A program made the position numbers and the translations under genes. From Minisyncoccota bacterium (GTDB taxonomy: Bacteria; Patescibacteriota; Minisyncoccia; Phycocordibacterales; UBA6065), in contig DASWWW010000004.1 of assembly GCA_036400935.1 (NCBI GenBank), forward strand, positions 7,808-71,807: a DNA stretch of 64,000 bases. Reading direction: 5' to 3'. Each line of letters opens with the position of its first letter. The stretch's first letter is position 1. Below the pieces are notes generated by a model. It made no database searches. It saw only the letters and a list, made by a program, of their open reading frames with translations, and was not told where the DNA came from. Below, piece by piece: positions 1 to 64,000 of the stretch.

Positions 1-793
1 GAGCGCTGGATAAGGTTCTCGGTATCCTCGCCGAGCGTGCCCAGCGCTCCGACGGTATTTACGAGAAGATCATAATAAATAGCCTCGTGCGGGATAAACA
101 TGAAGGCAAAATCCATAGTCCCCTCGTTCGGGCGAATGTATTTCGAAGTTTCCTTTATGCGCAACTTGAGGTCGTTGACGAAGGCCTTCTTGAAACGCTC
201 GCGCTCAGACTCGTTCTTCTCGCCTATCATGCGGTTATAGTTCTCGAGCGAGAATTTCGAGTCAACAGGGATGATCTTATCCTTTATGCGGACGATGGCA
301 TCTACGATCTCGCCATCCTTGAAGGCGTATTGCATAGCGTAGTCGCGGGGCGTCATGACGTTTTTCAGGAGGGTCTCAAGGTAGTACTCGCCCAGAACGC
401 CGCGCTGCTTTGGATTCTTGAGCATGTCCTGAAGGCCCTGGAGCTGATCGGCAAAGCCCACCATCTGCTTACCCGTCTCCTCGACGCGAGTCACTTTTTC
501 CGTGACGGACTTGATCTCGCGCAGGAACTGATCGACGAGGCGGTGCGACTCGCCCGCCATTTTCTGGGACTCGTTGCGCTGGTCGCGCATGCTCTCGTTT
601 ACGGCGCGGTTGGTTTGGTCGATCTTCTTGTCCACGGTATGGGCCAGATTATTCATCTGGTCGAGGAGGAGCTTCATGGCCGTATCGTCCTTGGCCGGCT
701 CAGGCTTGCTTCGGCGCAATATAAAGAAGAACATTCCGGCATTGAGGGCGAGAATGAGGATGGCGAATACTATGATGAGTGCTGTTTGCATGG
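1..793 (-). CDS. rmuC: DNA recombination protein RmuC, N-terminal part (gene runs off left edge)
   Basis: My own translation of the minus strand from the ATG at 791-793 gives an N-terminal TM helix, a long coiled-coil, then PRDYAMQYAFKDGEIVDAIVRIKDKIIPVDSKFSLENY, typical of RmuC. It is not in the ORF track because the stop lies outside the window. The plus ORF 87..812 is its antisense artefact. Confidence 0.6.
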
Positions 794-811
794 CATTAGT
801 ATATCGCTATA

Positions 812-1273
812 ATGGGGTTTATGACACTACACCAAATAATCAAGGCAGATACTAAGGCGGCTATGATCGCGAAGGACTCGGCAAAGACCATGGTTCTCCG
901 CGGCGTCGCGGCTGAAATCCAGAAGGAATTGCTCGCGAAGGGCTCTTTCGCTACCGAAGGCACCGACGAGGAGACGCTCGCGGCTATCAAGAAGCTCGTA
1001 AAGCAGCGCAAGGACTCTATCGACCAGTTCGAGAAGGGCGGCCGACCTGAGCTCGCTGAGGGTGAGAAGGCGGAGCTGGCGATTTTGCAGGCCTACCTCC
1101 CTGCCTCGATGCCAAAGGACGAGATCAAGAAGATCGTCCTCGCAAAGCAGGCCGAGATGGGCGTTACCGACAAGACGGGCGCAGGAAAGCTTATCGGAGC
1201 TGTATCCAAGGAGCTCAAGGGCAAGGCTGAAGGCTCCGATATCAAGGAAGTAGTGGACAGCCTGTTTGCGTAA
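812..1273 (+). CDS. yqeY: GatB/YqeY domain protein
   Basis: 153 aa. VKQRKDSIDQFEKGGRPELAEGEKAELAILQAYLP and the C-terminal KGKAEGSDIKEVVDSL match the YqeY family. A strong terminator follows. Confidence 0.85.
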   Translation: MGFMTLHQIIKADTKAAMIAKDSAKTMVLRGVAAEIQKELLAKGSFATEGTDEETLAAIKKLVKQRKDSIDQFEKGGRPELAEGEKAELAILQAYLPASMPKDEIKKIVLAKQAEMGVTDKTGAGKLIGAVSKELKGKAEGSDIKEVVDSLFA

Positions 1274-1297
1274 GGTCGGATCTCTAGACAAAATACG

Positions 1298-1340
1298 AAA
1301 TGCCGGGCGCGCTTCGCGCGCCCGGCATTTGCTTTTCCCC
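1298..1340 (+). terminator. rho-independent terminator after yqeY
   Basis: Perfect GC-rich hairpin tgccgggcgcgc-ttcg-cgcgcccggcat followed by a T-rich run. Confidence 0.8.
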
Positions 1341-1351
1341 AAAAGGAGTAT

Positions 1352-1808
1352 AATGAAGCTCAGAATGCAACAACAGACTCGCCTGGCCATCAAAGGCATA
1401 GGTAGAACTGTGCCGAGCGCGGACGATATTGCGAAAGAAGCCGTCGAGGACCTGGCCCGATATCCTAACAATCAGGACAGGCTCTCAGTTGAAAAGAAAT
1501 TCTCGAAAAAATACGGAATCTCCGACATAATCGTCCGCTGGGAAATACTTCAAGCGATCGACAAGCTGATAGCAGCTGATCCCCGCTTCAAGAAAAAAGA
1601 GCAGCCTCAGCCAGTGGCGTCAGCGCCGCTAGCGACAGGAGCTCCTCCCACAAAGAAAAGAGGCCTCTTGCTGGAAGTCGAACGGCGTATCGAGGATGCC
1701 AGACTTCAAAATTATGAAGCATCCCTGACCACTCCCCCGACGCCCGCAAGCGAACCTCCGCCACCCCGCACAGATAAACCCGCCCAGCTCGACCTCAACC
1801 TCGGCTGA
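1352..1808 (+). CDS. hypothetical protein with Pro-rich C-terminus
   Basis: Start moved to the ATG at 1352 (MKLRMQQ), which follows the terminator at 1298-1340 and has AAGGAG 6 nt upstream. The track's start at 1266 would read through the terminator. 152 aa, no recognisable domain. Confidence 0.5.
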
Positions 1809-1820
1809 GCAGCAATCAAA

Positions 1821-1858
1821 CCGGCCGGAACGCGTAGCGTTCCGGCCTGATTTGTTTG
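1821..1858 (+). terminator. rho-independent terminator
   Basis: ggccggaacgc-gta-gcgttccggcc hairpin followed by tgatttgtttg. Confidence 0.65.
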
Positions 1859-1891
1859 ATATACTTAATCCATTAGCCTAGCAATACACAC

Positions 1892-2086
1892 ATGATCCGA
1901 AACAACCTTTTTAATTTGATGAATCAGGCAGTGCAAGAGTCAAAAAGCGTTTGGCGCATCAAGAACCAGTACATGCAGGAAGCGGTCGGCTCTGACGACA
2001 TGATGAACCTCTGGAAAGAGATCGAGAAGACTAAGGAGGAGCAGATCGACAAGCTCCAGGCCCTGATCAAGAAATACAACGCATAG
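1892..2086 (+). CDS. small hypothetical protein (64 aa)
   Basis: Clean ORF in an AT-richer pocket, followed by a terminator. No domain recognised. Confidence 0.4.
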   Translation: MIRNNLFNLMNQAVQESKSVWRIKNQYMQEAVGSDDMMNLWKEIEKTKEEQIDKLQALIKKYNA

Positions 2087-2088
2087 CA

Positions 2089-2126
2089 AAGCGAAAGCCG
2101 CCCGAAGGGCGGCTTTCGCTTTTCAT
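2089..2126. terminator. bidirectional terminator between convergent genes
   Basis: gcgaaagccgccc-gaag-ggcggctttcgc hairpin flanked by A- and T-runs. Confidence 0.75.
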
Positions 2127-2131
2127 CTCCC

Positions 2132-2485
2132 CTACGGGCGAACCTTGAACGTCACGATCGACGGCCTCCCTGCCGCATCGATCGAATAGGTAAAGTCAGC
2201 GACATACGCGTTGTGCCCATCTTCATACAATACCGTACCGGACTTCGCATACACCTCTACGGATGTCGTATAAAACTTCCCTCCCATGGTTTCCTTTATC
2301 GGAGAGAGCGTCGATACGTTCATCTGGACATATTCCTGAACGGCCACGATATGCTCGACTGCATGATTGGTGGTCGGCTGCGGGACGGGACGCTGACGCG
2401 GCTCTGGATCTGGGAACAGCATCAAAGCGAGCGATCCGACGACGGCGATCGTGAGTATCAGGATGAGGGTCGATGATTTCTTCAT
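2132..2485 (-). CDS. secreted or membrane-anchored hypothetical protein
   Basis: Start placed at MKKSSTLILILTIAVVGSLALM, a signal-peptide-like N-terminus. No catalytic motif. Confidence 0.5.
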   Translation of the reverse strand: MKKSSTLILILTIAVVGSLALMLFPDPEPRQRPVPQPTTNHAVEHIVAVQEYVQMNVSTLSPIKETMGGKFYTTSVEVYAKSGTVLYEDGHNAYVADFTYSIDAAGRPSIVTFKVRP

Positions 2486-2556
2486 GCTTTTAGTATAGCA
2501 AAATAGGCCCAAGACTTTCGTCGAGGGCCCATTGAATTTTCTCGCGCCGCCAGCAG

Positions 2557-3210
2557 TTACCGGTTAAGGAACCATGGGAGGACGAGGAGGAGGCAAACGA
2601 TTATGTTCGCTCCAGAATAGAGGCGATCCTTGAGCGTCCACTCCTTTGCCGAAGCGAAGGCGAGAACGTTCGTGATCAGAAATCCGCTATTCGCGATGAT
2701 CGGTATGGTAGCTGGCGACTGCCAGCTCATAACGATGAACGGCACCGCCGCGATGACCGCAGCCACGACAGAGAGCACGAGCGCCCACATCGGGCCTTTG
2801 GTCATCCACAGCACTACGCACAGAAAGACGAGGATGGCGATCAGGGTATCGAAACCCGTCCAGCCATAACGTCCCTTTGCGAGGAGAACCGCGGTTGTCG
2901 CCGTGGCTCCGGTGGCGAAGATCGCCGGCACCACGGGACTTACCTTCTGCTTGTACATGGTGATGGAGGTGATCCAAGCCAGTGCCGACCAGAGGGCAAA
3001 GGTGGTGAGCGAAAGCCCCTCACCCGTACCGCGGGCTGTCATGATCACCAAATGAAGGTAAGCAAGACTGCCGATCAAGACGCTAAGAAATCTGAGTTTC
3101 GTTTTCAAGTTAACTGATTGGTTGAACTGAGTTTGGTTGAGAGTAGCTCCGAAAAGACAATAATTTGCAATTTCGAAGCTATCCTCAACCGTCGCCAACC
3201 TTTCAATCAC
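2557..3210 (-). CDS. polytopic membrane protein, paralog A of a tandem pair
   Basis: 217 aa with ~6 TM helices. Shares ARGTGEGLSLTTFALWSALAWITS and the ...AVPFIV...IPIIANSG block with 3325..3933. Confidence 0.6.
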   Translation of the reverse strand: MIERLATVEDSFEIANYCLFGATLNQTQFNQSVNLKTKLRFLSVLIGSLAYLHLVIMTARGTGEGLSLTTFALWSALAWITSITMYKQKVSPVVPAIFATGATATTAVLLAKGRYGWTGFDTLIAILVFLCVVLWMTKGPMWALVLSVVAAVIAAVPFIVMSWQSPATIPIIANSGFLITNVLAFASAKEWTLKDRLYSGANIIVCLLLVLPWFLNR

Positions 3211-3290
3211 TCTAATATATATTATACTCTACATATATGTAAAAGTCAATAGTTTGAGGATGGCCCGAATTGAGCTTAATTTGGCAAATA

Positions 3291-3320
3291 AAAAGACCCA
3301 GAACAATCTGGGTCAGACGC
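3291..3320 (-). terminator. rho-independent terminator (minus-strand sense)
   Basis: Minus sense reads ctgacccagattgttctgggtc followed by tttttatttg, directly downstream of the stop of 3325..3933. Confidence 0.7.
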
Positions 3321-3324
3321 GCCG

Positions 3325-3933
3325 TTACCACACGAACATGAGCAGCCACGGCAGGACGAGCGCGATGCCGAGCATGATATTCGCCACATAGAACAGCCAT
3401 GACTCAATCTTCCGATTCGGGATAGCCATCAGCCCGAGGATGTTTGCGGCAAGGCATCCGGCATTGGGAATGATCGGGCTGTGTTCCGGCCTTTGCCATG
3501 TCAGCGCGATGAAAGGCACGGCCGCTATCATGCCGGCCGCTACGGACAAGACGAGGGCCTTTGTCTTTTCATTCCCGATTAGGGCCACGATACAGAAGGT
3601 GGCAAGGGACGTCGTCAGTCCGTCCAAGCCCGAAAAGCCGTACCGCCCTTTAAAAACAAGAATGATGGACGTGGTGGTTGCTCCGGTCGCATAGATGCAC
3701 GGGACGATCAGAGCGGATCTTTCAACCTTGCCCAGCATCGAAACGGTGGTGATCCAAGCCAGGATCGACCAAAGGGCGAACGTGCTGATCAGGAGCCCCT
3801 CGCCCGTTCCGCGGATGATGGCGCATATCATGTAGGCGTAAGAGCCGGCAGCGATTATGGCGCTTAGGATTTTGAGCAGTTTTTTCAAGCAGCAGATGGA
3901 TTGGTTGTTGCGGTGGAGTTGATCTGGGCACAC
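3325..3933 (-). CDS. polytopic membrane protein, paralog B of a tandem pair
   Basis: 202 aa. IRGTGEGLLISTFALWSILAWITTVSM aligns with paralog A at roughly 40-45% identity by eye. Confidence 0.6.
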   Translation of the reverse strand: MCPDQLHRNNQSICCLKKLLKILSAIIAAGSYAYMICAIIRGTGEGLLISTFALWSILAWITTVSMLGKVERSALIVPCIYATGATTTSIILVFKGRYGFSGLDGLTTSLATFCIVALIGNEKTKALVLSVAAGMIAAVPFIALTWQRPEHSPIIPNAGCLAANILGLMAIPNRKIESWLFYVANIMLGIALVLPWLLMFVW

Positions 3934-3983
3934 TATGCCACACGGCTATCTTTTAAGCCAATCGGATGATAGGGTGATAAAAA

Positions 3984-4625
3984 ATGAGTACCGAACCTAC
4001 CCTGCCCACCCTGTTCATTGATTTCGACAACTGCAAGTTCAGCACAAAACTAGCTGAAATGGCCTATATCAACTGGAGATACGGCGTGAATTCCGTACCC
4101 GCAGACTATGCCGACAGCTTTTGGATCGACGAGATCCTGGCGAAGTACCTGCCGCCCGAGAAAATCCCTTCCCGAGAAGAGATCTATCGCGACCTTACCC
4201 TAAACTACCTCACCTCCATCGAACACCACGCAAGCATAGAGCCCATGGAGGGCATTTGCGAAGTCCTGCCTCTTCTGGCAAAGCGCTACTCGCTGTGGAC
4301 GGTGACCGCCCGCGTAAAGACGAGCCAAACGGTCGTCATGCACATGAACGAGCTTCATGTGCCCGGATGCATCTCTGGCGTCCATCACGTCTGGGATTTT
4401 GTTGAGGGTAAATTCAAGAAGATCGCATCCAAGCGAGACTTCATTGCGTCGTTTGCTGGTAAAAAAGTAGGATTCATCGACGACTCCCCTACCGAGGTCC
4501 TTGAAGTCGACGGCGTTGTTCCGGCTTTCCTGTTCGACCCTCACCACCAGCACGATGGCAATACTCGCATACAACGCCGGGTACGGAACTGGCACGAGAT
4601 CGGCGAGATATTCCTTGCAGCTTGA
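3984..4625 (+). CDS. HAD-superfamily hydrolase, putative nucleotidase
   Basis: N-terminal LFIDFDNCKF (DxD motif I) and the late GFIDDSP (motif IV-like), resembling 5'(3')-deoxyribonucleotidase-type HAD proteins. Confidence 0.55.
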   Translation: MSTEPTLPTLFIDFDNCKFSTKLAEMAYINWRYGVNSVPADYADSFWIDEILAKYLPPEKIPSREEIYRDLTLNYLTSIEHHASIEPMEGICEVLPLLAKRYSLWTVTARVKTSQTVVMHMNELHVPGCISGVHHVWDFVEGKFKKIASKRDFIASFAGKKVGFIDDSPTEVLEVDGVVPAFLFDPHHQHDGNTRIQRRVRNWHEIGEIFLAA

Positions 4626-4631
4626 GACTAT

Positions 4632-4662
4632 GCGGCGCCGTCTACGGACGGTGCTTTTTTAT
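4632..4662 (+). terminator. rho-independent terminator
   Basis: gcgccgtc-tacg-gacggtgc hairpin (one mismatch) followed by tttttt. Confidence 0.65.
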
Positions 4663-4684
4663 ATTTGATATATGGAAGCTTTTG

Positions 4685-4825
4685 ATGTATAAACGAAACC
4701 GTATGATCACCCGCATTCACCGTGCGATTTACCGCACTTGGGGCAAGCCAGTTCGCCTTCGTCGGAAGAGCCGCGGTCAGCGTCGAAAGTTTTTCGGCGG
4801 CAGCGGTCGCCGTTCTACTTGGTAA
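4685..4825 (+). CDS. putative very basic Arg-rich micro-protein (47 aa)
   Basis: MYKRNRMITRIHRAIYRTWGKPVRLRRKSRGQRRKFFGGSGRRSTW. It sits between terminators at 4632-4662 and 4838-4870 with GGAAG 7 nt upstream. It could also be a small RNA locus. Confidence 0.3.
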   Translation: MYKRNRMITRIHRAIYRTWGKPVRLRRKSRGQRRKFFGGSGRRSTW

Positions 4826-4837
4826 AAGGTAGCGGCA

Positions 4838-4870
4838 GTCCGTATCAGACAAGATACGGGCTTTTTTATT
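4838..4870 (+). terminator. rho-independent terminator
   Basis: ccgtatc-agacaa-gatacgg hairpin followed by cttttttatttg. Confidence 0.7.
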
Positions 4871-4910
4871 TGAGCGCATCGATAAAAAAGCCGCCCTGAA
4901 GAGGTGGCGG

Positions 4911-5348
4911 CTAGCCCTGGGGCAAGGCGAGAAATTCGAGGAATTCCTTGCTATCGAGCGCGGCGTTCGGAACCGAGACGCTCAGGGCATACTGAGCGAT
5001 CCGCCATTCGCCGCCCGGGCACTTCACCAAAGTTCCCGATCCGCGCATGGGGCCGTAATCCTCATGGTTGAGCGTCTCGTGAAAAAAGGCGACGCCGGGG
5101 TGATCTCCGACCTTTTTGATCTTGAGATCGATGGAACTCATACGCCATCCATTCGACTTTGCGAGAGTATCGGCGAGAGCGCCAATCGACCAATACTCGG
5201 TGTCGTCCGTGCCGACGAAAATCCCATCAGAAGTGAATGATTCCAAGAGGAGCGGTACATCCTTGCTCGCGGCCGCCTGCAGGTGGCCGCGAAGCGGACG
5301 AAGGATGCCATCATGCTCGGATAAGTCAAAACCGGCAATATCGTGCAT
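4911..5348 (-). CDS. SnoaL/NTF2-like (DUF4440-type) protein
   Basis: 145 aa, small alpha+beta cone-type composition, high GC. Function unknown. Confidence 0.45.
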   Translation of the reverse strand: MHDIAGFDLSEHDGILRPLRGHLQAAASKDVPLLLESFTSDGIFVGTDDTEYWSIGALADTLAKSNGWRMSSIDLKIKKVGDHPGVAFFHETLNHEDYGPMRGSGTLVKCPGGEWRIAQYALSVSVPNAALDSKEFLEFLALPQG

Positions 5349-5579
5349 AAGAACTAGAAGTTTGAGGATTTCTCCGTGGCGATATGCCGGTGGAGACCTA
5401 AGCTCAAGCTACTCCAACGCGAGGGAAAGTCAATTAGGCGCGGGTATCAACCTATCCGTACTTTCCTGCTGGAAAGTCGGACGGTCGCCCGTCAGCCTCG
5501 TTGCCCTTAGTGAAATAGGGGCTGACAAGCACTCCCCGTTCGATGAATTATCGTACGCCTGTTTCTCTTATCAGACATG

Positions 5580-6143
5580 TCACTTAGCCTTAATCACCAT
5601 TTCCATCTCTGGGATTGTTGCTCCGCTTTTCATTCTCCATTTTTCGTCAGACCATCTCTTGCCAGTGTCCACGAAACCAAGCTTCTTATAGAAATCGAGA
5701 GCTTTCTGATTGTATGTTGCCACCTGTACGATTATGTCTTTATCGGGTACAGCAAACTTTTTTACCTCTTCCCACAGCTTTGTGCCAATTCCTCTGCCGT
5801 GAAAATCGGGCAAAACATAGATGGTCCTTAACTGGTTATTGTCCTCATTTCTAATCATGGTTGCCACGCCAACAACCAAATCACCTGACTTCGCCACAAC
5901 CCTCCTTTGATTTTCTGGAGTATTCGCAATTCGCTCCTGCTGGCTTTTAATCTTTTCCTCGGTGAATGCGTCTTTGTATGTTTCCTCAACATCCTCAGCC
6001 GTAATGCCTATTCCTTCATTTGGATACGTTGCAAGCCATGCTTTGTACAAAACATTGGTAATACCCTCAGCGTCTTGAGGTACCGCATCCCTTACTTCAA
6101 TTTTCGGTTCTTTTTCGGCTAGGCTTTCCATGGATAAAGCCAT
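5580..6143 (-). CDS. GNAT family N-acetyltransferase (island cargo, low GC)
   Basis: VATMIRNEDNNQLRTIYVLPDFHGRGIGTKLW carries the acetyl-CoA binding R/Q-x-x-G-x-G motif, and ALDFYKKLGF is the C-terminal GNAT motif. The true start may be the second ATG at 6129 (MESLAEK), because an extended -10 overlaps the first ATG. Confidence 0.8.
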   Translation of the reverse strand: MALSMESLAEKEPKIEVRDAVPQDAEGITNVLYKAWLATYPNEGIGITAEDVEETYKDAFTEEKIKSQQERIANTPENQRRVVAKSGDLVVGVATMIRNEDNNQLRTIYVLPDFHGRGIGTKLWEEVKKFAVPDKDIIVQVATYNQKALDFYKKLGFVDTGKRWSDEKWRMKSGATIPEMEMVIKAK

Positions 6144-6160
6144 TTTACCATTTTCGCTGG
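6129..6160 (-). promoter_or_regulatory. extended -10 promoter (TGGTAAAAT) abutting the GNAT start, giving a leaderless or very short leader
   Basis: Minus sense reads cgAAAATGGTAAAATGgctttatccATG. The same 14-mer GAAAATGGTAAAAT recurs upstream of the giant gene. Confidence 0.4.
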
Positions 6161-6398
6161 CGGGACACCAAAATCTCCTTGTTCTTCAAGGTAAATGCTG
6201 ATAGTGATAGCGATAAATCGCTGAATGTGAACCAATTGTACTTAGAATGGAACACCTTGGAAAGTACGGTTTTGAAGTGGAACTCCGTATTTAGACAGTT
6301 TGGTCTTTCAGAAATGGTTGGAGCAAATGCTTAGGATTTAAGGTGCTTTTTAAAACCTTCCTGCTAAAGTCTTTACCTTATCAGTAATAGAACTATAC

Positions 6399-9300
6399 CT
6401 AGCTAGAGATGATTAAAGAGGCTGAGGGGTCGAGTTTTTCGTTTGCACGGGCAATCGCATCAATCTTCTCCTGAGTGTGAGCACCCACAACAATGGTCTT
6501 ATTTTCATTGATTGCCTTTACTGATGCAGAGATTAAAGCACGACCCAGCAAAACCCTGTTCTTATCAGTTGGGTATGTAGACATAATCTCTGTATAAATT
6601 TTTTCTACAACACTTACAGGAACGGAGTCGTCTATGAGAAGCTTAAGGATGAAATAAAACACCAATTTAAGTGCATTATCTGGATTTACCCCATACTCTG
6701 CTGAAAGGGTTAAAGGAAGGTGGAGCTTCTTCAAGTTTTCTACTTGTACTACAGTAATTGCTCCATCTCCGAAAACAGCCTTCTCCAAATCTTGCGTAAC
6801 AAATTGCAAAAACCTGAAACGGTAAGAAGCGAGATATGAAAAATAGTCTAAATATTCCTGAAAGCTTATACGACCCTGTTCATAAAGCACTCGCATTAAA
6901 ACGAAAGATGAGAAATATTGAGGCTTCGGTTTCTTTGTCTCAAGCTCATTCATATGCAAATACAGGAAATCTTCAGTCAGAACAGGGATACCTTCCCTTT
7001 GAGCAAGAATTGTTGCATCAGTCACGCTTGCTGGAATTTCTCGCTCCGAAAACACATCTTCCTTGCTTGCAGAAGAGATAACCCCAATGTTTGCTGTGTT
7101 TAACTCAAGCAATGCAATGGTCTCAGAAATTCTTTTTCCAGCTAAATCTCGTGCTTCTGGATTTAATTCCGAGTAACCAATTTTTCCTTTGGAATAAAAC
7201 ATCTGACCCGCTTGTCCAGGGGTATAGCTTAGTTTGTCCTTAATTTCTAAAAGCAAACTAATGACAGACTGAGGTACTTTAATGTTTGGAAGATGAGGAT
7301 GTAATTTTCTTAAAAGACCTGTTTCAGCAAGAACCCACGCTGAAGTACCGTCCAAATAAAACGGCTCTTTATTGGCGATAATCCTTGTGACAACATCCTT
7401 TTGAGACTTAAACTCCGCCATTGTTCCATCGCTCATCCTTATAAAGCCTCTCTGCTCGTTTTGTATTCTTCCAATCGCATTTGTAAAGCCTCCTTCACTT
7501 ACAACAAGAAGTGCGAACGGTAAGTTCTGGTCACAATAGTTGTTGAAGAACTCCTGACCTCGCTCCTGCTGTGCTTTCATTAGAGCCTCGACATTTTTCA
7601 AATCAATTCCACCATCCTCAGTCTGGGGTACTTCGATGGAAACTGCCGCATCCCACATTCCTTCGAGTGATAGTTTTTGGAAATGATGGTAAGTCTGCCA
7701 CATAATATATTTCTCTATGGGCAGTATGTTCTCTATAGTTTTCTCTTTTTTATCAGAAGCATACGCATTAGCAATTGTTATTTTCTCACCGACTTTCTTT
7801 CCGATGTAATCCTTCTGTTTTTGCGATGGAATAGGCTGTGCATCTAGTGACTCTCCATCACCAACAAAATACCAGCCATCTTCCTCTTTGAACTTCACAA
7901 ATCTTTCTTTCTCAATTTGACCATCTGTCACCAGTTTTATATCAAGGATATTTCCAATGGTATTGAAAACCATAAAAAGCCCAGCATATTCCTGTGGAGA
8001 CGGTCTTCGTGCGAGAGTTGCGCCACGCACAACTGCCTCAAGTGCAGTTTTTGCATCGTTATGCCTCAAATACACTTCTGAAACAAGGAGAGCATTGCTT
8101 TCAAAATCAGAGAGGTAATTTTTGTATGTCTCTACAAGCTCTTTTGCTTTCTTATTATCTTCATCAGTGTTTCTCCTTAGGAGTGCACTAACGGTTTGGC
8201 ACAATAGGATAGCCTTGTTGTTCTCGTCCAATAGAGTTATGTACTCCTTCTTTCCAAGTATCTCTTCTCCAATTTTTATGGTTTCAGGTAAGCGACCAAG
8301 CTTAAAGTTAGCGGTAAAAAGCTCAAGCTTAATCCGAACTATTCTGTCGGCTTCCTTTTCATAGGTGAGTATCTTTTCACCAAAAATTAGGACAAAGTCC
8401 CAAGCTTCTTTTTTCTTTGCTACACCAAGAAATTTTTGGCTATCAACATACCCAATCTTCGACAAATCCATTTTCTTGAGGACATCGAAAGCGCCATCAG
8501 CATTACCTGCTTCATCTTCTAAAAGTAAATAAAGTCTATCTTTGTGTATTTCCCCAGTGTCAGGAAGAGCCTCAATTATTTTCTTTCGCAAATCTGGCTG
8601 GTTAATTGCGATGCAGGTCATAACTGCGAACTGGTGGTCATCTTTTACTTTAGCAACGAAGCCGTCATAGTCCTTCTCTTCCAAATCATCGATTAGTGCA
8701 ACAAAATTATCCAACTTTTTGCTTGCATAAAACTCCTTACCCTTGGTTTCAAGAGTGCCTTGGTCGAGGAATTGGAGAAACATTCTCTTTGCAAATCCGT
8801 CTGACAGAGGTCTTTCTGCTTTATCTAAGTAAGTAAGCAGTTTTTCAAATCCTGCTTTTGGTAGACCTGCAAACGCAAGAAGGTCAGTCAATATACCATC
8901 AATGACATTATCAAAATGGCAAGAAAGGATTAGTTCAAATGTGTCTTTAACTATCGAGGCAAAATCGTCCAAGCGCTCACTCTGAACAAGAAGCATCGCC
9001 TGTTTGTAATTCAAGTAGACCTGATTGCGAACACCAATGTTACCTGAAGCTTTGAACTTATCGTTTGTGGCTTTTATTTCCTTAAGTATTTCTTCAGTTT
9101 TACTCTTTCTTTTGACCTCATCGGTCTCAGATATGAGATTGTTGATATCCATCGCAATTTTCGCATCATAGTTGGATATTTTTTCAGGATTAAAATACAG
9201 TGCTCTTTCAATAAAAGCTGTTGCGTTTACATCGTCCTCTGATTGCTTCAGGATATTTCCATAAAGTCGATAATAATCAGACTTAATCTTTGCGTCAGCA

Positions 9301-10226
9301 GGAAAAGCATCGGTATCTATTTCGCTTATCGAAACTTTTTCCTTGAGGAAACTCTTTCTTACTAGAATTTCAAGTAAATAAAGCCAGTGAGAAGCGTCGA
9401 TTGCTTTTGCTTCGTCTAGTAATCTCTGATTTTCAGAATAATCACCAGCTATTGCACAAATTTCTGCAAGATAAAGCGGTGCTCGAACATCTTTTGGGTA
9501 TCTTTTATACAAATCCTCATATTTCTTTTTTGCCTCAGGTACTTTCTCAAGACGCTGAAGTGTACGAGCTTCAATTAGCTCAAAATCAAGCAACAACGCT
9601 TCGTCTCCCTGTGAAGAAACAATCTCACGCATAGTATCTAGGGTTTGAGAAACGAAGTTTGCGTGACCTCTGTCTAATTCAGCCTCTAATCCCTTAAGGT
9701 ATTCTCTCGATACTTCAAGTGCTTTTCTCTGGTCAACATCAAATCCTAGAGACACAAGCTGGTCACTATTTAGACCTAAGAGAATTTCCTCAAGCTTTCT
9801 AGGTAAAAGAATACCGAAAGTGATGTCAGGATTTTCGCTTGCTAACTGTGCTCGTGCAGACTCAAGTACGATATCTAGCCCGTTGTTCTTATCGTTAAAG
9901 ACAAAATGGTATTCTTTTATATTTGAAATTTCACTCCAACCACTATTTTTTAGCTTGTTAAAATCATCCACCATCTTTTTGGCGGCTTCCGCACTTTTAT
10001 CAAAAGGGTTCTCTGGTGCATAAATCTGATAGTAAATGCCTTTGCTGGGTATATAGCCATCGTTACCACCATCACCTTTATTTCCGTATGGTCTTACCCT
10101 TTGAAACTCAGGGACAGCTTTTTCCATCACATCAGAAAATAAGCTCTGAAATTCAGAGCCATTCTTCTCGTGCACCTTTTTCCAAAACTGAAGTGACAGA
10201 TACCGCCTGTCCATTTGGCTACTCAT
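6399..10226 (-). CDS. giant 1275-aa protein: N-terminal Mrr-like restriction-endonuclease motif, central TPR-like helical repeats, C-terminal PIN-like region; candidate defense/toxin
   Basis: N-terminus FQSLFSDVMEKAVPEFQRVRPYGNKGDGGNDGYIPSKGIYYQIYAP resembles Mrr_cat (GDGGIDG...QxK, here QIY). The middle is all-helical TPR-like (YEDLYKRYPKDVRAPLYLAEICAIAGDYSENQRLLDEAKAID...). The C-terminus has PIN-like PFYLDGTSAWVLAETG ... IPVLTEDFLYLH. There is no Walker A. GC is low, the sequence being rich in AAA/GAA codons. Confidence 0.8.
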   Translation of the reverse strand: MSSQMDRRYLSLQFWKKVHEKNGSEFQSLFSDVMEKAVPEFQRVRPYGNKGDGGNDGYIPSKGIYYQIYAPENPFDKSAEAAKKMVDDFNKLKNSGWSEISNIKEYHFVFNDKNNGLDIVLESARAQLASENPDITFGILLPRKLEEILLGLNSDQLVSLGFDVDQRKALEVSREYLKGLEAELDRGHANFVSQTLDTMREIVSSQGDEALLLDFELIEARTLQRLEKVPEAKKKYEDLYKRYPKDVRAPLYLAEICAIAGDYSENQRLLDEAKAIDASHWLYLLEILVRKSFLKEKVSISEIDTDAFPADAKIKSDYYRLYGNILKQSEDDVNATAFIERALYFNPEKISNYDAKIAMDINNLISETDEVKRKSKTEEILKEIKATNDKFKASGNIGVRNQVYLNYKQAMLLVQSERLDDFASIVKDTFELILSCHFDNVIDGILTDLLAFAGLPKAGFEKLLTYLDKAERPLSDGFAKRMFLQFLDQGTLETKGKEFYASKKLDNFVALIDDLEEKDYDGFVAKVKDDHQFAVMTCIAINQPDLRKKIIEALPDTGEIHKDRLYLLLEDEAGNADGAFDVLKKMDLSKIGYVDSQKFLGVAKKKEAWDFVLIFGEKILTYEKEADRIVRIKLELFTANFKLGRLPETIKIGEEILGKKEYITLLDENNKAILLCQTVSALLRRNTDEDNKKAKELVETYKNYLSDFESNALLVSEVYLRHNDAKTALEAVVRGATLARRPSPQEYAGLFMVFNTIGNILDIKLVTDGQIEKERFVKFKEEDGWYFVGDGESLDAQPIPSQKQKDYIGKKVGEKITIANAYASDKKEKTIENILPIEKYIMWQTYHHFQKLSLEGMWDAAVSIEVPQTEDGGIDLKNVEALMKAQQERGQEFFNNYCDQNLPFALLVVSEGGFTNAIGRIQNEQRGFIRMSDGTMAEFKSQKDVVTRIIANKEPFYLDGTSAWVLAETGLLRKLHPHLPNIKVPQSVISLLLEIKDKLSYTPGQAGQMFYSKGKIGYSELNPEARDLAGKRISETIALLELNTANIGVISSASKEDVFSEREIPASVTDATILAQREGIPVLTEDFLYLHMNELETKKPKPQYFSSFVLMRVLYEQGRISFQEYLDYFSYLASYRFRFLQFVTQDLEKAVFGDGAITVVQVENLKKLHLPLTLSAEYGVNPDNALKLVFYFILKLLIDDSVPVSVVEKIYTEIMSTYPTDKNRVLLGRALISASVKAINENKTIVVGAHTQEKIDAIARANEKLDPSASLIISS

Positions 10227-10230
10227 AGGG

Positions 10231-10246
10231 CAATTTTACCATTTTC
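10231..10246 (-). promoter_or_regulatory. extended -10 promoter (TGGTAAAAT) 6 nt upstream of the giant gene's ATG, giving a leaderless mRNA
   Basis: Minus sense reads ctGAAAATGGTAAAATtgccctATGagt. A start site ~7 nt after the -10 would be the A of ATG. Confidence 0.4.
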
Positions 10247-10314
10247 AGACCACTTTTGATATAATGTGTCTACAAGCACCTCTTCTGTGTAGGCAACACA
10301 GAAACCTCTTCAAA

Positions 10315-10722
10315 ATGCCTAAAACTGCCCTCAGGAAGCCTTACAAGGCTACTCCTGACACAATCAAGATAATTCTCGATGCAATCGCTGAGGGACTTAC
10401 TCAGCGTGATGCCTCAGTCCTTGCTGGAATAAGCGAGGACACCCTTTCACTTTGGAAGCGTCAGAATTCAGAGTTTTCAGAACAAATTAGACAAAAAGAG
10501 ATTGAGTGCAAAAGGAAACATATCAGGAATATTGAAAAGGCTTCAGAGAAAAGCTGGCAAGCTTCAGCGTGGTGGCTAGAACGAAAATACAAGGACGAAT
10601 TCGCCCTCAAAACTACTGGAAATGAAATAAGTGATGAATTGAGAGAGTCTATGCAAAGGGGCAAAGAAATGTTTGATGAAATTTTTGCAAGGAAGCTCGC
10701 AGGAGCGAAGAAAAAGGCTTAA
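10315..10722 (+). CDS. HTH DNA-binding protein, phage terminase small-subunit-like
   Basis: Start at MPKTALRK (10315). ILDAIAEGLTQRDASVLAGISEDTLSLWKRQNSEFSEQIRQ ... ASAWWLERKYKDEF matches the TerS/HTH_23-type family common on mobile elements. TATAAT at 10262-10267. It is divergent from the giant gene. Confidence 0.6.
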   Translation: MPKTALRKPYKATPDTIKIILDAIAEGLTQRDASVLAGISEDTLSLWKRQNSEFSEQIRQKEIECKRKHIRNIEKASEKSWQASAWWLERKYKDEFALKTTGNEISDELRESMQRGKEMFDEIFARKLAGAKKKA

Positions 10723-10751
10723 TCAGAAGTCGTTTTTGTAGTATAATTTGC

Positions 10752-10871
10752 CTGTTCAACTATAACGGAAGTGACCAGTCAAACAGGTCGCTCTCTTTCT
10801 CCAATCGTAGGCAGAAAGGGGCAGTCCGAGTTCTATGATTGGAGTCCTTCGGGGTTCCGTTATAGTTGAAC
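10752..10871. repeat. 120-bp element bounded by 18-bp perfect inverted repeats (tgttcaactataacggaa / ttccgttatagttgaaca) with nested inner inverted repeats
   Basis: Left arm 10752-10769, right arm 10854-10871. An inner inverted repeat gcagaaaggggcag / ctgtccctttctgc is present. A third direct half-copy tgttcaactat lies at 10938-10948, touching the ATG of the peptide ORF. Confidence 0.7.
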
Positions 10872-10947
10872 ACCTCGGCTGTCCCTTTCTGCATCAAATT
10901 AATACGCTTTAGGGGTAATCCAGCCCAAGGTATAGAAGTGTTCAACT

Positions 10948-11148
10948 ATGCCTGAAACAAAAGATGCGCTTAAATTTCTTGCGCTTTTCGGATTACTTTA
11001 TGTAATCACAAAACATACGCCAATAAATGGTTGGCTTTTGTCATTATTCAATGACTCAATAACAGTGTTAGTGATAATTATTTTTGGTTCACTAGTGCTG
11101 ACATTTGGCTTTGAAGTAATAAGACAGTTCTTCAAGTTTTTTAACTGA
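10948..11148 (+). CDS. small two-TM hydrophobic peptide (66 aa)
   Basis: MPETKDALKFLALFGLLYVITKH...VLVIIIFGSLVLTFGF. Its ATG overlaps the third copy of the repeat half-site. Confidence 0.35.
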   Translation: MPETKDALKFLALFGLLYVITKHTPINGWLLSLFNDSITVLVIIIFGSLVLTFGFEVIRQFFKFFN

Positions 11149-11292
11149 CTTTTCAAGTCAAAATGACCCGTGATATAATTCACCTACAATCGAATAAATC
11201 ACTATTGTTAGCCACACCTAGTTTAAGGTCTCAGCTGTACACTTTTGGCGAAAGAGAAAGCCAATTGACTCGGCAAGATTACACGAATTGGG

Positions 11293-11355
11293 AACGCGAA
11301 ACGGTGGACTCTAAAAGCACAGGAATGTGCTGTCCATTAGTTTCGCGTTTTCTTT
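11293..11355 (+). terminator. nested hairpin plus T-run (terminator or leader structure) upstream of the recombinase operon
   Basis: Outer stem aacgcgaaac / gtttcgcgtt, inner stem agcaca-ggaa-tgtgct, followed by ttcttttggg. Confidence 0.5.
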
Positions 11356-11391
11356 TGGGTAGCCCTCCTCTGCATCGATTGGAGACCATCG

Positions 11392-11574
11392 ATGATTTCT
11401 CTAGAGGACTACAAAAAGAAGCTCGGAGACAAAGCAAAGCTCAAGTCCGATGCCGAAATACTCAAGATAATGAAACTGCAAGAGAAACTTGCGGATGCGT
11501 TTTTCGATATGTGGGTCGAAAAAGTAAATAATAAGAAACTTCCGACTAAGAAAAAATATGAGCGTGAAATTTAA
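11392..11574 (+). CDS. small Lys-rich helical protein (60 aa), possible recombinase accessory or directionality factor
   Basis: MISLEDYKKKLGDKAKLKSDAEILKIMKLQEKLADAFFDMWVEKV. Overlaps the recombinase start by 17 nt. No homology recognised. Confidence 0.3.
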   Translation: MISLEDYKKKLGDKAKLKSDAEILKIMKLQEKLADAFFDMWVEKVNNKKLPTKKKYEREI

Positions 11575-13270
11575 AAACTGTGTAATAGATTGCCGTATCA
11601 GCTCCACCAAGCAAGCTTCGGGTGGAGGTCTTGATGACCAGCAGGCTGTCTGTACAAATCACGCTAGAAATTATGAGTGGAATGTCATTAAGATTTTCAG
11701 CAAGGTCTATTCAGGTCGAAGTGAAGAAAGGGCTGACTTTGAAGAAATTCTTGAATTTATAAAGGAAAAACAAGGCTCAGACACTCCTATCCATTTTTAT
11801 CTTGTTAAGAGCATTGACCGAATAACTCGTGACGGAGCTGTCACTTTTGAAGAAATGAAAAGTCGCCTAGAGTTTTTGGGCGTTCAACTGGTTGATGCAT
11901 ATGGAATGATACAGCCCGCAAAGAACACCCTTGAGCATCTTGGTTTTGAATACAAATGGAGCAAAAAATCGCCAACTGCTACTGCACAGCTTGTAGAGGC
12001 TCAGAGAGCAAAGGATGAAGTTACAGATATCCTTACTCGAATGGTTGGTGCGGAAATTAGGCTTGTTCAGGAGGGTTACAAAGTTCGTCCACCACACGAC
12101 GGATTTGTAAACGAAGTTATTTATGTAAACGGTCAGAAAAAGACAATCGAGTCACCAGACCCCAAGCGAGCAGATTTCTTTAGACAGATGTTCGAGCTTA
12201 GAGCGTCAGGAAGCTTTAGTGATGCTGAGGTTGTCGAAAAAATAAATGCTCTTGGTTATCTCAGTAAGCCTAGAAGTAGATGGGTGTATAGCAAGGACGG
12301 CAAGAGGAGGAAAATTGGTGAGGTTGCGGGTAAGCCCCTTACTGTTAAACAGCTCCAAAGATTTATCTGTCGAACTATTTACGCAGGTATCAATATTGAA
12401 AAGTGGACACACGGCAAACCTATAAAGCAACAATATGATGGCTTGGTTTCGATTGAGACTTTCAACCTAGCAAACAAGGGCAAGATTTATATTCAAGAGA
12501 ACGAAGACGGTTCTTATCAGATTTTGCATAACCAGAAAGACCCACGGGCAATAATGAAGAGGAATAAATTTAATCCTCTTTTCCAATTCGATAAATTGGT
12601 TCTGTGTCCTAAAGGTTGCTGTAAACCCGCTTTGTCTAGCCAAAGTACTGGAAAGTTGGGTAATAAATATCCTGCCTATCACTGTAATAGAAATCACTAC
12701 TGGAGAGTTTCGAAGTCAGAATTTGAGAAAGAAGTAATGAAGTTTTTGAATAGTGTTCATTTCGATGAGGAATTTCTTGAGGGGTTTGAACTTATATTGC
12801 TAGATAAATATCGAGAGCGAGAAGCTGAAGTGCTTAAGGTTTCTTCCAAAGTAAGTGAAAACATCGCTGACCTAAAGGCTCAACAGGCAAAAGCCATTTC
12901 AGATTTCAGGGGTACAAAAAGCTCTATCATCCGACACAAGCTTGAAGAAGAAATTGAAGACCTTGAGAAGCGAATTAAGTCAGCAAGAGTTGAGAGACAG
13001 AAAGTCGAGCTTCAGGAGACCGATATTAAGTCGTTCATCAATTATGTGAAATTTCTAATGGAACACCCAGTAGAAATGCTTGCAGATAATAGCAATCCTT
13101 ACCGTCAGAAGGCTCTTTGGGGACTATTCTTTGAGGAAACTCCGACCTATGCCGAGATAGTTAATGGAACACCAAAACTGTCGCCTGTTGTAAGGCTTTC
13201 TTCTAAACTAGAGGGTGATAAAACCCAAATTGTGACCCTACGGGGAATCGAACCCCGATTTAAAGCTTGA
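11558..13270 (+). CDS. large serine recombinase (integrase)
   Basis: N-terminal resolvase catalytic motif VIDCRISSTKQ (Arg-x-Ser-Ser), a recombinase domain, a zinc-ribbon-like CPKGCCKP...YHC, and a C-terminal coiled-coil. 570 aa. Its last 37 nt overlap tRNA-Glu. Confidence 0.85.
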   Translation: MSVKFKNCVIDCRISSTKQASGGGLDDQQAVCTNHARNYEWNVIKIFSKVYSGRSEERADFEEILEFIKEKQGSDTPIHFYLVKSIDRITRDGAVTFEEMKSRLEFLGVQLVDAYGMIQPAKNTLEHLGFEYKWSKKSPTATAQLVEAQRAKDEVTDILTRMVGAEIRLVQEGYKVRPPHDGFVNEVIYVNGQKKTIESPDPKRADFFRQMFELRASGSFSDAEVVEKINALGYLSKPRSRWVYSKDGKRRKIGEVAGKPLTVKQLQRFICRTIYAGINIEKWTHGKPIKQQYDGLVSIETFNLANKGKIYIQENEDGSYQILHNQKDPRAIMKRNKFNPLFQFDKLVLCPKGCCKPALSSQSTGKLGNKYPAYHCNRNHYWRVSKSEFEKEVMKFLNSVHFDEEFLEGFELILLDKYREREAEVLKVSSKVSENIADLKAQQAKAISDFRGTKSSIIRHKLEEEIEDLEKRIKSARVERQKVELQETDIKSFINYVKFLMEHPVEMLADNSNPYRQKALWGLFFEETPTYAEIVNGTPKLSPVVRLSSKLEGDKTQIVTLRGIEPRFKA

Positions 13271-13304
13271 GAAGCTTCCGTCCTAACCATTAGACGATAG
13301 GGCC
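13233..13304 (-). tRNA. tRNA-Glu (anticodon CUC)
   Basis: Hand-folded minus sense: acceptor GGCCCTA/TAGGGTC (one G-U pair), D-arm GTCT-AATGGTTA-GGAC, anticodon stem GAAGC/GCTTT with loop TTCTCAA, T-arm CGGGG-TTCGATT-CCCCG, discriminator A. CCA is not encoded. Confidence 0.8.
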
Positions 13305-13400
13305 TTGCGGCTGCGTGCGCTTTTGAGGCGACAAGAGATAAATTACACTAAAAAGCGACGATTGGCAATTTCAAAGCGCCCTGCGTGTTATACTTTCGCC

Positions 13401-14621
13401 ATGAGAAAGACCGTCGGTATCCTCCTTTTCGTACTGCTCCTCCCTGCCTTTATATCGAATGTCGGGATCGGATCAGGAAGCCTCGGGCTCACGCCGGAGC
13501 ATGGCGAGCCGAAGATTTTCGGCCGAATCGCCGAGTCCCGATCAAGCGGGCTCTTTTCGCACGCCATGCTTACAGGCTGGTGCGGCGGCCTCGCCAATCA
13601 GTACGTACAGGCGTTTCAGCTAAAAGCGTTCGGGGATGGAGCCTGTACGGACTATACAACGTACAATTCCCAATCTGGCCTGCAGGCCGCCATATTTTCG
13701 GTTATCATCGCCGCGCACGCTTCGGAATGGCTTCTGCGCCTCATTACCGCGGCTTTTCTTGCCCTAGCGCTTGTCCTTTTCTGCCTTTGGCTTTATGACG
13801 AGTTCGGCTCAACGGTCGCATTCGTCACGGCATTCGGCGTCCTGGCGCTTCGCGGCCTCGTACTTGTCGGCGACAATATCGCGCACGTATTCGGAATCTA
13901 TTTCCTTATCCTTGCCTGCACGTGCTTTGCCTACGAAAAGAAATCCGCGCACATAGGCTCGATCGTATGCTGCCTCATGCTCTTCAAATATCCGCTGACA
14001 GGCTTCGAATACGTTACGGCAGCGTGGATGATGGCTTTCGCCCCGCTCGCCTTTTATGCAGTGCGGGACAAGTTCGAGGCAAAGCAATTCCGGCAGCATG
14101 CCCGCAAGATCGGATCGGCAATTGCCGTCGCGACCTTTGTCGCAATAGCGATTCTCACGGTCCAAATCAGCGTCGTGTCATCGCCCAAAGAGGCCGTCAG
14201 CCACCTGACCGAACGCCTGCAGGCACGCACCCAGTTCCCGACCGAGGGAAACCGCTCCGTCTATTACGAATCCATGAAGATAAGCACTCCCGCCCTTTTA
14301 AAGCAGTATCTCAGCTTTGACGCTATCCGAGTTTCAAACATACGCATATCGTTCGGGATGCTTACGATTTTCTTTGTCCTCATTACTGCCGGCGCTTGCC
14401 TCGTCTACAGAAAAAATCGCGATCGAAAGCTCGTCTCCCTCGCCGTCATGCTCTGGGCGAGCGTTTTGGTGCCGCTCACATGGCCCCTCATGTTCAAGGG
14501 CCATGCCGCCTTCCACACCTTCATCGATCCGGTGATTTGGCACATGCCATTTACGATACTTGGTATCGCCCTTACCGCAGCGACCGTACGAGCGGCACTT
14601 AAATTGCGCGCAAACCCATGA
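13401..14621 (+). CDS. polytopic membrane protein, possibly a GT-C-like glycosyltransferase partner of the downstream GT2
   Basis: Start at MRKTVGILLFVLLL, with ~10 predicted TM helices. Its stop overlaps the start of the next gene. Confidence 0.55.
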   Translation: MRKTVGILLFVLLLPAFISNVGIGSGSLGLTPEHGEPKIFGRIAESRSSGLFSHAMLTGWCGGLANQYVQAFQLKAFGDGACTDYTTYNSQSGLQAAIFSVIIAAHASEWLLRLITAAFLALALVLFCLWLYDEFGSTVAFVTAFGVLALRGLVLVGDNIAHVFGIYFLILACTCFAYEKKSAHIGSIVCCLMLFKYPLTGFEYVTAAWMMAFAPLAFYAVRDKFEAKQFRQHARKIGSAIAVATFVAIAILTVQISVVSSPKEAVSHLTERLQARTQFPTEGNRSVYYESMKISTPALLKQYLSFDAIRVSNIRISFGMLTIFFVLITAGACLVYRKNRDRKLVSLAVMLWASVLVPLTWPLMFKGHAAFHTFIDPVIWHMPFTILGIALTAATVRAALKLRANP

Positions 14622-15340
14622 AGCAGATCTTTATAGGCATATGCGCCCACAATGAGGAGCAAGACCTTGCGCGTACGATTGATTCGATCAGCTCGGCCAT
14701 GCGCGCCACGTCCTACCCGTTCAAGATTCTCGTCCATGATGATGGTTCCACCGACAGCACTCGGGCTATCGCGACGGAAAAAGCCGATTACGTAAGCTTT
14801 ACCGACGACCGCCGCGGGCTCGCCGAGGCGTTCAGGCTAAACCTCGCCGCCTGCCTCGCCCGCGGCGCCGATATATTCGTCCATATCGACGCGGACGGGC
14901 AATATCCGGCAGACAAAATACCGGAGCTCATCAAGGAGGTGGAAAACGGCGCCGATCTCGCCATAGGTAGCAGATTCCTGATAAAGAAAGGCTATAGGAA
15001 TTCATGGCACAAGGCTCTCGGCAATACGCTCTTCTCAAGAGGCTACGCCCTCTTCCTCGGTACCCCTATCACCGACCTCACATCCGGCTTTCGTGCCATG
15101 ACCAAGGAATTCGCCCAAGCAATAACCATCCGCAGCAAATTTACGTACACTTATGACCAGTACATTCAGGCCATTTTAGGCAAATACAAAATAAAGGAGA
15201 TTCCCATCCAAGGATCCCCTACGCGCAAATCGCGCCTCATGAAAAACGGCTGGCATTATATGAGGAGGGCCGCCGCCGATATTTATGCCTACTATCCCGA
15301 GTGGAAAAAGGCGGCGGCCTCCCAAAAGTACCAACCATGA
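14618..15340 (+). CDS. glycosyltransferase family 2 (dolichol-phosphate-sugar synthase-like)
   Basis: ICAHNEEQDL, ILVHDDGSTDST and FVHIDADGQYP are GT2 DPM1-like motifs. Confidence 0.8.
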   Translation: MKQIFIGICAHNEEQDLARTIDSISSAMRATSYPFKILVHDDGSTDSTRAIATEKADYVSFTDDRRGLAEAFRLNLAACLARGADIFVHIDADGQYPADKIPELIKEVENGADLAIGSRFLIKKGYRNSWHKALGNTLFSRGYALFLGTPITDLTSGFRAMTKEFAQAITIRSKFTYTYDQYIQAILGKYKIKEIPIQGSPTRKSRLMKNGWHYMRRAAADIYAYYPEWKKAAASQKYQP

Positions 15341-15930
15341 CCTGCTATACTGACCACATGAAATCGAGCCTGACAAACATCCTGAAGCTGACCTATTCCT
15401 TCTCGGAAATAAATCGCGACATGTACTATCCCGATCGCGAGAGGCCGGAAAACGACGCCGAGCACGCCTTTCAGCTCTCGACCCTGGCCTGGCATATCAT
15501 CGAGAAGGACAAGCTCGACCTGGACGTCGCGCGCGTCTTGAAGCTCTGCCTCGCCCACGACCTCGTCGAGATCTATGCCGGCGACGTGCCGCTGTGGGCA
15601 AAAGACGGCCACGATGAAAAGGAAGCGCGAGAAAAGCTTGCCCTCAACCGCCTGACCGAAGAGCTCTCAAGCACGAGCGACATGACCGACGCGATCCGCG
15701 AATACAAAAAGAGAGAAACCAAGGAAGCCATATTCGTCTACGGGTTGGACAAGCTCCTGCCCTTCTTAAACCAGCTCCACATCGGCGGCAAGGTATGGAA
15801 ATCGAACAACGTCAGCATGGCGCGTGCCCTCGAGGTCCTCGAGCGCCAATCGAAAATATCGAATCACCTCTCAAAATACTTCGTCGAGGCAATCGACTAT
15901 ATGAAAAGGCACGAGAGCGAGCTTTTCTAG
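15336..15930 (+). CDS. HD-domain phosphohydrolase (YfbR-like 5'-deoxynucleotidase)
   Basis: ENDAEHAFQLSTLAWH ... CLAHDLVEIYAGD is the H...HD...D metal-binding signature. ATGA overlap with the upstream stop. Confidence 0.7.
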
Positions 15931-17228
15931 CGAACCGACCACTCCTCCTCTTGGCGGACAAGCAGCTTGCCGGCCTGGGACTGATCCTCGAGCAACGCCT
16001 TTGAAACGCGCTCCATACGCATGGACTGCGAACCCTTCACGAGCACCACATCGCCAGCGCGAACCATATCGGCAAGAGCGGCCGCAGCCTCCTCCGAAGT
16101 TGCGAAAGAATGGATACGATCGGCCGTCATGCCCGCATCGCGAGCACCGAGAGCGATGAACTTAGCAGCCTCGCCTACCGTTACGAGAGTGTGAAGGTGT
16201 TCAAAAGCGAGCTTTCCGATGTTTCGGTGAGCAGATTCGGTATTGTCGCCGAGCTCCTTCATGTCAGCTAATGCGGCCATCTTCCTGCCGCGAATCGAGA
16301 GCCCGCCCAAAGCCTTCAGCGCCTCGGCGCAGGCTATCGGGGAGGAATTGTACGTGTCGTCGATGATCGCGGACTTGAGCGCGCCCGGCAGAATCCTCAT
16401 TCGGCCCTTCGGAGTCTCGAAATCAGCAAAAGCCCCGGCAACCTCCTTCTGAATGCCGAGAACCGACGCGACGGCCGAGGCGGCCGCTACGGAATACATG
16501 AGATGCGACCCAAGAACGCCCCTGATCACGACATTCTCGCCGCCGATCTTCGCCCCTTGGCCAGTCGGCAGGGGTAGCGCTCCCTGGCCATATTCGATGT
16601 GGGTATCGGCGATGACCGTATTCGCCCGCGAGTCCTGGCCGTACGTCACGACCCGCAGAGTACCGCCCTTCGTCGCATTCAGATCCGCAACCGCCTTCAT
16701 AAATAGCGGGTCATCGGCGTTCACGACGAGAGCGCCGTCAGGCCTAAGCGCCTGCGCCAAGAACATCTTCTCGCGCAGAACGTCGGCAGCATCCTTGAAG
16801 AACTGAACGTGAACGGGAACGTCCGACATGCGGGTCAATACGACGATCTCCGGCGAGAGCCATTTCGCGACTGACTCGATATCACCCGGATGATCCGCGC
16901 CCACCTCGAGTACGAGCCATTCGGGATAATTCTTTCTAAAAAGCGCCACGACAAAGCCCTTCCAGAGGTTTTTCGCCCAGCCGCCCGCCGAAGACCAGGC
17001 GGTATCGAGGCCCAGGATGGTCAGAGGCAGGCCGAACTCGCTATTCATGCTCTTCTGGCTCTTGCGCGCATTGAAAGATCGCGACACGACGGCATAGATG
17101 GCGTCTTTGGTTGAGGTCTTGCCCACGTTGCCCGTAACGGCTATTACCTTCGGCTTATGCACACCCAAAGCGACCTTGGCTTCCCAGGTCAGTATCGCGA
17201 CGACAATTTTCTTGAAAATATTTTTCAC
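15927..17228 (-). CDS. murF: UDP-N-acetylmuramoyl-tripeptide--D-alanyl-D-alanine ligase
   Basis: VIAVTGNVGKTSTKD P-loop and Mur ligase central/C-terminal domains. Lies in the dcw cluster. Confidence 0.85.
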   Translation of the reverse strand: MKNIFKKIVVAILTWEAKVALGVHKPKVIAVTGNVGKTSTKDAIYAVVSRSFNARKSQKSMNSEFGLPLTILGLDTAWSSAGGWAKNLWKGFVVALFRKNYPEWLVLEVGADHPGDIESVAKWLSPEIVVLTRMSDVPVHVQFFKDAADVLREKMFLAQALRPDGALVVNADDPLFMKAVADLNATKGGTLRVVTYGQDSRANTVIADTHIEYGQGALPLPTGQGAKIGGENVVIRGVLGSHLMYSVAAASAVASVLGIQKEVAGAFADFETPKGRMRILPGALKSAIIDDTYNSSPIACAEALKALGGLSIRGRKMAALADMKELGDNTESAHRNIGKLAFEHLHTLVTVGEAAKFIALGARDAGMTADRIHSFATSEEAAAALADMVRAGDVVLVKGSQSMRMERVSKALLEDQSQAGKLLVRQEEEWSVR

Positions 17229-17278
17229 AGATGCTGCAGATGAGCTAATACTACCGACTAACGTCCCAAAAGCAATCG

Positions 17279-18994
17279 CTACCTGTCAGGCGGAATCTCG
17301 TAATAGTTGATGAGGAATTTGGTGAGGTCAATGAACGGCATGGTCAGAGTGTGCGACGCGTATTCCGCGCCTTTAGGATAGACGGTAAAGAGGAAGACGA
17401 TATAGCGCGGCTTCGATGCCGGGAAATAGCCGAAGAACGAGTGCAGGTAGCGGTCCTGATAGTAGCCGCCGCCGGTCTCCTTGGCGATCTGGGCCGTACC
17501 GGTCTTGGCGGCGATCGAGTAATTCTTCTGCTTTACGCTTCCGCCGAGGAGCGCCTGGTCGACGACGTTGACAAGCATGCCCGTAATCTTCTTCGATGTC
17601 TCGGCCGAAAGGACGGGTTCGGATGGGTCGTATGAGATCTCCTTCGACTCGCCGCTGGTGTAGTTTATCCTCTTTACGAGATGCGGGCTCGGCAGGAATC
17701 CGCCGTTGCCGAGGGCAGACAGTGCGCGAACCGTCTCGATAGGCGTAAGGGCGATTCCCTGGCCGAATGACGCGGTGACATGCTCGATGTCGCGCGGGCT
17801 CTTGAGGTTCGACACCAGGCCGTGCACCTCGCCCGGCAGGTCGATGCCCGTCTCATCGCCGAATCCGAAGTCCATGAAGTACTCGGTGAGCTTCTTGTTG
17901 CCCATCTTCTGCGTGACGAATGCCATTCCCGTGTTCAAGGAGTCGTTGAGAACCTTCTGCATGTCGACGACGCCTCGCGCCCTGCCGTCATAGTTGGAAA
18001 TCTTCGCCCCGTTCACGAGGACGAATCCTTTGTCGTCATAGGTAGTCGACGGCGTGACAGCGCCCGCGTCGATGCCGGCAGCCATAGCCAGCGGCTTTAC
18101 GATCGATCCCATCTCATAGACGCGGTCGACCATAGGATTGCCGAAAACGGACGCGTTTTTTTCCTTTGAGAGGTCGTTCGGATCGAACGTCGGATTGACC
18201 GCCATCGCCACAATCTCGCCCGTGTACGGGTCCATGACGATTCCGCCGGTCAAATCCGACTTCCATTTGGCCATGACAGAGGCGAGCTTCGCCTCGAGCT
18301 CGTGCTGCACCGCAGGCTCGATAGTCGTCACGATATCGCCCTCAGACTGCTTATTATCGAAAAGGGCGCCGCTGATATTAGTAAAGATCTGCGCAAAGAA
18401 GTTCACGTACAAGTCGGACGAATCGCGGGACAAGACGTCGTTATAGTACCTCTCGAGGCCATAGCGGCCAGTATGAGTGATGCCGTCATCGGCATAGCCG
18501 GTAAAGCCGAGGACGTTCGATGCCGTCTTGCCGCCCGGGTAGTACCTCCACTTCTCCTTGAACTGGCTAACGCCGGCAAGCTTGAGGGAGCCGATGCGCT
18601 CGGCCGTCGCCTCGTCGACCTTTTTGGCGACTTCGCGGTACGAGTCCGTCTTTTCATCGATCTTGTCGACAAGCGACTCGTCGTCCAAGTCCAAAATGCC
18701 CGAAAGGGCGTTGTACACGTCTTCCGGATACTGAATCTTGCGCGGCTCAAGAGCGACCGTATAGCCGGTCTTGAGCGTGGCTGCCGATATGAGCGTGCCG
18801 GTCTTGGAAGTGAAAAAGACCGAGCCTCTTTCGAATATGGTCTGTCCCGAGCGGATATACTGGCTGTTAGCTTGAGCGCTGTAGGCTTCGCTCTGGATAG
18901 CCTGGACGTAATAAAGCCGTCCCGCGAGGATGAGGGCGAAAAGGCATACGAATATGGCCAGCAGTTTTATGCGCCCTGTCCTGATCGAGACCAT
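17279..18994 (-). CDS. ftsI: peptidoglycan D,D-transpeptidase FtsI (class B PBP)
   Basis: N-terminal TM, SIVKP (SxxK), SxN and KTGTA motifs. dcw context. Confidence 0.85.
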   Translation of the reverse strand: MVSIRTGRIKLLAIFVCLFALILAGRLYYVQAIQSEAYSAQANSQYIRSGQTIFERGSVFFTSKTGTLISAATLKTGYTVALEPRKIQYPEDVYNALSGILDLDDESLVDKIDEKTDSYREVAKKVDEATAERIGSLKLAGVSQFKEKWRYYPGGKTASNVLGFTGYADDGITHTGRYGLERYYNDVLSRDSSDLYVNFFAQIFTNISGALFDNKQSEGDIVTTIEPAVQHELEAKLASVMAKWKSDLTGGIVMDPYTGEIVAMAVNPTFDPNDLSKEKNASVFGNPMVDRVYEMGSIVKPLAMAAGIDAGAVTPSTTYDDKGFVLVNGAKISNYDGRARGVVDMQKVLNDSLNTGMAFVTQKMGNKKLTEYFMDFGFGDETGIDLPGEVHGLVSNLKSPRDIEHVTASFGQGIALTPIETVRALSALGNGGFLPSPHLVKRINYTSGESKEISYDPSEPVLSAETSKKITGMLVNVVDQALLGGSVKQKNYSIAAKTGTAQIAKETGGGYYQDRYLHSFFGYFPASKPRYIVFLFTVYPKGAEYASHTLTMPFIDLTKFLINYYEIPPDR

Positions 18995-19000
18995 GCTGCG

Positions 19001-19321
19001 TTAGCGATTGAGGGAAAGCGACGCCGCAGAGCTCTTGGCGATATAGACGATGGCCTCAGCCGGCTCCGAATAGCCCTGAGCGAGTGCCGAGTCGAGAGTA
19101 ATAGCCGACTTTGCCGCTACGTACTGGGTCTCGAGGCTGCCGATCGAGGAAGTGAGAGCCGAGATCTGGGACTGCATGCCTTTTGCGGCGATGGCGTTAG
19201 AGACCGCGCCGGCGACGAGAGCGATGTATGCCGAGACAAGAAGACCGATGATAGCCAAAAGAACCCAAGAAGTGATTGGCTTCTCTATTGCCTGAACCTT
19301 TGCTGTTGCGAACTGTGTCAT
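19001..19321 (-). CDS. ftsL: cell division protein FtsL-like (TM + coiled coil)
   Basis: Start moved to MTQFATAKVQ at 19321. Single TM (WVLLAIIGLLVSAYIALVAGAV) plus a coiled-coil, lying between rsmH and ftsI. Confidence 0.5.
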   Translation of the reverse strand: MTQFATAKVQAIEKPITSWVLLAIIGLLVSAYIALVAGAVSNAIAAKGMQSQISALTSSIGSLETQYVAAKSAITLDSALAQGYSEPAEAIVYIAKSSAASLSLNR

Positions 19322-19332
19322 ATCTCTTTTGA

Positions 19333-20232
19333 TTACTCTTTGATAAATATCCTCAACTTTGAGCTTCTCGATCTTGGATTCCTCTCCATTTCCTCGTCCG
19401 TCGGCACTATCGGCTTCTTCGTCGTCTGCTTTCCCCTTCCTTCCTTCTCCCAATCCTTCATTAAAACTTTCGCTATGCGGTCCTCGAGGCTATGGAATGA
19501 GATCACCGCCATCCTTCCGCCGGGCGCAAGCGACTCGAGCGCCGCTGCGAGGCCCTGCCTGAGGCTGCCGAGCTCGTCGTTTACCGCGATTCGGAGAGCC
19601 TGAAAGGTTTTCGTGGCTGGATGGGTCTTGCCGTTCTTGTAAGCCCCGGGCACCGCGCTCTTTATGATCTCGACGAGGGCAAACGTCGTCTCGATCGGAG
19701 CGATCTCGCGAGCCTCGACGATCTTTTTCGCGATGCGGCGAGCGTAATGCTCTTCCCCGTATGCGTAGATCACGTTAGCGATGTCCTCTTCCTTCCAGCC
19801 GTTGACGATGTCGCGGGCAGTGAAGGCGTCCTTCCCAGGATTCTTTTCCATCGTCATGAGCAACGGCTCATCAAAACGGAATGAGAATCCCCTGCCCGAC
19901 GAGTCGAGGTGCGGCGAGGATACGCCGAGATCGAGCATGATCTTGTTGGCATGATCCTTTCCCGCCTCAGCGAGAAACTTATCCATCGACGAGAAGTTTC
20001 CCTTGAAGAGCCTGAACGACTCGCCCTCCTTCGCGCCCGCCGCCTCGAGCTTTGCCTTTGATTCCACGAGGGCGTCCTCGTCCCGATCGATGCCTACTAT
20101 GAAAACATTCGGCTCTGTCCTGAAAGCCTCGATCGAGTGCCCCGCGCGGCCAAGCGTACCGTCGACAACGATGTCTCCGGCCCGAAGCTCGAGCCCGCCT
20201 ACCGTCTCATGTAAAAGAACTGATTCGTGCAT
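19333..20232 (-). CDS. rsmH: 16S rRNA (cytosine1402-N4)-methyltransferase
   Basis: MHESVLLHETVGGLELRAGDIVVDGTLGRAGHS is the canonical RsmH N-terminus. Confidence 0.9.
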   Translation of the reverse strand: MHESVLLHETVGGLELRAGDIVVDGTLGRAGHSIEAFRTEPNVFIVGIDRDEDALVESKAKLEAAGAKEGESFRLFKGNFSSMDKFLAEAGKDHANKIMLDLGVSSPHLDSSGRGFSFRFDEPLLMTMEKNPGKDAFTARDIVNGWKEEDIANVIYAYGEEHYARRIAKKIVEAREIAPIETTFALVEIIKSAVPGAYKNGKTHPATKTFQALRIAVNDELGSLRQGLAAALESLAPGGRMAVISFHSLEDRIAKVLMKDWEKEGRGKQTTKKPIVPTDEEMERNPRSRSSKLRIFIKE

Positions 20233-20244
20233 ATTCCAGAAGTC

Positions 20245-20679
20245 TTAGAGCACGCCTACGGAGCCGAGCTTCTCAGCAAGCGCCCCAGCCTTGCCCTCTA
20301 CCTCCTTCTTGTACTCGCCCCACGCCTTGTCGTTCCAGATTTCGACGCGAGACTGCACGCCGACGACCGCCACCTTGCCCTTGAGGTTCGCCCACTTCTG
20401 AAGGAAGTCAGGAACGAGGATGCGGCCGATAGAGTCGATATCCGCCTCTATCGCACCTCCGAACATGAAGCGCGAGAACGAGCGGGTGTCCGACTGGCCG
20501 AACGACGCGTCAGAGAGCTTGCCCGCGATCTTCTCCCATTCCTTAGGCGTGAATACGAAAAGACAGTGATCGAGCCCTGGAGTGACTACGACCTTCTTTC
20601 CCATCTTCTCTCGGAACTTTACCGGGAGAGAGATGCGGTTCTTTTCATCTATAGAGTGAGTGTATTCGCCTATCAGCAT
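20245..20679 (-). CDS. mraZ: transcriptional regulator MraZ
   Basis: MLIGEYTHSIDEKNRISLPVKFREK plus a second DxxxR domain. First gene of the dcw operon. Confidence 0.9.
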   Translation of the reverse strand: MLIGEYTHSIDEKNRISLPVKFREKMGKKVVVTPGLDHCLFVFTPKEWEKIAGKLSDASFGQSDTRSFSRFMFGGAIEADIDSIGRILVPDFLQKWANLKGKVAVVGVQSRVEIWNDKAWGEYKKEVEGKAGALAEKLGSVGVL

Positions 20680-20863
20680 GGAAACTTCTCGCTACTTTCT
20701 ACTGCTTCTTTGCCGAAGCTTTCTTGATCGGGACAAGCTCTCGGAGCTTCATTCCCTTCACCTGCGTCACCTTTACTTCAATCGTTCCAAAGCTAGTGAG
20801 GACCTTGGAAACTGTTTGAACGATTCGCATGGCATCGTGGGCTTTTTATGTGAAAAATAATCT

Positions 20864-20912
20864 TTTCCACCTTTTCCCACTTACTAGATATTTTATAACA
20901 CTTTGTCCCACA
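20864..20912 (-). promoter_or_regulatory. possible MraZ operator (GTGGG-type direct repeats with 10-bp spacing) upstream of mraZ
   Basis: Minus sense has GGTGG, GTGGG and TGTGGG at plus positions 20866-20870, 20876-20880 and 20907-20911. Two are spaced exactly 10 nt apart. Confidence 0.3.
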
Positions 20913-20946
20913 ATGATACACGAAAATCCACTTTAACTGTGCATAA

Positions 20947-21038
20947 CTTTCGCCTCCCGCAGTGAATCCGGAGCACGGGTCGTTTCGATGGACGAAACGT
21001 CTTTCAACTCGAGCCGTCGCCCTCCGTTAATCTCCGGA
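20947..21038. repeat. 92-nt hairpin element with a 17-bp perfect inverted-repeat stem (ccgcagtgaatccggag / ctccggattcactgcgg) and an inner hairpin
   Basis: Arms at 20947-20963 and 21022-21038. Inner hairpin cgtttcg-atgga-cgaaacg. Lies between the dcw promoter region and the end of the upstream membrane gene. Confidence 0.7.
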
Positions 21039-21169
21039 TTCACTGCGGAAAGGCTCAATTCCAGAGCGTCGGGCTCCGAGAGCCCCTTAAAAGCAGGAGG
21101 AAGAGGAAGCTTGGACTCAAAAGTGGCGTTTTGGGCATAAAAAAGCGCCGTTCATAAAAGAACAGCGCG

Positions 21170-21637
21170 TCAGATCTTATTCGAAACAGAGACAGTGGTG
21201 CGACAGGCGAGTTTCCTACCCACCGCGCGACACATATGCGCCAGGATAACGGCAGGGTTGCACAGCGCAAGATCAATAAGAGCGCGGCGCAACAGAACGG
21301 GCGCAATATCAGGTCGGCCAGGAAAATAGCCCATCAAAGATTCTGGATAATGGTGCTTTTCCTCTTCCTTCGCCCAAACAGTGAGTACTGTTGCGGCAAT
21401 CGCAGCAACAACCGACACGAGATTTAGACCAATAACTGCTTGCCATCGGAATTCGGTAGCCCATTCTGTAGCGAGCAATCCGAAGAGCTGCCGGAGCAGC
21501 AAAAACCAGACCGCTATGTTAAACAGAAATACCGCAAGAAGCAGTATGAGTCCGAAAAACTGACGAGTTTTCATAAAGCAAAAATCGATCCCGAGGCAAA
21601 CTTGCTTCAAAGATCGACTATATGCTGGATAATACAA
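21170..21637 (-). CDS. hypothetical membrane protein
   Basis: Several TM helices. Lies 24 nt downstream of the lysS stop. Confidence 0.4.
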   Translation of the reverse strand: MYYPAYSRSLKQVCLGIDFCFMKTRQFFGLILLLAVFLFNIAVWFLLLRQLFGLLATEWATEFRWQAVIGLNLVSVVAAIAATVLTVWAKEEEKHHYPESLMGYFPGRPDIAPVLLRRALIDLALCNPAVILAHMCRAVGRKLACRTTVSVSNKI

Positions 21638-21660
21638 TTATTACACCTAAAGTCAAACGA

Positions 21661-23121
21661 CTACCGAGGCCGCATTGTCGGGAAAAGGATGACTTCCTTG
21701 ATATTGCGGGTATTGGTGAGGAGCATAGTGAGGCGGTCGATGCCGATGCCTACGCCGCCGGCTGGAGGCATGCCGTACTCGAGGGCTTCGATAAATTCCT
21801 CATCGTTAGGCTGCGCTTCCGCGTCCCCCGCTTTCGCATTAGCCTCCTCCTTGGTGAATCGCTCGCGCTGGTCGATCGGGTCGTTCAATTCAGAGAACGC
21901 CTTCACGAGCTCCATGCCGCCTGCGACGAGCTGGAATACGTCCACGACCGAAGGATCCTTCTCGGATCGCTTCGCCAATGGAAGCATGTTTACCGGATAG
22001 TCGGTGATGAATGTCGGCTGGATGACCTTTGGCCGAGAAACTTTCTTATAGATATTGTCGATAATCTTCTCGCGAGAGTCCGATCGGTCGACGGTGACGC
22101 CGAGCTTGCGCGCGGTCTTTACTACCGTATCAATGTCGGCAGAGATTGGATCGATACCCGCGCCCTCGGCGACGAGGTCCTTGTAGGTAATGCGCTTGAA
22201 CGGCTTTGAGAAATCGATCTTTGTGTCGCCCGTGTCGATCGCGTCCCCGCCGAGGACTTTCTTAACGAGCTCCTTGAGCATGCTCTCGACGAAATCCATC
22301 TGCTTTGCGGCTGTCGAGAACGCCTCGTAGAACTCGAGCATGGTGAACTCGGGATTATGAGTGACGTCGATGCCCTCATTTCGGAAATTGCGGCCTATTT
22401 CATAGACTTTTGGGAAGCCTCCGATAAGGAGTTTCTTGAGATAGAGTTCAGGAGCGATGCGCAGGAAAAGGTCGATGTCGAGAGCGTTGTGATGCGTCTT
22501 GAAAGGCTCCGCATTGGTCCCTCCCGCCAATGGCTGGAGTGCCGGAGTCTCGACCTCGAGGTATCCCGCTCGATCGAGGAACGAGCGGATGGCCGTGACG
22601 GTCTTGCTACGAATGACGAATCGATTGCGGACCTCTTCCGACATGACGGTGTCGAGGTAGCGTCGGCGAAAGCGCTCCTCGACGTCCTGAAGGCCGCTCC
22701 ACTTCTCAGGTAGCGGCCGCAATGACTTGGCGAGCATCTTCCAGCCTTTCACCGAGAGGCTCTTCTCGCCCTTCTGGGTAAGGAAGAGGTCGCCGGAAAC
22801 CTCGACGATATCGCCGATGTCGACCGTCGCGCCGAAGAGGTCGAAAAGCTTCGGATCGAGAACGTCTTTCTTGATCACGGCCTGGAACGTGCCAGTACCA
22901 TCGAAAAGTGGCACGAACTGGATCGCCCCCTGCCCTCGGATTGCCATGATGCGGCCGGCGATGGTCACGTCGCCCTTGCCTGAAAGCTTGTCGAAGTCAG
23001 CCTTGAGATTGGCAAGCTCGAAATCGCGCCCCGATTCGATCGGGAACGGATTCATGCCCGCCTTCTGCAAGAGCGAGAGCTTCGCGAGCCGGCCTGCGCG
23101 TATTTCTTCGAGTGATGCCAT
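21661..23121 (-). CDS. lysS: lysine--tRNA ligase (class II)
   Basis: Full-length class II LysRS: N-terminal OB fold and motifs 1-3 (...FRNEGID..., ...GGGIGIDRL...). Confidence 0.9.
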   Translation of the reverse strand: MASLEEIRAGRLAKLSLLQKAGMNPFPIESGRDFELANLKADFDKLSGKGDVTIAGRIMAIRGQGAIQFVPLFDGTGTFQAVIKKDVLDPKLFDLFGATVDIGDIVEVSGDLFLTQKGEKSLSVKGWKMLAKSLRPLPEKWSGLQDVEERFRRRYLDTVMSEEVRNRFVIRSKTVTAIRSFLDRAGYLEVETPALQPLAGGTNAEPFKTHHNALDIDLFLRIAPELYLKKLLIGGFPKVYEIGRNFRNEGIDVTHNPEFTMLEFYEAFSTAAKQMDFVESMLKELVKKVLGGDAIDTGDTKIDFSKPFKRITYKDLVAEGAGIDPISADIDTVVKTARKLGVTVDRSDSREKIIDNIYKKVSRPKVIQPTFITDYPVNMLPLAKRSEKDPSVVDVFQLVAGGMELVKAFSELNDPIDQRERFTKEEANAKAGDAEAQPNDEEFIEALEYGMPPAGGVGIGIDRLTMLLTNTRNIKEVILFPTMRPR

Positions 23122-23138
23122 TATGTTTTAGGCCGAGA

Positions 23139-23615
23139 TTATTCTACGGCTGTGATCTTGTAGACGATCGAGCCCTTCGGGGTCTTTACGGTAACTGAAT
23201 CGCCGCGCTTCTTTCCGATGAGGAGAGAGCCGAGCGGAGACTGGTTCGAGATCTTGCCCTCGAGGGTGTTGACCTCGTCAGAGCCGACGATCTTGAATTT
23301 CTGGACGCCCTTGGCGCCCGACTTCTCGACGGATACCTGTGAGCCGATAGTGACGTGGTCGCCGTGCATGTCGTGGACGATCTCTGCGGTCTTGAGGGTG
23401 TTCTCAATATTGGCGATGCGGTCCTCGATAGTAGCCTGAATCTCGCGCGCCTCCTGGTACTCGGCGTTCTCGGAAAGGTCTCCAAGGGATCGGGCGTATT
23501 CGAGATTGCCCGCGACTTCCTTTCGCTTCACGGTCTTGAGCTCAACAAGCTCCTTTTCGAGCTCCTTGTACTTTTCTTTCGTGAGGTATTTCGTCGTATC
23601 CATTGTCTTTTCCAT
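23139..23615 (-). CDS. greA: transcription elongation factor GreA
   Basis: LTKEKYKELEKEL...DLSENAEYQEAREIQ coiled-coil plus a C-terminal FKBP-like domain. Confidence 0.9.
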   Translation of the reverse strand: MEKTMDTTKYLTKEKYKELEKELVELKTVKRKEVAGNLEYARSLGDLSENAEYQEAREIQATIEDRIANIENTLKTAEIVHDMHGDHVTIGSQVSVEKSGAKGVQKFKIVGSDEVNTLEGKISNQSPLGSLLIGKKRGDSVTVKTPKGSIVYKITAVE

Positions 23616-23682
23616 AGCTTCAATTTATCAGATTAATGCCAGCATGATACCACAAAAAGCCGCTTTAACCAAGTAAAGCGGC

Positions 23683-25383
23683 TTATTCGGCAGCCCGGAT
23701 GTACTTGGGGTAATTGAGGTGCATCCAGTCGAAAAGCTCGCGCATTACATAGGTGGCGCCATATACATTGGCCCTCGGGCCGTGCTCCATGACCACCACG
23801 AAGGCGTACTGGGGATTATCGTATGGGAAAAAGCCCTCTACCCACGAATTCACGAAAGCTTTCGAGACTCCGAGCTCGGCGGTACCGGTCTTGGCCGCCG
23901 CCTTTAGGTACGGGACGTTGAGGCCGCTCGCCGACCCTTCGGTCGCTCCCTGGCGCATGCCCTCGCGCACGATCTGGAAGTTCGCGGGGTCGATATCGAC
24001 CTGAGTGCTGACGATCGGCGTAGACGTCGAGGATTTGAGGATCGTTGGGGTAAGATACGTGCCGCCATTGGCGATAGTTCCGACGGCGCGGATCATCTGG
24101 AACGGCGTGACCTGGAATCCGTATTGGCCGATAGAGGTAAAGTAAGTGTCTCCGATCCTCCACGGATCGCCCGGAAAGACCTTCTCCTTCCATGAAGGCG
24201 AAGGAATGGTTCCAGCAGGGCTCGCGAAGAAGCCGTCCTCGGTCGACTTGCCGAATCCGAACATTGAAAAGTATTTGTTAAGGCGCTCGATGCCGAGCCC
24301 CTGCACGCCCTCGAAGCCTCCGCCGACTTCGTAGAAATATACGTTAGAAGAGACGGCGATCGCGCGGCGCATGTCTACCGGGCCGTGCGCTTTCCAGTCC
24401 ATGAACGTCGTCTTGCGCTTTGGGTCGTACGGATTCGGGATGCTGATCGAGCCGGTGCTGATGATCTTGGTCTTCGGGTCGATCGTTCCCTCCTCGAGGG
24501 CGCCCAATGCCACGTACGGCTTTACGATCGAGCCTGGCGTATAGAGGCCGGAGAGCACGCGGTTGAAGAGCGGCTTGCGCGAGTCGGTGAGGTAGCTCGT
24601 GATAGTCTCGCGGTCGCTTCCCTCGACCATGATCGAGCTCTTGTATTCCGGGTACGAGGTAAGGGCGATGATCTCGCCCGTGCGCACGTCCATGATGATG
24701 CCTCCCCCGCCGTTGAAGCCCACCTTCTCCGCGAGCCCCGCGATTGACTCATGCAGCTTCTTCTGGACTTCGGCATCGATGGACAGGTTCAAGTTCGCTC
24801 CGTCAACGGCCGGACGGATCACTGATTCGGAATCGACGTCACCCAGGGCGTTCGACTGCATGATTTTCAGGCCATGCGTGCCCTGAAGCATGTCGTTATA
24901 GTATTTTTCCAAGCCGGAGACGCCGACGAAATTCTTTTGATAGTAGTTTCCCGACTTGTCCTTGGTCGGATACTTGATGTAGCCGAGGATATGTCCGAAT
25001 CCGGAATCCTGCGTATACGCGCGGATCGAGAAGTCCTGGCGTTCCGGATCGATAGCGTTCCAAGCGAGCTTCGTACCGTTGCGATCAAAGATGGCGCCGC
25101 GCTCCGCGTATATCACCGTCTGATCCATGGAGTTGTTCTCGCTCATGGCGCTATAGGTCGCGCCGTCCTTGGCCTGCAGGACCCAGGCCTTGCCGAGAAG
25201 GATGACGAGCATCAAGCCGAAAGCCGAGACGAGCATGATGATGCTCGCAAGAGAGATCGGCTTCTCGATCCTGCCCTCGAACTGGTCGGTATCGAGGCCT
25301 GGCAGGTTCTTCGAGTCGAGAAAGATCTCGTCCGGATCGATCTCGTGCCGGACGCATGATTTTTGTCGGCGTTTCAGGTTCAC
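23683..25383 (-). CDS. mrdA: penicillin-binding protein 2 (elongasome transpeptidase)
   Basis: Class B PBP with SIVKP, SSN and KTGTA motifs. A second class B PBP in addition to ftsI. Confidence 0.85.
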   Translation of the reverse strand: MNLKRRQKSCVRHEIDPDEIFLDSKNLPGLDTDQFEGRIEKPISLASIIMLVSAFGLMLVILLGKAWVLQAKDGATYSAMSENNSMDQTVIYAERGAIFDRNGTKLAWNAIDPERQDFSIRAYTQDSGFGHILGYIKYPTKDKSGNYYQKNFVGVSGLEKYYNDMLQGTHGLKIMQSNALGDVDSESVIRPAVDGANLNLSIDAEVQKKLHESIAGLAEKVGFNGGGGIIMDVRTGEIIALTSYPEYKSSIMVEGSDRETITSYLTDSRKPLFNRVLSGLYTPGSIVKPYVALGALEEGTIDPKTKIISTGSISIPNPYDPKRKTTFMDWKAHGPVDMRRAIAVSSNVYFYEVGGGFEGVQGLGIERLNKYFSMFGFGKSTEDGFFASPAGTIPSPSWKEKVFPGDPWRIGDTYFTSIGQYGFQVTPFQMIRAVGTIANGGTYLTPTILKSSTSTPIVSTQVDIDPANFQIVREGMRQGATEGSASGLNVPYLKAAAKTGTAELGVSKAFVNSWVEGFFPYDNPQYAFVVVMEHGPRANVYGATYVMRELFDWMHLNYPKYIRAAE

Positions 25384-25424
25384 GCAGGTATTCTATCACC
25401 TTTTAAAATTCCTTTAACTGCAAA

Positions 25425-25844
25425 ATGATACGGTCCTTGAATGGAAAAGGATTTCGACAAATGGAACTCTTACAAGAAGGGGCTCGATGCGATCCCCCCC
25501 GCATCGAATTTCACGACCGAGAGGTTTGGTGGGCTTCGTTTGGAATAAACGTAGGAGTCGAAATCAACGGCAAGAATAGCGCATTCGAGAGACCTTGCCT
25601 TATCCTTACCAAATTCAACAAGGAGATGGCATGGGCGATTCCGGCGGTATCGAAGGACAGAGACTCAATGTTCTATCTGAGAATAGAGATCGACGGGAAG
25701 CCCTTCATCCTTGCCCTCTCGCAATTGAGAACAATAAGCTCAAAGAGGCTGCTCAGAAAAGAAGGCATGGTGCCGATCAGCACCTACATAGAAATAAAAC
25801 GCAGAATCATGGAATTCCTCATAACGAAAAAAGATCCGCCATGA
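25425..25844 (+). CDS. MazF/PemK-family endoribonuclease toxin homolog (orphan)
   Basis: REVWWASFGINVGVEINGKNSAFERPCLILTKFN...AWAIPAVSK...DGKPFILALSQLRTISSKRL follows the MazF/EndoA pattern (G.V.w.f....GsE..g.RPvLVi...VvPiTs...dQirtid..Rl). No antitoxin ORF is adjacent. The local sequence is AT-richer. Confidence 0.6.
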   Translation: MIRSLNGKGFRQMELLQEGARCDPPRIEFHDREVWWASFGINVGVEINGKNSAFERPCLILTKFNKEMAWAIPAVSKDRDSMFYLRIEIDGKPFILALSQLRTISSKRLLRKEGMVPISTYIEIKRRIMEFLITKKDPP

Positions 25845-25931
25845 GCAGATCTTTAATCTCGGAGGCCAAAGCCGTAATGCAGACATCTTACCAAGCGAAA
25901 CCTTTTACCGCAAACAGCGATTCTATACAGC

Positions 25932-26723
25932 ATGTCGAGAATAAAATCAGCACTGCATGAATTGCTCGTCTTTGGCCTCAAGGAGGCGCGAGCCTGCGTA
26001 TTCGCCGGGTCGTTCTTCGTCCTGCTCTTCCTCTCCAATTACGTCCACATAGACGGCCTGGCCCGCTACGATTTCCTGTTTATCGGCGCAATGGCATTGC
26101 AGCTCATCCTCTATCTGACCGGCGTCGAGACCAAGGACGAAGTAAAGACGATCTTCCTCTTCCATATCGTCGGCCTCTGCCTCGAGATATTCAAGACGCA
26201 TCCGTCCGTCGGATCATGGAGCTATCCGGAAGAAGGCATTTTCAAAATCGGCACGGTGCCGCTCTATAGCGGATTCATGTACGCGGCCGTCGGCAGCTAT
26301 ATCGCCCAGGCATGGAAAATTTTGCGCATCGAGCTCGCGGGATTCAAGCATCATGGCTGGAGCGTCGTCCTGTGCGCGGCGATATACGTGAATTTCTTTA
26401 CGAACCACTTCTTCTACGATATCCGCTACATACTTATCCCGATCATCTTCATGTTTTTCTGGAGGACCCGCGTACTCTTTACCGTTACGGAAGAGCGGCG
26501 ATGGATGCCGCTTAATCTGGGATTCCTCCTCACCGCCTTCTTCATCTGGGTCGCCGAGAATATCTCGACATTCTTTGGGGCATGGAAATATCCTAATCAG
26601 GCGCACTCCTGGGACGTGGTGTCGACCCAGAAAGTCACCTCGTGGTTCCTGATGGTCATCATCAGCTTCATCATCGTGTCCTTCCTCAAGCATGTGAAGG
26701 AAGATCGATTCGCAAATAAATAG
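25932..26723 (+). CDS. DUF817-like polytopic membrane protein
   Basis: 263 aa, ~8 TM helices. My family assignment is tentative. Confidence 0.5.
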   Translation: MSRIKSALHELLVFGLKEARACVFAGSFFVLLFLSNYVHIDGLARYDFLFIGAMALQLILYLTGVETKDEVKTIFLFHIVGLCLEIFKTHPSVGSWSYPEEGIFKIGTVPLYSGFMYAAVGSYIAQAWKILRIELAGFKHHGWSVVLCAAIYVNFFTNHFFYDIRYILIPIIFMFFWRTRVLFTVTEERRWMPLNLGFLLTAFFIWVAENISTFFGAWKYPNQAHSWDVVSTQKVTSWFLMVIISFIIVSFLKHVKEDRFANK

Positions 26724-26725
26724 AG

Positions 26726-26977
26726 TTACTGCCAAGCAAGCTTGTCTCGGAGGAAAGCTGAAATAAGGACGAGGATGACAGCAAGGGCTGTCGCAGGATA
26801 TTGGAATCCGTGAATGCCCAAAGTCGTGCCGTACAGGGCGTCGGCCAGGATGCCGTACAGGATTGCCTCATAGAAGCCGCGGATGGCAAGGCACGCGGCG
26901 ACAAGTACGATGGCGCCGAGCCACCACGGCAGGAAGAGGAGGCATATGATGAGGCCAATATTGAAAGCGGTACGCAT
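26726..26977 (-). CDS. mreD: small membrane protein, putative MreD
   Basis: 83 aa, 3 TM helices, immediately downstream of mreC in the mreBCD arrangement. Shorter than canonical MreD. Confidence 0.4.
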   Translation of the reverse strand: MRTAFNIGLIICLLFLPWWLGAIVLVAACLAIRGFYEAILYGILADALYGTTLGIHGFQYPATALAVILVLISAFLRDKLAWQ

Positions 26978-26984
26978 GAAGCGG

Positions 26985-27785
26985 TTATTTGGTGTTACGA
27001 TCCACCTCGACGAAACGCAGGCTATTGATGTTGACCGGCGACTTGAACAGGATGGTCTGAAGCGAGTCGGACGAGTCGACGATGATCTTCTCGACGATGC
27101 CGAACGTATGGGGGCGGATCTGAGGCAGGGCGATGATGTCCCCTTCCTTTACGCCGACCTCGACAGGGATATTGAGCTGGAAATTGCCGAGACCGCGGCC
27201 TTTAGCCTGGGCGGTCACGTCAGCCGTGCCCAAAATTACGGAAATGGTCCGCCCAGGCGTCGAGAACAGGCTGACTTTGGACTGATTGGCATAGACTTCG
27301 GCAATGTCGCCGATCAGGGTGTCGCCGTCGGCGTATACCTTGTCGCCCTTCGAGACGCCATCGTCCGATCCGATATCGATGACGAGCGTATCGTATGCGG
27401 AGACCGGAGGTCGCGACAGGACGATGCCGAGGATGTCGTCGCCGGCAGCAGATCGGTTAAGGGAGTTCTTGAGCGACTCATTCTCGGCCTTGAGGCTGTC
27501 GATAAGGAGGGCCGACGCGTCGCGCGCCGCGATCTCCTGTCGCAAGCTCTGATTCTCCTTTACCAGGCTGAACTTCGAGCTGACGAGGGCCCCTGCGTGG
27601 CCGAAGAATCCGAAGAGTCCCGACTCCGTCTTCCAAAAGACGGTGCCGACCGGATAGAAGAGACCGGCATAGGCGCCCGGGAATACGTAATGAGTAGCAA
27701 AAAGCACGACCAGGATCGCGACCACAAGAATCGTAGTCGTTCGGCTCTTCTTGGCGTTTACGTTAGTTCGCCTTAGGTAGGTCAT
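26985..27785 (-). CDS. mreC: rod shape-determining protein MreC
   Basis: N-terminal TM, a coiled-coil (LRQEIAARDASALLIDSLKAENESLKN), then a beta-rich domain. Downstream of mreB. Confidence 0.8.
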   Translation of the reverse strand: MTYLRRTNVNAKKSRTTTILVVAILVVLFATHYVFPGAYAGLFYPVGTVFWKTESGLFGFFGHAGALVSSKFSLVKENQSLRQEIAARDASALLIDSLKAENESLKNSLNRSAAGDDILGIVLSRPPVSAYDTLVIDIGSDDGVSKGDKVYADGDTLIGDIAEVYANQSKVSLFSTPGRTISVILGTADVTAQAKGRGLGNFQLNIPVEVGVKEGDIIALPQIRPHTFGIVEKIIVDSSDSLQTILFKSPVNINSLRFVEVDRNTK

Positions 27786-28827
27786 CTTCGTTTTGGATTA
27801 AGACATCCTGGAATCCTTCGATATCCTCGAGGATAATTCCTGTGCCGCGGGCTACGGCGGTAAGAGGGTCATCGGCGATATGCACCGGAATCTTTACATA
27901 CTCCTCGATGAGCTTGTCGAGGCCGCGGATAAGCGCGCCGCCGCCGACGAGGTATATGCCCCGGTGCATGATGTCGGCCATGATTTCAGGCGGAGTAGTC
28001 TCGAGCACCTCCTTTACCGATTCGACGAGGTTGTCGATCGACTGCGAGATCGCTTCGCGGATATCGGAGTCGGTAAGGACCACCTCGCGAGGAAGGCCCG
28101 TGACGAGGTCGCGGCCACGGATGGCTGCCTCGTGAGGGACGTCGTCCGCGACCACCACCCCGATAGCGATCTTTACGTCCTCGGCAGTCTTCTCGCCTAC
28201 CAGTATTTTAAATTCGTTACGGATGTATGAAATGATGTCGGTATTGAGCTTGTCTCCGGCGATCTTGAGCGACTTCGAGCGCACGACGCCACCGAGGGAG
28301 ATCACGGCAATGTCCGTGGTCCCTCCGCCTATGTCGATAACCATGTTGCCTGCAGGATCATGGATAGGAAGCTTGATGCCGATAGCGGCCGCCATAGGCT
28401 GCTCGACGATGTGGACCTCGCGCGCGCCGGCATTTTTCGTCGCGTCGCGGACGGCGCGCGCCTCTACGTTGGTGACGCCCGACGGGATGCCGACGATGAC
28501 GCGCGGGCCGAAGAATTTCTTCGACTCGGACTGCGCCTTGTTGATGAGGTAGACCATCATCTCCTCGGCGACCTCGAAGTCAGAGATCACCCCGTCGACG
28601 AGAGGCCTGACCGCGGCGATGTGCGCGGGCGTTCGGCCGAGCATATTCTTGGCCTGTGCGCCGACGGCCACCACGCGGCCCGTCTTCTGGTTTACGGCCA
28701 CGACGGAAGGCTCGTTGATGACGATGCCCTGCCCCTTCATATAGACAAGCGTGTTAGCGGTACCGAGGTCGATGCCGATGTCGTGGGAGAAGGCCTTATA
28801 GAGTCGTTGGAGTAGTGAGTTTGGCAT
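27763..28827 (-). CDS. mreB: rod shape-determining protein MreB
   Basis: Start moved to MPNSLLQRLYKAF (28827). Actin-fold motifs IGIDLGTANTLVY and DIGGGTTD. Confidence 0.9.
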   Translation of the reverse strand: MPNSLLQRLYKAFSHDIGIDLGTANTLVYMKGQGIVINEPSVVAVNQKTGRVVAVGAQAKNMLGRTPAHIAAVRPLVDGVISDFEVAEEMMVYLINKAQSESKKFFGPRVIVGIPSGVTNVEARAVRDATKNAGAREVHIVEQPMAAAIGIKLPIHDPAGNMVIDIGGGTTDIAVISLGGVVRSKSLKIAGDKLNTDIISYIRNEFKILVGEKTAEDVKIAIGVVVADDVPHEAAIRGRDLVTGLPREVVLTDSDIREAISQSIDNLVESVKEVLETTPPEIMADIMHRGIYLVGGGALIRGLDKLIEEYVKIPVHIADDPLTAVARGTGIILEDIEGFQDVLIQNEDDLPKAN

Positions 28828-28837
28828 TACGTGTTTT

Positions 28838-30091
28838 TTATTTGAGTCGTGCGATGAGGTCTGATTCTGAAAGCTGCTCGATCTTGCCCGATGCGCGGTG
28901 CTTGAGCTCGTGGGCTCCGGCTGCGATGGTCTTGTCCGATACCACAATGCGGTACGGGATGCCCATCAGGTCCGAGTCGGCGAACTTCTCGCCTGGTCGC
29001 TGGTCGCGGTCATCGCACAGGGTCTCGATGCCGGCCTTCGTGAGCTGCGCATAGAGCTTGTCCGCGGCAGCTCGAGCAGCTGCGCCGTCCTTTGAATCGA
29101 CGACGATGAGGTGCGCCTTGAAAGGAGCGATCGATTCCGGCCAGACGATGCCCTTGTCGTCGGACAATGCCTCGACGACCGTTCCCATGATGCGCCCGAG
29201 GCCGATGCCGTAGCATCCCATGACGACAGGCTTCATCTCGCCTTTCTCGTCCTTGTAATTGAGCTCAAGAGCGCTCGAGAATTTCGTGCCGAGGCTGAAG
29301 ATGTTTCCGACCTCGACCGCCTTCTTCTCTACGAGATCCGCGCGATTGACGCCGATCTCCGCGAGAACTTCGTCAGTCAATGCCTCCTTGTTCACGGCGA
29401 TACCCTTCTTTTCATCAATATAGATAAGATCCTCGCCCGCATCCGTCACGGTCTGGTACTCGTGCGAGAATTTCGAGAAGCTGCCGCCCAATGCGAAGGT
29501 CATGTACGTGCGGTCGCCGAGGCCGACGCGCTCGAAGATGTTCTTGTACGCGACCTTTGCCTTCTCGTAGTAGGCCTTATGCTCGGCATCGTCCTTTGAG
29601 AACGAGTAGAGGTCCTTCATGAGGAACTCTCGCCCGCGCATGATGCCGGATTTCGCTCGGGCCTCGTTACGGAACTTGGTCTGGAACTGGTATGCGGAGA
29701 AAGGAAGATCGCGGTATGAGTTCACGTACTCGGACAAGAGGTGCGTGAGAGGCTCCTCGTGCGTGAATGCGAGGCCGACATCAGTGCCGTTCGCGAGCTT
29801 CGTCTTGAACCAGTTGTCGACGACGGCGTCCGACCAGCGGTTGGTCCTTTCCCAGAGCTTCTTGTCCTGAAGGGATGTGAGAAGCATCTCCTGCCCGCCG
29901 AGGGCGTTCACCTCCTCGCGGATGATGCCCTGAATCTTTGAAAGCACGCGCAAGCCGAGAGGCAAATACGTATAAGCGCCCGCCATTTCCTTGTAGACGT
30001 AGCCGGCGCGGATGAGGAGCTGGGCGTTCTTGGCCACCTCGTCTTTTGGAGCGTCTTTTCGTGTCTTGGTAAAAAGTTGGCTTTGGCGCAT
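28838..30091 (-). CDS. proS: proline--tRNA ligase, short form lacking the INS editing domain
   Basis: MRQSQLFTKTRKDAPKDEVAKNAQLLIRAGY, FRNEARAKSGIMRGREFLMKDLYSF (motif 2) and GCYGIGLGR (motif 3). At ~418 aa there is no insertion domain. Confidence 0.9.
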   Translation of the reverse strand: MRQSQLFTKTRKDAPKDEVAKNAQLLIRAGYVYKEMAGAYTYLPLGLRVLSKIQGIIREEVNALGGQEMLLTSLQDKKLWERTNRWSDAVVDNWFKTKLANGTDVGLAFTHEEPLTHLLSEYVNSYRDLPFSAYQFQTKFRNEARAKSGIMRGREFLMKDLYSFSKDDAEHKAYYEKAKVAYKNIFERVGLGDRTYMTFALGGSFSKFSHEYQTVTDAGEDLIYIDEKKGIAVNKEALTDEVLAEIGVNRADLVEKKAVEVGNIFSLGTKFSSALELNYKDEKGEMKPVVMGCYGIGLGRIMGTVVEALSDDKGIVWPESIAPFKAHLIVVDSKDGAAARAAADKLYAQLTKAGIETLCDDRDQRPGEKFADSDLMGIPYRIVVSDKTIAAGAHELKHRASGKIEQLSESDLIARLK

Positions 30092-30226
30092 ATGTGTTTC
30101 GTTAATACGGCCATAATAGCGCATAAATAAAGGGTTTGTAAGAGGCTTGATTTATACGCATCATTGTGGCATAGTCCGAAGCATAGTTCCTTGAAGGCAT
30201 AGTGCCTGCTTCGAATTTCCTTACCC

Positions 30227-30634
30227 ATGAATCCTCCCTCCCAAAAAGTCATCGATTCGTTTCGAGCCGCGCTCAAGATCATCTCGATCTTGTTCACTCA
30301 TCGAAACCGAAGCGGCCGGAGCCGGCTCACGACCCTCGACCCAAATCTGTTAGATTCCATATCCGAACAGATCACGGCCGAAAACCTGTTGGATTCCGTG
30401 CCCATCATCACGGCATTCCTCAAGTCGATCGGAGAGCCACAGAAAGAAGAAGACAAAGCCGATGACCTTGACGATCTTGGCCGCCTCATCCAACACGTCA
30501 AAGGCGCCAGGAGTATGATCATCCACTTTGGCCCGGAACAGCAGAATGTCGACCTGGCTAACGCCCTCCTGGGCCTGGATGAATACCTTTCGGACCGGCA
30601 CGCCAAGCTCAAGCGCCTTGCGGCCAATGCCTGA
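30227..30634 (+). CDS. hypothetical protein
   Basis: 135 aa, helical, no motif recognised. A terminator follows. Confidence 0.45.
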   Translation: MNPPSQKVIDSFRAALKIISILFTHRNRSGRSRLTTLDPNLLDSISEQITAENLLDSVPIITAFLKSIGEPQKEEDKADDLDDLGRLIQHVKGARSMIIHFGPEQQNVDLANALLGLDEYLSDRHAKLKRLAANA

Positions 30635-30641
30635 TGCTCAA

Positions 30642-30676
30642 AACCTGCCACCTTTCGGTGACAGGCTTTTTTATTT
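30642..30676. terminator. bidirectional rho-independent terminator
   Basis: cctgccacc-tttc-ggtgacagg followed by cttttttatttc. Lies between convergent genes. Confidence 0.7.
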
Positions 30677-30689
30677 CGGCAAAGCGGTT

Positions 30690-31802
30690 TTAGAAAATCT
30701 TCACGATATCCTTGTACGTCACGAACAGCATGAACAGGATGAGGAGGCAGAAGCCAACGGCGTTCAGGGTATTGGCGACCTTCGGCGAGATCGGCCGGCG
30801 GATGATGGCCTCGATGATGACGAAAAGGATTCGTCCTCCGTCGAGCGCCGGGAACGGCACGAGGTTGAGCACGGCAAGGTTGAGCGAGATGAAGGCCGTG
30901 AACGAAAGCAGGTAGACGAAGCCGAATTTCGCCGCGTCCCCTACCAATCGGGCGATGCCGACAGGACCCGAGAGCTGCGACACGTCAGCGTCACCGACGA
31001 CCGCATCCTTGATCAAAGTCGCGATGCCTCCGGCGATATTGCCGAACATAGTATAAGTGAGCTTTGCGCCCTCCCAGAAAGCCATGAAGAACGGCAACTT
31101 TGCCTTGCCCACCATATCCATCGATATGCCGATGGCATAGTTGTCGCCGGTGACGCCCTTTTCAGGGACGACTTCGATGTACTTGTTGCCCGTGAGGCGC
31201 ATGATCTCGAGGCCGATCGGCTTGCCGTTCGAATTCTTGGCGGCCATCTGGAATGCCTCGACGGTTGATGCGGTCGACGTAGCACGGCCGCTGACAGCGG
31301 TGCTCGATGCGGTCGAGAACGAGAGGATCTCATCGCCCGACAGAAGGCCGGCCCTTGCTGATGGAGAGTTCGGCAAAGTGTCGACGATGATGACGTGCGA
31401 TTCAGTGATGTATTTGGAGACAGACTCGGAAACGCCCATGGTCATGCCCGACATGAACGCGATCGAGAACAAGAGCCACGCGAACACGACGTTCATGATG
31501 ATGCCGGCCGCCAGGATGATGACCTGGATCCACTTCGGCTTCTTTACGAAGCTGCGCGCGCTGTCAGGTCCCGAGATCGACTCCTCGTCCGGATTCTCGC
31601 CGAAAATCTTTACGAAGCCGCCGAAGGGCACGGCATTGAGCGAGTACTCAGTGCCGTTCCACTTCTTGGACCAGAGCTTTGGCGGAAAGCCGAGGCCGAA
31701 CTCGTCCACGCGGACGCCGGACTTCTTGGCAGCGTAAAAGTGTCCGAACTCATGGACGAGTACAAGCACGGCCAATATGACGAAGAAAAGTACGATGTAC
31801 AC
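30690..31802 (-). CDS. rseP: RIP metalloprotease RseP (site-2 protease)
   Basis: LVHEFGHFYAAK HExxH motif, a PDZ domain, LDGG motif, and multiple TM helices. Confidence 0.85.
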   Translation of the reverse strand: MYIVLFFVILAVLVLVHEFGHFYAAKKSGVRVDEFGLGFPPKLWSKKWNGTEYSLNAVPFGGFVKIFGENPDEESISGPDSARSFVKKPKWIQVIILAAGIIMNVVFAWLLFSIAFMSGMTMGVSESVSKYITESHVIIVDTLPNSPSARAGLLSGDEILSFSTASSTAVSGRATSTASTVEAFQMAAKNSNGKPIGLEIMRLTGNKYIEVVPEKGVTGDNYAIGISMDMVGKAKLPFFMAFWEGAKLTYTMFGNIAGGIATLIKDAVVGDADVSQLSGPVGIARLVGDAAKFGFVYLLSFTAFISLNLAVLNLVPFPALDGGRILFVIIEAIIRRPISPKVANTLNAVGFCLLILFMLFVTYKDIVKIF

Positions 31803-31845
31803 GCGTTTGATTTAAATTGTAAAACGGCCAGAAAAATGTGCGGGA

Positions 31846-32397
31846 TTAGCCGAGGATCTCCTTCTCCTTCTTGATGAAATGAGCCTCGAGCTTCTTGTTG
31901 GCCTCGTCGATGAGCTTCTGGGCGTCTGCCTTGAAGCGGAACTTCTCGTCCTCGCTCATGCCGCCCTCCTTCTCCTTCTTGTCGATGTCGGCGTTCACCT
32001 CGTCGCGGGTCTTTCGGCCCTGGATGCGAGCCTGCTCGAGCTTCTCCTTGGCGGTCTTTACGATCTCCTTTCGGCGATCGGTCGTAAGCTCAGGGAACGA
32101 GATTCGGATGCCCTTGTCGTCTACGGCAACAGACACGCCGAGGTTGGCCGCGATGATGGACTTCTCGATAGACTTCACGAGGGACTGGTCCCACGGCGTG
32201 ATGCGGATGGTGCGAGGATCCTCGTTCGCCATCGACGCGACGCCCGAGATCGGAGAGTCGGATCCGTACGCCTCTACGCGAACGCTGTCGAGGATAGCGG
32301 GATTGGCCCTGTTGGTGCGGATATTTCCAAGCTCCTTGGTAAGCCAAGTTTCCGTAGCGGTGAGGTCTGCCTTCAGTTTGGTGAAATTGTATTGCAT
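31846..32397 (-). CDS. frr: ribosome recycling factor
   Basis: Full-length RRF: ...IRTNRANPAILDSVRVEAYG...DKGIRISFPELTTDRRKE... Confidence 0.95.
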   Translation of the reverse strand: MQYNFTKLKADLTATETWLTKELGNIRTNRANPAILDSVRVEAYGSDSPISGVASMANEDPRTIRITPWDQSLVKSIEKSIIAANLGVSVAVDDKGIRISFPELTTDRRKEIVKTAKEKLEQARIQGRKTRDEVNADIDKKEKEGGMSEDEKFRFKADAQKLIDEANKKLEAHFIKKEKEILG

Positions 32398-32428
32398 ATA
32401 AATCCAATATTAGCATAGGCTAATGGCT

Positions 32429-33112
32429 TTAGAAATCGAGCAGTGCGACTCGCTCCAGTATCAGCTTGAGCGACGGCGCGCGGTCCTTGAGGTATGTGGC
32501 AAGCGTGAGGATCTCTCGTACGGCTGCAGCCCGTTTTGGGCTGGCAGTGGAGAGGCCCGCGCCGCCACCGGCAGACAGGGCGCCTAAGAGCGCCTGCAAA
32601 AAGTCCTCGGCGCGGGCCTTGTCCTTCCCTTCTATCAATTCCGCTACGAACTTGAGGCGCTCCTTATACGACATCTTTATAAACTTGGAAGCCTCGCCCG
32701 AAACCGACTGGGACTTATTGGCAGCGGACGGATGAATGACCACGACCATGCGCGAGCGCAAGGTCGGCAAGAGAATGCGCGCAGACGAAGAGATTACGAA
32801 AAAATGCGCGCCTGGCGTCGGCTCTTCGAACACCTTGAGCAAGGAGTTCTGCGCCTCGCTCGTGATCGCGTCCAATGCGACGATAAAAATCTTCTTGTCG
32901 CCTACGACCGGCCGCAAGGACTGCATCTCCTGCAAAGCCCTGCCCTCGTCGATGCCGAACGACTGATGCTCGGCATAATGCACGTCCGGATGGCCCTGTC
33001 GGACTATGCCAAAGGAATCGCTCAAAAAGGACTCGAGGTCGACGAGGACGAGCGCCCTGTCGCCCTCTATGAAATACGCGTGATGGAGAGTGTCCTTGGG
33101 AAACATGCGCAT
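32429..33112 (-). CDS. holB: DNA polymerase III delta' subunit-like (reduced)
   Basis: NSLLKVFEEPTPGAHFFVISSSARILLPTLRSRMVV matches the delta' sensor/SRC region. There is no Walker A, which is consistent with delta'. Confidence 0.55.
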   Translation of the reverse strand: MRMFPKDTLHHAYFIEGDRALVLVDLESFLSDSFGIVRQGHPDVHYAEHQSFGIDEGRALQEMQSLRPVVGDKKIFIVALDAITSEAQNSLLKVFEEPTPGAHFFVISSSARILLPTLRSRMVVVIHPSAANKSQSVSGEASKFIKMSYKERLKFVAELIEGKDKARAEDFLQALLGALSAGGGAGLSTASPKRAAAVREILTLATYLKDRAPSLKLILERVALLDF

Positions 33113-33131
33113 AGTATACCAAAACGAATTC

Positions 33132-33160
33132 GGGCCCGGACTTTTTTGAAGTCCGGGCCC
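33132..33160. other. perfect 12-bp stem hairpin in the holB upstream region
   Basis: gggcccggactt-ttttg-aagtccgggccc. No flanking T-run on either strand, so it is probably regulatory or structural rather than a terminator. Confidence 0.5.
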
Positions 33161-33588
33161 TGGAAACCGCTGACAACCGAATATCTAGCGCCAGCTAGCA
33201 TGGAGAGCTGAATCTAATTAGACAAACGTGCGAGGCGAGGCGCACGAAGGCCTTGAACTAGATCAAGGTCTGCATGACCGCCACTGGCGCGAAGTCCGCA
33301 TAGAGCAGTAACCTACTTTGTAATATAGCATACATTCTAGATAATTGCAAGTGCAACCGAGGCGCGGCCAGATGCATCAAATCAAAAGGGCCCGCTTGAT
33401 TGAACAAGTGGCCCTATGAAGCAGCCCGAAGGCAGCTTTGCTCTCCGTTATGCTTACCGACCCGTTCGAGATAGCCATCAAGCCCACCTCAAATGGCCGC
33501 ACGAATCGCGTAGAACAGAGACCTAGCCGGAAATTACCACATATCGAAAATAAATCAAACAAAAGCCGCGACCCATGCCGCAGCTTTT

Positions 33589-34602
33589 TTATCTCTTGGA
33601 AATGATAGTCCTCTTGTACACGTCGAGATGCTCCAGGGCGATACCTGTTCCCTTTGCCACGCAGTAGAGGGGGTCTTCGGCGAGGACGGCCTTTACGCCG
33701 GTGCGGCGGAAGACGAGCTCGGGCAAATTGCGGAGCATCGACGAGCCTCCGGTCATGATGATGCCGGCGTCGATGATGTCGGCGGCGAGCTCGGGCGGAG
33801 TCTCCTGGAGCACGTCCTTGATCGCCTTGATCATGTCGCGCAGCTCGCGGCTGATCGCCTTTACGATCTCGTTCGTCTTGACCTCGGTCGAGCGAGGAAG
33901 GCCGGACACGAAGTCACGCCCCTTGATGATGAGGCTGAGCTCCTCCTCCAGTGGCACGGCTGATCCGATCTCGATCTTGATAGTCTCGGCGGTCTTGTCT
34001 CCGATGGCGAGGTTGAAAGTCTTCTTTATATAGTCGGCGATAGCGGCGTCGATGCGATTGCCGGCGCACTTAACCGATGTCGATGCCACGATGCCTCCAA
34101 GAGAGATCACCGCAACGTCGGTCGTGCCTCCGCCGATGTCGACGATCATATGGCCTTTGGCCTCCTGAATAGGAATGCCTGCGCCGATAGCGGCGAGGAT
34201 CGGCTCCTTCACGACGTACGCGCTCTTAGCGCCCGCCTTTACGGCAGCCTCCACCACCGCGCGGCGCTCGGTCGAGGTGATGCCCGCAGGCACGGACACG
34301 AGGACCTCGGGCTTCCAGACGTTCCACTTGCCCAGGGCCTTGTCGATGAAATAGCGGAGCATCGCCTCGGTCACGCGGTAGTCCGCGATCACGCCGTCCT
34401 TCATCGGGCGGTACGCGATGATCGATTCCGGAGTTCGACCGATCATCTGCTTTGCCTCGACGCCTACGGCCAAGATTTTATTGTCCTGCTCGGACACGGC
34501 GACGACCGAAGGCTCGTTCAGGACGATGCCTTTGCCCGGCAAAAACACGAGCGTGTTCGCCGTTCCGAGGTCGATGCCCAATTTTTTCGCGAAAATTGCC
34601 AT
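33589..34602 (-). CDS. MreB-like actin homolog (second paralog)
   Basis: Start at MAIFAKKLGIDLGTANTLVF (34602). DIGGGTTDVAVIS. About 45% identity to the mreB at 27763..28827. Confidence 0.85.
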   Translation of the reverse strand: MAIFAKKLGIDLGTANTLVFLPGKGIVLNEPSVVAVSEQDNKILAVGVEAKQMIGRTPESIIAYRPMKDGVIADYRVTEAMLRYFIDKALGKWNVWKPEVLVSVPAGITSTERRAVVEAAVKAGAKSAYVVKEPILAAIGAGIPIQEAKGHMIVDIGGGTTDVAVISLGGIVASTSVKCAGNRIDAAIADYIKKTFNLAIGDKTAETIKIEIGSAVPLEEELSLIIKGRDFVSGLPRSTEVKTNEIVKAISRELRDMIKAIKDVLQETPPELAADIIDAGIIMTGGSSMLRNLPELVFRRTGVKAVLAEDPLYCVAKGTGIALEHLDVYKRTIISKR

Positions 34603-34723
34603 ACGTGGCCATACTATACGCTTTTTCCTAGCATTTGCGATAGTTGACAAACTCTTCCTTTAAATCTAAAGTCTCAGTCTGCCTGTTCTTCAAAATTTTC
34701 CCTTTCCTCAGTCCAACCAACAT

Positions 34724-35104
34724 ATGAAAGCCAACCTAATCCTCATTGCCCTGCTGCTCGCAAGCGCCGCAGCAAACGTCTACCAGCACGCCCACCTCAA
34801 GACCTACAAGGAGAATGCCGAGCTCATCGCCAGCGCCGAGCTCGTCCGCATCATCTCGGTCGAGCAAAGCGAGTACGCCGGCGACAACGTGCAGGTCAAG
34901 TTCGCATCGATCAACCCGCGCACGGGCGAGGCTCGCAAGGATACGCCCGTCTATACGCAACTCGTGAGCAAGAGCCCCCTTCTCAAGAACGGCGTCACCG
35001 GCCGGCTCGTGGTCAACGGCTTCGACTTCAAGCGCTACAAGCCGTACTTTACTTTCGAGCAGCGGGAGCATACATGGTCGGGCTCTGGTCCGGAAAAGAA
35101 ATAG
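34724..35104 (+). CDS. secreted hypothetical protein
   Basis: Signal peptide MKANLILIALLLASAAANV. A terminator follows. Confidence 0.5.
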   Translation: MKANLILIALLLASAAANVYQHAHLKTYKENAELIASAELVRIISVEQSEYAGDNVQVKFASINPRTGEARKDTPVYTQLVSKSPLLKNGVTGRLVVNGFDFKRYKPYFTFEQREHTWSGSGPEKK

Positions 35105-35118
35105 CCGACTGCCTGCAC

Positions 35119-35147
35119 CGGCGCCTCATTTCTGAGGCGCTTTTTTA
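35119..35147 (+). terminator. rho-independent terminator
   Basis: gcgcctca-tttc-tgaggcgc followed by tttttt. Confidence 0.8.
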
Positions 35148-35222
35148 TGCGAGCATTTGTTTGACAAAGCTTGATACATATTTTAATTTGAAAAACGGCA
35201 ACCCCACCTGCCCCCTGAACAT

Positions 35223-35525
35223 ATGAGAACATCCCAAACGAAAGCATTGCTTGCTCGCAAGCGCCGGCACAGCAGGCCCGACCCATCGATCCTCAGCATG
35301 ACGATGGAGAGCTTCTACGGGCGGTACCTGCAGGACGACCCTCACTTCCGCGCAGACTTCCTCGACGTGGAGCTGGGCGGCACGCCGATTCGCCAACTCA
35401 CCGTGCAGAAATTCACCGCGAATGTCGGGACGGACGAGATCGTAAAGATGAAGTGCGGCATGGGCGCCGGCAGCGTCGCCAAGGTCCGGGCGCGTCTCGG
35501 GAAGTACAATATAGAGTGGAAGTAA
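35223..35525 (+). CDS. hypothetical protein (100 aa)
   Basis: ORF between two terminators. No domain recognised. Confidence 0.4.
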   Translation: MRTSQTKALLARKRRHSRPDPSILSMTMESFYGRYLQDDPHFRADFLDVELGGTPIRQLTVQKFTANVGTDEIVKMKCGMGAGSVAKVRARLGKYNIEWK

Positions 35526-35550
35526 GGAGCGCGCGGCGCTCCTTTTTTAT
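35524..35550 (+). terminator. rho-independent terminator
   Basis: aggagcgc-gcg-gcgctcct followed by tttttatttt. Confidence 0.8.
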
Positions 35551-35637
35551 TTTCACGAACCTTATCCACACCTTCGCTTTTTCATAGCATATATGCTATA
35601 TTAGTTTTCATATCAATAAGCGGCTTTAACACGTCAC

Positions 35638-37203
35638 ATGACAAAAGAGACCAAACCACAGGCGCTCACGGCTATCGGCGGCATGATCGCCCGACTGCGC
35701 GAGGACAGGCGGATGACCCAGGCGGAGCTCGGCGAGAAGATCGGCACCACCCAGTCGGTCATCGCCCGCATCGAGAAGGGCGAGCAGAACCTCTCGACCG
35801 AGACTTTGGCAAAACTGTCCGAGGCCCTCAATCACGAGATCGTCTCCCTCTCCAAGGGCGGGACGGTCAATTTCCGCATCCAGGGCGGCCACAAGCTTTC
35901 CGGAACCATAAGGGTCAGGAGCTCGAAGAACGGCGCCGTCGGCGTCATGTGCGCGGCCCTTCTCAATAAAGGGACGACCGTCATCAAGAACGCCCCAAAG
36001 ATCGAGGAGGTAAACCGCATCGTCGAAGTGCTCGAGTCGATCGGCGTGAAGGTCGCCTGGACCGGCGGAAAAGACGGAAGCAGCGGCACCGACCTCTCCA
36101 TCACCCCGCCCGAGAAGTTCGCCATGAAGGATATCGCCTACGATTCCGCAGCCAAGACCCGCACCATCATCATGATGATCGGCTCCTTGATCCACCGCAT
36201 GAACAAGTTCAGCCTGCCGCAGGCCGGCGGATGCCGCCTTGGCTCGCGAACGGTCCAGCCGTACTTCTACGCGCTCGAGAACCTCGGCGTCTCTATCGAG
36301 GCAAGCTCTAAATACTACGAGGTCTCGCACGAAGGGCTCAAGAAGAACCGCGAGATCGTCATGTACGAGGCTGGCGACATGGTCACAGAGACCGTGCTCA
36401 TGGCCGCAGCCCTCATCCCAGGTACGACGACCATTAAATTCGCGTCGGCGAACTACCAGGTCCAGGACGTCTGCTTCTACCTCGAGCTCCTCGGCGCAAA
36501 GATCGAGGGCATCGGCACCTCGACCATGATCGTCCACGGCATCGACGCCGGAAAGACCGGACTCAAGAAGGACGTCGAGTACACTGTCTCGGAGGACCCT
36601 ATCGAGGCGATGTCCCTTCTCGCCGTCGCCATCGTCACGAAATCCTCGATCACCATCGAGCGCTGCCCTATCGACTTCCTTCAGCTTGAATTGCTCAAGC
36701 TCGAGAAGATGGGATTCAAATACAAGATCACGAGACGCTACAAGGCGGAAAACGGCAAGACAAACCTCGTCGACATCGTCACGGCGCCTTCAAAGCTGAA
36801 GGCCCTCGGCGAGAAGATCCACGCCCTTCCGTATCCGGGCATCAACATGGACAACCTGCCGTTCTTCGCCGTCATCGGCGCCGTAGCCGAAGGCGAGACC
36901 CTGATCCACGATTGGACGTACGAGGAGCGCGCCATCTATTACAAGGAGCTCGACAAGATGCGAGCGGAAACAATCCTCGCCGATCCGCACCGCTTCTATA
37001 TCAAGGGCCCGACAAAATTCAAGGCGACTGAGCTCGTCTGCCCGCCTGCCCTGCGCCCATCGGTAGTGATCATGATCGCTATGCTCGCGGCAGAAGGCAC
37101 ATCGGTCTTGCGCAACGTCTACAATATCAACCGCGGATACGAGGATCTGGCAGCCCGCCTCAACGCCCTCGGCGCCAAGATCGAGGTCTTCAGGGATCTC
37201 TAA
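35638..37203 (+). CDS. murA: UDP-N-acetylglucosamine 1-carboxyvinyltransferase with an N-terminal XRE-type HTH fusion
   Basis: Residues ~10-65 are LTAIGGMIARLREDRRMTQAELGEKIGTTQSVIARIEKGEQNLSTETLAKLSEAL (HTH_XRE). The MurA core follows from FRIQGGHKLSGTIRVRSSKNGAVGVMCAALL, with the catalytic Cys in LPQAGGCRLGSRTVQP. Confidence 0.85.
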   Translation: MTKETKPQALTAIGGMIARLREDRRMTQAELGEKIGTTQSVIARIEKGEQNLSTETLAKLSEALNHEIVSLSKGGTVNFRIQGGHKLSGTIRVRSSKNGAVGVMCAALLNKGTTVIKNAPKIEEVNRIVEVLESIGVKVAWTGGKDGSSGTDLSITPPEKFAMKDIAYDSAAKTRTIIMMIGSLIHRMNKFSLPQAGGCRLGSRTVQPYFYALENLGVSIEASSKYYEVSHEGLKKNREIVMYEAGDMVTETVLMAAALIPGTTTIKFASANYQVQDVCFYLELLGAKIEGIGTSTMIVHGIDAGKTGLKKDVEYTVSEDPIEAMSLLAVAIVTKSSITIERCPIDFLQLELLKLEKMGFKYKITRRYKAENGKTNLVDIVTAPSKLKALGEKIHALPYPGINMDNLPFFAVIGAVAEGETLIHDWTYEERAIYYKELDKMRAETILADPHRFYIKGPTKFKATELVCPPALRPSVVIMIAMLAAEGTSVLRNVYNINRGYEDLAARLNALGAKIEVFRDL

Positions 37204-37298
37204 TCAGAAATCAGACCGTCCACATAGGCCCAAAACAAGCCCTCTCATAGGACTTGTTTTTATTATAAAAATATGCTATAATAATTATTGCAAGTTCA

Positions 37299-37757
37299 TT
37301 GAACGCTATGGATAAAGGAACTGGCCCGTCTTACGGGTGGGCCGCTTCTTTTATCCATATGAAACTGAGAGAACAGAACTACGAGGGCAATGCCCTCAAA
37401 ATCAAAGGCGCCGCAATAACCTATATCGGCACGAAGAATCTCGAAGAGGAGGCAATAGCCGCCCTCGAGAGATTCGTCAATGGCGATTGGGGCACGACGG
37501 CCACAGCGGCGGCGAACGATGGCTACATCGCCAAACAGCAGGACGGCAGAGTCCTGATGGGCCAATACCCGACAACTGAAAACGGCATGAGCATTGTCAT
37601 CAACGCCGTGACGCTGAAGCCGGGCAACGGCGGGAAGATGGAGGTAAGCCAAGCGATAGTGGGCCAATCGTCCCAGATCGCCAAGGCCGAGCTCAATCTC
37701 GCGACGGGTATGACGGCCGCGGCGGCCAGCTCAACCGCAGGTAGCACTGCAGCCTAA
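37299..37757 (+). CDS. hypothetical protein with Ala/Thr-rich tail
   Basis: 152 aa. A terminator follows. Confidence 0.45.
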   Translation: MNAMDKGTGPSYGWAASFIHMKLREQNYEGNALKIKGAAITYIGTKNLEEEAIAALERFVNGDWGTTATAAANDGYIAKQQDGRVLMGQYPTTENGMSIVINAVTLKPGNGGKMEVSQAIVGQSSQIAKAELNLATGMTAAAASSTAGSTAA

Positions 37758-37775
37758 GGCACTTTACGCCTGTCG

Positions 37776-37811
37776 AGGGTCGAATCGCTTGCGATTCGAC
37801 CCTTTTTTTAT
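37776..37811 (+). terminator. rho-independent terminator
   Basis: gggtcgaatcgc-ttgc-gattcgaccc followed by ttttttttat. Confidence 0.85.
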
Positions 37812-37862
37812 TTCATAAGCCAGCCCGCTTGCCACTTTTTTCAATCCTGCGATACTGGGAGT

Positions 37863-39746
37863 GTGTTTCTGATCAAAGCAATCCCGATCGCCCGAGGAGT
37901 AGGCGTAGACCTGCTCTCATACTGGAGCCCCGAGGCAGCGCCGGCCGGATCTATCATCCGCGTGCCTTTGCGCAAGAGGACCGTCGGCGCCCTCGTCGTA
38001 TCGGTCGACAGCATCCAGGACTCGAAGGCCGAGATCAAGTCTCTCGACTTCGAGATCAAGAAAATCTCGGCGCCGAGCACGCGCTCCGTCATCTCTCCCC
38101 TCTTTTTCAAGACCGCCGAGGAAACCGCGCGCTACTACGCATCGACCGTAGGCAGCGCCCTTTTCGAAATGGTGCCATCGGTCATCCTCTCTGAATACGA
38201 AAAATTGCCCGAGGCAAAAGACGTCGCCAAGAGGAAGAAATCTCGCGAATCATTCGCCCTCCAGAAAAGCGACGAGGACCGCTACGGCCACTACAAAAGC
38301 CTCGTGCGCGAGCGCTTTGCCCGCAAGGAATCCGTCTTCATGGTCATGCCAACCGTCGAGGACATAAAGAAGGCCTGCGCCTATTTCGAGAAGGGCATCG
38401 AGCCCTATACCTACATACTGCACAGCGGCCTCTCTAAAAACGAGATCGTAAAGCGCTGGAAAGCCGCCATCGAGGACAAGCACCCGATCATCATCGTGGC
38501 GACCGGCTCGTTCCTATCCCTGCCTCGTACCGACCTCGGCCTCATCATCGTCGAGCGCGAGAATTCGCGCAGCTACAAGATCCAGTCGCGGCCGTTCCTC
38601 GACTACCGCCTCGTCGCGGAGAAATTCGCCCGGGCGATCGGCGCCGACCTCATATTCGGCGACGCCTGCCTGCGCATCGAGACCCTCTGGCGCGAGGAGG
38701 AGGGCCAGCTCGTCGACTACGCGCCGCTCGCCATGCGCTCGCTCTCGACCGCCCGCGACACGCTCGTAAACATGAAGGCCTACAAGGCGACCGACCACAA
38801 GTTCCGCATCATATCGGACGAATTGATCGAGCTTATAAAAAGGAACCGCGAGGAATCGGGCCACATGTTCGTATTCGCTGGCCGCAAGGGCCTTTCGCCC
38901 CAGACCATATGCGCCGACTGCGAATCGATTCTCACCTGCAACCGCTGCAGCGCGCCGCTGATCCTCCATGGCAAAGACGAAAAGCGCTTCTTCCTCTGCA
39001 ACCGCTGCGGCAAGCGCTTTGACGCCCATACCGTCTGCAAGAGCTGCCAGAGCTGGCGCCTGACGACCCTCGGCATCGGCACGGAACGAATCGAGGAGGA
39101 AATCCTGCGAATCCTGCCAGAATCGCACGTCTTCCGCCTGGACAAGACGTCCGCGCCGACTCACAAGAAAGCCCTCGAAATCGTCGAGGCCTGGTACAAC
39201 GCGCCCGGCTCGATCCTCGTCGGCACCGAGCTCGCCCTCCTCTATCTCGATCGCCCTATCGACTACAGCGCCATAGGCTCGCTCGATGCCCTCTTCTCTA
39301 TACCCGATTTCCGCATCCACGAAAAAATCTTCTTCATCATTGCCCGCCTGCGCTCCGTCACGCAAAAGCATTTCATCCTGCAGACCCGCAACCCCGACGC
39401 GGGCGTGCTCTCGTTCGGCGCAAAGGGCAACATCATCGACTTCTACCGCGAGGAGATCGAGCAGCGACGGCAATTCGGCTTCCCTCCTTTCTCGACGTTT
39501 ATCAAAGTCTCGTACGCGGGCAAGAAAGAGGACGTCATGGGCGCCATGGAAGAGCTCAAGGTAATCCTCGCCGGCTGGACCGTCGACATCTTCCCCGCCT
39601 TCATCGCCACCGTCGACGGCGAGTACATCATGCACGCCCTCCTAAAACTAAATGCCGGCGAATGGCCTCAGCCAGAGCTTTTGGACAAGCTGCGTAGCCT
39701 GCCCCCGTCGTATGCGGTGAATATCGATCCTGAGACGATCCTCTAA
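37863..39746 (+). CDS. priA: primosomal protein N' (PriA)-like with degenerate Walker A/B
   Basis: N-terminal 3'-DNA-binding domain (IRVPLRKRTVGALVV), the HSGLS...W helicase-core landmark, a Cys4 zinc-binding cluster (CADC...CNRC...CNRC...CKSC) and a C-terminal domain. The position of the GxGKT box reads QKSDEDRYGHYKS, and DEEHD is replaced by ERENS. Confidence 0.7.
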   Translation: MFLIKAIPIARGVGVDLLSYWSPEAAPAGSIIRVPLRKRTVGALVVSVDSIQDSKAEIKSLDFEIKKISAPSTRSVISPLFFKTAEETARYYASTVGSALFEMVPSVILSEYEKLPEAKDVAKRKKSRESFALQKSDEDRYGHYKSLVRERFARKESVFMVMPTVEDIKKACAYFEKGIEPYTYILHSGLSKNEIVKRWKAAIEDKHPIIIVATGSFLSLPRTDLGLIIVERENSRSYKIQSRPFLDYRLVAEKFARAIGADLIFGDACLRIETLWREEEGQLVDYAPLAMRSLSTARDTLVNMKAYKATDHKFRIISDELIELIKRNREESGHMFVFAGRKGLSPQTICADCESILTCNRCSAPLILHGKDEKRFFLCNRCGKRFDAHTVCKSCQSWRLTTLGIGTERIEEEILRILPESHVFRLDKTSAPTHKKALEIVEAWYNAPGSILVGTELALLYLDRPIDYSAIGSLDALFSIPDFRIHEKIFFIIARLRSVTQKHFILQTRNPDAGVLSFGAKGNIIDFYREEIEQRRQFGFPPFSTFIKVSYAGKKEDVMGAMEELKVILAGWTVDIFPAFIATVDGEYIMHALLKLNAGEWPQPELLDKLRSLPPSYAVNIDPETIL

Positions 39747-39782
39747 GGCATTTTTGCAATTTCCCCCATTTTATATAGACTG

Positions 39783-40319
39783 GTGTCAATGGTAACCATA
39801 GTTACAAAGGAAAACCCCGTATTGCGTCAGATCGCCAAGCCCGTCACCCCGGACATGCTCGGTACGGCCGCGCTCAAAAAGGTGCTCAAGGACATGAAGA
39901 CCGCCCTTGCCGCCCAGGATGACGGCGTCGCTATCGCCGCTCCGCAAATCGACGTATCCCTCCGCATCTTCGTCGTATCCGGCCGCGTCTTCGAGATGCT
40001 CTACCCTGAAAAGGAGGGCGAGGAGCCAAAGAAGTATCCCGACATGGCATTCATCAATCCCGAGATCGTGAAGCTCTCGAAGGAGCGCGAGGAGATGGAG
40101 GAAGGCTGCCTCTCCGTCCGCTACCTCTATGGCAAGATTTCCCGCGCCAAGAAAGCCAAGGTCCGCGCCATGAACGAGAAGGGCGAGATCTTCGAAGTCG
40201 GCGGATCGGGCCTCCTCGCTCAGATATTCCAGCACGAGACCGACCACCTCGACGGCAAGCTTTTCATCGACAACGCCACCGACATCCACGACGTCCCTCC
40301 GCAGGCAGACAAAGAATAG
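39783..40319 (+). CDS. def: peptide deformylase
   Basis: GVAIAAPQI, EGCLS and HETDHLDG motifs. Confidence 0.9.
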   Translation: MSMVTIVTKENPVLRQIAKPVTPDMLGTAALKKVLKDMKTALAAQDDGVAIAAPQIDVSLRIFVVSGRVFEMLYPEKEGEEPKKYPDMAFINPEIVKLSKEREEMEEGCLSVRYLYGKISRAKKAKVRAMNEKGEIFEVGGSGLLAQIFQHETDHLDGKLFIDNATDIHDVPPQADKE

Positions 40320-40332
40320 GTATACTAAAGCC

Positions 40333-41196
40333 ATGATTCCAAACCCATCTATCCGATTCGCGTTCTTCGGGACACCTGACCGCGCCGTCATCGCCCTCGA
40401 CGCCCTCAAAGCTCGCGGCCTTTCGCCCGCGCTCATCATCACCCAGCCGGACCGCCCTCAGGGACGAAAGCTCGTCATGACAGCTCCCGCCGTCAAAGTC
40501 TGGGCGCAGGAAAAAGGCATCCCTTTCATCCAGCCGACCGACCTTTCCGACGCGTCTTTCCTCAAGACCCTCAAGGACGGCGATTTCGACATGTTTGTCG
40601 TCGTCGCTTACGGCAAGATCCTCAAATCGGAATTGCTCAATATCCCAAAGCACGGCTCGATCAACCTGCACGCGTCCCTCCTTCCCGCTCTCCGCGGCTC
40701 GTGCCCGATCGAGACGGCAATTCTCCAGGATCTGAAAGCGACCGGTTCGACCATCATCAAAATGGACGAAAAGATGGATCACGGCCCGATCCTCGCCCAG
40801 CGCGCTATCGCAGAGAGCAAGATTCCCCAATGGCCCCTGCCCGCTGACGACCTCGCGGCCATTCTCGTAAACGACGGCGGCGATCTCCTCGCCGACGCAA
40901 TCATCGGACTCGCCAATGGCACCATAAAGCCTGTCGAGCAGGACCATTCGAAAGCGACCTACACCAAAATGATCGAGAAAGAGGACGGCCGCATCGACCT
41001 TTCCGCCGACCCATACAAGAATTTCCTCAAATACAATGCCTACAAGGGCTGGCCGGGCTCATTCTTCTTTACCGACAAGAATGTCCGCGTGAATATCACT
41101 GATGCAGCATACGAGAACGGTGAGTTCGTCATAAAGAAAGTCATTCCCGAGGGCAAGAAAGAGATCAGCTGGAAGGAGTTTGAGAAGCAGGCATAG
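40333..41196 (+). CDS. fmt: methionyl-tRNA formyltransferase
   Basis: FFGTPD...INLHASLLPALRG (formyltransferase N-domain) plus a C-terminal domain. Operon with def. Confidence 0.9.
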   Translation: MIPNPSIRFAFFGTPDRAVIALDALKARGLSPALIITQPDRPQGRKLVMTAPAVKVWAQEKGIPFIQPTDLSDASFLKTLKDGDFDMFVVVAYGKILKSELLNIPKHGSINLHASLLPALRGSCPIETAILQDLKATGSTIIKMDEKMDHGPILAQRAIAESKIPQWPLPADDLAAILVNDGGDLLADAIIGLANGTIKPVEQDHSKATYTKMIEKEDGRIDLSADPYKNFLKYNAYKGWPGSFFFTDKNVRVNITDAAYENGEFVIKKVIPEGKKEISWKEFEKQA

Positions 41197-41337
41197 CCTC
41201 CGAAGCCATTAGAGAAACTCCGCAGGCGAGCAGCATGGTTCCGTCAACGGTCCGTCCTTGACGGATGCGAGCCGAGGACAGAACAAAACCACCCGCAGGG
41301 GTGGTTTTGTGTGTTCGATAATGGCTTCGGAGGCTAT
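41193..41337. repeat. 145-nt element with 19-bp perfect inverted-repeat arms (atagcctccgaagccatta / taatggcttcggaggctat) enclosing an intrinsic terminator
   Basis: Arms at 41193-41211 (which overlaps the fmt TAG stop) and 41319-41337. Inside are the hairpin ccgtcaa...ttgacgg and the terminator aaaaccacccgcaggggtggttttgtgtg (41285-41313). Confidence 0.7.
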
Positions 41338-41345
41338 ACCTGATC

Positions 41346-41534
41346 CTACAAATCCTTCAAATAGTCATCTACAGCCTCTTTCCCTACCTGCCTTTCCGAC
41401 AGCGAATCCTGAGTGTCGAAAGCGACCGAAACCAGATAGTACAGGCTTCCCAAAAAGAGAAGGCCGACCGCGCAGAATGTAACGAGGCGCTTATTTATAT
41501 TCTCAAAACGGCTGGTATTCTCGATTGGGTTCAT
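41346..41534 (-). CDS. small membrane protein (62 aa)
   Basis: One TM helix (LVTFCAVGLLFLGSLYYLVSV). Sits downstream of hpf on the same strand. Confidence 0.35.
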   Translation of the reverse strand: MNPIENTSRFENINKRLVTFCAVGLLFLGSLYYLVSVAFDTQDSLSERQVGKEAVDDYLKDL

Positions 41535-41543
41535 TGTTTGCTT

Positions 41544-41927
41544 TTACTGATCGCCCTTTCGCCAAGGGAGTCCCTTGAGCATGTTCTTCAGCTTGAGGCC
41601 GGAGCGTCGCACGACGTCGAGCTTCTTGGCCTTCTTGGTACGGAGCATTTCTCCGAGCTCGTCCTTCACAGCGGTCAGGGCGACGTACAGGTCCTCGCGC
41701 TCGGCCTCTACGCGCAATGTGCCGACGCCTGATCGGAAATTGATCTCAGCACGGAATATATCGCCCGATCGGTGATGATTGGTTGTCTTTGATACTTCGA
41801 CTTCGGCCAATGCGGAGGTATCGGCTGGATCGACATAGCGGGAAATAGCCTCGACAACCTTGTCTACGGCGCTGTCGATGGCAGGGGTAAGCTCAAGTCC
41901 GGTTCCTTTTACGATTTTTTGTACCAT
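41544..41927 (-). CDS. hpf: ribosome hibernation promoting factor (HPF/RaiA family)
   Basis: 127 aa, with the RaiA/HPF family pattern ...AIDSAVDKVVEAISRY... and the beta-alpha-beta-beta-beta-alpha fold. Confidence 0.85.
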   Translation of the reverse strand: MVQKIVKGTGLELTPAIDSAVDKVVEAISRYVDPADTSALAEVEVSKTTNHHRSGDIFRAEINFRSGVGTLRVEAEREDLYVALTAVKDELGEMLRTKKAKKLDVVRRSGLKLKNMLKGLPWRKGDQ

Positions 41928-41962
41928 AAGTGGATGTATTAAACCTTCCTAATTAGTATACG

Positions 41963-42388
41963 CTATTTGACCCTCCTGTTTAAGTAGGTGATGGTGAGCT
42001 GAAGTGCCGTCGCAAAGCAGACCCATAGCACGTATGGGATCTGGATGTATGCCACCCAAGGAGCGTGCGGGTATATGGCGATTGCGGCCCAAATCAGCGT
42101 GCCAAGGACGAGCAAGATGTCGATCGAAGCCAGGAAATTGCTCTTCAGCTTGAACTGAATCGGTGTAAAGGCGAAATTGAAGACGATATTGAGCACGAAC
42201 GGCAAGACTACGACGAGCGGCAGCATGTCGGCAATGCCCTTCCAGAAGACCCAGCCGAACGATATGGCAATCAGCACATATAGGAAAGCCCACACGGGCC
42301 CGAACAGCCACGAAGGCGGCGCCCATTCCGGCTTATCAAGGATCGCGTACCAGTCTTTCTCGTCGTTTCTGTGATGGTGGACTTTCAT
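41963..42388 (-). CDS. tspO: TspO/MBR family tryptophan-rich sensory protein
   Basis: KPEWAPPSWLFGPVWAFLY and five TM helices. Start placed at MKVHHH. Confidence 0.75.
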   Translation of the reverse strand: MKVHHHRNDEKDWYAILDKPEWAPPSWLFGPVWAFLYVLIAISFGWVFWKGIADMLPLVVVLPFVLNIVFNFAFTPIQFKLKSNFLASIDILLVLGTLIWAAIAIYPHAPWVAYIQIPYVLWVCFATALQLTITYLNRRVK

Positions 42389-42456
42389 AAATGATGTGCC
42401 GCACATGCGGTCGAAATAATTACACTGCGGTCACGGCATAAAGTATAATAAAAAGC

Positions 42457-42849
42457 ATGAAAAGAAACACGTATATCATTGGCGGTGCGATACTCGTCCT
42501 AGCGGCGGCATTCAGTGCCTATTCCCTCATGCGGGAGCCTGATGTAGCGGCGCCCGTAGCGGCAAACACAGACGGCGCGAAATTCTCGGGCAAGATAACC
42601 GCGGTCGAGACGGGCTGCTATTACGACGCGACCTGCAGCGTGACTATCGGCGGCAAGAAGGTCATCGTCACCACGGGCGGGCGCGGACCATGGCAGGAAA
42701 AGCCGGTGGGCCGCATCCTCGGCGCGGACTCCATCGGCGACCTCGAGTCGCGCATCGGCGACAGGGCGAACGTCTATGCCACCACGACCGAGACTGGCGA
42801 CTACACCCTCTACGGCGACACGAATTTCTATATCGAAGTCGAAAAGTAG
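42457..42849 (+). CDS. secreted hypothetical protein
   Basis: N-terminal TM/signal peptide. A terminator follows. Confidence 0.5.
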   Translation: MKRNTYIIGGAILVLAAAFSAYSLMREPDVAAPVAANTDGAKFSGKITAVETGCYYDATCSVTIGGKKVIVTTGGRGPWQEKPVGRILGADSIGDLESRIGDRANVYATTTETGDYTLYGDTNFYIEVEK

Positions 42850-42865
42850 CCTGCCTCGCAGCAAG

Positions 42866-42898
42866 CGAAAAGCCCGCCTTACGGCGGGCTTTTTTTTG
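42866..42898. terminator. bidirectional rho-independent terminator
   Basis: aaagcccgcc-ttac-ggcgggcttttttttt. Confidence 0.85.
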
Positions 42899-42901
42899 AT
42901 C

Positions 42902-43300
42902 CTACAAAACCGCGGCTCTCAAAGCCGGAATGATGCCTTCCTGATGGAAACCAAGCTTAATTTTTTCAATTTCACCAATAGTCATCCAGCTCATTGCCAG
43001 ACCCTCCTGCAATTTTGGATCCTGACCGGCAGCAATCTTACAGAGATAAACCTTTAATGGGTAAGGACCGTCACTGTAGTCCATCAGGTAGAAGCATTGA
43101 TCGGGCTTCAGATCAATATCATATTCCTCCTTTACTTCCCGAAGCAGGGTAGCCTCATAGCTTTCACCCTTTTCACTTCCTCCTCCCGGCAGGCACCACA
43201 TAAACGGAAATCTGGCGCAATTCCCGTCACGCTGTTGCATAAGAACCTTATTGTCTCGAATCAGTGCGAATACGACTCCTGTTTCTTCCATAATTTCCAA
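42902..43300 (-). CDS. NUDIX hydrolase
   Basis: Nudix box GGGSEKGESYEATLLREVKEEYDI (GX5EX7REUXEEXGU). Confidence 0.8.
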   Translation of the reverse strand: MEIMEETGVVFALIRDNKVLMQQRDGNCARFPFMWCLPGGGSEKGESYEATLLREVKEEYDIDLKPDQCFYLMDYSDGPYPLKVYLCKIAAGQDPKLQEGLAMSWMTIGEIEKIKLGFHQEGIIPALRAAVL

Positions 43301-43310
43301 AACTTTTAAG

Positions 43311-44105
43311 TTACTCGCGAATCCATCCTCCCAGCCATGTCAGCGGAAATGCCGTAACCGCAATGGCAATCGGATACCAGTGCTGCGAGAGATTCCATCC
43401 GTAAAAGACACCAGCGATGCCGGCAACCGTACCGATGGACGCGAGAATCACGACATTGTGTCGAGCGTGCTGCGATGAGGGCCGCGCTGTAACATATCCG
43501 CCCAATACGGTGTATACGCAACGGTATGCCAGCGCGAGAGCGAGCATCCATGTGATGAAAAGCCCCTCGCCTGGAGCCGGGAATACGCCGACTTTCTCGA
43601 GAGCCATGTCAGTGACAGTAGAAAGGAGCGCGACAGTAACGAATCCCGCGAATACGGCGCCCGCAGACTTGAGGACCACTTTCATTCCCCCGCCATTCGA
43701 TTCTGCATACGACTTGAAATTGTCGAGAATGGCCTGCCAGCCCGCCTTCTGCATTTCCGCAGGATTGACCTTCTCGGGATCGAACGTCTCGACAATAGCC
43801 ACGCCATCCTCCTCGTCGATAAAGTCTATGCGCGCCATGCGGCCGTCGTCCATGCGGTACTCGATCTTGCTGAATTGCTCGATAGTCGTGTACGTGCCGC
43901 CAAAATCGAATCCCGCGCTGCCGTCCTTGGCCTCCATGCGGCTCGTGAACCTGCCGCCGATCTTCAGATTGTTGATCGCCCGAGGGGTGTGCCAGTCCGG
44001 CGACGCGTTATTCCACTTTTCAATATGCTTTGCCTCCGTCCAGAACGCCCAGACCTTTTCGATCGGGGCCTTTACCTTGGTCTCTACCGTTATTTTTTGA
44101 TTCAT
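43311..44105 (-). CDS. SRPBCC (AHSA1/polyketide-cyclase-like) domain fused to a C-terminal 4-TM membrane domain
   Basis: N-terminus VETKVKAPIEKVWAFWTEAKHIEKW...GGRFTSRMEAKDGSAGFDFGGTYTTIEQ is AHSA1-like. The C-terminal half has several TM helices. Confidence 0.6.
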   Translation of the reverse strand: MNQKITVETKVKAPIEKVWAFWTEAKHIEKWNNASPDWHTPRAINNLKIGGRFTSRMEAKDGSAGFDFGGTYTTIEQFSKIEYRMDDGRMARIDFIDEEDGVAIVETFDPEKVNPAEMQKAGWQAILDNFKSYAESNGGGMKVVLKSAGAVFAGFVTVALLSTVTDMALEKVGVFPAPGEGLFITWMLALALAYRCVYTVLGGYVTARPSSQHARHNVVILASIGTVAGIAGVFYGWNLSQHWYPIAIAVTAFPLTWLGGWIRE

Positions 44106-44149
44106 ATATGTGTACGAATAAGTCTATTTCATCTTTCAGCCTTTGGCCA

Positions 44150-46753
44150 CTAATTGCGGGCGCGGTACACCTTCTTGCCGATCTCGATTAGCCCAATATT
44201 GACGAGGCCGAGAGCGATAACCGCAACGGCCCACTCCCACGGCAGCGCGACGGTGCCGAACAGCTTCTGAAGGAATGGCACATATATGGCGATCGCCATG
44301 AGGATAAGCCCTCCGCCGATTCCTGCGAGCAGGAACGGATTTGAGAAGAACGGATACGAGAATATGCTGCGCTCTAGGCTGCGGACCGGCAGCGCCACAA
44401 AGAGCGTGTAGCTACCGAATGCCGCGAATATGAAAGTCCTGACCAGGTCGCCATCGAAGCCGAGGCGCAGGAGAAGCCAGTACAGGACAAAGAGGAGCGC
44501 GCTCGTCGAGAGGCCGATAGTAAGGATGAGCGAACGCATCAAAGGATCGAAAAGGCTCTGGCTCGGCTTGCGAGGCCTCGCGGAAAGCACATGCTTCTCC
44601 TTTTCGAATGCGAAGGCGATCGCCGGGAAGCTGTCCGAAAAGAAATTGACCCACAGGATCTGAAGAGCGTTCAGCGGCAATGGCAGACCGACGACGAGCG
44701 ATCCGCCGATAAGTATCAGTCCGTCGGTGACGTTTGAAAGCAGGTAGACGAGCACCTTTCGGATATTGCCCATGATCTGCCTGCCCTCCTCTACCGCCGC
44801 CACGATCGTCTCGTAGTTATCGTCGAGCAGAACGAGGTCGGCGACGCTGCGTGACACCTCGGTGCCCGACCCCATGGCGATGCCGACATCGGCGCGCTTG
44901 ATAGCCGGCGCATCATTCACGCCGTCGCCCGTCATGGCCACGATCTCGCCCGCCTTTTGGTACAGCTCGACTATGCGCAATTTATCGAAAGGGGTGACGC
45001 GCGATATGACCTGCAGTTTCGGCAGGCGCTCCTTGAGCTCGGCCTCCGAAAGGAGCACGAGCTCCGACGCGTCGAGAGCGGAGCCCTCGGGCACCTCGAG
45101 GCCGACTTCCCGCGCGATAGCCTGGGCGGTACCGCGATGATCGCCCGTCATGACGATGGTGCGAATGCCGGCGCGTGTGACGCGGCCGACCGCATCCCGT
45201 ACGCCCGGACGGACAGGGTCATGGAATGAGATGAGACCGTCCATAACCACGCTTTCGAGCCCTATGCTGCTCCCGCTCTCCTTGTTGGCACACGGCGCGT
45301 GAGCCACGCCCAATATGCGCCTGCCCGTAGAGGCCATGGAGTGAATCTTTTCAGAGATCTCACGGCGCTCCGCCACAGGCAGAGTGGAATGGGCAAGCAA
45401 AATGTCCGGAGCGCCGAAGAATACGGCAATATCGCCGCCCTTCTCGCGCAAGACGGCGGCAGAATATTTCTGGACCGCATTGAAAGGAGCGGTTCTAACG
45501 GTATCTTTCGGATCGATATCGGTAACCCTTATTCCACGGGCAGCAGCTCCATGAACGAGGGCGGTCTCCATGATCCTGCCCGTGAGCTTCCATTCGGCAG
45601 GCTCGGCCTTTGGATTCTCGACGGCGACCGTCGAGCAAGCGAGCCCGCGGCGCAATACGTCCGCCTCGTTCGGCTTGCCCAGAGGCATGACGTCGGTCAA
45701 TTCCATACGGGCGGCAGTGAGCGTGCCCGTCTTGTCGGTGAGGATGACTGTAGTGCTGCCCAAAGCCTCGGCCGCGACGAGCTTCCTGACGACGCCCTTC
45801 CTCTTGGCCATGCGCTGGACTCCGACGGACAGGATGACGGTGAGGGCAACCGGCAAGCCCTCAGGGATCGCAGAGACGGCGATCGCAACCGACGTCAGAA
45901 ACATGTCGACGAACGAATAGCCAACAGCGATGCCGACGCCAAAGACGACCACGGTCAGGGCGCCCAGTACCGCGCTCGCTTTCACGCTGAACGACTTGAT
46001 CGCCTTCTGAAGAGGGGTCTCCTCGCGCTCTGTCGACGCGATAGCTTCGGCGATCTTTCCAAATTCGGTCGCCTTGCCCGTGCTGCACGCCACGACGACG
46101 CAGACGCCTTGGGTAACGAGCGTTCCTGCGAATGCCATCGACTCGCGATCGCCGAGCACCGCGGCCGCCGAGACTGCCTCAGCTGATTTGGATGCTGGCA
46201 AGGACTCTCCCGTAAGCACCGCTTCGTCTATCTGAAGGTCGCTCGCCGAAACGATGCGCGAGTCAGCGGGCACGCGGTCGCCCTGCGAGAGCTTGATGAT
46301 ATCGCCCGGCACAACGTCCTCGGAATCGATCTCACGCTCGACGCCCCCACGGACCACGCGCGAGCGCTGCTTGAGGTACGCGTCGAGGGCAGCCAATGCC
46401 TGCTCTGCCTTGTCCTCCTGATAGAAGCCCAGCAAGGCGTTCACCGCTACCGCGATAAAAATAAAGGCAGCGTCCCTGTAATGCGCGATCGCGATAGTTA
46501 CGCCCGTAGCCGCAATGAGCACGAGGATGAGTGGGCTCGTGAACTGGCGCAGGAAAATCTTCAACCGCGAAGCGCGTCGAGGAGCCTCGATGCGGTTCTT
46601 GCCTACTTCCGCCAAGCGCTGTACCGCTTCGACGTCCGAAAGCCCGCCCTGAATATCCGTGCCAAGCCCGGTCACGACCTCGTCTGCCGGCAAGGACCAG
46701 ACCGCAGAATTTTCAAAAGGGTTGATTTTCATATATAGGCCCAATTTTATCAC
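44150..46753 (-). CDS. cation-transporting P-type ATPase (type II)
   Basis: ILTDKTGTLT phosphorylation motif, TGDGVNDAPAIKRADVGIAMG hinge, and a 10-TM architecture. Confidence 0.9.
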   Translation of the reverse strand: MIKLGLYMKINPFENSAVWSLPADEVVTGLGTDIQGGLSDVEAVQRLAEVGKNRIEAPRRASRLKIFLRQFTSPLILVLIAATGVTIAIAHYRDAAFIFIAVAVNALLGFYQEDKAEQALAALDAYLKQRSRVVRGGVEREIDSEDVVPGDIIKLSQGDRVPADSRIVSASDLQIDEAVLTGESLPASKSAEAVSAAAVLGDRESMAFAGTLVTQGVCVVVACSTGKATEFGKIAEAIASTEREETPLQKAIKSFSVKASAVLGALTVVVFGVGIAVGYSFVDMFLTSVAIAVSAIPEGLPVALTVILSVGVQRMAKRKGVVRKLVAAEALGSTTVILTDKTGTLTAARMELTDVMPLGKPNEADVLRRGLACSTVAVENPKAEPAEWKLTGRIMETALVHGAAARGIRVTDIDPKDTVRTAPFNAVQKYSAAVLREKGGDIAVFFGAPDILLAHSTLPVAERREISEKIHSMASTGRRILGVAHAPCANKESGSSIGLESVVMDGLISFHDPVRPGVRDAVGRVTRAGIRTIVMTGDHRGTAQAIAREVGLEVPEGSALDASELVLLSEAELKERLPKLQVISRVTPFDKLRIVELYQKAGEIVAMTGDGVNDAPAIKRADVGIAMGSGTEVSRSVADLVLLDDNYETIVAAVEEGRQIMGNIRKVLVYLLSNVTDGLILIGGSLVVGLPLPLNALQILWVNFFSDSFPAIAFAFEKEKHVLSARPRKPSQSLFDPLMRSLILTIGLSTSALLFVLYWLLLRLGFDGDLVRTFIFAAFGSYTLFVALPVRSLERSIFSYPFFSNPFLLAGIGGGLILMAIAIYVPFLQKLFGTVALPWEWAVAVIALGLVNIGLIEIGKKVYRARN

Positions 46754-46867
46754 TTAACTTCGATGTAAGTAACCTTGATTTAATATCGTCTTAACAATCG
46801 GTGCATCCCCCGCGACCAAACTTTTCTGAGACGCCATTACTACCGGACACGATCACTATGAACGAGC

Positions 46868-48031
46868 ATGGAACACATTTTTCTTTCGATCATCATCCCC
46901 GCATACAAGGAGGAGGGCCGCATCGGACCTACGCTCCTTTCCATTGAGGAATATTTCAAGGACAAGAGCTATACATATGAGGTAATCATCGTAAACGACG
47001 GCTCTCCCGACAGGCTCGCGTCGGTCGTCGAGGAGCACATGAAGAGGCACAAGAACGTGCGCTTCATCGACAATCCTGTAAATCGCGGAAAAGGCTATGC
47101 CGTCAAATGCGGCATGTTCGAGGCGCGCGGAGACTATGCCCTCTTCATGGACGCTGACAACTCCGTATCGATCTCGCATCTCGACGCCTTCCTTGCCGAA
47201 GTAAGCAAGGGTTCTGACGTCGTCATCGGCTCGATCGAGGTCGGCAACGCCGTAAAAAAGGAGAACAACGGCTTCTACAGGCGCTTCCTCAGCCGCATCT
47301 CAAAGGCGCCCGTCCGCCTCCTCGCTACCCCAGGCATATACGACACGCAGCGCGGCTTCAAGCTCTTCTCTCGCAAGGCAATGCGCATTATCTTCCCGAA
47401 GCAGACCGTCGACCGCTTTGCCTTCGATATCGAGATCCTCGTTATCGCCATCTCAAACGGCCTCAGGCTCAAGGAGCTGCCGGTAATATTCAATAACCCT
47501 GTCGGATCGACCGTGCGCCTCTCTGCGTACGTCCGCTCACTCGTCGATCTCGTGCAGATCCGCATCAAGAAGGCCCTCGGCGCCTACGCAGTGCCCGGAC
47601 TCAGGCCGCGGCCGGCAGGAATGCAGGCTGAGAGAACGAATTACGGCAGGCTCGCCGTCCTCGGAATCTGCCTCGCTCTATCGGTCGGCCTGCTCGCAAG
47701 CGTCCGCCCTACCGACACCGTGACGGCGACATCAGTAGCGACTTCGACCCAAAGCCTCATCCCGCGCATAATCTCGCAGTTCACGCCGCAGGCTGAGCTG
47801 CCGGAGAACGCCTCACCGAGCTGGATATACGACCGAGAGCCTACGACCAAGGCAGCCACCGGCACGCTCCTCCTCATTTCATTCCTCTGCGTGCTCGTAG
47901 GAAGCGATCTCATCGCCGGACTCGTCCTGCCTCGAGTGAACGCGGCGGTACGCAAATCACTCCTCGCTACGACCCCTCTGCCTGACCGCGGGACAAAGCG
48001 CCGCTACCCTCTCCTAACCAATCCAGTCTAA
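46868..48031 (+). CDS. glycosyltransferase family 2 with a C-terminal membrane extension
   Basis: IIIPAYKEEGRIGPTL, VIIVNDGSPD and FMDADNS motifs. C-terminal TM segments. Confidence 0.8.
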   Translation: MEHIFLSIIIPAYKEEGRIGPTLLSIEEYFKDKSYTYEVIIVNDGSPDRLASVVEEHMKRHKNVRFIDNPVNRGKGYAVKCGMFEARGDYALFMDADNSVSISHLDAFLAEVSKGSDVVIGSIEVGNAVKKENNGFYRRFLSRISKAPVRLLATPGIYDTQRGFKLFSRKAMRIIFPKQTVDRFAFDIEILVIAISNGLRLKELPVIFNNPVGSTVRLSAYVRSLVDLVQIRIKKALGAYAVPGLRPRPAGMQAERTNYGRLAVLGICLALSVGLLASVRPTDTVTATSVATSTQSLIPRIISQFTPQAELPENASPSWIYDREPTTKAATGTLLLISFLCVLVGSDLIAGLVLPRVNAAVRKSLLATTPLPDRGTKRRYPLLTNPV

Positions 48032-48035
48032 ACCC

Positions 48036-49244
48036 ATGAATCCCAAACCCCTGAAAAAAGAGATACTCGGCGTCGCGCTCATAGGTCTCGGCGTTCTCAT
48101 ATTCGCCGGAGTCCTCTACCTGCACAGCATCAATCCCGGCGCGAAGGAGCCGTTCTCAAAGAGCGAGATGCTCGGCTACATCTGGAAGAACTACAAAGAA
48201 GAGTATGTCGAGAAAGACACATACCGCACGCTCGACCGCCAGCAGAACGACATCACAACCTCGGAAGGTCAGGCCTATACCATGCTGCGCGCCGTCTGGA
48301 TGGACGACAAGCAGACCTTCGACGGCGCTTTCAAGTGGGCTAACGACAACCTCGGCCGATCGAGCGACAACCTCTACAGCTGGCTCTTCGGCAAGCGGGC
48401 CGACGGCACCTTCGGCGTGCTCGATGACCGCGGAGGCGAGAACACGGCGTCCGACGCTGACGCGGACATCGCTCTTGCCCTCATCTTTGCCTACAACCGC
48501 TGGGGCGACCAGAACTACCTGACATCGGCGCAGGCAATCATCGACGATATCTGGGATTTCGAAGTCGTATCGGTCAAAGGCATACCGTACATGGCAGCGA
48601 ACGACCTCGAGCGCCTCTCGAAGGAAAAGATCATCGTGAACCCTTCGTACCTTTCGCCTGGCGCATACAGGATATTCGCCAAGTACGATACCGACCACGA
48701 CTGGCTGGCAGTCGTCGACAGTTCGTACAATCTCCTGACAAGCGTCACGCAGAACAGGCTCGACACACAGACGAGCGCAGCCATTCCTCCCGATTGGGTC
48801 GTCATCAGCCGCGAGACCGGAAACGCCATCGACAGCGGCAACGCGAACCTCTCGACCAATTTCGGCTACGAGGCATTGCGCGTGCCATGGAGGATCGCCC
48901 TCGATTACACTTGGTTCAAAGACGACGCGCCAAAGATCTACCTCTCGCGCCTTGGATTCCTCGCGAGCGAATGGAGAGAGAAGGGCCGCCTCGCCTCCGT
49001 CTACAAGCATGACGGATCCCCTGTCGCGGTCGACCAGGTCCCTGCGATGTACGCGGGAACCCTCGGCTACTTCATGATCCAGCAGCCGGACCTCGCCAAG
49101 GAGATCTATGAGCAGAAACTGCTCTTCCTCTTCGACCTCGATACCAATGACTGGAAGACGCGCCTCAGCTACTACGACGACAACATCGTCTGGTTCGGCA
49201 TGGCCCTTTATAACGACCTCTCGCCTAACCTAGACCAGAAATAA
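48036..49244 (+). CDS. glycoside hydrolase family 8 (endoglucanase, BcsZ-like)
   Basis: TSEGQAYTMLRAV, the GH8 catalytic-acid motif. N-terminal TM anchor. (alpha/alpha)6 composition. Confidence 0.75.
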   Translation: MNPKPLKKEILGVALIGLGVLIFAGVLYLHSINPGAKEPFSKSEMLGYIWKNYKEEYVEKDTYRTLDRQQNDITTSEGQAYTMLRAVWMDDKQTFDGAFKWANDNLGRSSDNLYSWLFGKRADGTFGVLDDRGGENTASDADADIALALIFAYNRWGDQNYLTSAQAIIDDIWDFEVVSVKGIPYMAANDLERLSKEKIIVNPSYLSPGAYRIFAKYDTDHDWLAVVDSSYNLLTSVTQNRLDTQTSAAIPPDWVVISRETGNAIDSGNANLSTNFGYEALRVPWRIALDYTWFKDDAPKIYLSRLGFLASEWREKGRLASVYKHDGSPVAVDQVPAMYAGTLGYFMIQQPDLAKEIYEQKLLFLFDLDTNDWKTRLSYYDDNIVWFGMALYNDLSPNLDQK

Positions 49245-49245
49245 C

Positions 49246-52233
49246 ATGAAAGAAGCCATCATCGACCCAAGGAAGAAGTTCCTCGAGACGAAGGTCAAGA
49301 AAATTACGATCCTCACGGCGGCGTTCCTGACGCTCGTGTACTTCATCGTGATCACCTTCCTGTTCCAGCCGGCCAACAAGTGGCTCTTTGGAGCGCTCAT
49401 CCTCGGCGAAGTCTTCCACTCGTTCCAGATCCTCATGTTCCTCTATACGATCTGGAACACCGAATACATGCCGTCCAAGAAAGGAAGGCCGGCGGTCGAT
49501 GGCGGAGTCGACGTGTTCATCACCGTCGCGGGCGAGCCTGTCGACATCGTCGAGGAGACCGTCCAGGCGGCGCTTGCCATGGACTATCCCGACTTCAAGG
49601 TCCACATACTGAACGACGGCCTCGTGGCAAAGAAAGACAACTGGAAGGATATCGAGGCATTAGCCGCGAAATACGGCATCAACTGCATCACCCGAACCGT
49701 GCCGGGAGGAGCCAAGGCCGGCAACATCAACAACGCGATGCGCAATACGGAAAAGCCGTACATCGCCATCTTCGACGCGGACCATGTCCCCCATACAGAC
49801 TTCCTGGCCAAGACCATGATGTATTTCGCCGACGCCCAGGTCGGATACGTCCAGTCGCCCCAGTACTACAAGAATCACGACCTCAACACGGTCACCCGAG
49901 GCGCATGGGAACAGCAGGAGCTCTTCTTCGGCCCGATCTGCAAGGGAAAGAACCGCATGAACAGCGCGACCATGTGCGGAACCAACATGGTCATATCGCG
50001 AAAGGCATTGGAGCAGGTCGGGGGCATGTCCGAGGAGTCGATCGCCGAAGACTTCCTTACCGGAATGCTCATCCACGAGAAGAAGTGGAAGTCCGTCTAC
50101 GTCCCTGAGGTGCTTGCAGAAGGCCTTGCGCCCGAGGATTTCCTCTCGTACTCGAAGCAGCAGTTCCGCTGGGCCCGAGGCGCTCTCGACGTCATATTCA
50201 AGTACAACCTGCTCTTCCGGAACAAGGGCCTGACCTTCGCGCAGCGCTGGCAGTACCTGAGCTCGGTGACATTCTTCCTCTCCGGCGTAATCGTCCTTAT
50301 CGACGCGGCCATTCCCCTCTTCTACTTCTTCTTCGGCCAAGTGCCGATCCTCTCATCGACGATGCTCCTAGCCGCAGCGTTCCTACCGTACATCTTCCTG
50401 ACGCTCTTCATCCTCCAGAAGTCGACGAACTTCTCGTTCACCTTCTCGTCCCTCGCCTTCTCCAATGCCGGCTGGTACATACACATCAAGGCCCTCTTCG
50501 CTACGATCACCAACAGGAAATCAAGCTTCCAGATCACGCCAAAGCGCCAGGTCCAGGGAAACTTCGCCCTGCTCGTCGTGCCTCACATAGCCTACTGCGC
50601 CTTGGTCGTTGCCGGAATCACATTCGCGACGTTGCGCGACGGAGTTACGGCATCGCTCGTGACCAACGCCTCGTGGGCCCTGCTCAATATCGGCATGTTC
50701 GCGCCGTTCATCTACGCCGCATTGCCGCACAAGGAGCCAAAGCCCGAGGAAATGATCGACGCTGAGCTCATAGAATCGCCAAAGAAGAATTCGCGGCACG
50801 CCATCTATATTGCCGGCCTCATCGGCCTTATCTGCGCGCTCTCGGCATTCTTCTTCTCGCACCAGAGCCTCCGCCTCGACGAGTCGCAGAGCCTCTGGCA
50901 GGTGAATCACACGCCGGCGATGATACTCAATATCGTGGCGCGCGACGTGCACGTGCCGCTCTACCACTTCGTCCTCTATGTCTGGGAATATTTCCTCGGC
51001 ACGGACGTGGCGGTCGGCCGCAGCCTGTCCCTCCTTTTCTTCGCCCTGTCGATCCCCCTCATGTACGCATTGGGCAAGAAGGCGTACAACCGCAACGTTG
51101 GCCTCTCGGGCGCAGTGCTGCTCGCCATATCGCCGTTCATGAACTGGTTCGGAAACGAGATCCGCATGTACAGCATGCTCGTATTCTTCGTGCTCGCTAA
51201 CCAGTACTTCTTTATCAGCCTGTTCAAGAGCCAGGAGCGAAGGCTGTGGATCGGCTACGCCCTGACGGCCCTTGCCGGCGTCTACACGCACTACTTCTTC
51301 GCCTTCTTCTTGGCCAGCCAGTCGATATTCTATCTCGCCCGGCGAGACGCGTTCCCTGCCGGTGCACTCAAGAAGTTCAGCATGGTAGCCATCGGGCTCA
51401 TCATTGCCTTTGCCCCATGGGTGGCGTACGTGATCAGCCAAGGATCAGCGCAGAATACCCAGCCGAGCCTCGTGGCGCCATCGTCAGTCGACCTCTTCAA
51501 CGTCTTCTCGCAGTTCGTATTCGGATTCCAGACGGACCACCTGAACACGCTCCTCGTATCGCTCTGGCCGATCACGGTGCTCCTCGCCTTCCTCTTCCTC
51601 AGGAAGAGCCGCGGAGAGTCGGCAGTATCGTCATACTTCGTGGCCATGCTCGCCCTGCCGAACATCCTGGCATTCCTGGTGAGCGTCACCGTCCGGCCGC
51701 TCTTCCTCAGCCGCTACCTGATCGTGTCGATACCCGCGATGTACCTCCTCCTGAGCTGGATCATATCGACCTACAGGCCGCCGCTACGAAATATCTGCCG
51801 TGCCGGGCTCGTCGCTATCATGCTGGCTACGCTTACGATCGAGATCGGCAGCGCGTCAACACCGGTAAAGGAGGAGTACCAGCTGGCAACCGAGCATTTG
51901 GAGTCGCACGCCAAGCCGCAGGACATCATCGTGGTATCGGCGCCCTTCACGATCTATCCGTTCCAGTACTACTACAAGGGCAATACGTCAGTACAGACGC
52001 TTCCTATATGGGATCGCAGCGAGTACGGGCCGATTCCCGCCTTCGACTCCGCCGACCTTCCTCGGCAAGTCGAGGAATTGGCGGGAAGCCATGACAGCCT
52101 CTGGCTCCTCTTGAGTTACGACCAAGGGTATCAGGAGGAAGTCAGGCAGTATTTCGACAGCAATTACCACTTGCTCTGGAAGGAGAAGTATTCGCCGGGA
52201 GTGGAGCTCTATCAGTACCAATTAAGATACTAA
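49246..52233 (+). CDS. fusion of cellulose-synthase-like GT2 (BcsA-type) and a GT-C (GT39/PMT/ArnT-like) membrane glycosyltransferase
   Basis: N-terminal half has FDADHVP, IAEDFLTG (TED-like) and QQFRWARGA (QxxRW). C-terminal ~480 aa are polytopic, with LDESQSLW (a DE motif) and ArnT/PMT-like loops. Confidence 0.8.
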   Translation: MKEAIIDPRKKFLETKVKKITILTAAFLTLVYFIVITFLFQPANKWLFGALILGEVFHSFQILMFLYTIWNTEYMPSKKGRPAVDGGVDVFITVAGEPVDIVEETVQAALAMDYPDFKVHILNDGLVAKKDNWKDIEALAAKYGINCITRTVPGGAKAGNINNAMRNTEKPYIAIFDADHVPHTDFLAKTMMYFADAQVGYVQSPQYYKNHDLNTVTRGAWEQQELFFGPICKGKNRMNSATMCGTNMVISRKALEQVGGMSEESIAEDFLTGMLIHEKKWKSVYVPEVLAEGLAPEDFLSYSKQQFRWARGALDVIFKYNLLFRNKGLTFAQRWQYLSSVTFFLSGVIVLIDAAIPLFYFFFGQVPILSSTMLLAAAFLPYIFLTLFILQKSTNFSFTFSSLAFSNAGWYIHIKALFATITNRKSSFQITPKRQVQGNFALLVVPHIAYCALVVAGITFATLRDGVTASLVTNASWALLNIGMFAPFIYAALPHKEPKPEEMIDAELIESPKKNSRHAIYIAGLIGLICALSAFFFSHQSLRLDESQSLWQVNHTPAMILNIVARDVHVPLYHFVLYVWEYFLGTDVAVGRSLSLLFFALSIPLMYALGKKAYNRNVGLSGAVLLAISPFMNWFGNEIRMYSMLVFFVLANQYFFISLFKSQERRLWIGYALTALAGVYTHYFFAFFLASQSIFYLARRDAFPAGALKKFSMVAIGLIIAFAPWVAYVISQGSAQNTQPSLVAPSSVDLFNVFSQFVFGFQTDHLNTLLVSLWPITVLLAFLFLRKSRGESAVSSYFVAMLALPNILAFLVSVTVRPLFLSRYLIVSIPAMYLLLSWIISTYRPPLRNICRAGLVAIMLATLTIEIGSASTPVKEEYQLATEHLESHAKPQDIIVVSAPFTIYPFQYYYKGNTSVQTLPIWDRSEYGPIPAFDSADLPRQVEELAGSHDSLWLLLSYDQGYQEEVRQYFDSNYHLLWKEKYSPGVELYQYQLRY

Positions 52234-52239
52234 ACAAAA

Positions 52240-52719
52240 ATGAAAAACAACACACAGACCGTAGGATTTACGTGCGGAGCGATGGACCTCCTTCATGCGG
52301 GCCACGTGCTCATGCTTAAGGAATGCCGATCGCAGTGCGACAAGCTCATCGTAGCGCTCCAGTCCGACCCGTCGATCGATCGAGTAGCGAAAAACCGCCC
52401 TATCCAGTCCATGGAAGAGCGCCAGATCCAGCTCGAAGGCTGCCGCTACGTGGACGAGATCGTCCATTACGACACCGAGGCTGACCTCGTGAATCTGCTC
52501 AAGACGATAAAGCCGGACGTCCGATTCCTCGGAGCCGACTGGAAGGACAAGAAGTTTACCGGCCACGACCTCCCTATCAAGGTGATCTTCAACAGCCGCG
52601 ATCACGGATACTCGTCATCGGACCTCCGCAAGAGGATCTACAAGGCCGAGGCGTCAAAAGAATCCTTTGGAGCGGTTTCTCCGGTCCGCGCGTCAGCCTT
52701 GAAGACGAAGAACTTGTAG
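52240..52719 (+). CDS. cytidylyltransferase-like nucleotidyltransferase (TagD/RfaE-II type)
   Basis: FTCGAMDLLHAGH (HxGH). The last ~27 codons overlap the convergent GtrA gene, so the true C-terminus is uncertain. Confidence 0.7.
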   Translation: MKNNTQTVGFTCGAMDLLHAGHVLMLKECRSQCDKLIVALQSDPSIDRVAKNRPIQSMEERQIQLEGCRYVDEIVHYDTEADLVNLLKTIKPDVRFLGADWKDKKFTGHDLPIKVIFNSRDHGYSSSDLRKRIYKAEASKESFGAVSPVRASALKTKNL

Positions 52720-53147
52720 CTCAGGAAATTCCAGGTGTTGGTAGCGATAACGCCGGCTACAGCTCCGATATTGGCTCCCCACGCGTCGCCGAGGGACGGC
52801 ACAAGCCACTTCACAAGAGAGAATACTCCGACCGAGGCGGCGATATTGAGCAAGAAGCCGATTCCGCTCGCGGCAAAAAAGGTCACGCCCTCGCGGCGGG
52901 CCTTTTTTGCCGCGGCGCGCTTGAACACCCAGCGGCTGTTCATCACATAGCTATTGGCCACGGCGGCGCAGAACGAGACGCTCTTGAATACGACGTACGC
53001 GGGACGGCCGACCGTGCCTCCGGAAAGCAGCAAAAGGCCGTTGAATGCGGCGAAGTCGATAGCGGTATTGGCTACGCCGGTAACGGCGAAACGGGCATAT
53101 TCGCCCCATCTTTTGCTGTTGAGCAAGGCTTGAACCATAGTCGACAT
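52638..53147 (-). CDS. GtrA-family membrane protein (polysaccharide synthesis or flippase accessory)
   Basis: RFAVTGVANTAIDFAAFNGLL plus 4 TM helices. Start placed at MSTMVQ. The track's start at 53225 is possible but adds an odd N-terminal extension. Confidence 0.65.
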   Translation of the reverse strand: MSTMVQALLNSKRWGEYARFAVTGVANTAIDFAAFNGLLLLSGGTVGRPAYVVFKSVSFCAAVANSYVMNSRWVFKRAAAKKARREGVTFFAASGIGFLLNIAASVGVFSLVKWLVPSLGDAWGANIGAVAGVIATNTWNFLSYKFFVFKADARTGETAPKDSFDASAL

Positions 53148-53223
53148 TACTGCCGTAATCGGCGGCCCTATCTTACGGCTAATATACCGAAGCTGCAGCA
53201 TTAAAAGCATAATCACCACGCCC

Positions 53224-53709
53224 ATGAAAAAGATCCAAGATCCAGCGCAGGCCTTCCTGATGAAGATTCAGGCCCTGTACGACATCGAGAAGCAATTGGA
53301 GAAGGCTCTTCCGAAGATGGCCAAGGCTGCCAAGGACGAGGGCTTCCAGGACGCATTCCTCAGCCACCTTGAAGAGACCAAAGAGCACTCGAAAAGGCTC
53401 GAAGGCATATTCAAGATGCTGGGAGTGGCGCCCAAGAAGCTTTCGTGCGACGGCATCCGAGGCATCGTCGAGGACACCAAATGGACTATCGAGCAGGACG
53501 CGACCCCGGCACTGAAAGACGCCATGATCGCGAGCGCCGCCCGATACGCGGAGCACTACGAGATGGCCGGATACATGAGCGCTATCGCGCAGGCGCGGTT
53601 TCTCGGCATGGTGGATGCGGCTGCCCTCCTTACGGAGACGCTGGCCGAAGAGCAGGCAGCGGACAAGGTGTTGGACGGAGCGATGAAAGCAGCATTAAAA
53701 GAAGCGTAA
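53224..53709 (+). CDS. ferritin-like DUF892/YciE-family protein
   Basis: Four-helix-bundle pattern with LEETKEHSKRLEGIFKMLG and AARYAEHYEMAGY repeats, typical of YciE/YciF. Confidence 0.65.
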   Translation: MKKIQDPAQAFLMKIQALYDIEKQLEKALPKMAKAAKDEGFQDAFLSHLEETKEHSKRLEGIFKMLGVAPKKLSCDGIRGIVEDTKWTIEQDATPALKDAMIASAARYAEHYEMAGYMSAIAQARFLGMVDAAALLTETLAEEQAADKVLDGAMKAALKEA

Positions 53710-53731
53710 TCAAAAGATAATCAGCAAATAT

Positions 53732-54226
53732 ATGTCAAAGAATGCAACCATCGGCGTAGTTATCGCGATCGTCGTGATACTCGTCGGCGCGGCGGTAATC
53801 TATCAGTCGCGACAAGATGTCGTCGAGCCAATGACTTCGGAGACCTCGTCTTCTGAGACTACGGGCACCCTCGTCACGGGATCGAATGGCGCTACCGGAT
53901 CCACAGGATCGTCAGCGGTAGGCACCGTCAAGCCTGCGACAGGCACCTCGACCCCTACTACGAGCCCTGCGGTATCGGTAGGAACTCCCGGCTACACCGA
54001 CTACGTCATGAAGGCCGGCGAGAGCATCAACATCGCGGGATACACTGCGACTCTCACCTCTATCGGCGCAAGCGACGTCAGCGTCAAGCTCGTAAAGGGC
54101 CCGACGACAAGCAATCAGACATATAAGCTCAATACTCCGAGCACTGGTTACGGCTTTACCGGCGAGGTCCGCAAGATCGACACCGCAAGCAAGTCAGTCA
54201 CCTTCCGAGTCACCATCCTCCCTTAA
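53732..54226 (+). CDS. membrane-anchored Thr/Ser-rich hypothetical protein
   Basis: N-terminal TM, a low-complexity TSSSETTGT linker, then a beta-rich domain. Confidence 0.5.
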   Translation: MSKNATIGVVIAIVVILVGAAVIYQSRQDVVEPMTSETSSSETTGTLVTGSNGATGSTGSSAVGTVKPATGTSTPTTSPAVSVGTPGYTDYVMKAGESINIAGYTATLTSIGASDVSVKLVKGPTTSNQTYKLNTPSTGYGFTGEVRKIDTASKSVTFRVTILP

Positions 54227-54242
54227 TCCGGAACAAGGATGA

Positions 54243-54285
54243 AAGAAGGAGGGCCGCCCTTACGGGCGGCCCTCCTTCTTATTTA
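54243..54285. terminator. bidirectional rho-independent terminator
   Basis: gaaggagggccgccc-ttac-gggcggccctccttc followed by ttatttac. Confidence 0.85.
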
Positions 54286-55431
54286 CTTAGTGAATTTAAT
54301 TTCTACGCCGTCCCACCATCCGTCACCATTGGTATCCATCTTTGCCGGATCGGTCTTTACGCACTGCTTGCCAGAGACCCTCGGCGCAGCGCACGCCTCT
54401 TCGAAGTCTGTAAGGCCGTCCTTGTCAGCATCGTAGGACATCGCCTGAAGCTGCGCCTCGATCTGAGAGTCGCTGGACGTCGCGGTCTTTGGCACGGACC
54501 AGATTCGCTTCGGCTCCTTGATAACCTTCCAGGCATCGCCGTCCTTTACGAAAATCAGGACGTTGCGAGTAAAGGATGTCGAGGTGGCGGAACCCTCCTT
54601 TGTCATGAGGGAGCTATAAATCGCCTGTCTGCCGTCCTGAACGCGAGACGTAAAGTCTGATTCCCGCAACGACGTGACATCGTCATACAGCGCGGCAGTT
54701 GCAGTAGCCACTTTCGCATACGAAACCGCATTCACCGCAGCAAGATCCTTGTTCTTGAGAGCAGTTACGTACGCGGTAACAATCGGCCAGAGATTTATTG
54801 AGGCACTCTGAGACGAGGTCGCAGCAGGCGTGGTAGTCGTTGCGACAACCGAAGGCGTCGAAGTCGGGACAGTAGCCGCGGGAACTGCCGCGACGGGCGC
54901 TTCGACGGCCGTCGATGTCGACACGGAAGCCGTCTGCTCTACGGACTGCACAGGGACAAGAAGGTTATCTTGGAGCTCAGCCGAACCGCTCAGGAACGGG
55001 ATCATGTCGTTCATATATGCATATGCGCCCGCTCCGCCCAAAAGCAAAAGGATGATGAGGAAAATGAGAAGGCCTCCTCCGCCCTTCTTAGCCTTAGGTG
55101 CAGCCTGGACAGGAGCCATGGCGGCAGCCGCAGCGGCCGCGGAGGTCGGCATCGTCATGACAGGAGACTTTGCGACCGCGGAAGGGGCTGATGCAAAAGA
55201 TTGAACAGGCTTGAAGGTCTGCGCGAGCTTCGAAGCGGGCTGGGCCTGCACGGGTGCGGCCGCAGGCGGAACGACAGATGCGGGAGCCGGCGCAGCATTG
55301 AGGGAGTTGAAAGCTTCCTGCGCATCAACCACGCTCCACCCTCCCGCTACAAGGCTCTGCTTGATTGCATCATCGGCTATTCCCGCCGCGCGCTCAGCCT
55401 TGATGTAGTCTGTCAATTCTTTTGTGATCAT
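54283..55431 (-). CDS. hypothetical protein with Pro/Ala-rich linker, TM helix and C-terminal Ca-binding-like DxDxDG repeats
   Basis: Start taken at MITKELTDYIK. C-terminus has DADKDGLTDFEE and DTNGDGWWDG, resembling thrombospondin type-3 or calcium-binding repeats. Confidence 0.5.
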   Translation of the reverse strand: MITKELTDYIKAERAAGIADDAIKQSLVAGGWSVVDAQEAFNSLNAAPAPASVVPPAAAPVQAQPASKLAQTFKPVQSFASAPSAVAKSPVMTMPTSAAAAAAAMAPVQAAPKAKKGGGGLLIFLIILLLLGGAGAYAYMNDMIPFLSGSAELQDNLLVPVQSVEQTASVSTSTAVEAPVAAVPAATVPTSTPSVVATTTTPAATSSQSASINLWPIVTAYVTALKNKDLAAVNAVSYAKVATATAALYDDVTSLRESDFTSRVQDGRQAIYSSLMTKEGSATSTSFTRNVLIFVKDGDAWKVIKEPKRIWSVPKTATSSDSQIEAQLQAMSYDADKDGLTDFEEACAAPRVSGKQCVKTDPAKMDTNGDGWWDGVEIKFTK

Positions 55432-55527
55432 ATGCAGAAATTGTACCGCGCGCACATGCAAACTACAACACGGCTAAGTGGAAAACACCACGAAGCCGGG
55501 CAAACGAATAAAAAAACCGCCGCAATA

Positions 55528-55794
55528 TCATGCGTCGGCCGATAATTCCGCCAGCACCGCCTGGCGGATGACGATGACAGTGCCCTGCCTTTGGATGAAC
55601 GGCTTCTTCCAATCCAGAATTCCTAAGGCTTTAACGAGGGCGCTGTATACGAGATTATTTTTTGCCCATTCCGGATCGGTGGTTCCGGAACCGATATGAC
55701 TGACAAGGAGGTCTGCCTCGGCCGGCGTATCGGCCGTGACCCTGATCCCGCGCTGCGGATTATCTCCAGCAACATTGTCTACCTCTAACCTCAT
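55528..55794 (-). CDS. small hypothetical protein (88 aa)
   Basis: Start moved to MRLEVDNV, which has AGGAGG 5 nt upstream. The longer track ORF 55528..55986 would run through the terminator at 55880-55915. Confidence 0.4.
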   Translation of the reverse strand: MRLEVDNVAGDNPQRGIRVTADTPAEADLLVSHIGSGTTDPEWAKNNLVYSALVKALGILDWKKPFIQRQGTVIVIRQAVLAELSADA

Positions 55795-55879
55795 ATGCCC
55801 TCCTGATTTTTGGATGAAGCTCCTGAATCTTTGGGCTGGAAGAGCTGCTGGTACCTTCCCAGCATACTCCCGCGATCCT

Positions 55880-55915
55880 GAAATGAAAAGCCGCCGTCTT
55901 GCGACGGCGGCTTTT
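55880..55915 (-). terminator. rho-independent terminator (minus sense)
   Basis: aagccgccgtc-gcaa-gacggcggctt followed by ttcatttc in minus sense, just after the stop of 55923..56345. Confidence 0.75.
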
Positions 55916-55922
55916 ACTAGAT

Positions 55923-56345
55923 TTAAGCCTGAGACTGTACCGCCGCCACAGAGCTCTTGTTCCAAAGGCTCTTGTAGTGCGACCAATTCTGCCAGAGGAA
56001 ATAAGCGTTGATTAGGAGCAAAACGTTGCCCATGACCGCGCCAGCTGTGAACAATCCCCCGTCGAGGAATGCGTGGAAGCCGACGATGTTTACCGTAATC
56101 GGCAGGATAAGGAGAGCCGCAAGAGCCATCCTGTTGGTGATGATGAGGTAAAGAGTGAATGCGAAGACGATCGCCATGATCCAGGTGATGTAGCCGCCCT
56201 TCATCATGATGTCAATGAAGGTAAAGGCGTCAGCGGTGTTGTACATGTCTGCGGTTGGCGCCGGGAACAAGCCGGTGACTCCGAGGATAGGGCTGATAAT
56301 CAAGAGGCCGAGGACGACCCTGAGAACGATATTGAGTGCTTTCAT
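55923..56345 (-). CDS. hypothetical 4-TM membrane protein
   Basis: 140 aa, four hydrophobic helices. DoxX-like is possible. Confidence 0.5.
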   Translation of the reverse strand: MKALNIVLRVVLGLLIISPILGVTGLFPAPTADMYNTADAFTFIDIMMKGGYITWIMAIVFAFTLYLIITNRMALAALLILPITVNIVGFHAFLDGGLFTAGAVMGNVLLLINAYFLWQNWSHYKSLWNKSSVAAVQSQA

Positions 56346-56384
56346 AACTTTATTTATTAATAATTGGCTTCACACATAATATCA

Positions 56385-57365
56385 CTATTTCAGGATCTCC
56401 CGCGCGATCACCCGGGACATCACCAGTATCTCGCCGATCGAGCCGCCACCTAGGCGGCCCTTGCCGTGCATGCCGTAGGCGCATTCGCCGAGAGCGTACA
56501 TATTCTTCACCTTCGATTCTCCCCGCTTGTTTATGCGTATGCCGCCGAGGACGAAATGAGGCTCAATATCGAGCTCGATTCTCCTGTCTCCATTCACGGC
56601 GTACCTCTTGGCGCTCCTCTGATACTCCTTGCATATGTCGTCGAATTTATGGTGAGCATTGTGGGCCCGAACCAGATGATGGGTCAACTCAAGCCTCTTG
56701 TCCTTCTCATCGACGAAATCGAAGCTGTACAAGTCGTCGCTGGGGATGCAGACGCCCTTCGAATAGAACGGGTGCCTCATCACCAGGTCCTGATACATGA
56801 CCTGGCATCCCGCCGCCCTCGCGATCTCGAACATATTGTTCTCCACTTTCTCGTCGGCAAATTTTTCAGACAGCCGCGCCCTGATCCCGCCAAAGCAGAA
56901 TACGACTTTCTTGCAGTGAATCACCTGCTTGTTTGTCTTGACCTCGATATATCCACGCTTTTTGAGCACCGATTCGACCTCAGCGTATACACGGCTGAAT
57001 TTTGATTCTGCGCGAATCTTGTCGAGCAGGGCCTTGGGATCGCTCACCTTCGCGCCCAGATACGAAGGCTCCATCTTTGTCAGGTGGCTTAGATACGTGA
57101 GCTCGTCGTCGATGGTATTTACGAATATGTTTACCAGCTGCTTGTTGCTCTTGCCGTAGCTCGCCAGATTCATAGACTCTCTGAGCGAGGTCTGCTTCAC
57201 GCCTCGCGATCGTATGTTGAAATACGATTTGTCGCTCACCGTTTTCATGTCCGGGGCAACGATGAAGAAATCCCTCTTCCCGCCCGCGAGCAGATGATGG
57301 GCAAGATAGAGCCCCGAGAAACCCGCGCCAATGATTACCGTCTCTGTTGTTGCAACTTCTTTCAT
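56385..57365 (-). CDS. FAD-binding oxidoreductase of the fumarate-reductase/NadB flavoprotein family (short form)
   Basis: N-terminal VIIGAGFSGLYLAHHL (GxGxxG) and C-terminal GECAYGMHGKGRLGGGSIGEILVMSRVIA (the HGANRLG-type FAD motif). Confidence 0.65.
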   Translation of the reverse strand: MKEVATTETVIIGAGFSGLYLAHHLLAGGKRDFFIVAPDMKTVSDKSYFNIRSRGVKQTSLRESMNLASYGKSNKQLVNIFVNTIDDELTYLSHLTKMEPSYLGAKVSDPKALLDKIRAESKFSRVYAEVESVLKKRGYIEVKTNKQVIHCKKVVFCFGGIRARLSEKFADEKVENNMFEIARAAGCQVMYQDLVMRHPFYSKGVCIPSDDLYSFDFVDEKDKRLELTHHLVRAHNAHHKFDDICKEYQRSAKRYAVNGDRRIELDIEPHFVLGGIRINKRGESKVKNMYALGECAYGMHGKGRLGGGSIGEILVMSRVIAREILK

Positions 57366-57549
57366 TTGATTGTTTTGAGATAAATAAAAAACCGCCCCGT
57401 CAGGCAGTTTTTTCAGATGAAAGAGATAGATATCTTACACGCCAAAAAAGTGCTGCCTTTTGTGCCAGGCAGGCCACCAAGTAGCATTTGTTTGATATGT
57501 GTAATTCACGTTGTGAGTATAGTAACCAGGACCGAGGAAGTCAAACAGC

Positions 57550-58050
57550 CTAGGCGCGCAAAATATTTCTGTCCAATTCCACCCTCTCATCTCTTAAGAT
57601 AAGGCCGTTCTCATCCCTCACCGGCATATTTATCCAGAGATTGGTGATTTTCGCCGACCACAATTTCTGAACACTTCCCGCCGAATAATATTCTAAAGCA
57701 ATTTCCTGCTCGCCGGCCTTTGCCCTGCAGGAATTAACAATCTCCAATCCAACCTCTAACTCCTTCCCATCAAGCACGTGACCGCCTTCGCATTTTATAA
57801 AGACTCCGCCGGATTCCGTCCTATCGAATAAAACCGCAAATATCTTGCCTGTTCTCAATATGTTTTGGGAATGCAGAGCTTCGGTATTCGAGCCCCAGTA
57901 TATGTTTTCAAGCTTCTCGTCGGAAAAAAATCTCACGGGACTATTGTGAGGCGATCCGTCCGCATTAGCAGTAGCAAGCGAAATATGCCTGCTTGTATGA
58001 ATGAGTTCCTTTGCCCTACTTATTTTTGGTTCTAAGTTTTTCATAGTCAT
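57550..58050 (-). CDS. pyridoxamine 5'-phosphate oxidase-family (general stress protein 26-like) protein
   Basis: Start at MTMKNLEP. ...HISLATANADGSPHNSPVRFF... is the PNPOx split-barrel signature. The track's longer ORF extends into the tRNA. Confidence 0.65.
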   Translation of the reverse strand: MTMKNLEPKISRAKELIHTSRHISLATANADGSPHNSPVRFFSDEKLENIYWGSNTEALHSQNILRTGKIFAVLFDRTESGGVFIKCEGGHVLDGKELEVGLEIVNSCRAKAGEQEIALEYYSAGSVQKLWSAKITNLWINMPVRDENGLILRDERVELDRNILRA

Positions 58051-58210
58051 AGTAATTATAGCAGGAAGAAGATCATGGACTCGCCCTCGACTAAACCTTC
58101 GCCGTCGCTCAGGTTTGTCTGGGCACCGCCTCGCCATCGCTCGCCGCTCGCGATATGGCTCCGGCGTTCTCGTCCAAGACGCAGGTCCACAGGACCCGCT
58201 CCGCTTCGCC

Positions 58211-58246
58211 AATGAAAAAATCACCCAATTGGGTGATTTTTTCATT
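58211..58246. terminator. perfect 16-bp palindromic bidirectional terminator downstream of tRNA-Asn
   Basis: aatgaaaaaatcaccc-aatt-gggtgattttttcatt. Confidence 0.85.
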
Positions 58247-58321
58247 GGCTCCGCGGCTTGGACTCGAACCAAGGACCCATCCCTTAACAGGGGATCGCTC
58301 TACCAGCTGAGCTACCGCGGA
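58246..58321 (-). tRNA. tRNA-Asn (anticodon GUU), CCA encoded
   Basis: Hand-folded minus sense: acceptor TCCGCGG/CCGCGGA (perfect), D-arm GCTC-AGCTGGTA-GAGC, anticodon stem ATCCC/GGGAT with loop CTGTTAA, T-arm CTTGG-TTCGAGT-CCAAG, discriminator G, CCA. Confidence 0.85.
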
Positions 58322-58484
58322 ATGTATTAACTTTTACCGTCAGACTGTTATATTAGCAGATTTTTTCGAGTAAGCAATCGCCGGCGCAGCCATACGTCTT
58401 ATGTATACGCGCGGGCCCTGCCCTTGCCCGCCATCACCCAAAAGAAAGATACCGTCCTCCTGAAACGTACTATAATAGAAGCAT

Positions 58485-59090
58485 ATGGCCGACGACACCA
58501 CACGAATGACCGAAACGGATGCGATTCTCGTACAAAAAGCCCTTGCGAACGGGGATGAATTCGCGCACTTGATCGACAGGTATCAGGAGCCTCTCAAGCG
58601 CTACATACGGCGCGTGGCGCGCCCGGGACAGGACGATCTCGACATCCTCCTTCAGGACGTCTTCATAAAGGTCTACGAGAACCTCAACGACTTCGACCAA
58701 GGGCTGCAGTTCTCTTCGTGGATATACCGAATCGCCCACAACGAGTCGATCGATTTCCTGAGGAAAAAGAAGCGCTTCGGCGCCTCGCTCGACGAAGCGA
58801 CCGGCGACGACGAATCGGCGACTCTCGGCGAGACTCTCGCTGCCGATACGGACATAGCCGGCGACGCCGACAAGTCGTACATAAAGAAAAGCATCGAGGC
58901 GGTGCTCGAGGATCTCGAGCCGAAATACCGGTCGGTGCTCGTCCTCAAATTCCTGGAAGAGAAAGACTATTGCGAGATATCCGACATCCTGAGAAAACCG
59001 CCCGGGACAGTAGCCACGCTAATACACAGGGCCAAGAAGGAGTTCAGGAGGCTGGCAGAGGAAAAAGGAATGCACCTAGGAGGAATATAA
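58485..59090 (+). CDS. ECF-subfamily RNA polymerase sigma-70 factor
   Basis: Region 2 (FSSWIYRIAHNESIDFLRKKK) and region 4 HTH (DYCEISDILRKPPGTVATLIHRAKKEF). Confidence 0.85.
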   Translation: MADDTTRMTETDAILVQKALANGDEFAHLIDRYQEPLKRYIRRVARPGQDDLDILLQDVFIKVYENLNDFDQGLQFSSWIYRIAHNESIDFLRKKKRFGASLDEATGDDESATLGETLAADTDIAGDADKSYIKKSIEAVLEDLEPKYRSVLVLKFLEEKDYCEISDILRKPPGTVATLIHRAKKEFRRLAEEKGMHLGGI

Positions 59091-59091
59091 T

Positions 59092-59793
59092 ATGAAAACA
59101 TCTCTCACATTACAAAAGCAGGTTCTCGAAAGGATCAAAGCCCAGGGCGTAAAGCCTATGCCCAAGGGCTATTTCAAGGCGCGCGAATACCTGCTCTGGG
59201 GACTCCTCGGCGTATTGGTCGCCGCGCTTGCCGTAGGATTCGGCATGATCGTATTCATGGTTAAGGGCGCCGACATGACTCTCTTTGCAAAGCTCGGCCT
59301 CACGGCGACCGAGAAGATTCTCTACACCATTCCCTTCTTCTGGATCTCGGCGACCATCATCGTCGCCACTATTGCCTACGTGAACTTCAGGACGACCCGC
59401 CTCGGCTACCGCATCAGCATACGCCAGTTCATCCTCATCGCTGCCCTCGTGGCGACCGGACTCGGCTCGGTAGCGTACGCGTCGCACTTCAGCGAGTTCA
59501 TCGACAATATCGCATCGGAAAACGTCCCTCTCTATAACGCGGTCATTCCCCTCAATACAAACACGTGGTTCGATCCTGAAAAAGGCCTCCTTTCCGGAAC
59601 GGTCCGCAGCAAGGAAAACGACAACGACTTCACCCTCCGCGATCCTGACTCGGTCCTCTGGCACGTGACAGGAAATATCGTAAAGCCCGAAGGTTTTACC
59701 TTCGGCACGGGCGACACCATCCGACTCATCGGAACAGCAAAGGACAACGACGAATTCCGCGCCATCGAAGTCGTGAATTGGAAGCCGAATTAG
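59092..59793 (+). CDS. putative membrane anti-sigma factor
   Basis: Translationally coupled to the ECF sigma factor (ATG 1 nt after its stop). Short cytoplasmic N-terminus, TM helices, and an extracytoplasmic C-domain. Confidence 0.5.
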   Translation: MKTSLTLQKQVLERIKAQGVKPMPKGYFKAREYLLWGLLGVLVAALAVGFGMIVFMVKGADMTLFAKLGLTATEKILYTIPFFWISATIIVATIAYVNFRTTRLGYRISIRQFILIAALVATGLGSVAYASHFSEFIDNIASENVPLYNAVIPLNTNTWFDPEKGLLSGTVRSKENDNDFTLRDPDSVLWHVTGNIVKPEGFTFGTGDTIRLIGTAKDNDEFRAIEVVNWKPN

Positions 59794-59825
59794 GAATTAC
59801 AGGCATTTGCAGGTAGAGTAGGGCC

Positions 59826-60587
59826 ATGGACAACGAAACTCCCATAGAAACAAAGACCCGTCTCGACGTCGCGGTACATAGCCGCGGCCTTGCCCGCTCG
59901 CGCTCTGCTGCCGTCGATCTCATAAAGCGCGAGAAGATCAAGGTAAACGGAAAGGTCATTACCAAGGGCAGCTTCGAGGTTTCCTCTTCGGACACCCTCT
60001 CTATCGACGCGCCCGAGCGATTCGTATCGCGCGCGGGCGAGAAGCTCTCGCACGCCCTCGACGCCTTCAAGATCGATGTTAAGGGCCTTGAGGCGGTAGA
60101 CATCGGCTCTTCGACCGGCGGATTCACGGACTGCCTCCTCCAGCGCGGCGCAAAGAAAGTCGTCGCCATCGACGTCGGCAACGACCAGCTCGTTTCGGAG
60201 CTGCGAAACGACCCTCGCGTCGAAGTGCACGAGGATACTAATGTCCGCTCGTTCAAGATCGCGTCACCGGTAGATATAGCCGTAATCGATGTATCGTTCA
60301 TCTCGCTCACCCTCGTCCTGCCAAAGGCGTATGAATTCCTGAAGGACGGAGGCCTCCTGAAAAAGGGCGGCATCGTCGTAGCGCTCGTAAAGCCGCAGTT
60401 CGAAGTCGGCATGGAAACGGCCAAGAAGCACCGCGGCGTGATCACGAGCGAGGGCGAGCACCGACAGGTCCTCGAGCACGTGAAATCGGTCGCCAAGGAG
60501 ATCGGTTTCAAGGTAGCAAACGAGACTCCTTCCCCTATCGAGGGCGAAAAAGGAAACAAGGAGTTTCTCCTCTATCTAAAGAAATAA
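59826..60587 (+). CDS. tlyA: TlyA-family rRNA 2'-O-methyltransferase (hemolysin A-like)
   Basis: N-terminal S4 domain (RLDVAVHSRGLARSRSAAVDLIKREKIKVNGK) plus a FtsJ-like methyltransferase (VDIGSSTGGFTDCLLQRGAKKV). Confidence 0.85.
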   Translation: MDNETPIETKTRLDVAVHSRGLARSRSAAVDLIKREKIKVNGKVITKGSFEVSSSDTLSIDAPERFVSRAGEKLSHALDAFKIDVKGLEAVDIGSSTGGFTDCLLQRGAKKVVAIDVGNDQLVSELRNDPRVEVHEDTNVRSFKIASPVDIAVIDVSFISLTLVLPKAYEFLKDGGLLKKGGIVVALVKPQFEVGMETAKKHRGVITSEGEHRQVLEHVKSVAKEIGFKVANETPSPIEGEKGNKEFLLYLKK

Positions 60588-60589
60588 TT

Positions 60590-60622
60590 TAAAGGCCCGC
60601 CTTACGGCGGGCCTTTTCTATT
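60590..60622. terminator. bidirectional rho-independent terminator
   Basis: aaaggcccgcc-ttac-ggcgggcctttt. Confidence 0.85.
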
Positions 60623-61205
60623 CAATGTTCATTCCCCACTTGTTCGAGTGAGGCAGCCTCTCTTTCTTTGAAAGAGTCAGTTGGTAGAAGCCAAAAACGA
60701 TCGTGACGAGCGTCGCGCCCATCTTGTACACGACCCATTCGTTCGAGACCAGAAGGTGCCGCGCCACTTCGTTTCCGGCAGTCAGGATGATGAACATGAC
60801 CATCCAGCGCCGCGAAAGTGTCATCCAGCCCTTGTCCGTCATGCAGAAGAGAGCCGAAAACAGGTTTTTCAGGATCGGCTGGCCGTAAACATAGAGCCCG
60901 ATGGCGATGACGAGGGCGAACCCGCCGTTATAGACCGTATCCTTGATAATGAGGTAGAACGGGTCGTCTAAAAAGATAGTGAGCGCGCCGAAACCGATCA
61001 CAGAGAGACCGGCAACAAGCGGAAACAGAGCGATCCTGCGATCCTTTATGTATGCGACAACGAGAGCGAGCGCCGTAAGACTTACAAAAATAATGGACGC
61101 TGGCATGAAACCCAAGGTGTCCGATGTGAGGAAGAAAGAGATGATAGGCCCGAACTCGATTCCCCAGCTCAGGGCAATCTTCCAAAGATCCGCTCGTTTT
61201 GACAT
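60618..61205 (-). CDS. intracellular septation protein A (YciB/IspZ family) membrane protein
   Basis: Start at MSKRADLWK. Five TM helices with YciB-like spacing. My family call is tentative. Confidence 0.5.
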   Translation of the reverse strand: MSKRADLWKIALSWGIEFGPIISFFLTSDTLGFMPASIIFVSLTALALVVAYIKDRRIALFPLVAGLSVIGFGALTIFLDDPFYLIIKDTVYNGGFALVIAIGLYVYGQPILKNLFSALFCMTDKGWMTLSRRWMVMFIILTAGNEVARHLLVSNEWVVYKMGATLVTIVFGFYQLTLSKKERLPHSNKWGMNIE

Positions 61206-61330
61206 GGCTACAATCATACCATGCAAAAATCTGACCCGTTGCCTCTTGCCAATATGGTTAAAATGTGTCAAATTAGCGCGGTAAACCTCCAACCTTTCAC
61301 TTCAGCGATCTGCACTTATTATAAAAATTC

Positions 61331-61729
61331 ATGGAATCCTTCACCCTGATTCTGTTCTCCAGAGGCGTATTTGCCCATGTCCTGGGCGTCACCGATCCCA
61401 TCAAGATCGAGCCAGTCGGGCTCAAGCGGCCGCAGGGCGAGAGCCAGACGATCGCCGCCCTGCCGGTCTGGAAGATCACGATTGGGCGGAAATACAGGCC
61501 TGAACGTGGCATGCGCTACGATCTGGGACCAGCTTCTATGATAGTAAGGAACGTCCGGCTCAACGGCGACGCGGGCAAGGAGCATCATACGTTCTATTGC
61601 GAGTCGACTTTTGAGATCCAAGGACGTGAAAAGGGACAGGATCGCAGCCAGTCCCTTATTGACGCGGGCTGGAGTCCCGCCGACCTAACATCCGACGACC
61701 TCATCGGTCTTTACGGAACCAAGTTCTAA
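61331..61729 (+). CDS. hypothetical protein
   Basis: 132 aa. A terminator follows. No motif recognised. Confidence 0.4.
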   Translation: MESFTLILFSRGVFAHVLGVTDPIKIEPVGLKRPQGESQTIAALPVWKITIGRKYRPERGMRYDLGPASMIVRNVRLNGDAGKEHHTFYCESTFEIQGREKGQDRSQSLIDAGWSPADLTSDDLIGLYGTKF

Positions 61730-61742
61730 AATCGACCGATCC

Positions 61743-61784
61743 AGCCGCTTTTATCCCATTTCGGGCCAAAAGCGGCTTTTTTAT
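61743..61784 (+). terminator. rho-independent terminator
   Basis: agccgctttt...aaaagcggct hairpin followed by tttttatt. Confidence 0.7.
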
Positions 61785-61888
61785 TGACTTATCATGCGGC
61801 TTTTGACTTTTCCCCGCTTTTTTGTTTAAATAGAGCCTCAATTTGAGCCATGGGCTCGTTTTATTTTATTTATATTTTTTAGCAATTT

Positions 61889-63691
61889 ATGGAGATTCGA
61901 AACATAGCGATCATCGCCCACGTGGACCACGGAAAGACCACGCTTATGGACGGCATCATGAAGCAGTCCGGCGTAGCCAAGGAAGGGTTCTCGATGGACT
62001 CGAACGCACTCGAGCAGGAGCGAGGAATCACCATTTACGCCAAGAACGCGTCAATCGACTACAAGGGTACCAAGATCAACATCGTGGACACCCCGGGACA
62101 CGCCGACTTCGGCTCTGAAGTAGAGCGCGTCCTCCGATCGATCGACACCGTTCTCCTCCTCGTTGACGCGCAGGAAGGCCCTATGCCCCAGACGCGCTTC
62201 GTGCTCAAGAAGTCTCTCGAGCTCGGAATGAAGCCTATCGTCCTCATCAACAAGATCGACAAGCCTGCCGCTCGACCGAAGGAAGTCCTCGACGAAATCC
62301 TCGAGCTCTTCATCGAGTTGGGCGCGACTGACGAGCAGCTCGACTTTACTACTATCTACTCGATCGGGCGCCAGGGCATCGCAAAGCGAAAGCTCACCGA
62401 CGAGTCGACGAACCTCAATCCCCTCCTCGACACCGTGCTCGAGCTTGTTCCTGCTGCGAAATCCGACACTGCTGCCCCTCTCCGCATGCAGCCTTTCAAC
62501 CTCGCGTACGATTCATATACCGGCCGACTCGGACTCGGACGAATCTACGAAGGCAAGGTCAAGGTTGGCCAGACCGTTACCATCAAGAAGCCTACCGGCG
62601 AAGTGCGAACCGGAAAGATCACCAAGCTCTACACCTTCAAGGGACTCGACCGCGAGGAGATCAATGAGGCAGGCGCGGGCGACATCGTCATGGTTGCCGG
62701 CCTTCCTGACATCTTCATCGGCGAGACCATCTGCGAGAACGCTGACCAGACCCCTCTCCACGCCATCAACGTCGACGAGCCGACTATCGCCCTCAACTTC
62801 CTCGTCAACAACTCTCCTTTCGCAGGCCGCGAAGGAAAGTTCGTCACCACCCGCCAGATCCGCGAGCGACTCGAGAAGGAGCTCGAAGTGAACGTGGGAC
62901 TCCGCATCGATTTCAATCCAGAGACTCAGCCAGGACAGCCTGATACCTTCAAGGTATTCGGCCGAGGCGAGCTCCACGTTTCCGTATTGCTCGAGACCAT
63001 GCGACGCGAAGGCTTCGAAGTCCAGGTATCGCAGCCACAGGTAATCATCAAGGAGATCGACGGCCAAAAGAACGAGCCGTTCGAGGAAGTTACCGCTGAC
63101 GTCCGAACCGACGTCTCAGGCGAAGTCATCCGCAAGCTCTCTATGCGAAAGGGCCTCATGACCAACATGGTCGAGCGAGACGGCATTACCCGCCTCACCT
63201 TCGAGATCCCAACCCGAGGTCTCCTCGGCTATCGAGGCGAGTTTGTCATCGACACCCGCGGCGAAGGCATCCTCTCTGCGCGATTCATCGGATTCCGACC
63301 GCACGTAGGCGTTATCGAGAAGCACGAGTTCGGCTCGATGATCTCTATGGAGAACGGCGACGCTGTAGGATTCGCACTCTGGAATCTCCAGGAGCGCGGA
63401 GTGCTTTATATCGGCGCAGGCGTGCCTGTCTACGAGGGAATGATCCTCGGAAACACATCTAAGGGCGACGACCTCGAGGTCAACCCTTGCAAGGGCAAGG
63501 TTCTCTCGAACTACCGATCTGCCGGAAAGGACGAGGCGATCACCCTTATCCCCCCTTACACACTGTCTATCGAGCGAGGACTCGAAATCATGCATAACGA
63601 CGACTACCTCGAGATCACCCCAACGAGCGTGCGATTGCGAAAGCAGCTCCTCAAAAAGGGCGATCGAGACAAGTCAACGAAAAAGGCGTAA
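61889..63691 (+). CDS. typA: translational GTPase TypA/BipA
   Basis: [13 protein letters not shown] (G1), DTPGHADF (G3), NKID (G4), and EF-G-like domains III-V. Confidence 0.95.
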
Positions 63692-63704
63692 AAGCAAAAT
63701 AAAA

Positions 63705-63757
63705 AGACCGTTCGCACGTCCAAGTCGGGGAGGGACTAGCGAACGGCTTTTGTTTTG
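63705..63757 (+). terminator. probable terminator (long-loop hairpin plus T-run)
   Basis: gaccgttcgc ... gcgaacggc followed by ttttgtttt. Confidence 0.55.
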
Positions 63758-63760
63758 CCT

Positions 63761-64000
63761 TTATTCCAAGATGTCGCCTTCGGCAAATGGATTCTGGCCT
63801 TTGGCCATGAATACGCGCTGGATCATGAGCGTGAAATCGTCGAGCTTTGCCTCGAACGTATCCTGCCTGTCATCCATGCGATCCATCCTTTCTTCCATTT
63901 TCTCGAATCTCTTATCCATCTGCTCAAACCCGGCGTCTATGCGCTCAAACCTCTTGTCCATCCGGTCAAAGCCTGCCCGCATCTCCTCAAAGCCCCTATC
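63761..64000 (-). CDS. repetitive MDKRFE-repeat protein, partial (N-terminus probably beyond window)
   Basis: Tandem heptad-like repeats RFERIDAGFEQMDKRFEKMEERMDRMD. The ORF abuts the right window edge. Confidence 0.35.
   Translation of the reverse strand, partial: DRGFEEMRAGFDRMDKRFERIDAGFEQMDKRFEKMEERMDRMDDRQDTFEAKLDDFTLMIQRVFMAKGQNPFAEGDILE

Follow-up and report, generated by a model that had tools for sequence, protein, structure and literature searches.

The HTH-murA locus

The window, which is the whole 64-kb stretch of DNA that was analyzed, contains a murA gene whose product carries a DNA-binding domain at its N-terminus. The coding sequence (35638–37203, forward strand) is one uninterrupted open reading frame of 521 codons plus a stop codon and starts with ATG. 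The protein begins with an XRE/Cro-C1-type HTH domain (35662–35835, forward strand; residues ~9–66), delimited by a Pfam HTH_3 match and by the helices of an AlphaFold2 (AF2) model. A short linker of fixed length, LNHEIVSLSKGGTV (35827–35868, forward strand; residues 64–77), leads to the MurA (UDP-GlcNAc enolpyruvyl transferase) body (35869–37200, forward strand; residues 78–521), in which the catalytic Cys199 is encoded at 36232–36234.

Hairpins followed by T-runs were found on both sides of the gene, in agreement with the terminator-flanked, monocistronic layout proposed in an earlier sequence-only reading of this DNA. The intrinsic terminator of the upstream gene (35524–35552, forward strand) consists of a 9-bp GC-rich stem, AAGGAGCGC/GCGCTCCTT, in a hairpin at 35524–35544 that precedes a T-run. 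The presence of this terminator isolates murA as its own transcription unit. A terminator-like hairpin lies 3' of murA (37232–37270, forward strand); its 12-nt arms are 92% complementary and enclose a 5-nt loop (hairpin 37232–37260), and the T-run TTTTTATTAT follows. An Rfam search of 35400–37500 at a permissive threshold returned a chance match only.

The murA promoter has an extended -10 element, TGCTATATT (35594–35602, forward strand), and a good -35 element is absent, as is usual for extended -10 promoters. Elsewhere in the window, TGCTATAaT precedes other genes at 33322 (reverse strand), 37274 (forward strand), and 58055 (reverse strand).

The mreB gene (33589–34650, reverse strand; Pfam MreB_Mbl, E 1e-134) is located nearby, separated from murA in the window by two inserted small open reading frames. 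In most related Paceibacteria-type loci, mreB is divergent from HTH-murA and the two genes have a common intergenic region. No mreB was present within the fetched ±4 kb in Saccharimonadia and Actinomycetota.

Domain architecture of the fusion protein

The earlier claim that an XRE-family HTH is fused to MurA in one protein is borne out by Pfam searches, in which the single open reading frame matched both HTH_3 (PF01381; residues 17–65, E 7e-14, 52 bits against a cut-off of 23) and EPSP_synthase (PF00275; residues 82–505, E 2e-43). Further evidence comes from AF2 modeling of the monomer (mean pLDDT 86 and pTM 0.80 for the whole fusion). The N-terminus, whose folding the sequence-only reading had left to structure prediction, does fold as an HTH, with helices at residues 9–23, 28–35, 39–46, and 54–63 modeled at pLDDT 83–89.

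The recognition helix TTQSVIARIE (residues 37–46) is nearly invariant in orthologues, and conservation within the HTH peaks at the classic recognition-helix positions. HTH and enzyme body evolve at equally slow rates across 75 fusions. The linker is 13–14 residues long in all 75 and is a predicted coil of moderate confidence (pLDDT ~70). It resembles the C-terminal ALNSHLEIRF of standalone HTH relatives.

MurA catalyzes the committed step of peptidoglycan synthesis and is the target of fosfomycin. Foldseek comparison of the AF2 model with solved MurA structures gave TM scores of 0.86–0.93 for the enzyme body, indicating the two-domain EPSP-synthase/MurA fold. The best solved relative was MurA 5u4h (E 1e-51), in which GGCAIGSR aligned with GGCRLGSR of the fusion. 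The catalytic Cys that had been read from the motif GGCRLGSRTV is indeed Cys199 of a complete MurA, and it aligns with C115 of the E. coli enzyme. The residues aligned with E. coli K22, N23, R91, C115, R120, D305, R331, R371, and R397 did not vary in any of the 75 fusions, which came from three lineages. A subfamily signature is also evident: the position of D369 (E. coli numbering) is Ala in all 75. Identity to canonical MurA is only ~25–37%. Among NCBIfam models, the body scored above the cut-off of the MurA subfamily NF006873 (319 against 297 bits), below that of the stricter equivalog TIGR01072 (304 against 392.7 bits), and below that of NF009470 (205 against 552 bits).

Judged by its intact residues, the C-terminal body is predicted to be a catalytically competent MurA. 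It is likely sensitive to fosfomycin because the Cys is kept at the target position of the drug. No second MurA was encoded in the 64-kb window. Furthermore, HTH-less orthologues share the syntenic position next to mreB, which suggests that this locus is the murA of the small-genome Paceibacteria.

Distribution of HTH-MurA fusions

Examination of the phylogenetic distribution, one of the checks proposed for the fusion, showed that it recurs in four lineages, namely Paceibacteria, Uhrbacteria, Saccharimonadia (TM7), and cultured Actinomycetota (Knoellia, Janibacter, Nocardioides, and Brachybacterium). Both domains were present in one protein in 120 of the 120 best database homologues, which were 70–100% identical and came from many independent assemblies. 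At least 573 species-level genomes encode a relative. The HTH was present at 76 of the best 80 loci, and fusions persist down to ~32–35% identity. A literature search found no paper on an HTH-MurA fusion; a match to the Lipocone preprint came only from an author's name among its references.

A predicted operator over the murA promoter

A candidate operator for the fused HTH, CATAGCATATATGCTATA (35583–35600), lies at the murA promoter. This 18-mer contains a perfect 16-bp palindrome (35584–35599). Of the perfect palindromes in the window, only a 20-mer of mixed composition at 58219 is longer, and among the A/T-rich ones the site is the longest. The site was the sole match within one mismatch of the consensus in 64 kb, and it occurred once per ±4-kb locus in the fetched homologous loci. 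In other words, a regulon search found no second operator in the window or in the ±4-kb loci. The region from 35550 to 35640, which the sequence-only reading had singled out for EMSA, does contain the predicted site.

Upstream DNA was readable at 76 HTH-bearing loci (75 anchored loci and one further locus, L038). All 76 have an 18-bp palindrome at a conserved position, and in each of them an 18-mer fits TATnnCATnnATGnnATA. The operator scores had a median of 27 (range, 22 to 30). The null comprised 2,702 windows taken elsewhere in these loci; their median was 17 and their 99.9th percentile 24, and only 1.2% of them reached 22. The distance from the site to the recognition-helix codon downstream of it is 112 to 179 nt in 74 of the 75 anchored loci, and the exception (L023, at -257 nt) has the weakest site. 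The spacing in Saccharimonadia and Actinomycetota is -124 to -146 nt, mostly -127 to -131 nt. The Actinomycetota keep the site despite a GC content of 67–75% in all but one locus. A natural control is provided by three murA loci whose product lacks the HTH (L019, L027, and L028). The palindrome was absent from all three, and L019 keeps only its -10 arm.

The operator is lineage-specific in sequence, and its versions track the lineage of the HTH. The Paceibacteria version is TATAGC(A/G)TATATGCTATA, the Saccharimonadia version TATATCATnnnTGATATA, the Actinomycetota version TATCTCATATnTGAGATA, and the Uhrbacteria version TATACCACATATGGTATA; the predicted site on the actinomycete HTH-murA promoter (Knoellia, Janibacter, and Nocardioides) is TATCTCATATGTGAGATA. 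Every lineage keeps the inner CAT..ATG core, and in every lineage the right arm overlaps the murA -10 element. In the window, only the left arm is specific to murA; the right arm coincides with the generic extended -10 element. A shorter candidate operator, TATGCTATA, had three matches in the window and seemed specific; it proved to be the generic extended -10 element of the genome.

Co-variation between operator and recognition helix was resolved at the lineage level only. Some Actinomycetota and Saccharimonadia have the identical helix TSQSAINRIEKG, yet their half-sites differ at positions 4–5. Because identical helices co-occur with different half-sites, no residue-to-base recognition code was derived. 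From the conservation of the palindrome, we infer that it is the operator of the fused HTH, to which this domain would bind physically.

Standalone relatives of the HTH and its operator

The families nearest to the fused HTH are HipB, ClgR, HigA, and the 434 repressor. A scan of metagenomes for the exact 18-mer yielded 120 loci. A gene of the HTH family, or a toxin gene plus an HTH gene, adjoins the site in 81 of them, and no HTH gene was detected nearby in the remaining 39. True HTH-MurA fusions, as judged by in-frame extension and clustering, account for ~8–10 of the 120. The other neighbors include XRE proteins of ~95 residues, whose helix GTKQSVISRLE is nearly that of HTH-MurA, and pairs of a Gp49/HigB-like toxin with an HTH protein. 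In some genomes, the site may actually be bound by such a standalone paralogue, or the paralogue may compete for it.

A link to the zeta/PezT toxins, which poison MurA through UNAG-3P according to PMC3062530, was considered because PezA is an XRE antitoxin. The similarity to PezA was generic (E 0.003) and no zeta toxin was seen. No Gp49, HigB, or HipA gene lies beside murA, and terminators flank the gene; the locus does not have the co-transcribed toxin gene of a type II system (HigBA or HipBA type).

A model for autoregulation by HTH-MurA

Based on sequence evidence, HTH-MurA is probably a trigger enzyme with two functions, catalysis and repression of its own promoter. According to this model, the MurA body would make enolpyruvyl-UDP-GlcNAc for peptidoglycan, and the antitoxin-like XRE HTH, probably as a dimer, would recognize the 18-bp palindrome whose right arm covers the murA -10 element. 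Binding to the operator would exclude RNA polymerase from the murA promoter, and the amount of MurA protein would therefore feed back negatively on murA transcription. In most Paceibacteria, divergent mreB may be affected too because the operator lies in the short mreB-murA intergenic region. As to its origin, a promoter-operator-HTH module, apparently a cassette common to small autoregulated XRE/HigA-like antitoxin genes, would have been joined to murA.

The sequence-only reading had suggested either autoregulation or tethering to the nucleoid or a promoter. Autoregulation is backed by the lineage-specific palindrome over the gene's own -10 element, present at 76 of 76 HTH-bearing and 0 of 3 HTH-less loci. 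The data can be explained without non-specific nucleoid tethering, which is disfavored because the site is specific and conserved. Both the dimeric stoichiometry and repression as the sign of regulation are what we infer. Since MurA is generally regarded as monomeric, a dimer on the palindrome would need the HTH or the linker as its interface.

Could HTH-MurA also sense its own pathway? A speculative extension is that the ligand state of MurA (UDP-GlcNAc, PEP, or UDP-MurNAc; open or closed) modulates DNA binding, which would make this single protein a homeostat for the synthesis of cell-wall precursors. UDP-GlcNAc, PEP, or UDP-MurNAc, the last a feedback inhibitor, would drive the open/closed transition, and a rigid linker of 13–14 residues would pass it on to the HTH, changing the dimerization of the HTH or its affinity for DNA. 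As a result, murA transcription would answer to precursor pools and not only to protein amount, and divergent mreB would respond as well in Paceibacteria. The same tentative view has the module domesticated from a toxin-antitoxin autorepressor cassette and moved between Saccharibacteria and the Actinomycetota lineages that they parasitize. Taken as a whole, this extended view is possible but doubtful.

Alternative explanations

Four other explanations bear on the fusion, the palindrome, and the enzyme. The possibility that a frameshift in sequencing or assembly joined a small upstream HTH gene to murA was raised in the sequence-only reading, and small standalone HTH genes with the identical operator do exist elsewhere. 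Such an artefact is extremely improbable because the same in-frame fusion is universal in the 120 best homologues and recurs at 76 of 80 species-level loci, in many independent assemblies from four lineages including isolate genomes, with a linker of constant length. Another explanation is that the palindrome reflects the symmetry of a bidirectional mreB/murA promoter made of two extended -10 boxes placed back to back (one TGCTATA per strand). No repressor would then be involved, and the HTH would serve some other role. The generic right arm in Paceibacteria fits this idea, as do the usual placement of divergent mreB within tens of nucleotides and the mostly divergent upstream genes of Saccharimonadia loci. 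However, a two-by-two comparison of HTH presence with gene orientation, in which strand calls are unreliable for high-GC actinomycete loci because of shadow ORFs, spoke against a bidirectional promoter. HTH-less L027 and L028 have the same divergent mreB arrangement without the palindrome, whereas it is kept, at 8–9 of 9 pairs, by five HTH-bearing loci whose upstream gene is co-directional, the window among them. Moreover, the palindrome of high-GC Actinomycetota is not made of -10 boxes (TAc.cT overlaps only its last 2 nt), the inner core is common to all lineages, and standalone HTH genes and toxin-antitoxin genes have this palindrome in front of them as well. Promoter symmetry is thus a very unlikely account.

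The two remaining explanations accept an operator or a regulator but assign the roles differently. A separate small XRE/antitoxin paralogue might bind the site, the fused HTH having been re-purposed for protein contacts, for example as a RodZ-like tether to MreB. The XRE-type HTH of RodZ binds MreB and not DNA, which sets a precedent; mreB is a conserved neighbor in Paceibacteria, and the exact operator also accompanies standalone proteins whose helix is almost identical. Yet murA loci have the operator if, and only if, they have the fused HTH (76 of 76 against 0 of 3), the window encodes no second member of this HTH family, and the domain is most strongly conserved at the classic recognition-helix positions. 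A RodZ-like tether is itself only a minor possibility: a match to the RodZ-type Pfam family HTH_25 was absent at E ≤ 0.01, the HTH and MurA domains leave no other segment that could become a membrane helix, and HTH and operator persist in Saccharimonadia and Actinomycetota with no mreB within the fetched ±4 kb. We regard a separate binder as distinctly unlikely. It is also unlikely that the protein is mainly a transcription factor whose MurA-like domain senses a ligand, as in BzdR, and is not the housekeeping enzyme; in Actinomycetota especially, it may then be a second, regulatory paralogue controlling other genes. In its favor are the TIGR01072 score below the cut-off, the low identity to canonical MurA, the universal change of D369 to Ala, and an actinomycete gene context unlike that of canonical actinobacterial murA. 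These points are countered by the invariance of all nine checked catalytic and binding residues including Cys115, the score above the MurA subfamily cut-off, the HTH-less orthologues at the same position beside mreB in small Paceibacteria genomes, and the single operator per locus, located at murA itself.

Comparison with known systems

If autoregulation by HTH-MurA holds, it would be the first case of MurA acting as a transcription factor for its own gene. Control of MurA is an active topic, and its known forms are post-translational; they act through proteolysis or UDP-MurNAc feedback and not through binding of the enzyme to DNA. Because Patescibacteria have very few regulators, HTH-MurA may show how their minimal genomes balance essential pathways. 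The conserved mreB-operator-murA layout points to a coupling of precursor supply with the elongation machinery. The model is experimentally tractable, as the same architecture and operator occur in the cultured, easily grown Knoellia, Janibacter, Nocardioides, and Brachybacterium. It would also exemplify cassette capture, in which a housekeeping gene takes up a promoter-operator-repressor unit whose operator is common to toxin-antitoxin-type HTH genes.

Canonical MurA, including the E. coli and E. cloacae enzymes and many solved structures, has the fold and the nine conserved residues in common with HTH-MurA. It differs in that none of the solved structures has an N-terminal HTH, and HTH-MurA stands apart by its ~25–37% identity, its Ala at position 369, and its TIGR01072 score. 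The DNA-binding part resembles type II antitoxins of the XRE type such as HipB and HigA, which likewise have an operator over their own promoter. The HTH of HipB is homologous to that of HTH-MurA (4z5h, E 8e-4; TIGR03070, E 4e-10), and its operator, TATCC-N8-GGATA (PMC3920265), has the same 18-bp architecture with similar outer TAT(C)...(G)ATA ends. An 18-mer identical to that of HTH-murA is used by pairs of Gp49/HigB-like and HTH genes and by the standalone relatives of ~95 residues. Unlike these antitoxins, HTH-MurA has its HTH covalently joined to a 445-residue enzyme, and it does not reach the cut-offs of the antitoxin families (39.6 against 71.65 bits).

Another parallel in architecture is BzdR, an XRE HTH with a shikimate-kinase-like domain (NCBIfam NF006015, matched at E 1e-7). 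Both proteins consist of an N-terminal XRE HTH, a linker, and an enzyme-fold domain of central metabolism. BzdR acts at the promoter of its own pathway, as is proposed for HTH-MurA. Its enzyme-like domain is only a sensor, whereas HTH-MurA keeps every catalytic residue that was checked.

HTH-MurA also compares with trigger enzymes, a concept of Commichau and Stulke (2008, as cited in PMC5397151). Those with a fused DNA-binding domain include the biotin ligase/repressor BirA, NadR, PutA, and the archaeal RbkR (PMC5397151). Like them, HTH-MurA combines a DNA-binding domain with a metabolic enzyme that is competent, here as judged by its residues, and a conserved palindromic operator is predicted at the promoter of its own pathway, where it overlaps the murA -10 element in all lineages. 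The DNA-binding domain of RbkR has been lost in some lineages, and HTH-less murA orthologues likewise exist. HTH-MurA differs from these trigger enzymes in the enzyme itself, which acts at the first committed step of peptidoglycan synthesis, and in its target, which as far as seen is its own promoter, possibly together with divergent mreB.

Domain structure of HTH-MurA

The gene at 35638-37203 (+) is a single uninterrupted ORF of 521 aa in which an XRE-type HTH (Pfam HTH_3, aa 17-65, E 7e-14) is followed by a MurA body (EPSP_synthase, aa 82-505, E 2e-43), as a sequence-only reading had claimed. The protein scores above the cut-off of the NCBIfam MurA subfamily NF006873 (319 versus 297 bits) and below that of the stricter equivalog TIGR01072 (304 versus 392.7 bits). 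Its closest solved structures are MurA enzymes (best 5u4h, E 1e-51), and alignment to these relatives places GGCRLGSR in the catalytic-Cys loop, confirming the catalytic Cys noted earlier. An AlphaFold2 model built from an alignment of 24 sequences (pLDDT 86, pTM 0.80) displays a confident N-terminal helical bundle of the expected HTH type, then a short coil (aa 64-75) leading into the first MurA strand. The MurA body of this predicted model superposes on solved MurA structures with TM 0.86-0.93, all of which lack an HTH domain. Judged by its residues, HTH-MurA is a divergent MurA subfamily with a predicted complete catalytic set.

The terminators previously proposed on both sides of the gene are present: one at 35524-35544 with a T-run, and a hairpin with a T-run at 37232-37260. 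Further downstream, a perfect extended -10, TGCTATAAT, at 37274-37282 is followed by a long hairpin (37306-37359, 21-nt arms, -34.4 kcal/mol, z = -5.0 versus shuffles) with a terminator-like core at 37322-37344. The next ORF (37299-37757) has no Pfam match, and its possible start codons lie within the hairpin. No Rfam family matched in 37274-37375. The hairpin could be a leader/attenuator or a small RNA.

Distribution and conservation of the fusion

Is the fusion an artefact of a sequencing frameshift? Both domains occur in all 120 best database matches (70-100% identity), which come from Paceibacterota, Parcubacteria, and Patescibacteria MAGs, and species-representative genomes, when scanned, yielded at least 573 loci that encode a relative. 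Among the best 80 loci, the full-length fusion was present in Paceibacteria, Uhrbacteria, and Saccharimonadia including Nanosynbacter and, unexpectedly, in cultured Actinomycetota (Knoellia, Janibacter, Nocardioides, Ornithinimicrobium, and Brachybacterium; 53-56% identity). In a 50%-clustered library, fusions were still seen down to ~32-35% identity, and close relatives without the HTH were also present. Three HTH-less orthologues of 444-456 aa (L019, L027, and L028) are all from Paceibacteria. HTH-MurA is thus a conserved family and not the artefact that the sequence-only reading had allowed for. No description of the fusion was found in the literature searched; in databases it is annotated simply as MurA.

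In 75 of 75 fusions from three lineages, K22, N23, R91, C115, R120, D305, R331, R371, and R397 (E. coli numbering) are invariant, the D369 equivalent is Ala, and the linker measures 13-14 residues. Conservation is about equal in the HTH and the enzyme body. The recognition helix is almost unchanging inside each lineage: Paceibacteria have TTQS[VA][IV]ARIE, whereas Saccharimonadia and Actinomycetota have TSQSA[VI][AN]RIE.

The Saccharimonadia and actinomycete proteins (L043-L080, e.g. L048 Knoellia, L056 Janibacter, L072 Nocardioides, L073 Brachybacterium, and L053 Nanosynbacter) are sister groups, sharing 64% identity with each other and ~54% with Paceibacteria, and some have an identical recognition helix, TSQSAINRIEKG. 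Saccharibacteria are epibionts of Actinomycetota. Sister proteins, a helix that is identical in some of them, and this lifestyle together suggest that the gene was transferred horizontally long ago between the lineages of parasite and host.

A predicted operator on the murA promoter

A predicted operator, CATAGCATATATGCTATA, lies just 5' of the ATG at 35583-35600 and contains a perfect 16-bp palindrome (35584-35599). Among A/T-rich perfect palindromes of the window this is the longest; just one perfect palindrome exceeds it, the mixed-composition 20-mer AATCACCCAATTGGGTGATT (58219-58238), which adjoins a tRNA-Asn gene (58246-58321, -). The right operator arm overlaps an extended -10, TGCTATATT (35594-35602). 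Because TGCTATAaT is a generic promoter motif in this genome, the right arm alone is little informative; the murA-specific part is the left arm.

All 75 fusion loci anchored on the recognition-helix codon carry an 18-bp near-palindrome fitting TATnnCATnnATGnnATA, as does L038 from Uhrbacteria. Its position is fixed: 74 of the 75 have it at -112 to -179 nt relative to that codon (-124 to -146 nt, mostly -127 to -131, in Saccharimonadia and Actinomycetota), with the weakest site, in L023, at -257 nt. The palindrome-plus-skeleton score had a median of 27 for these sites versus 17 for a null of 2,702 windows taken elsewhere in these loci. The lowest observed score was 22 and the null 99.9th percentile 24; all observed sites, versus 1.2% of null windows, scored at least 22. 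There is one operator per ±4-kb locus and one in the 64-kb window.

The operator reads TATAGC(A/G)TATATGCTATA in Paceibacteria, TATATCATnnnTGATATA in Saccharimonadia, TATCTCATATnTGAGATA in Actinomycetota, and TATACCACATATGGTATA in Uhrbacteria, and its correspondence with the HTH is seen at the level of lineages only. The actinomycete loci are 67-75% GC, except L049 (Acidimicrobiia, 60%). The right arm continues into the -10 element in every lineage: TGCTATAAT in Paceibacteria, TGATATAAT in Saccharimonadia (ATG ~8-10 nt downstream), and a conserved TAc.cT in Actinomycetota (ATG ~7 nt downstream). The actinobacterial -10 consensus is TANNNT. An ATG so close to the -10 suggests that the Saccharimonadia and Actinomycetota mRNAs are leaderless.

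Two other elements occur near the operator. A perfect DnaA-box 9-mer, TTATCCACA (35562-35570), the sole one in the window, lies 21 nt upstream, and a box is present at -20 to -28 in five close relatives (L001, L002, L003, L006, and L010); more distant loci do not conserve it. The box could represent DnaA input to the murA promoter or a clade-specific promoter sequence. Nanosynbacter-type loci (L044, L045, L054, and other Saccharimonadia) carry an additional half-site copy, TTATATCAT, ~17 nt upstream of the palindrome, which hints at a third half-site or auxiliary operator.

Operator or bidirectional promoter?

In Paceibacteria-type loci, such as those among L002-L042, the divergent neighbour is almost always mreB, and the operator sits between the two start codons, which lie tens of nt apart. 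Two small ORFs, neither with a Pfam match, are inserted between mreB and HTH-murA in the window, where mreB and the inserts span 33589-35525, and in L001, its closest relative: one of 126 aa with a hydrophobic N-terminus (34724-35104) and one of 100 aa (35223-35525), each with a terminator-like hairpin on its 3' side.

Since the operator lies between divergent genes, the palindrome might merely reflect the symmetry of a bidirectional promoter. However, a two-by-two comparison, limited by unreliable strand calls for high-GC loci, argues against this explanation. Where the upstream gene is co-directional, five HTH-bearing loci still keep 8-9 of 9 palindromic pairs, whereas the palindrome is absent where mreB is divergent and murA lacks the HTH. 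It is missing from all three HTH-less loci (L019, L027, and L028), L019 keeping only the -10 arm. Furthermore, the actinomycete palindrome is not built from -10 boxes. The bidirectional-promoter explanation therefore fails.

How would the operator work? HTH-MurA, probably in dimeric form, would bind the palindrome and occlude the -10 of the murA promoter, which would place the committed step of peptidoglycan synthesis under negative autoregulation. We consider such repression of its own gene likely, inferring binding, stoichiometry, and the sign of regulation from the geometry and from the mode of XRE repressors and antitoxins. Ligand-dependent control through the MurA open/closed transition is a speculation we hold less likely than not, although the short, strictly fixed linker hints at it. 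In Paceibacteria, the divergent mreB would plausibly be co-regulated. The autoregulation first envisaged is supported by the conserved predicted operator; the earlier observation is real, and is now narrowed to a specific operator-repressor model with cultured organisms at hand.

The same palindrome beside antitoxin-like genes

The exact 18-mer TATAGCATATATGCTATA was found at no fewer than 120 loci of a metagenome collection. Among the 120 listed (L081-L200), about 8-10 are HTH-murA fusions. A standalone XRE protein of ~95 aa lies directly downstream in 29 (e.g. L081, L088, and L099), and a Gp49/HigB-like toxin (PF05973) followed by such an HTH in 20 (e.g. L094, L130, and L154). By blastp clustering, an HTH-family or toxin-plus-HTH gene adjoins the palindrome in 81 of the 120, and no recognisable HTH gene is near it in 39. 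The standalone XRE family and the toxin-plus-HTH pairs have the 18-mer in common as their promoter palindrome. A 140-aa family without a Pfam match fills the toxin position in some loci (L111, L120, and L175). The recognition helix reads GTKQSVISRLE in standalone proteins versus GTTQSVIARIE in MurA, and the HTH C-terminus ALNSHLEIRF versus ALNHEIVSLS. A parsimonious reading of these sequences is that an antitoxin-type promoter-operator-HTH autorepressor cassette became fused to murA.

Comparison with known systems

With no toxin adjoining it, HTH-murA is not itself a toxin-antitoxin system, nor is its product RodZ-like, since it has neither an HTH_25 match nor a membrane segment. By sequence, the families nearest to the MurA HTH are HipB, ClgR, HigA, and the 434 repressor. 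The HTH-murA sites share their 18-bp architecture with the HipB operator, whose consensus is TATCC-N8-GGATA (PMC3920265). HTH-MurA would work like the trigger enzymes BirA, NadR, PutA, and RbkR (PMC5397151), with which it shares intact enzyme residues, a fused DNA-binding domain, and a predicted operator on its own promoter.
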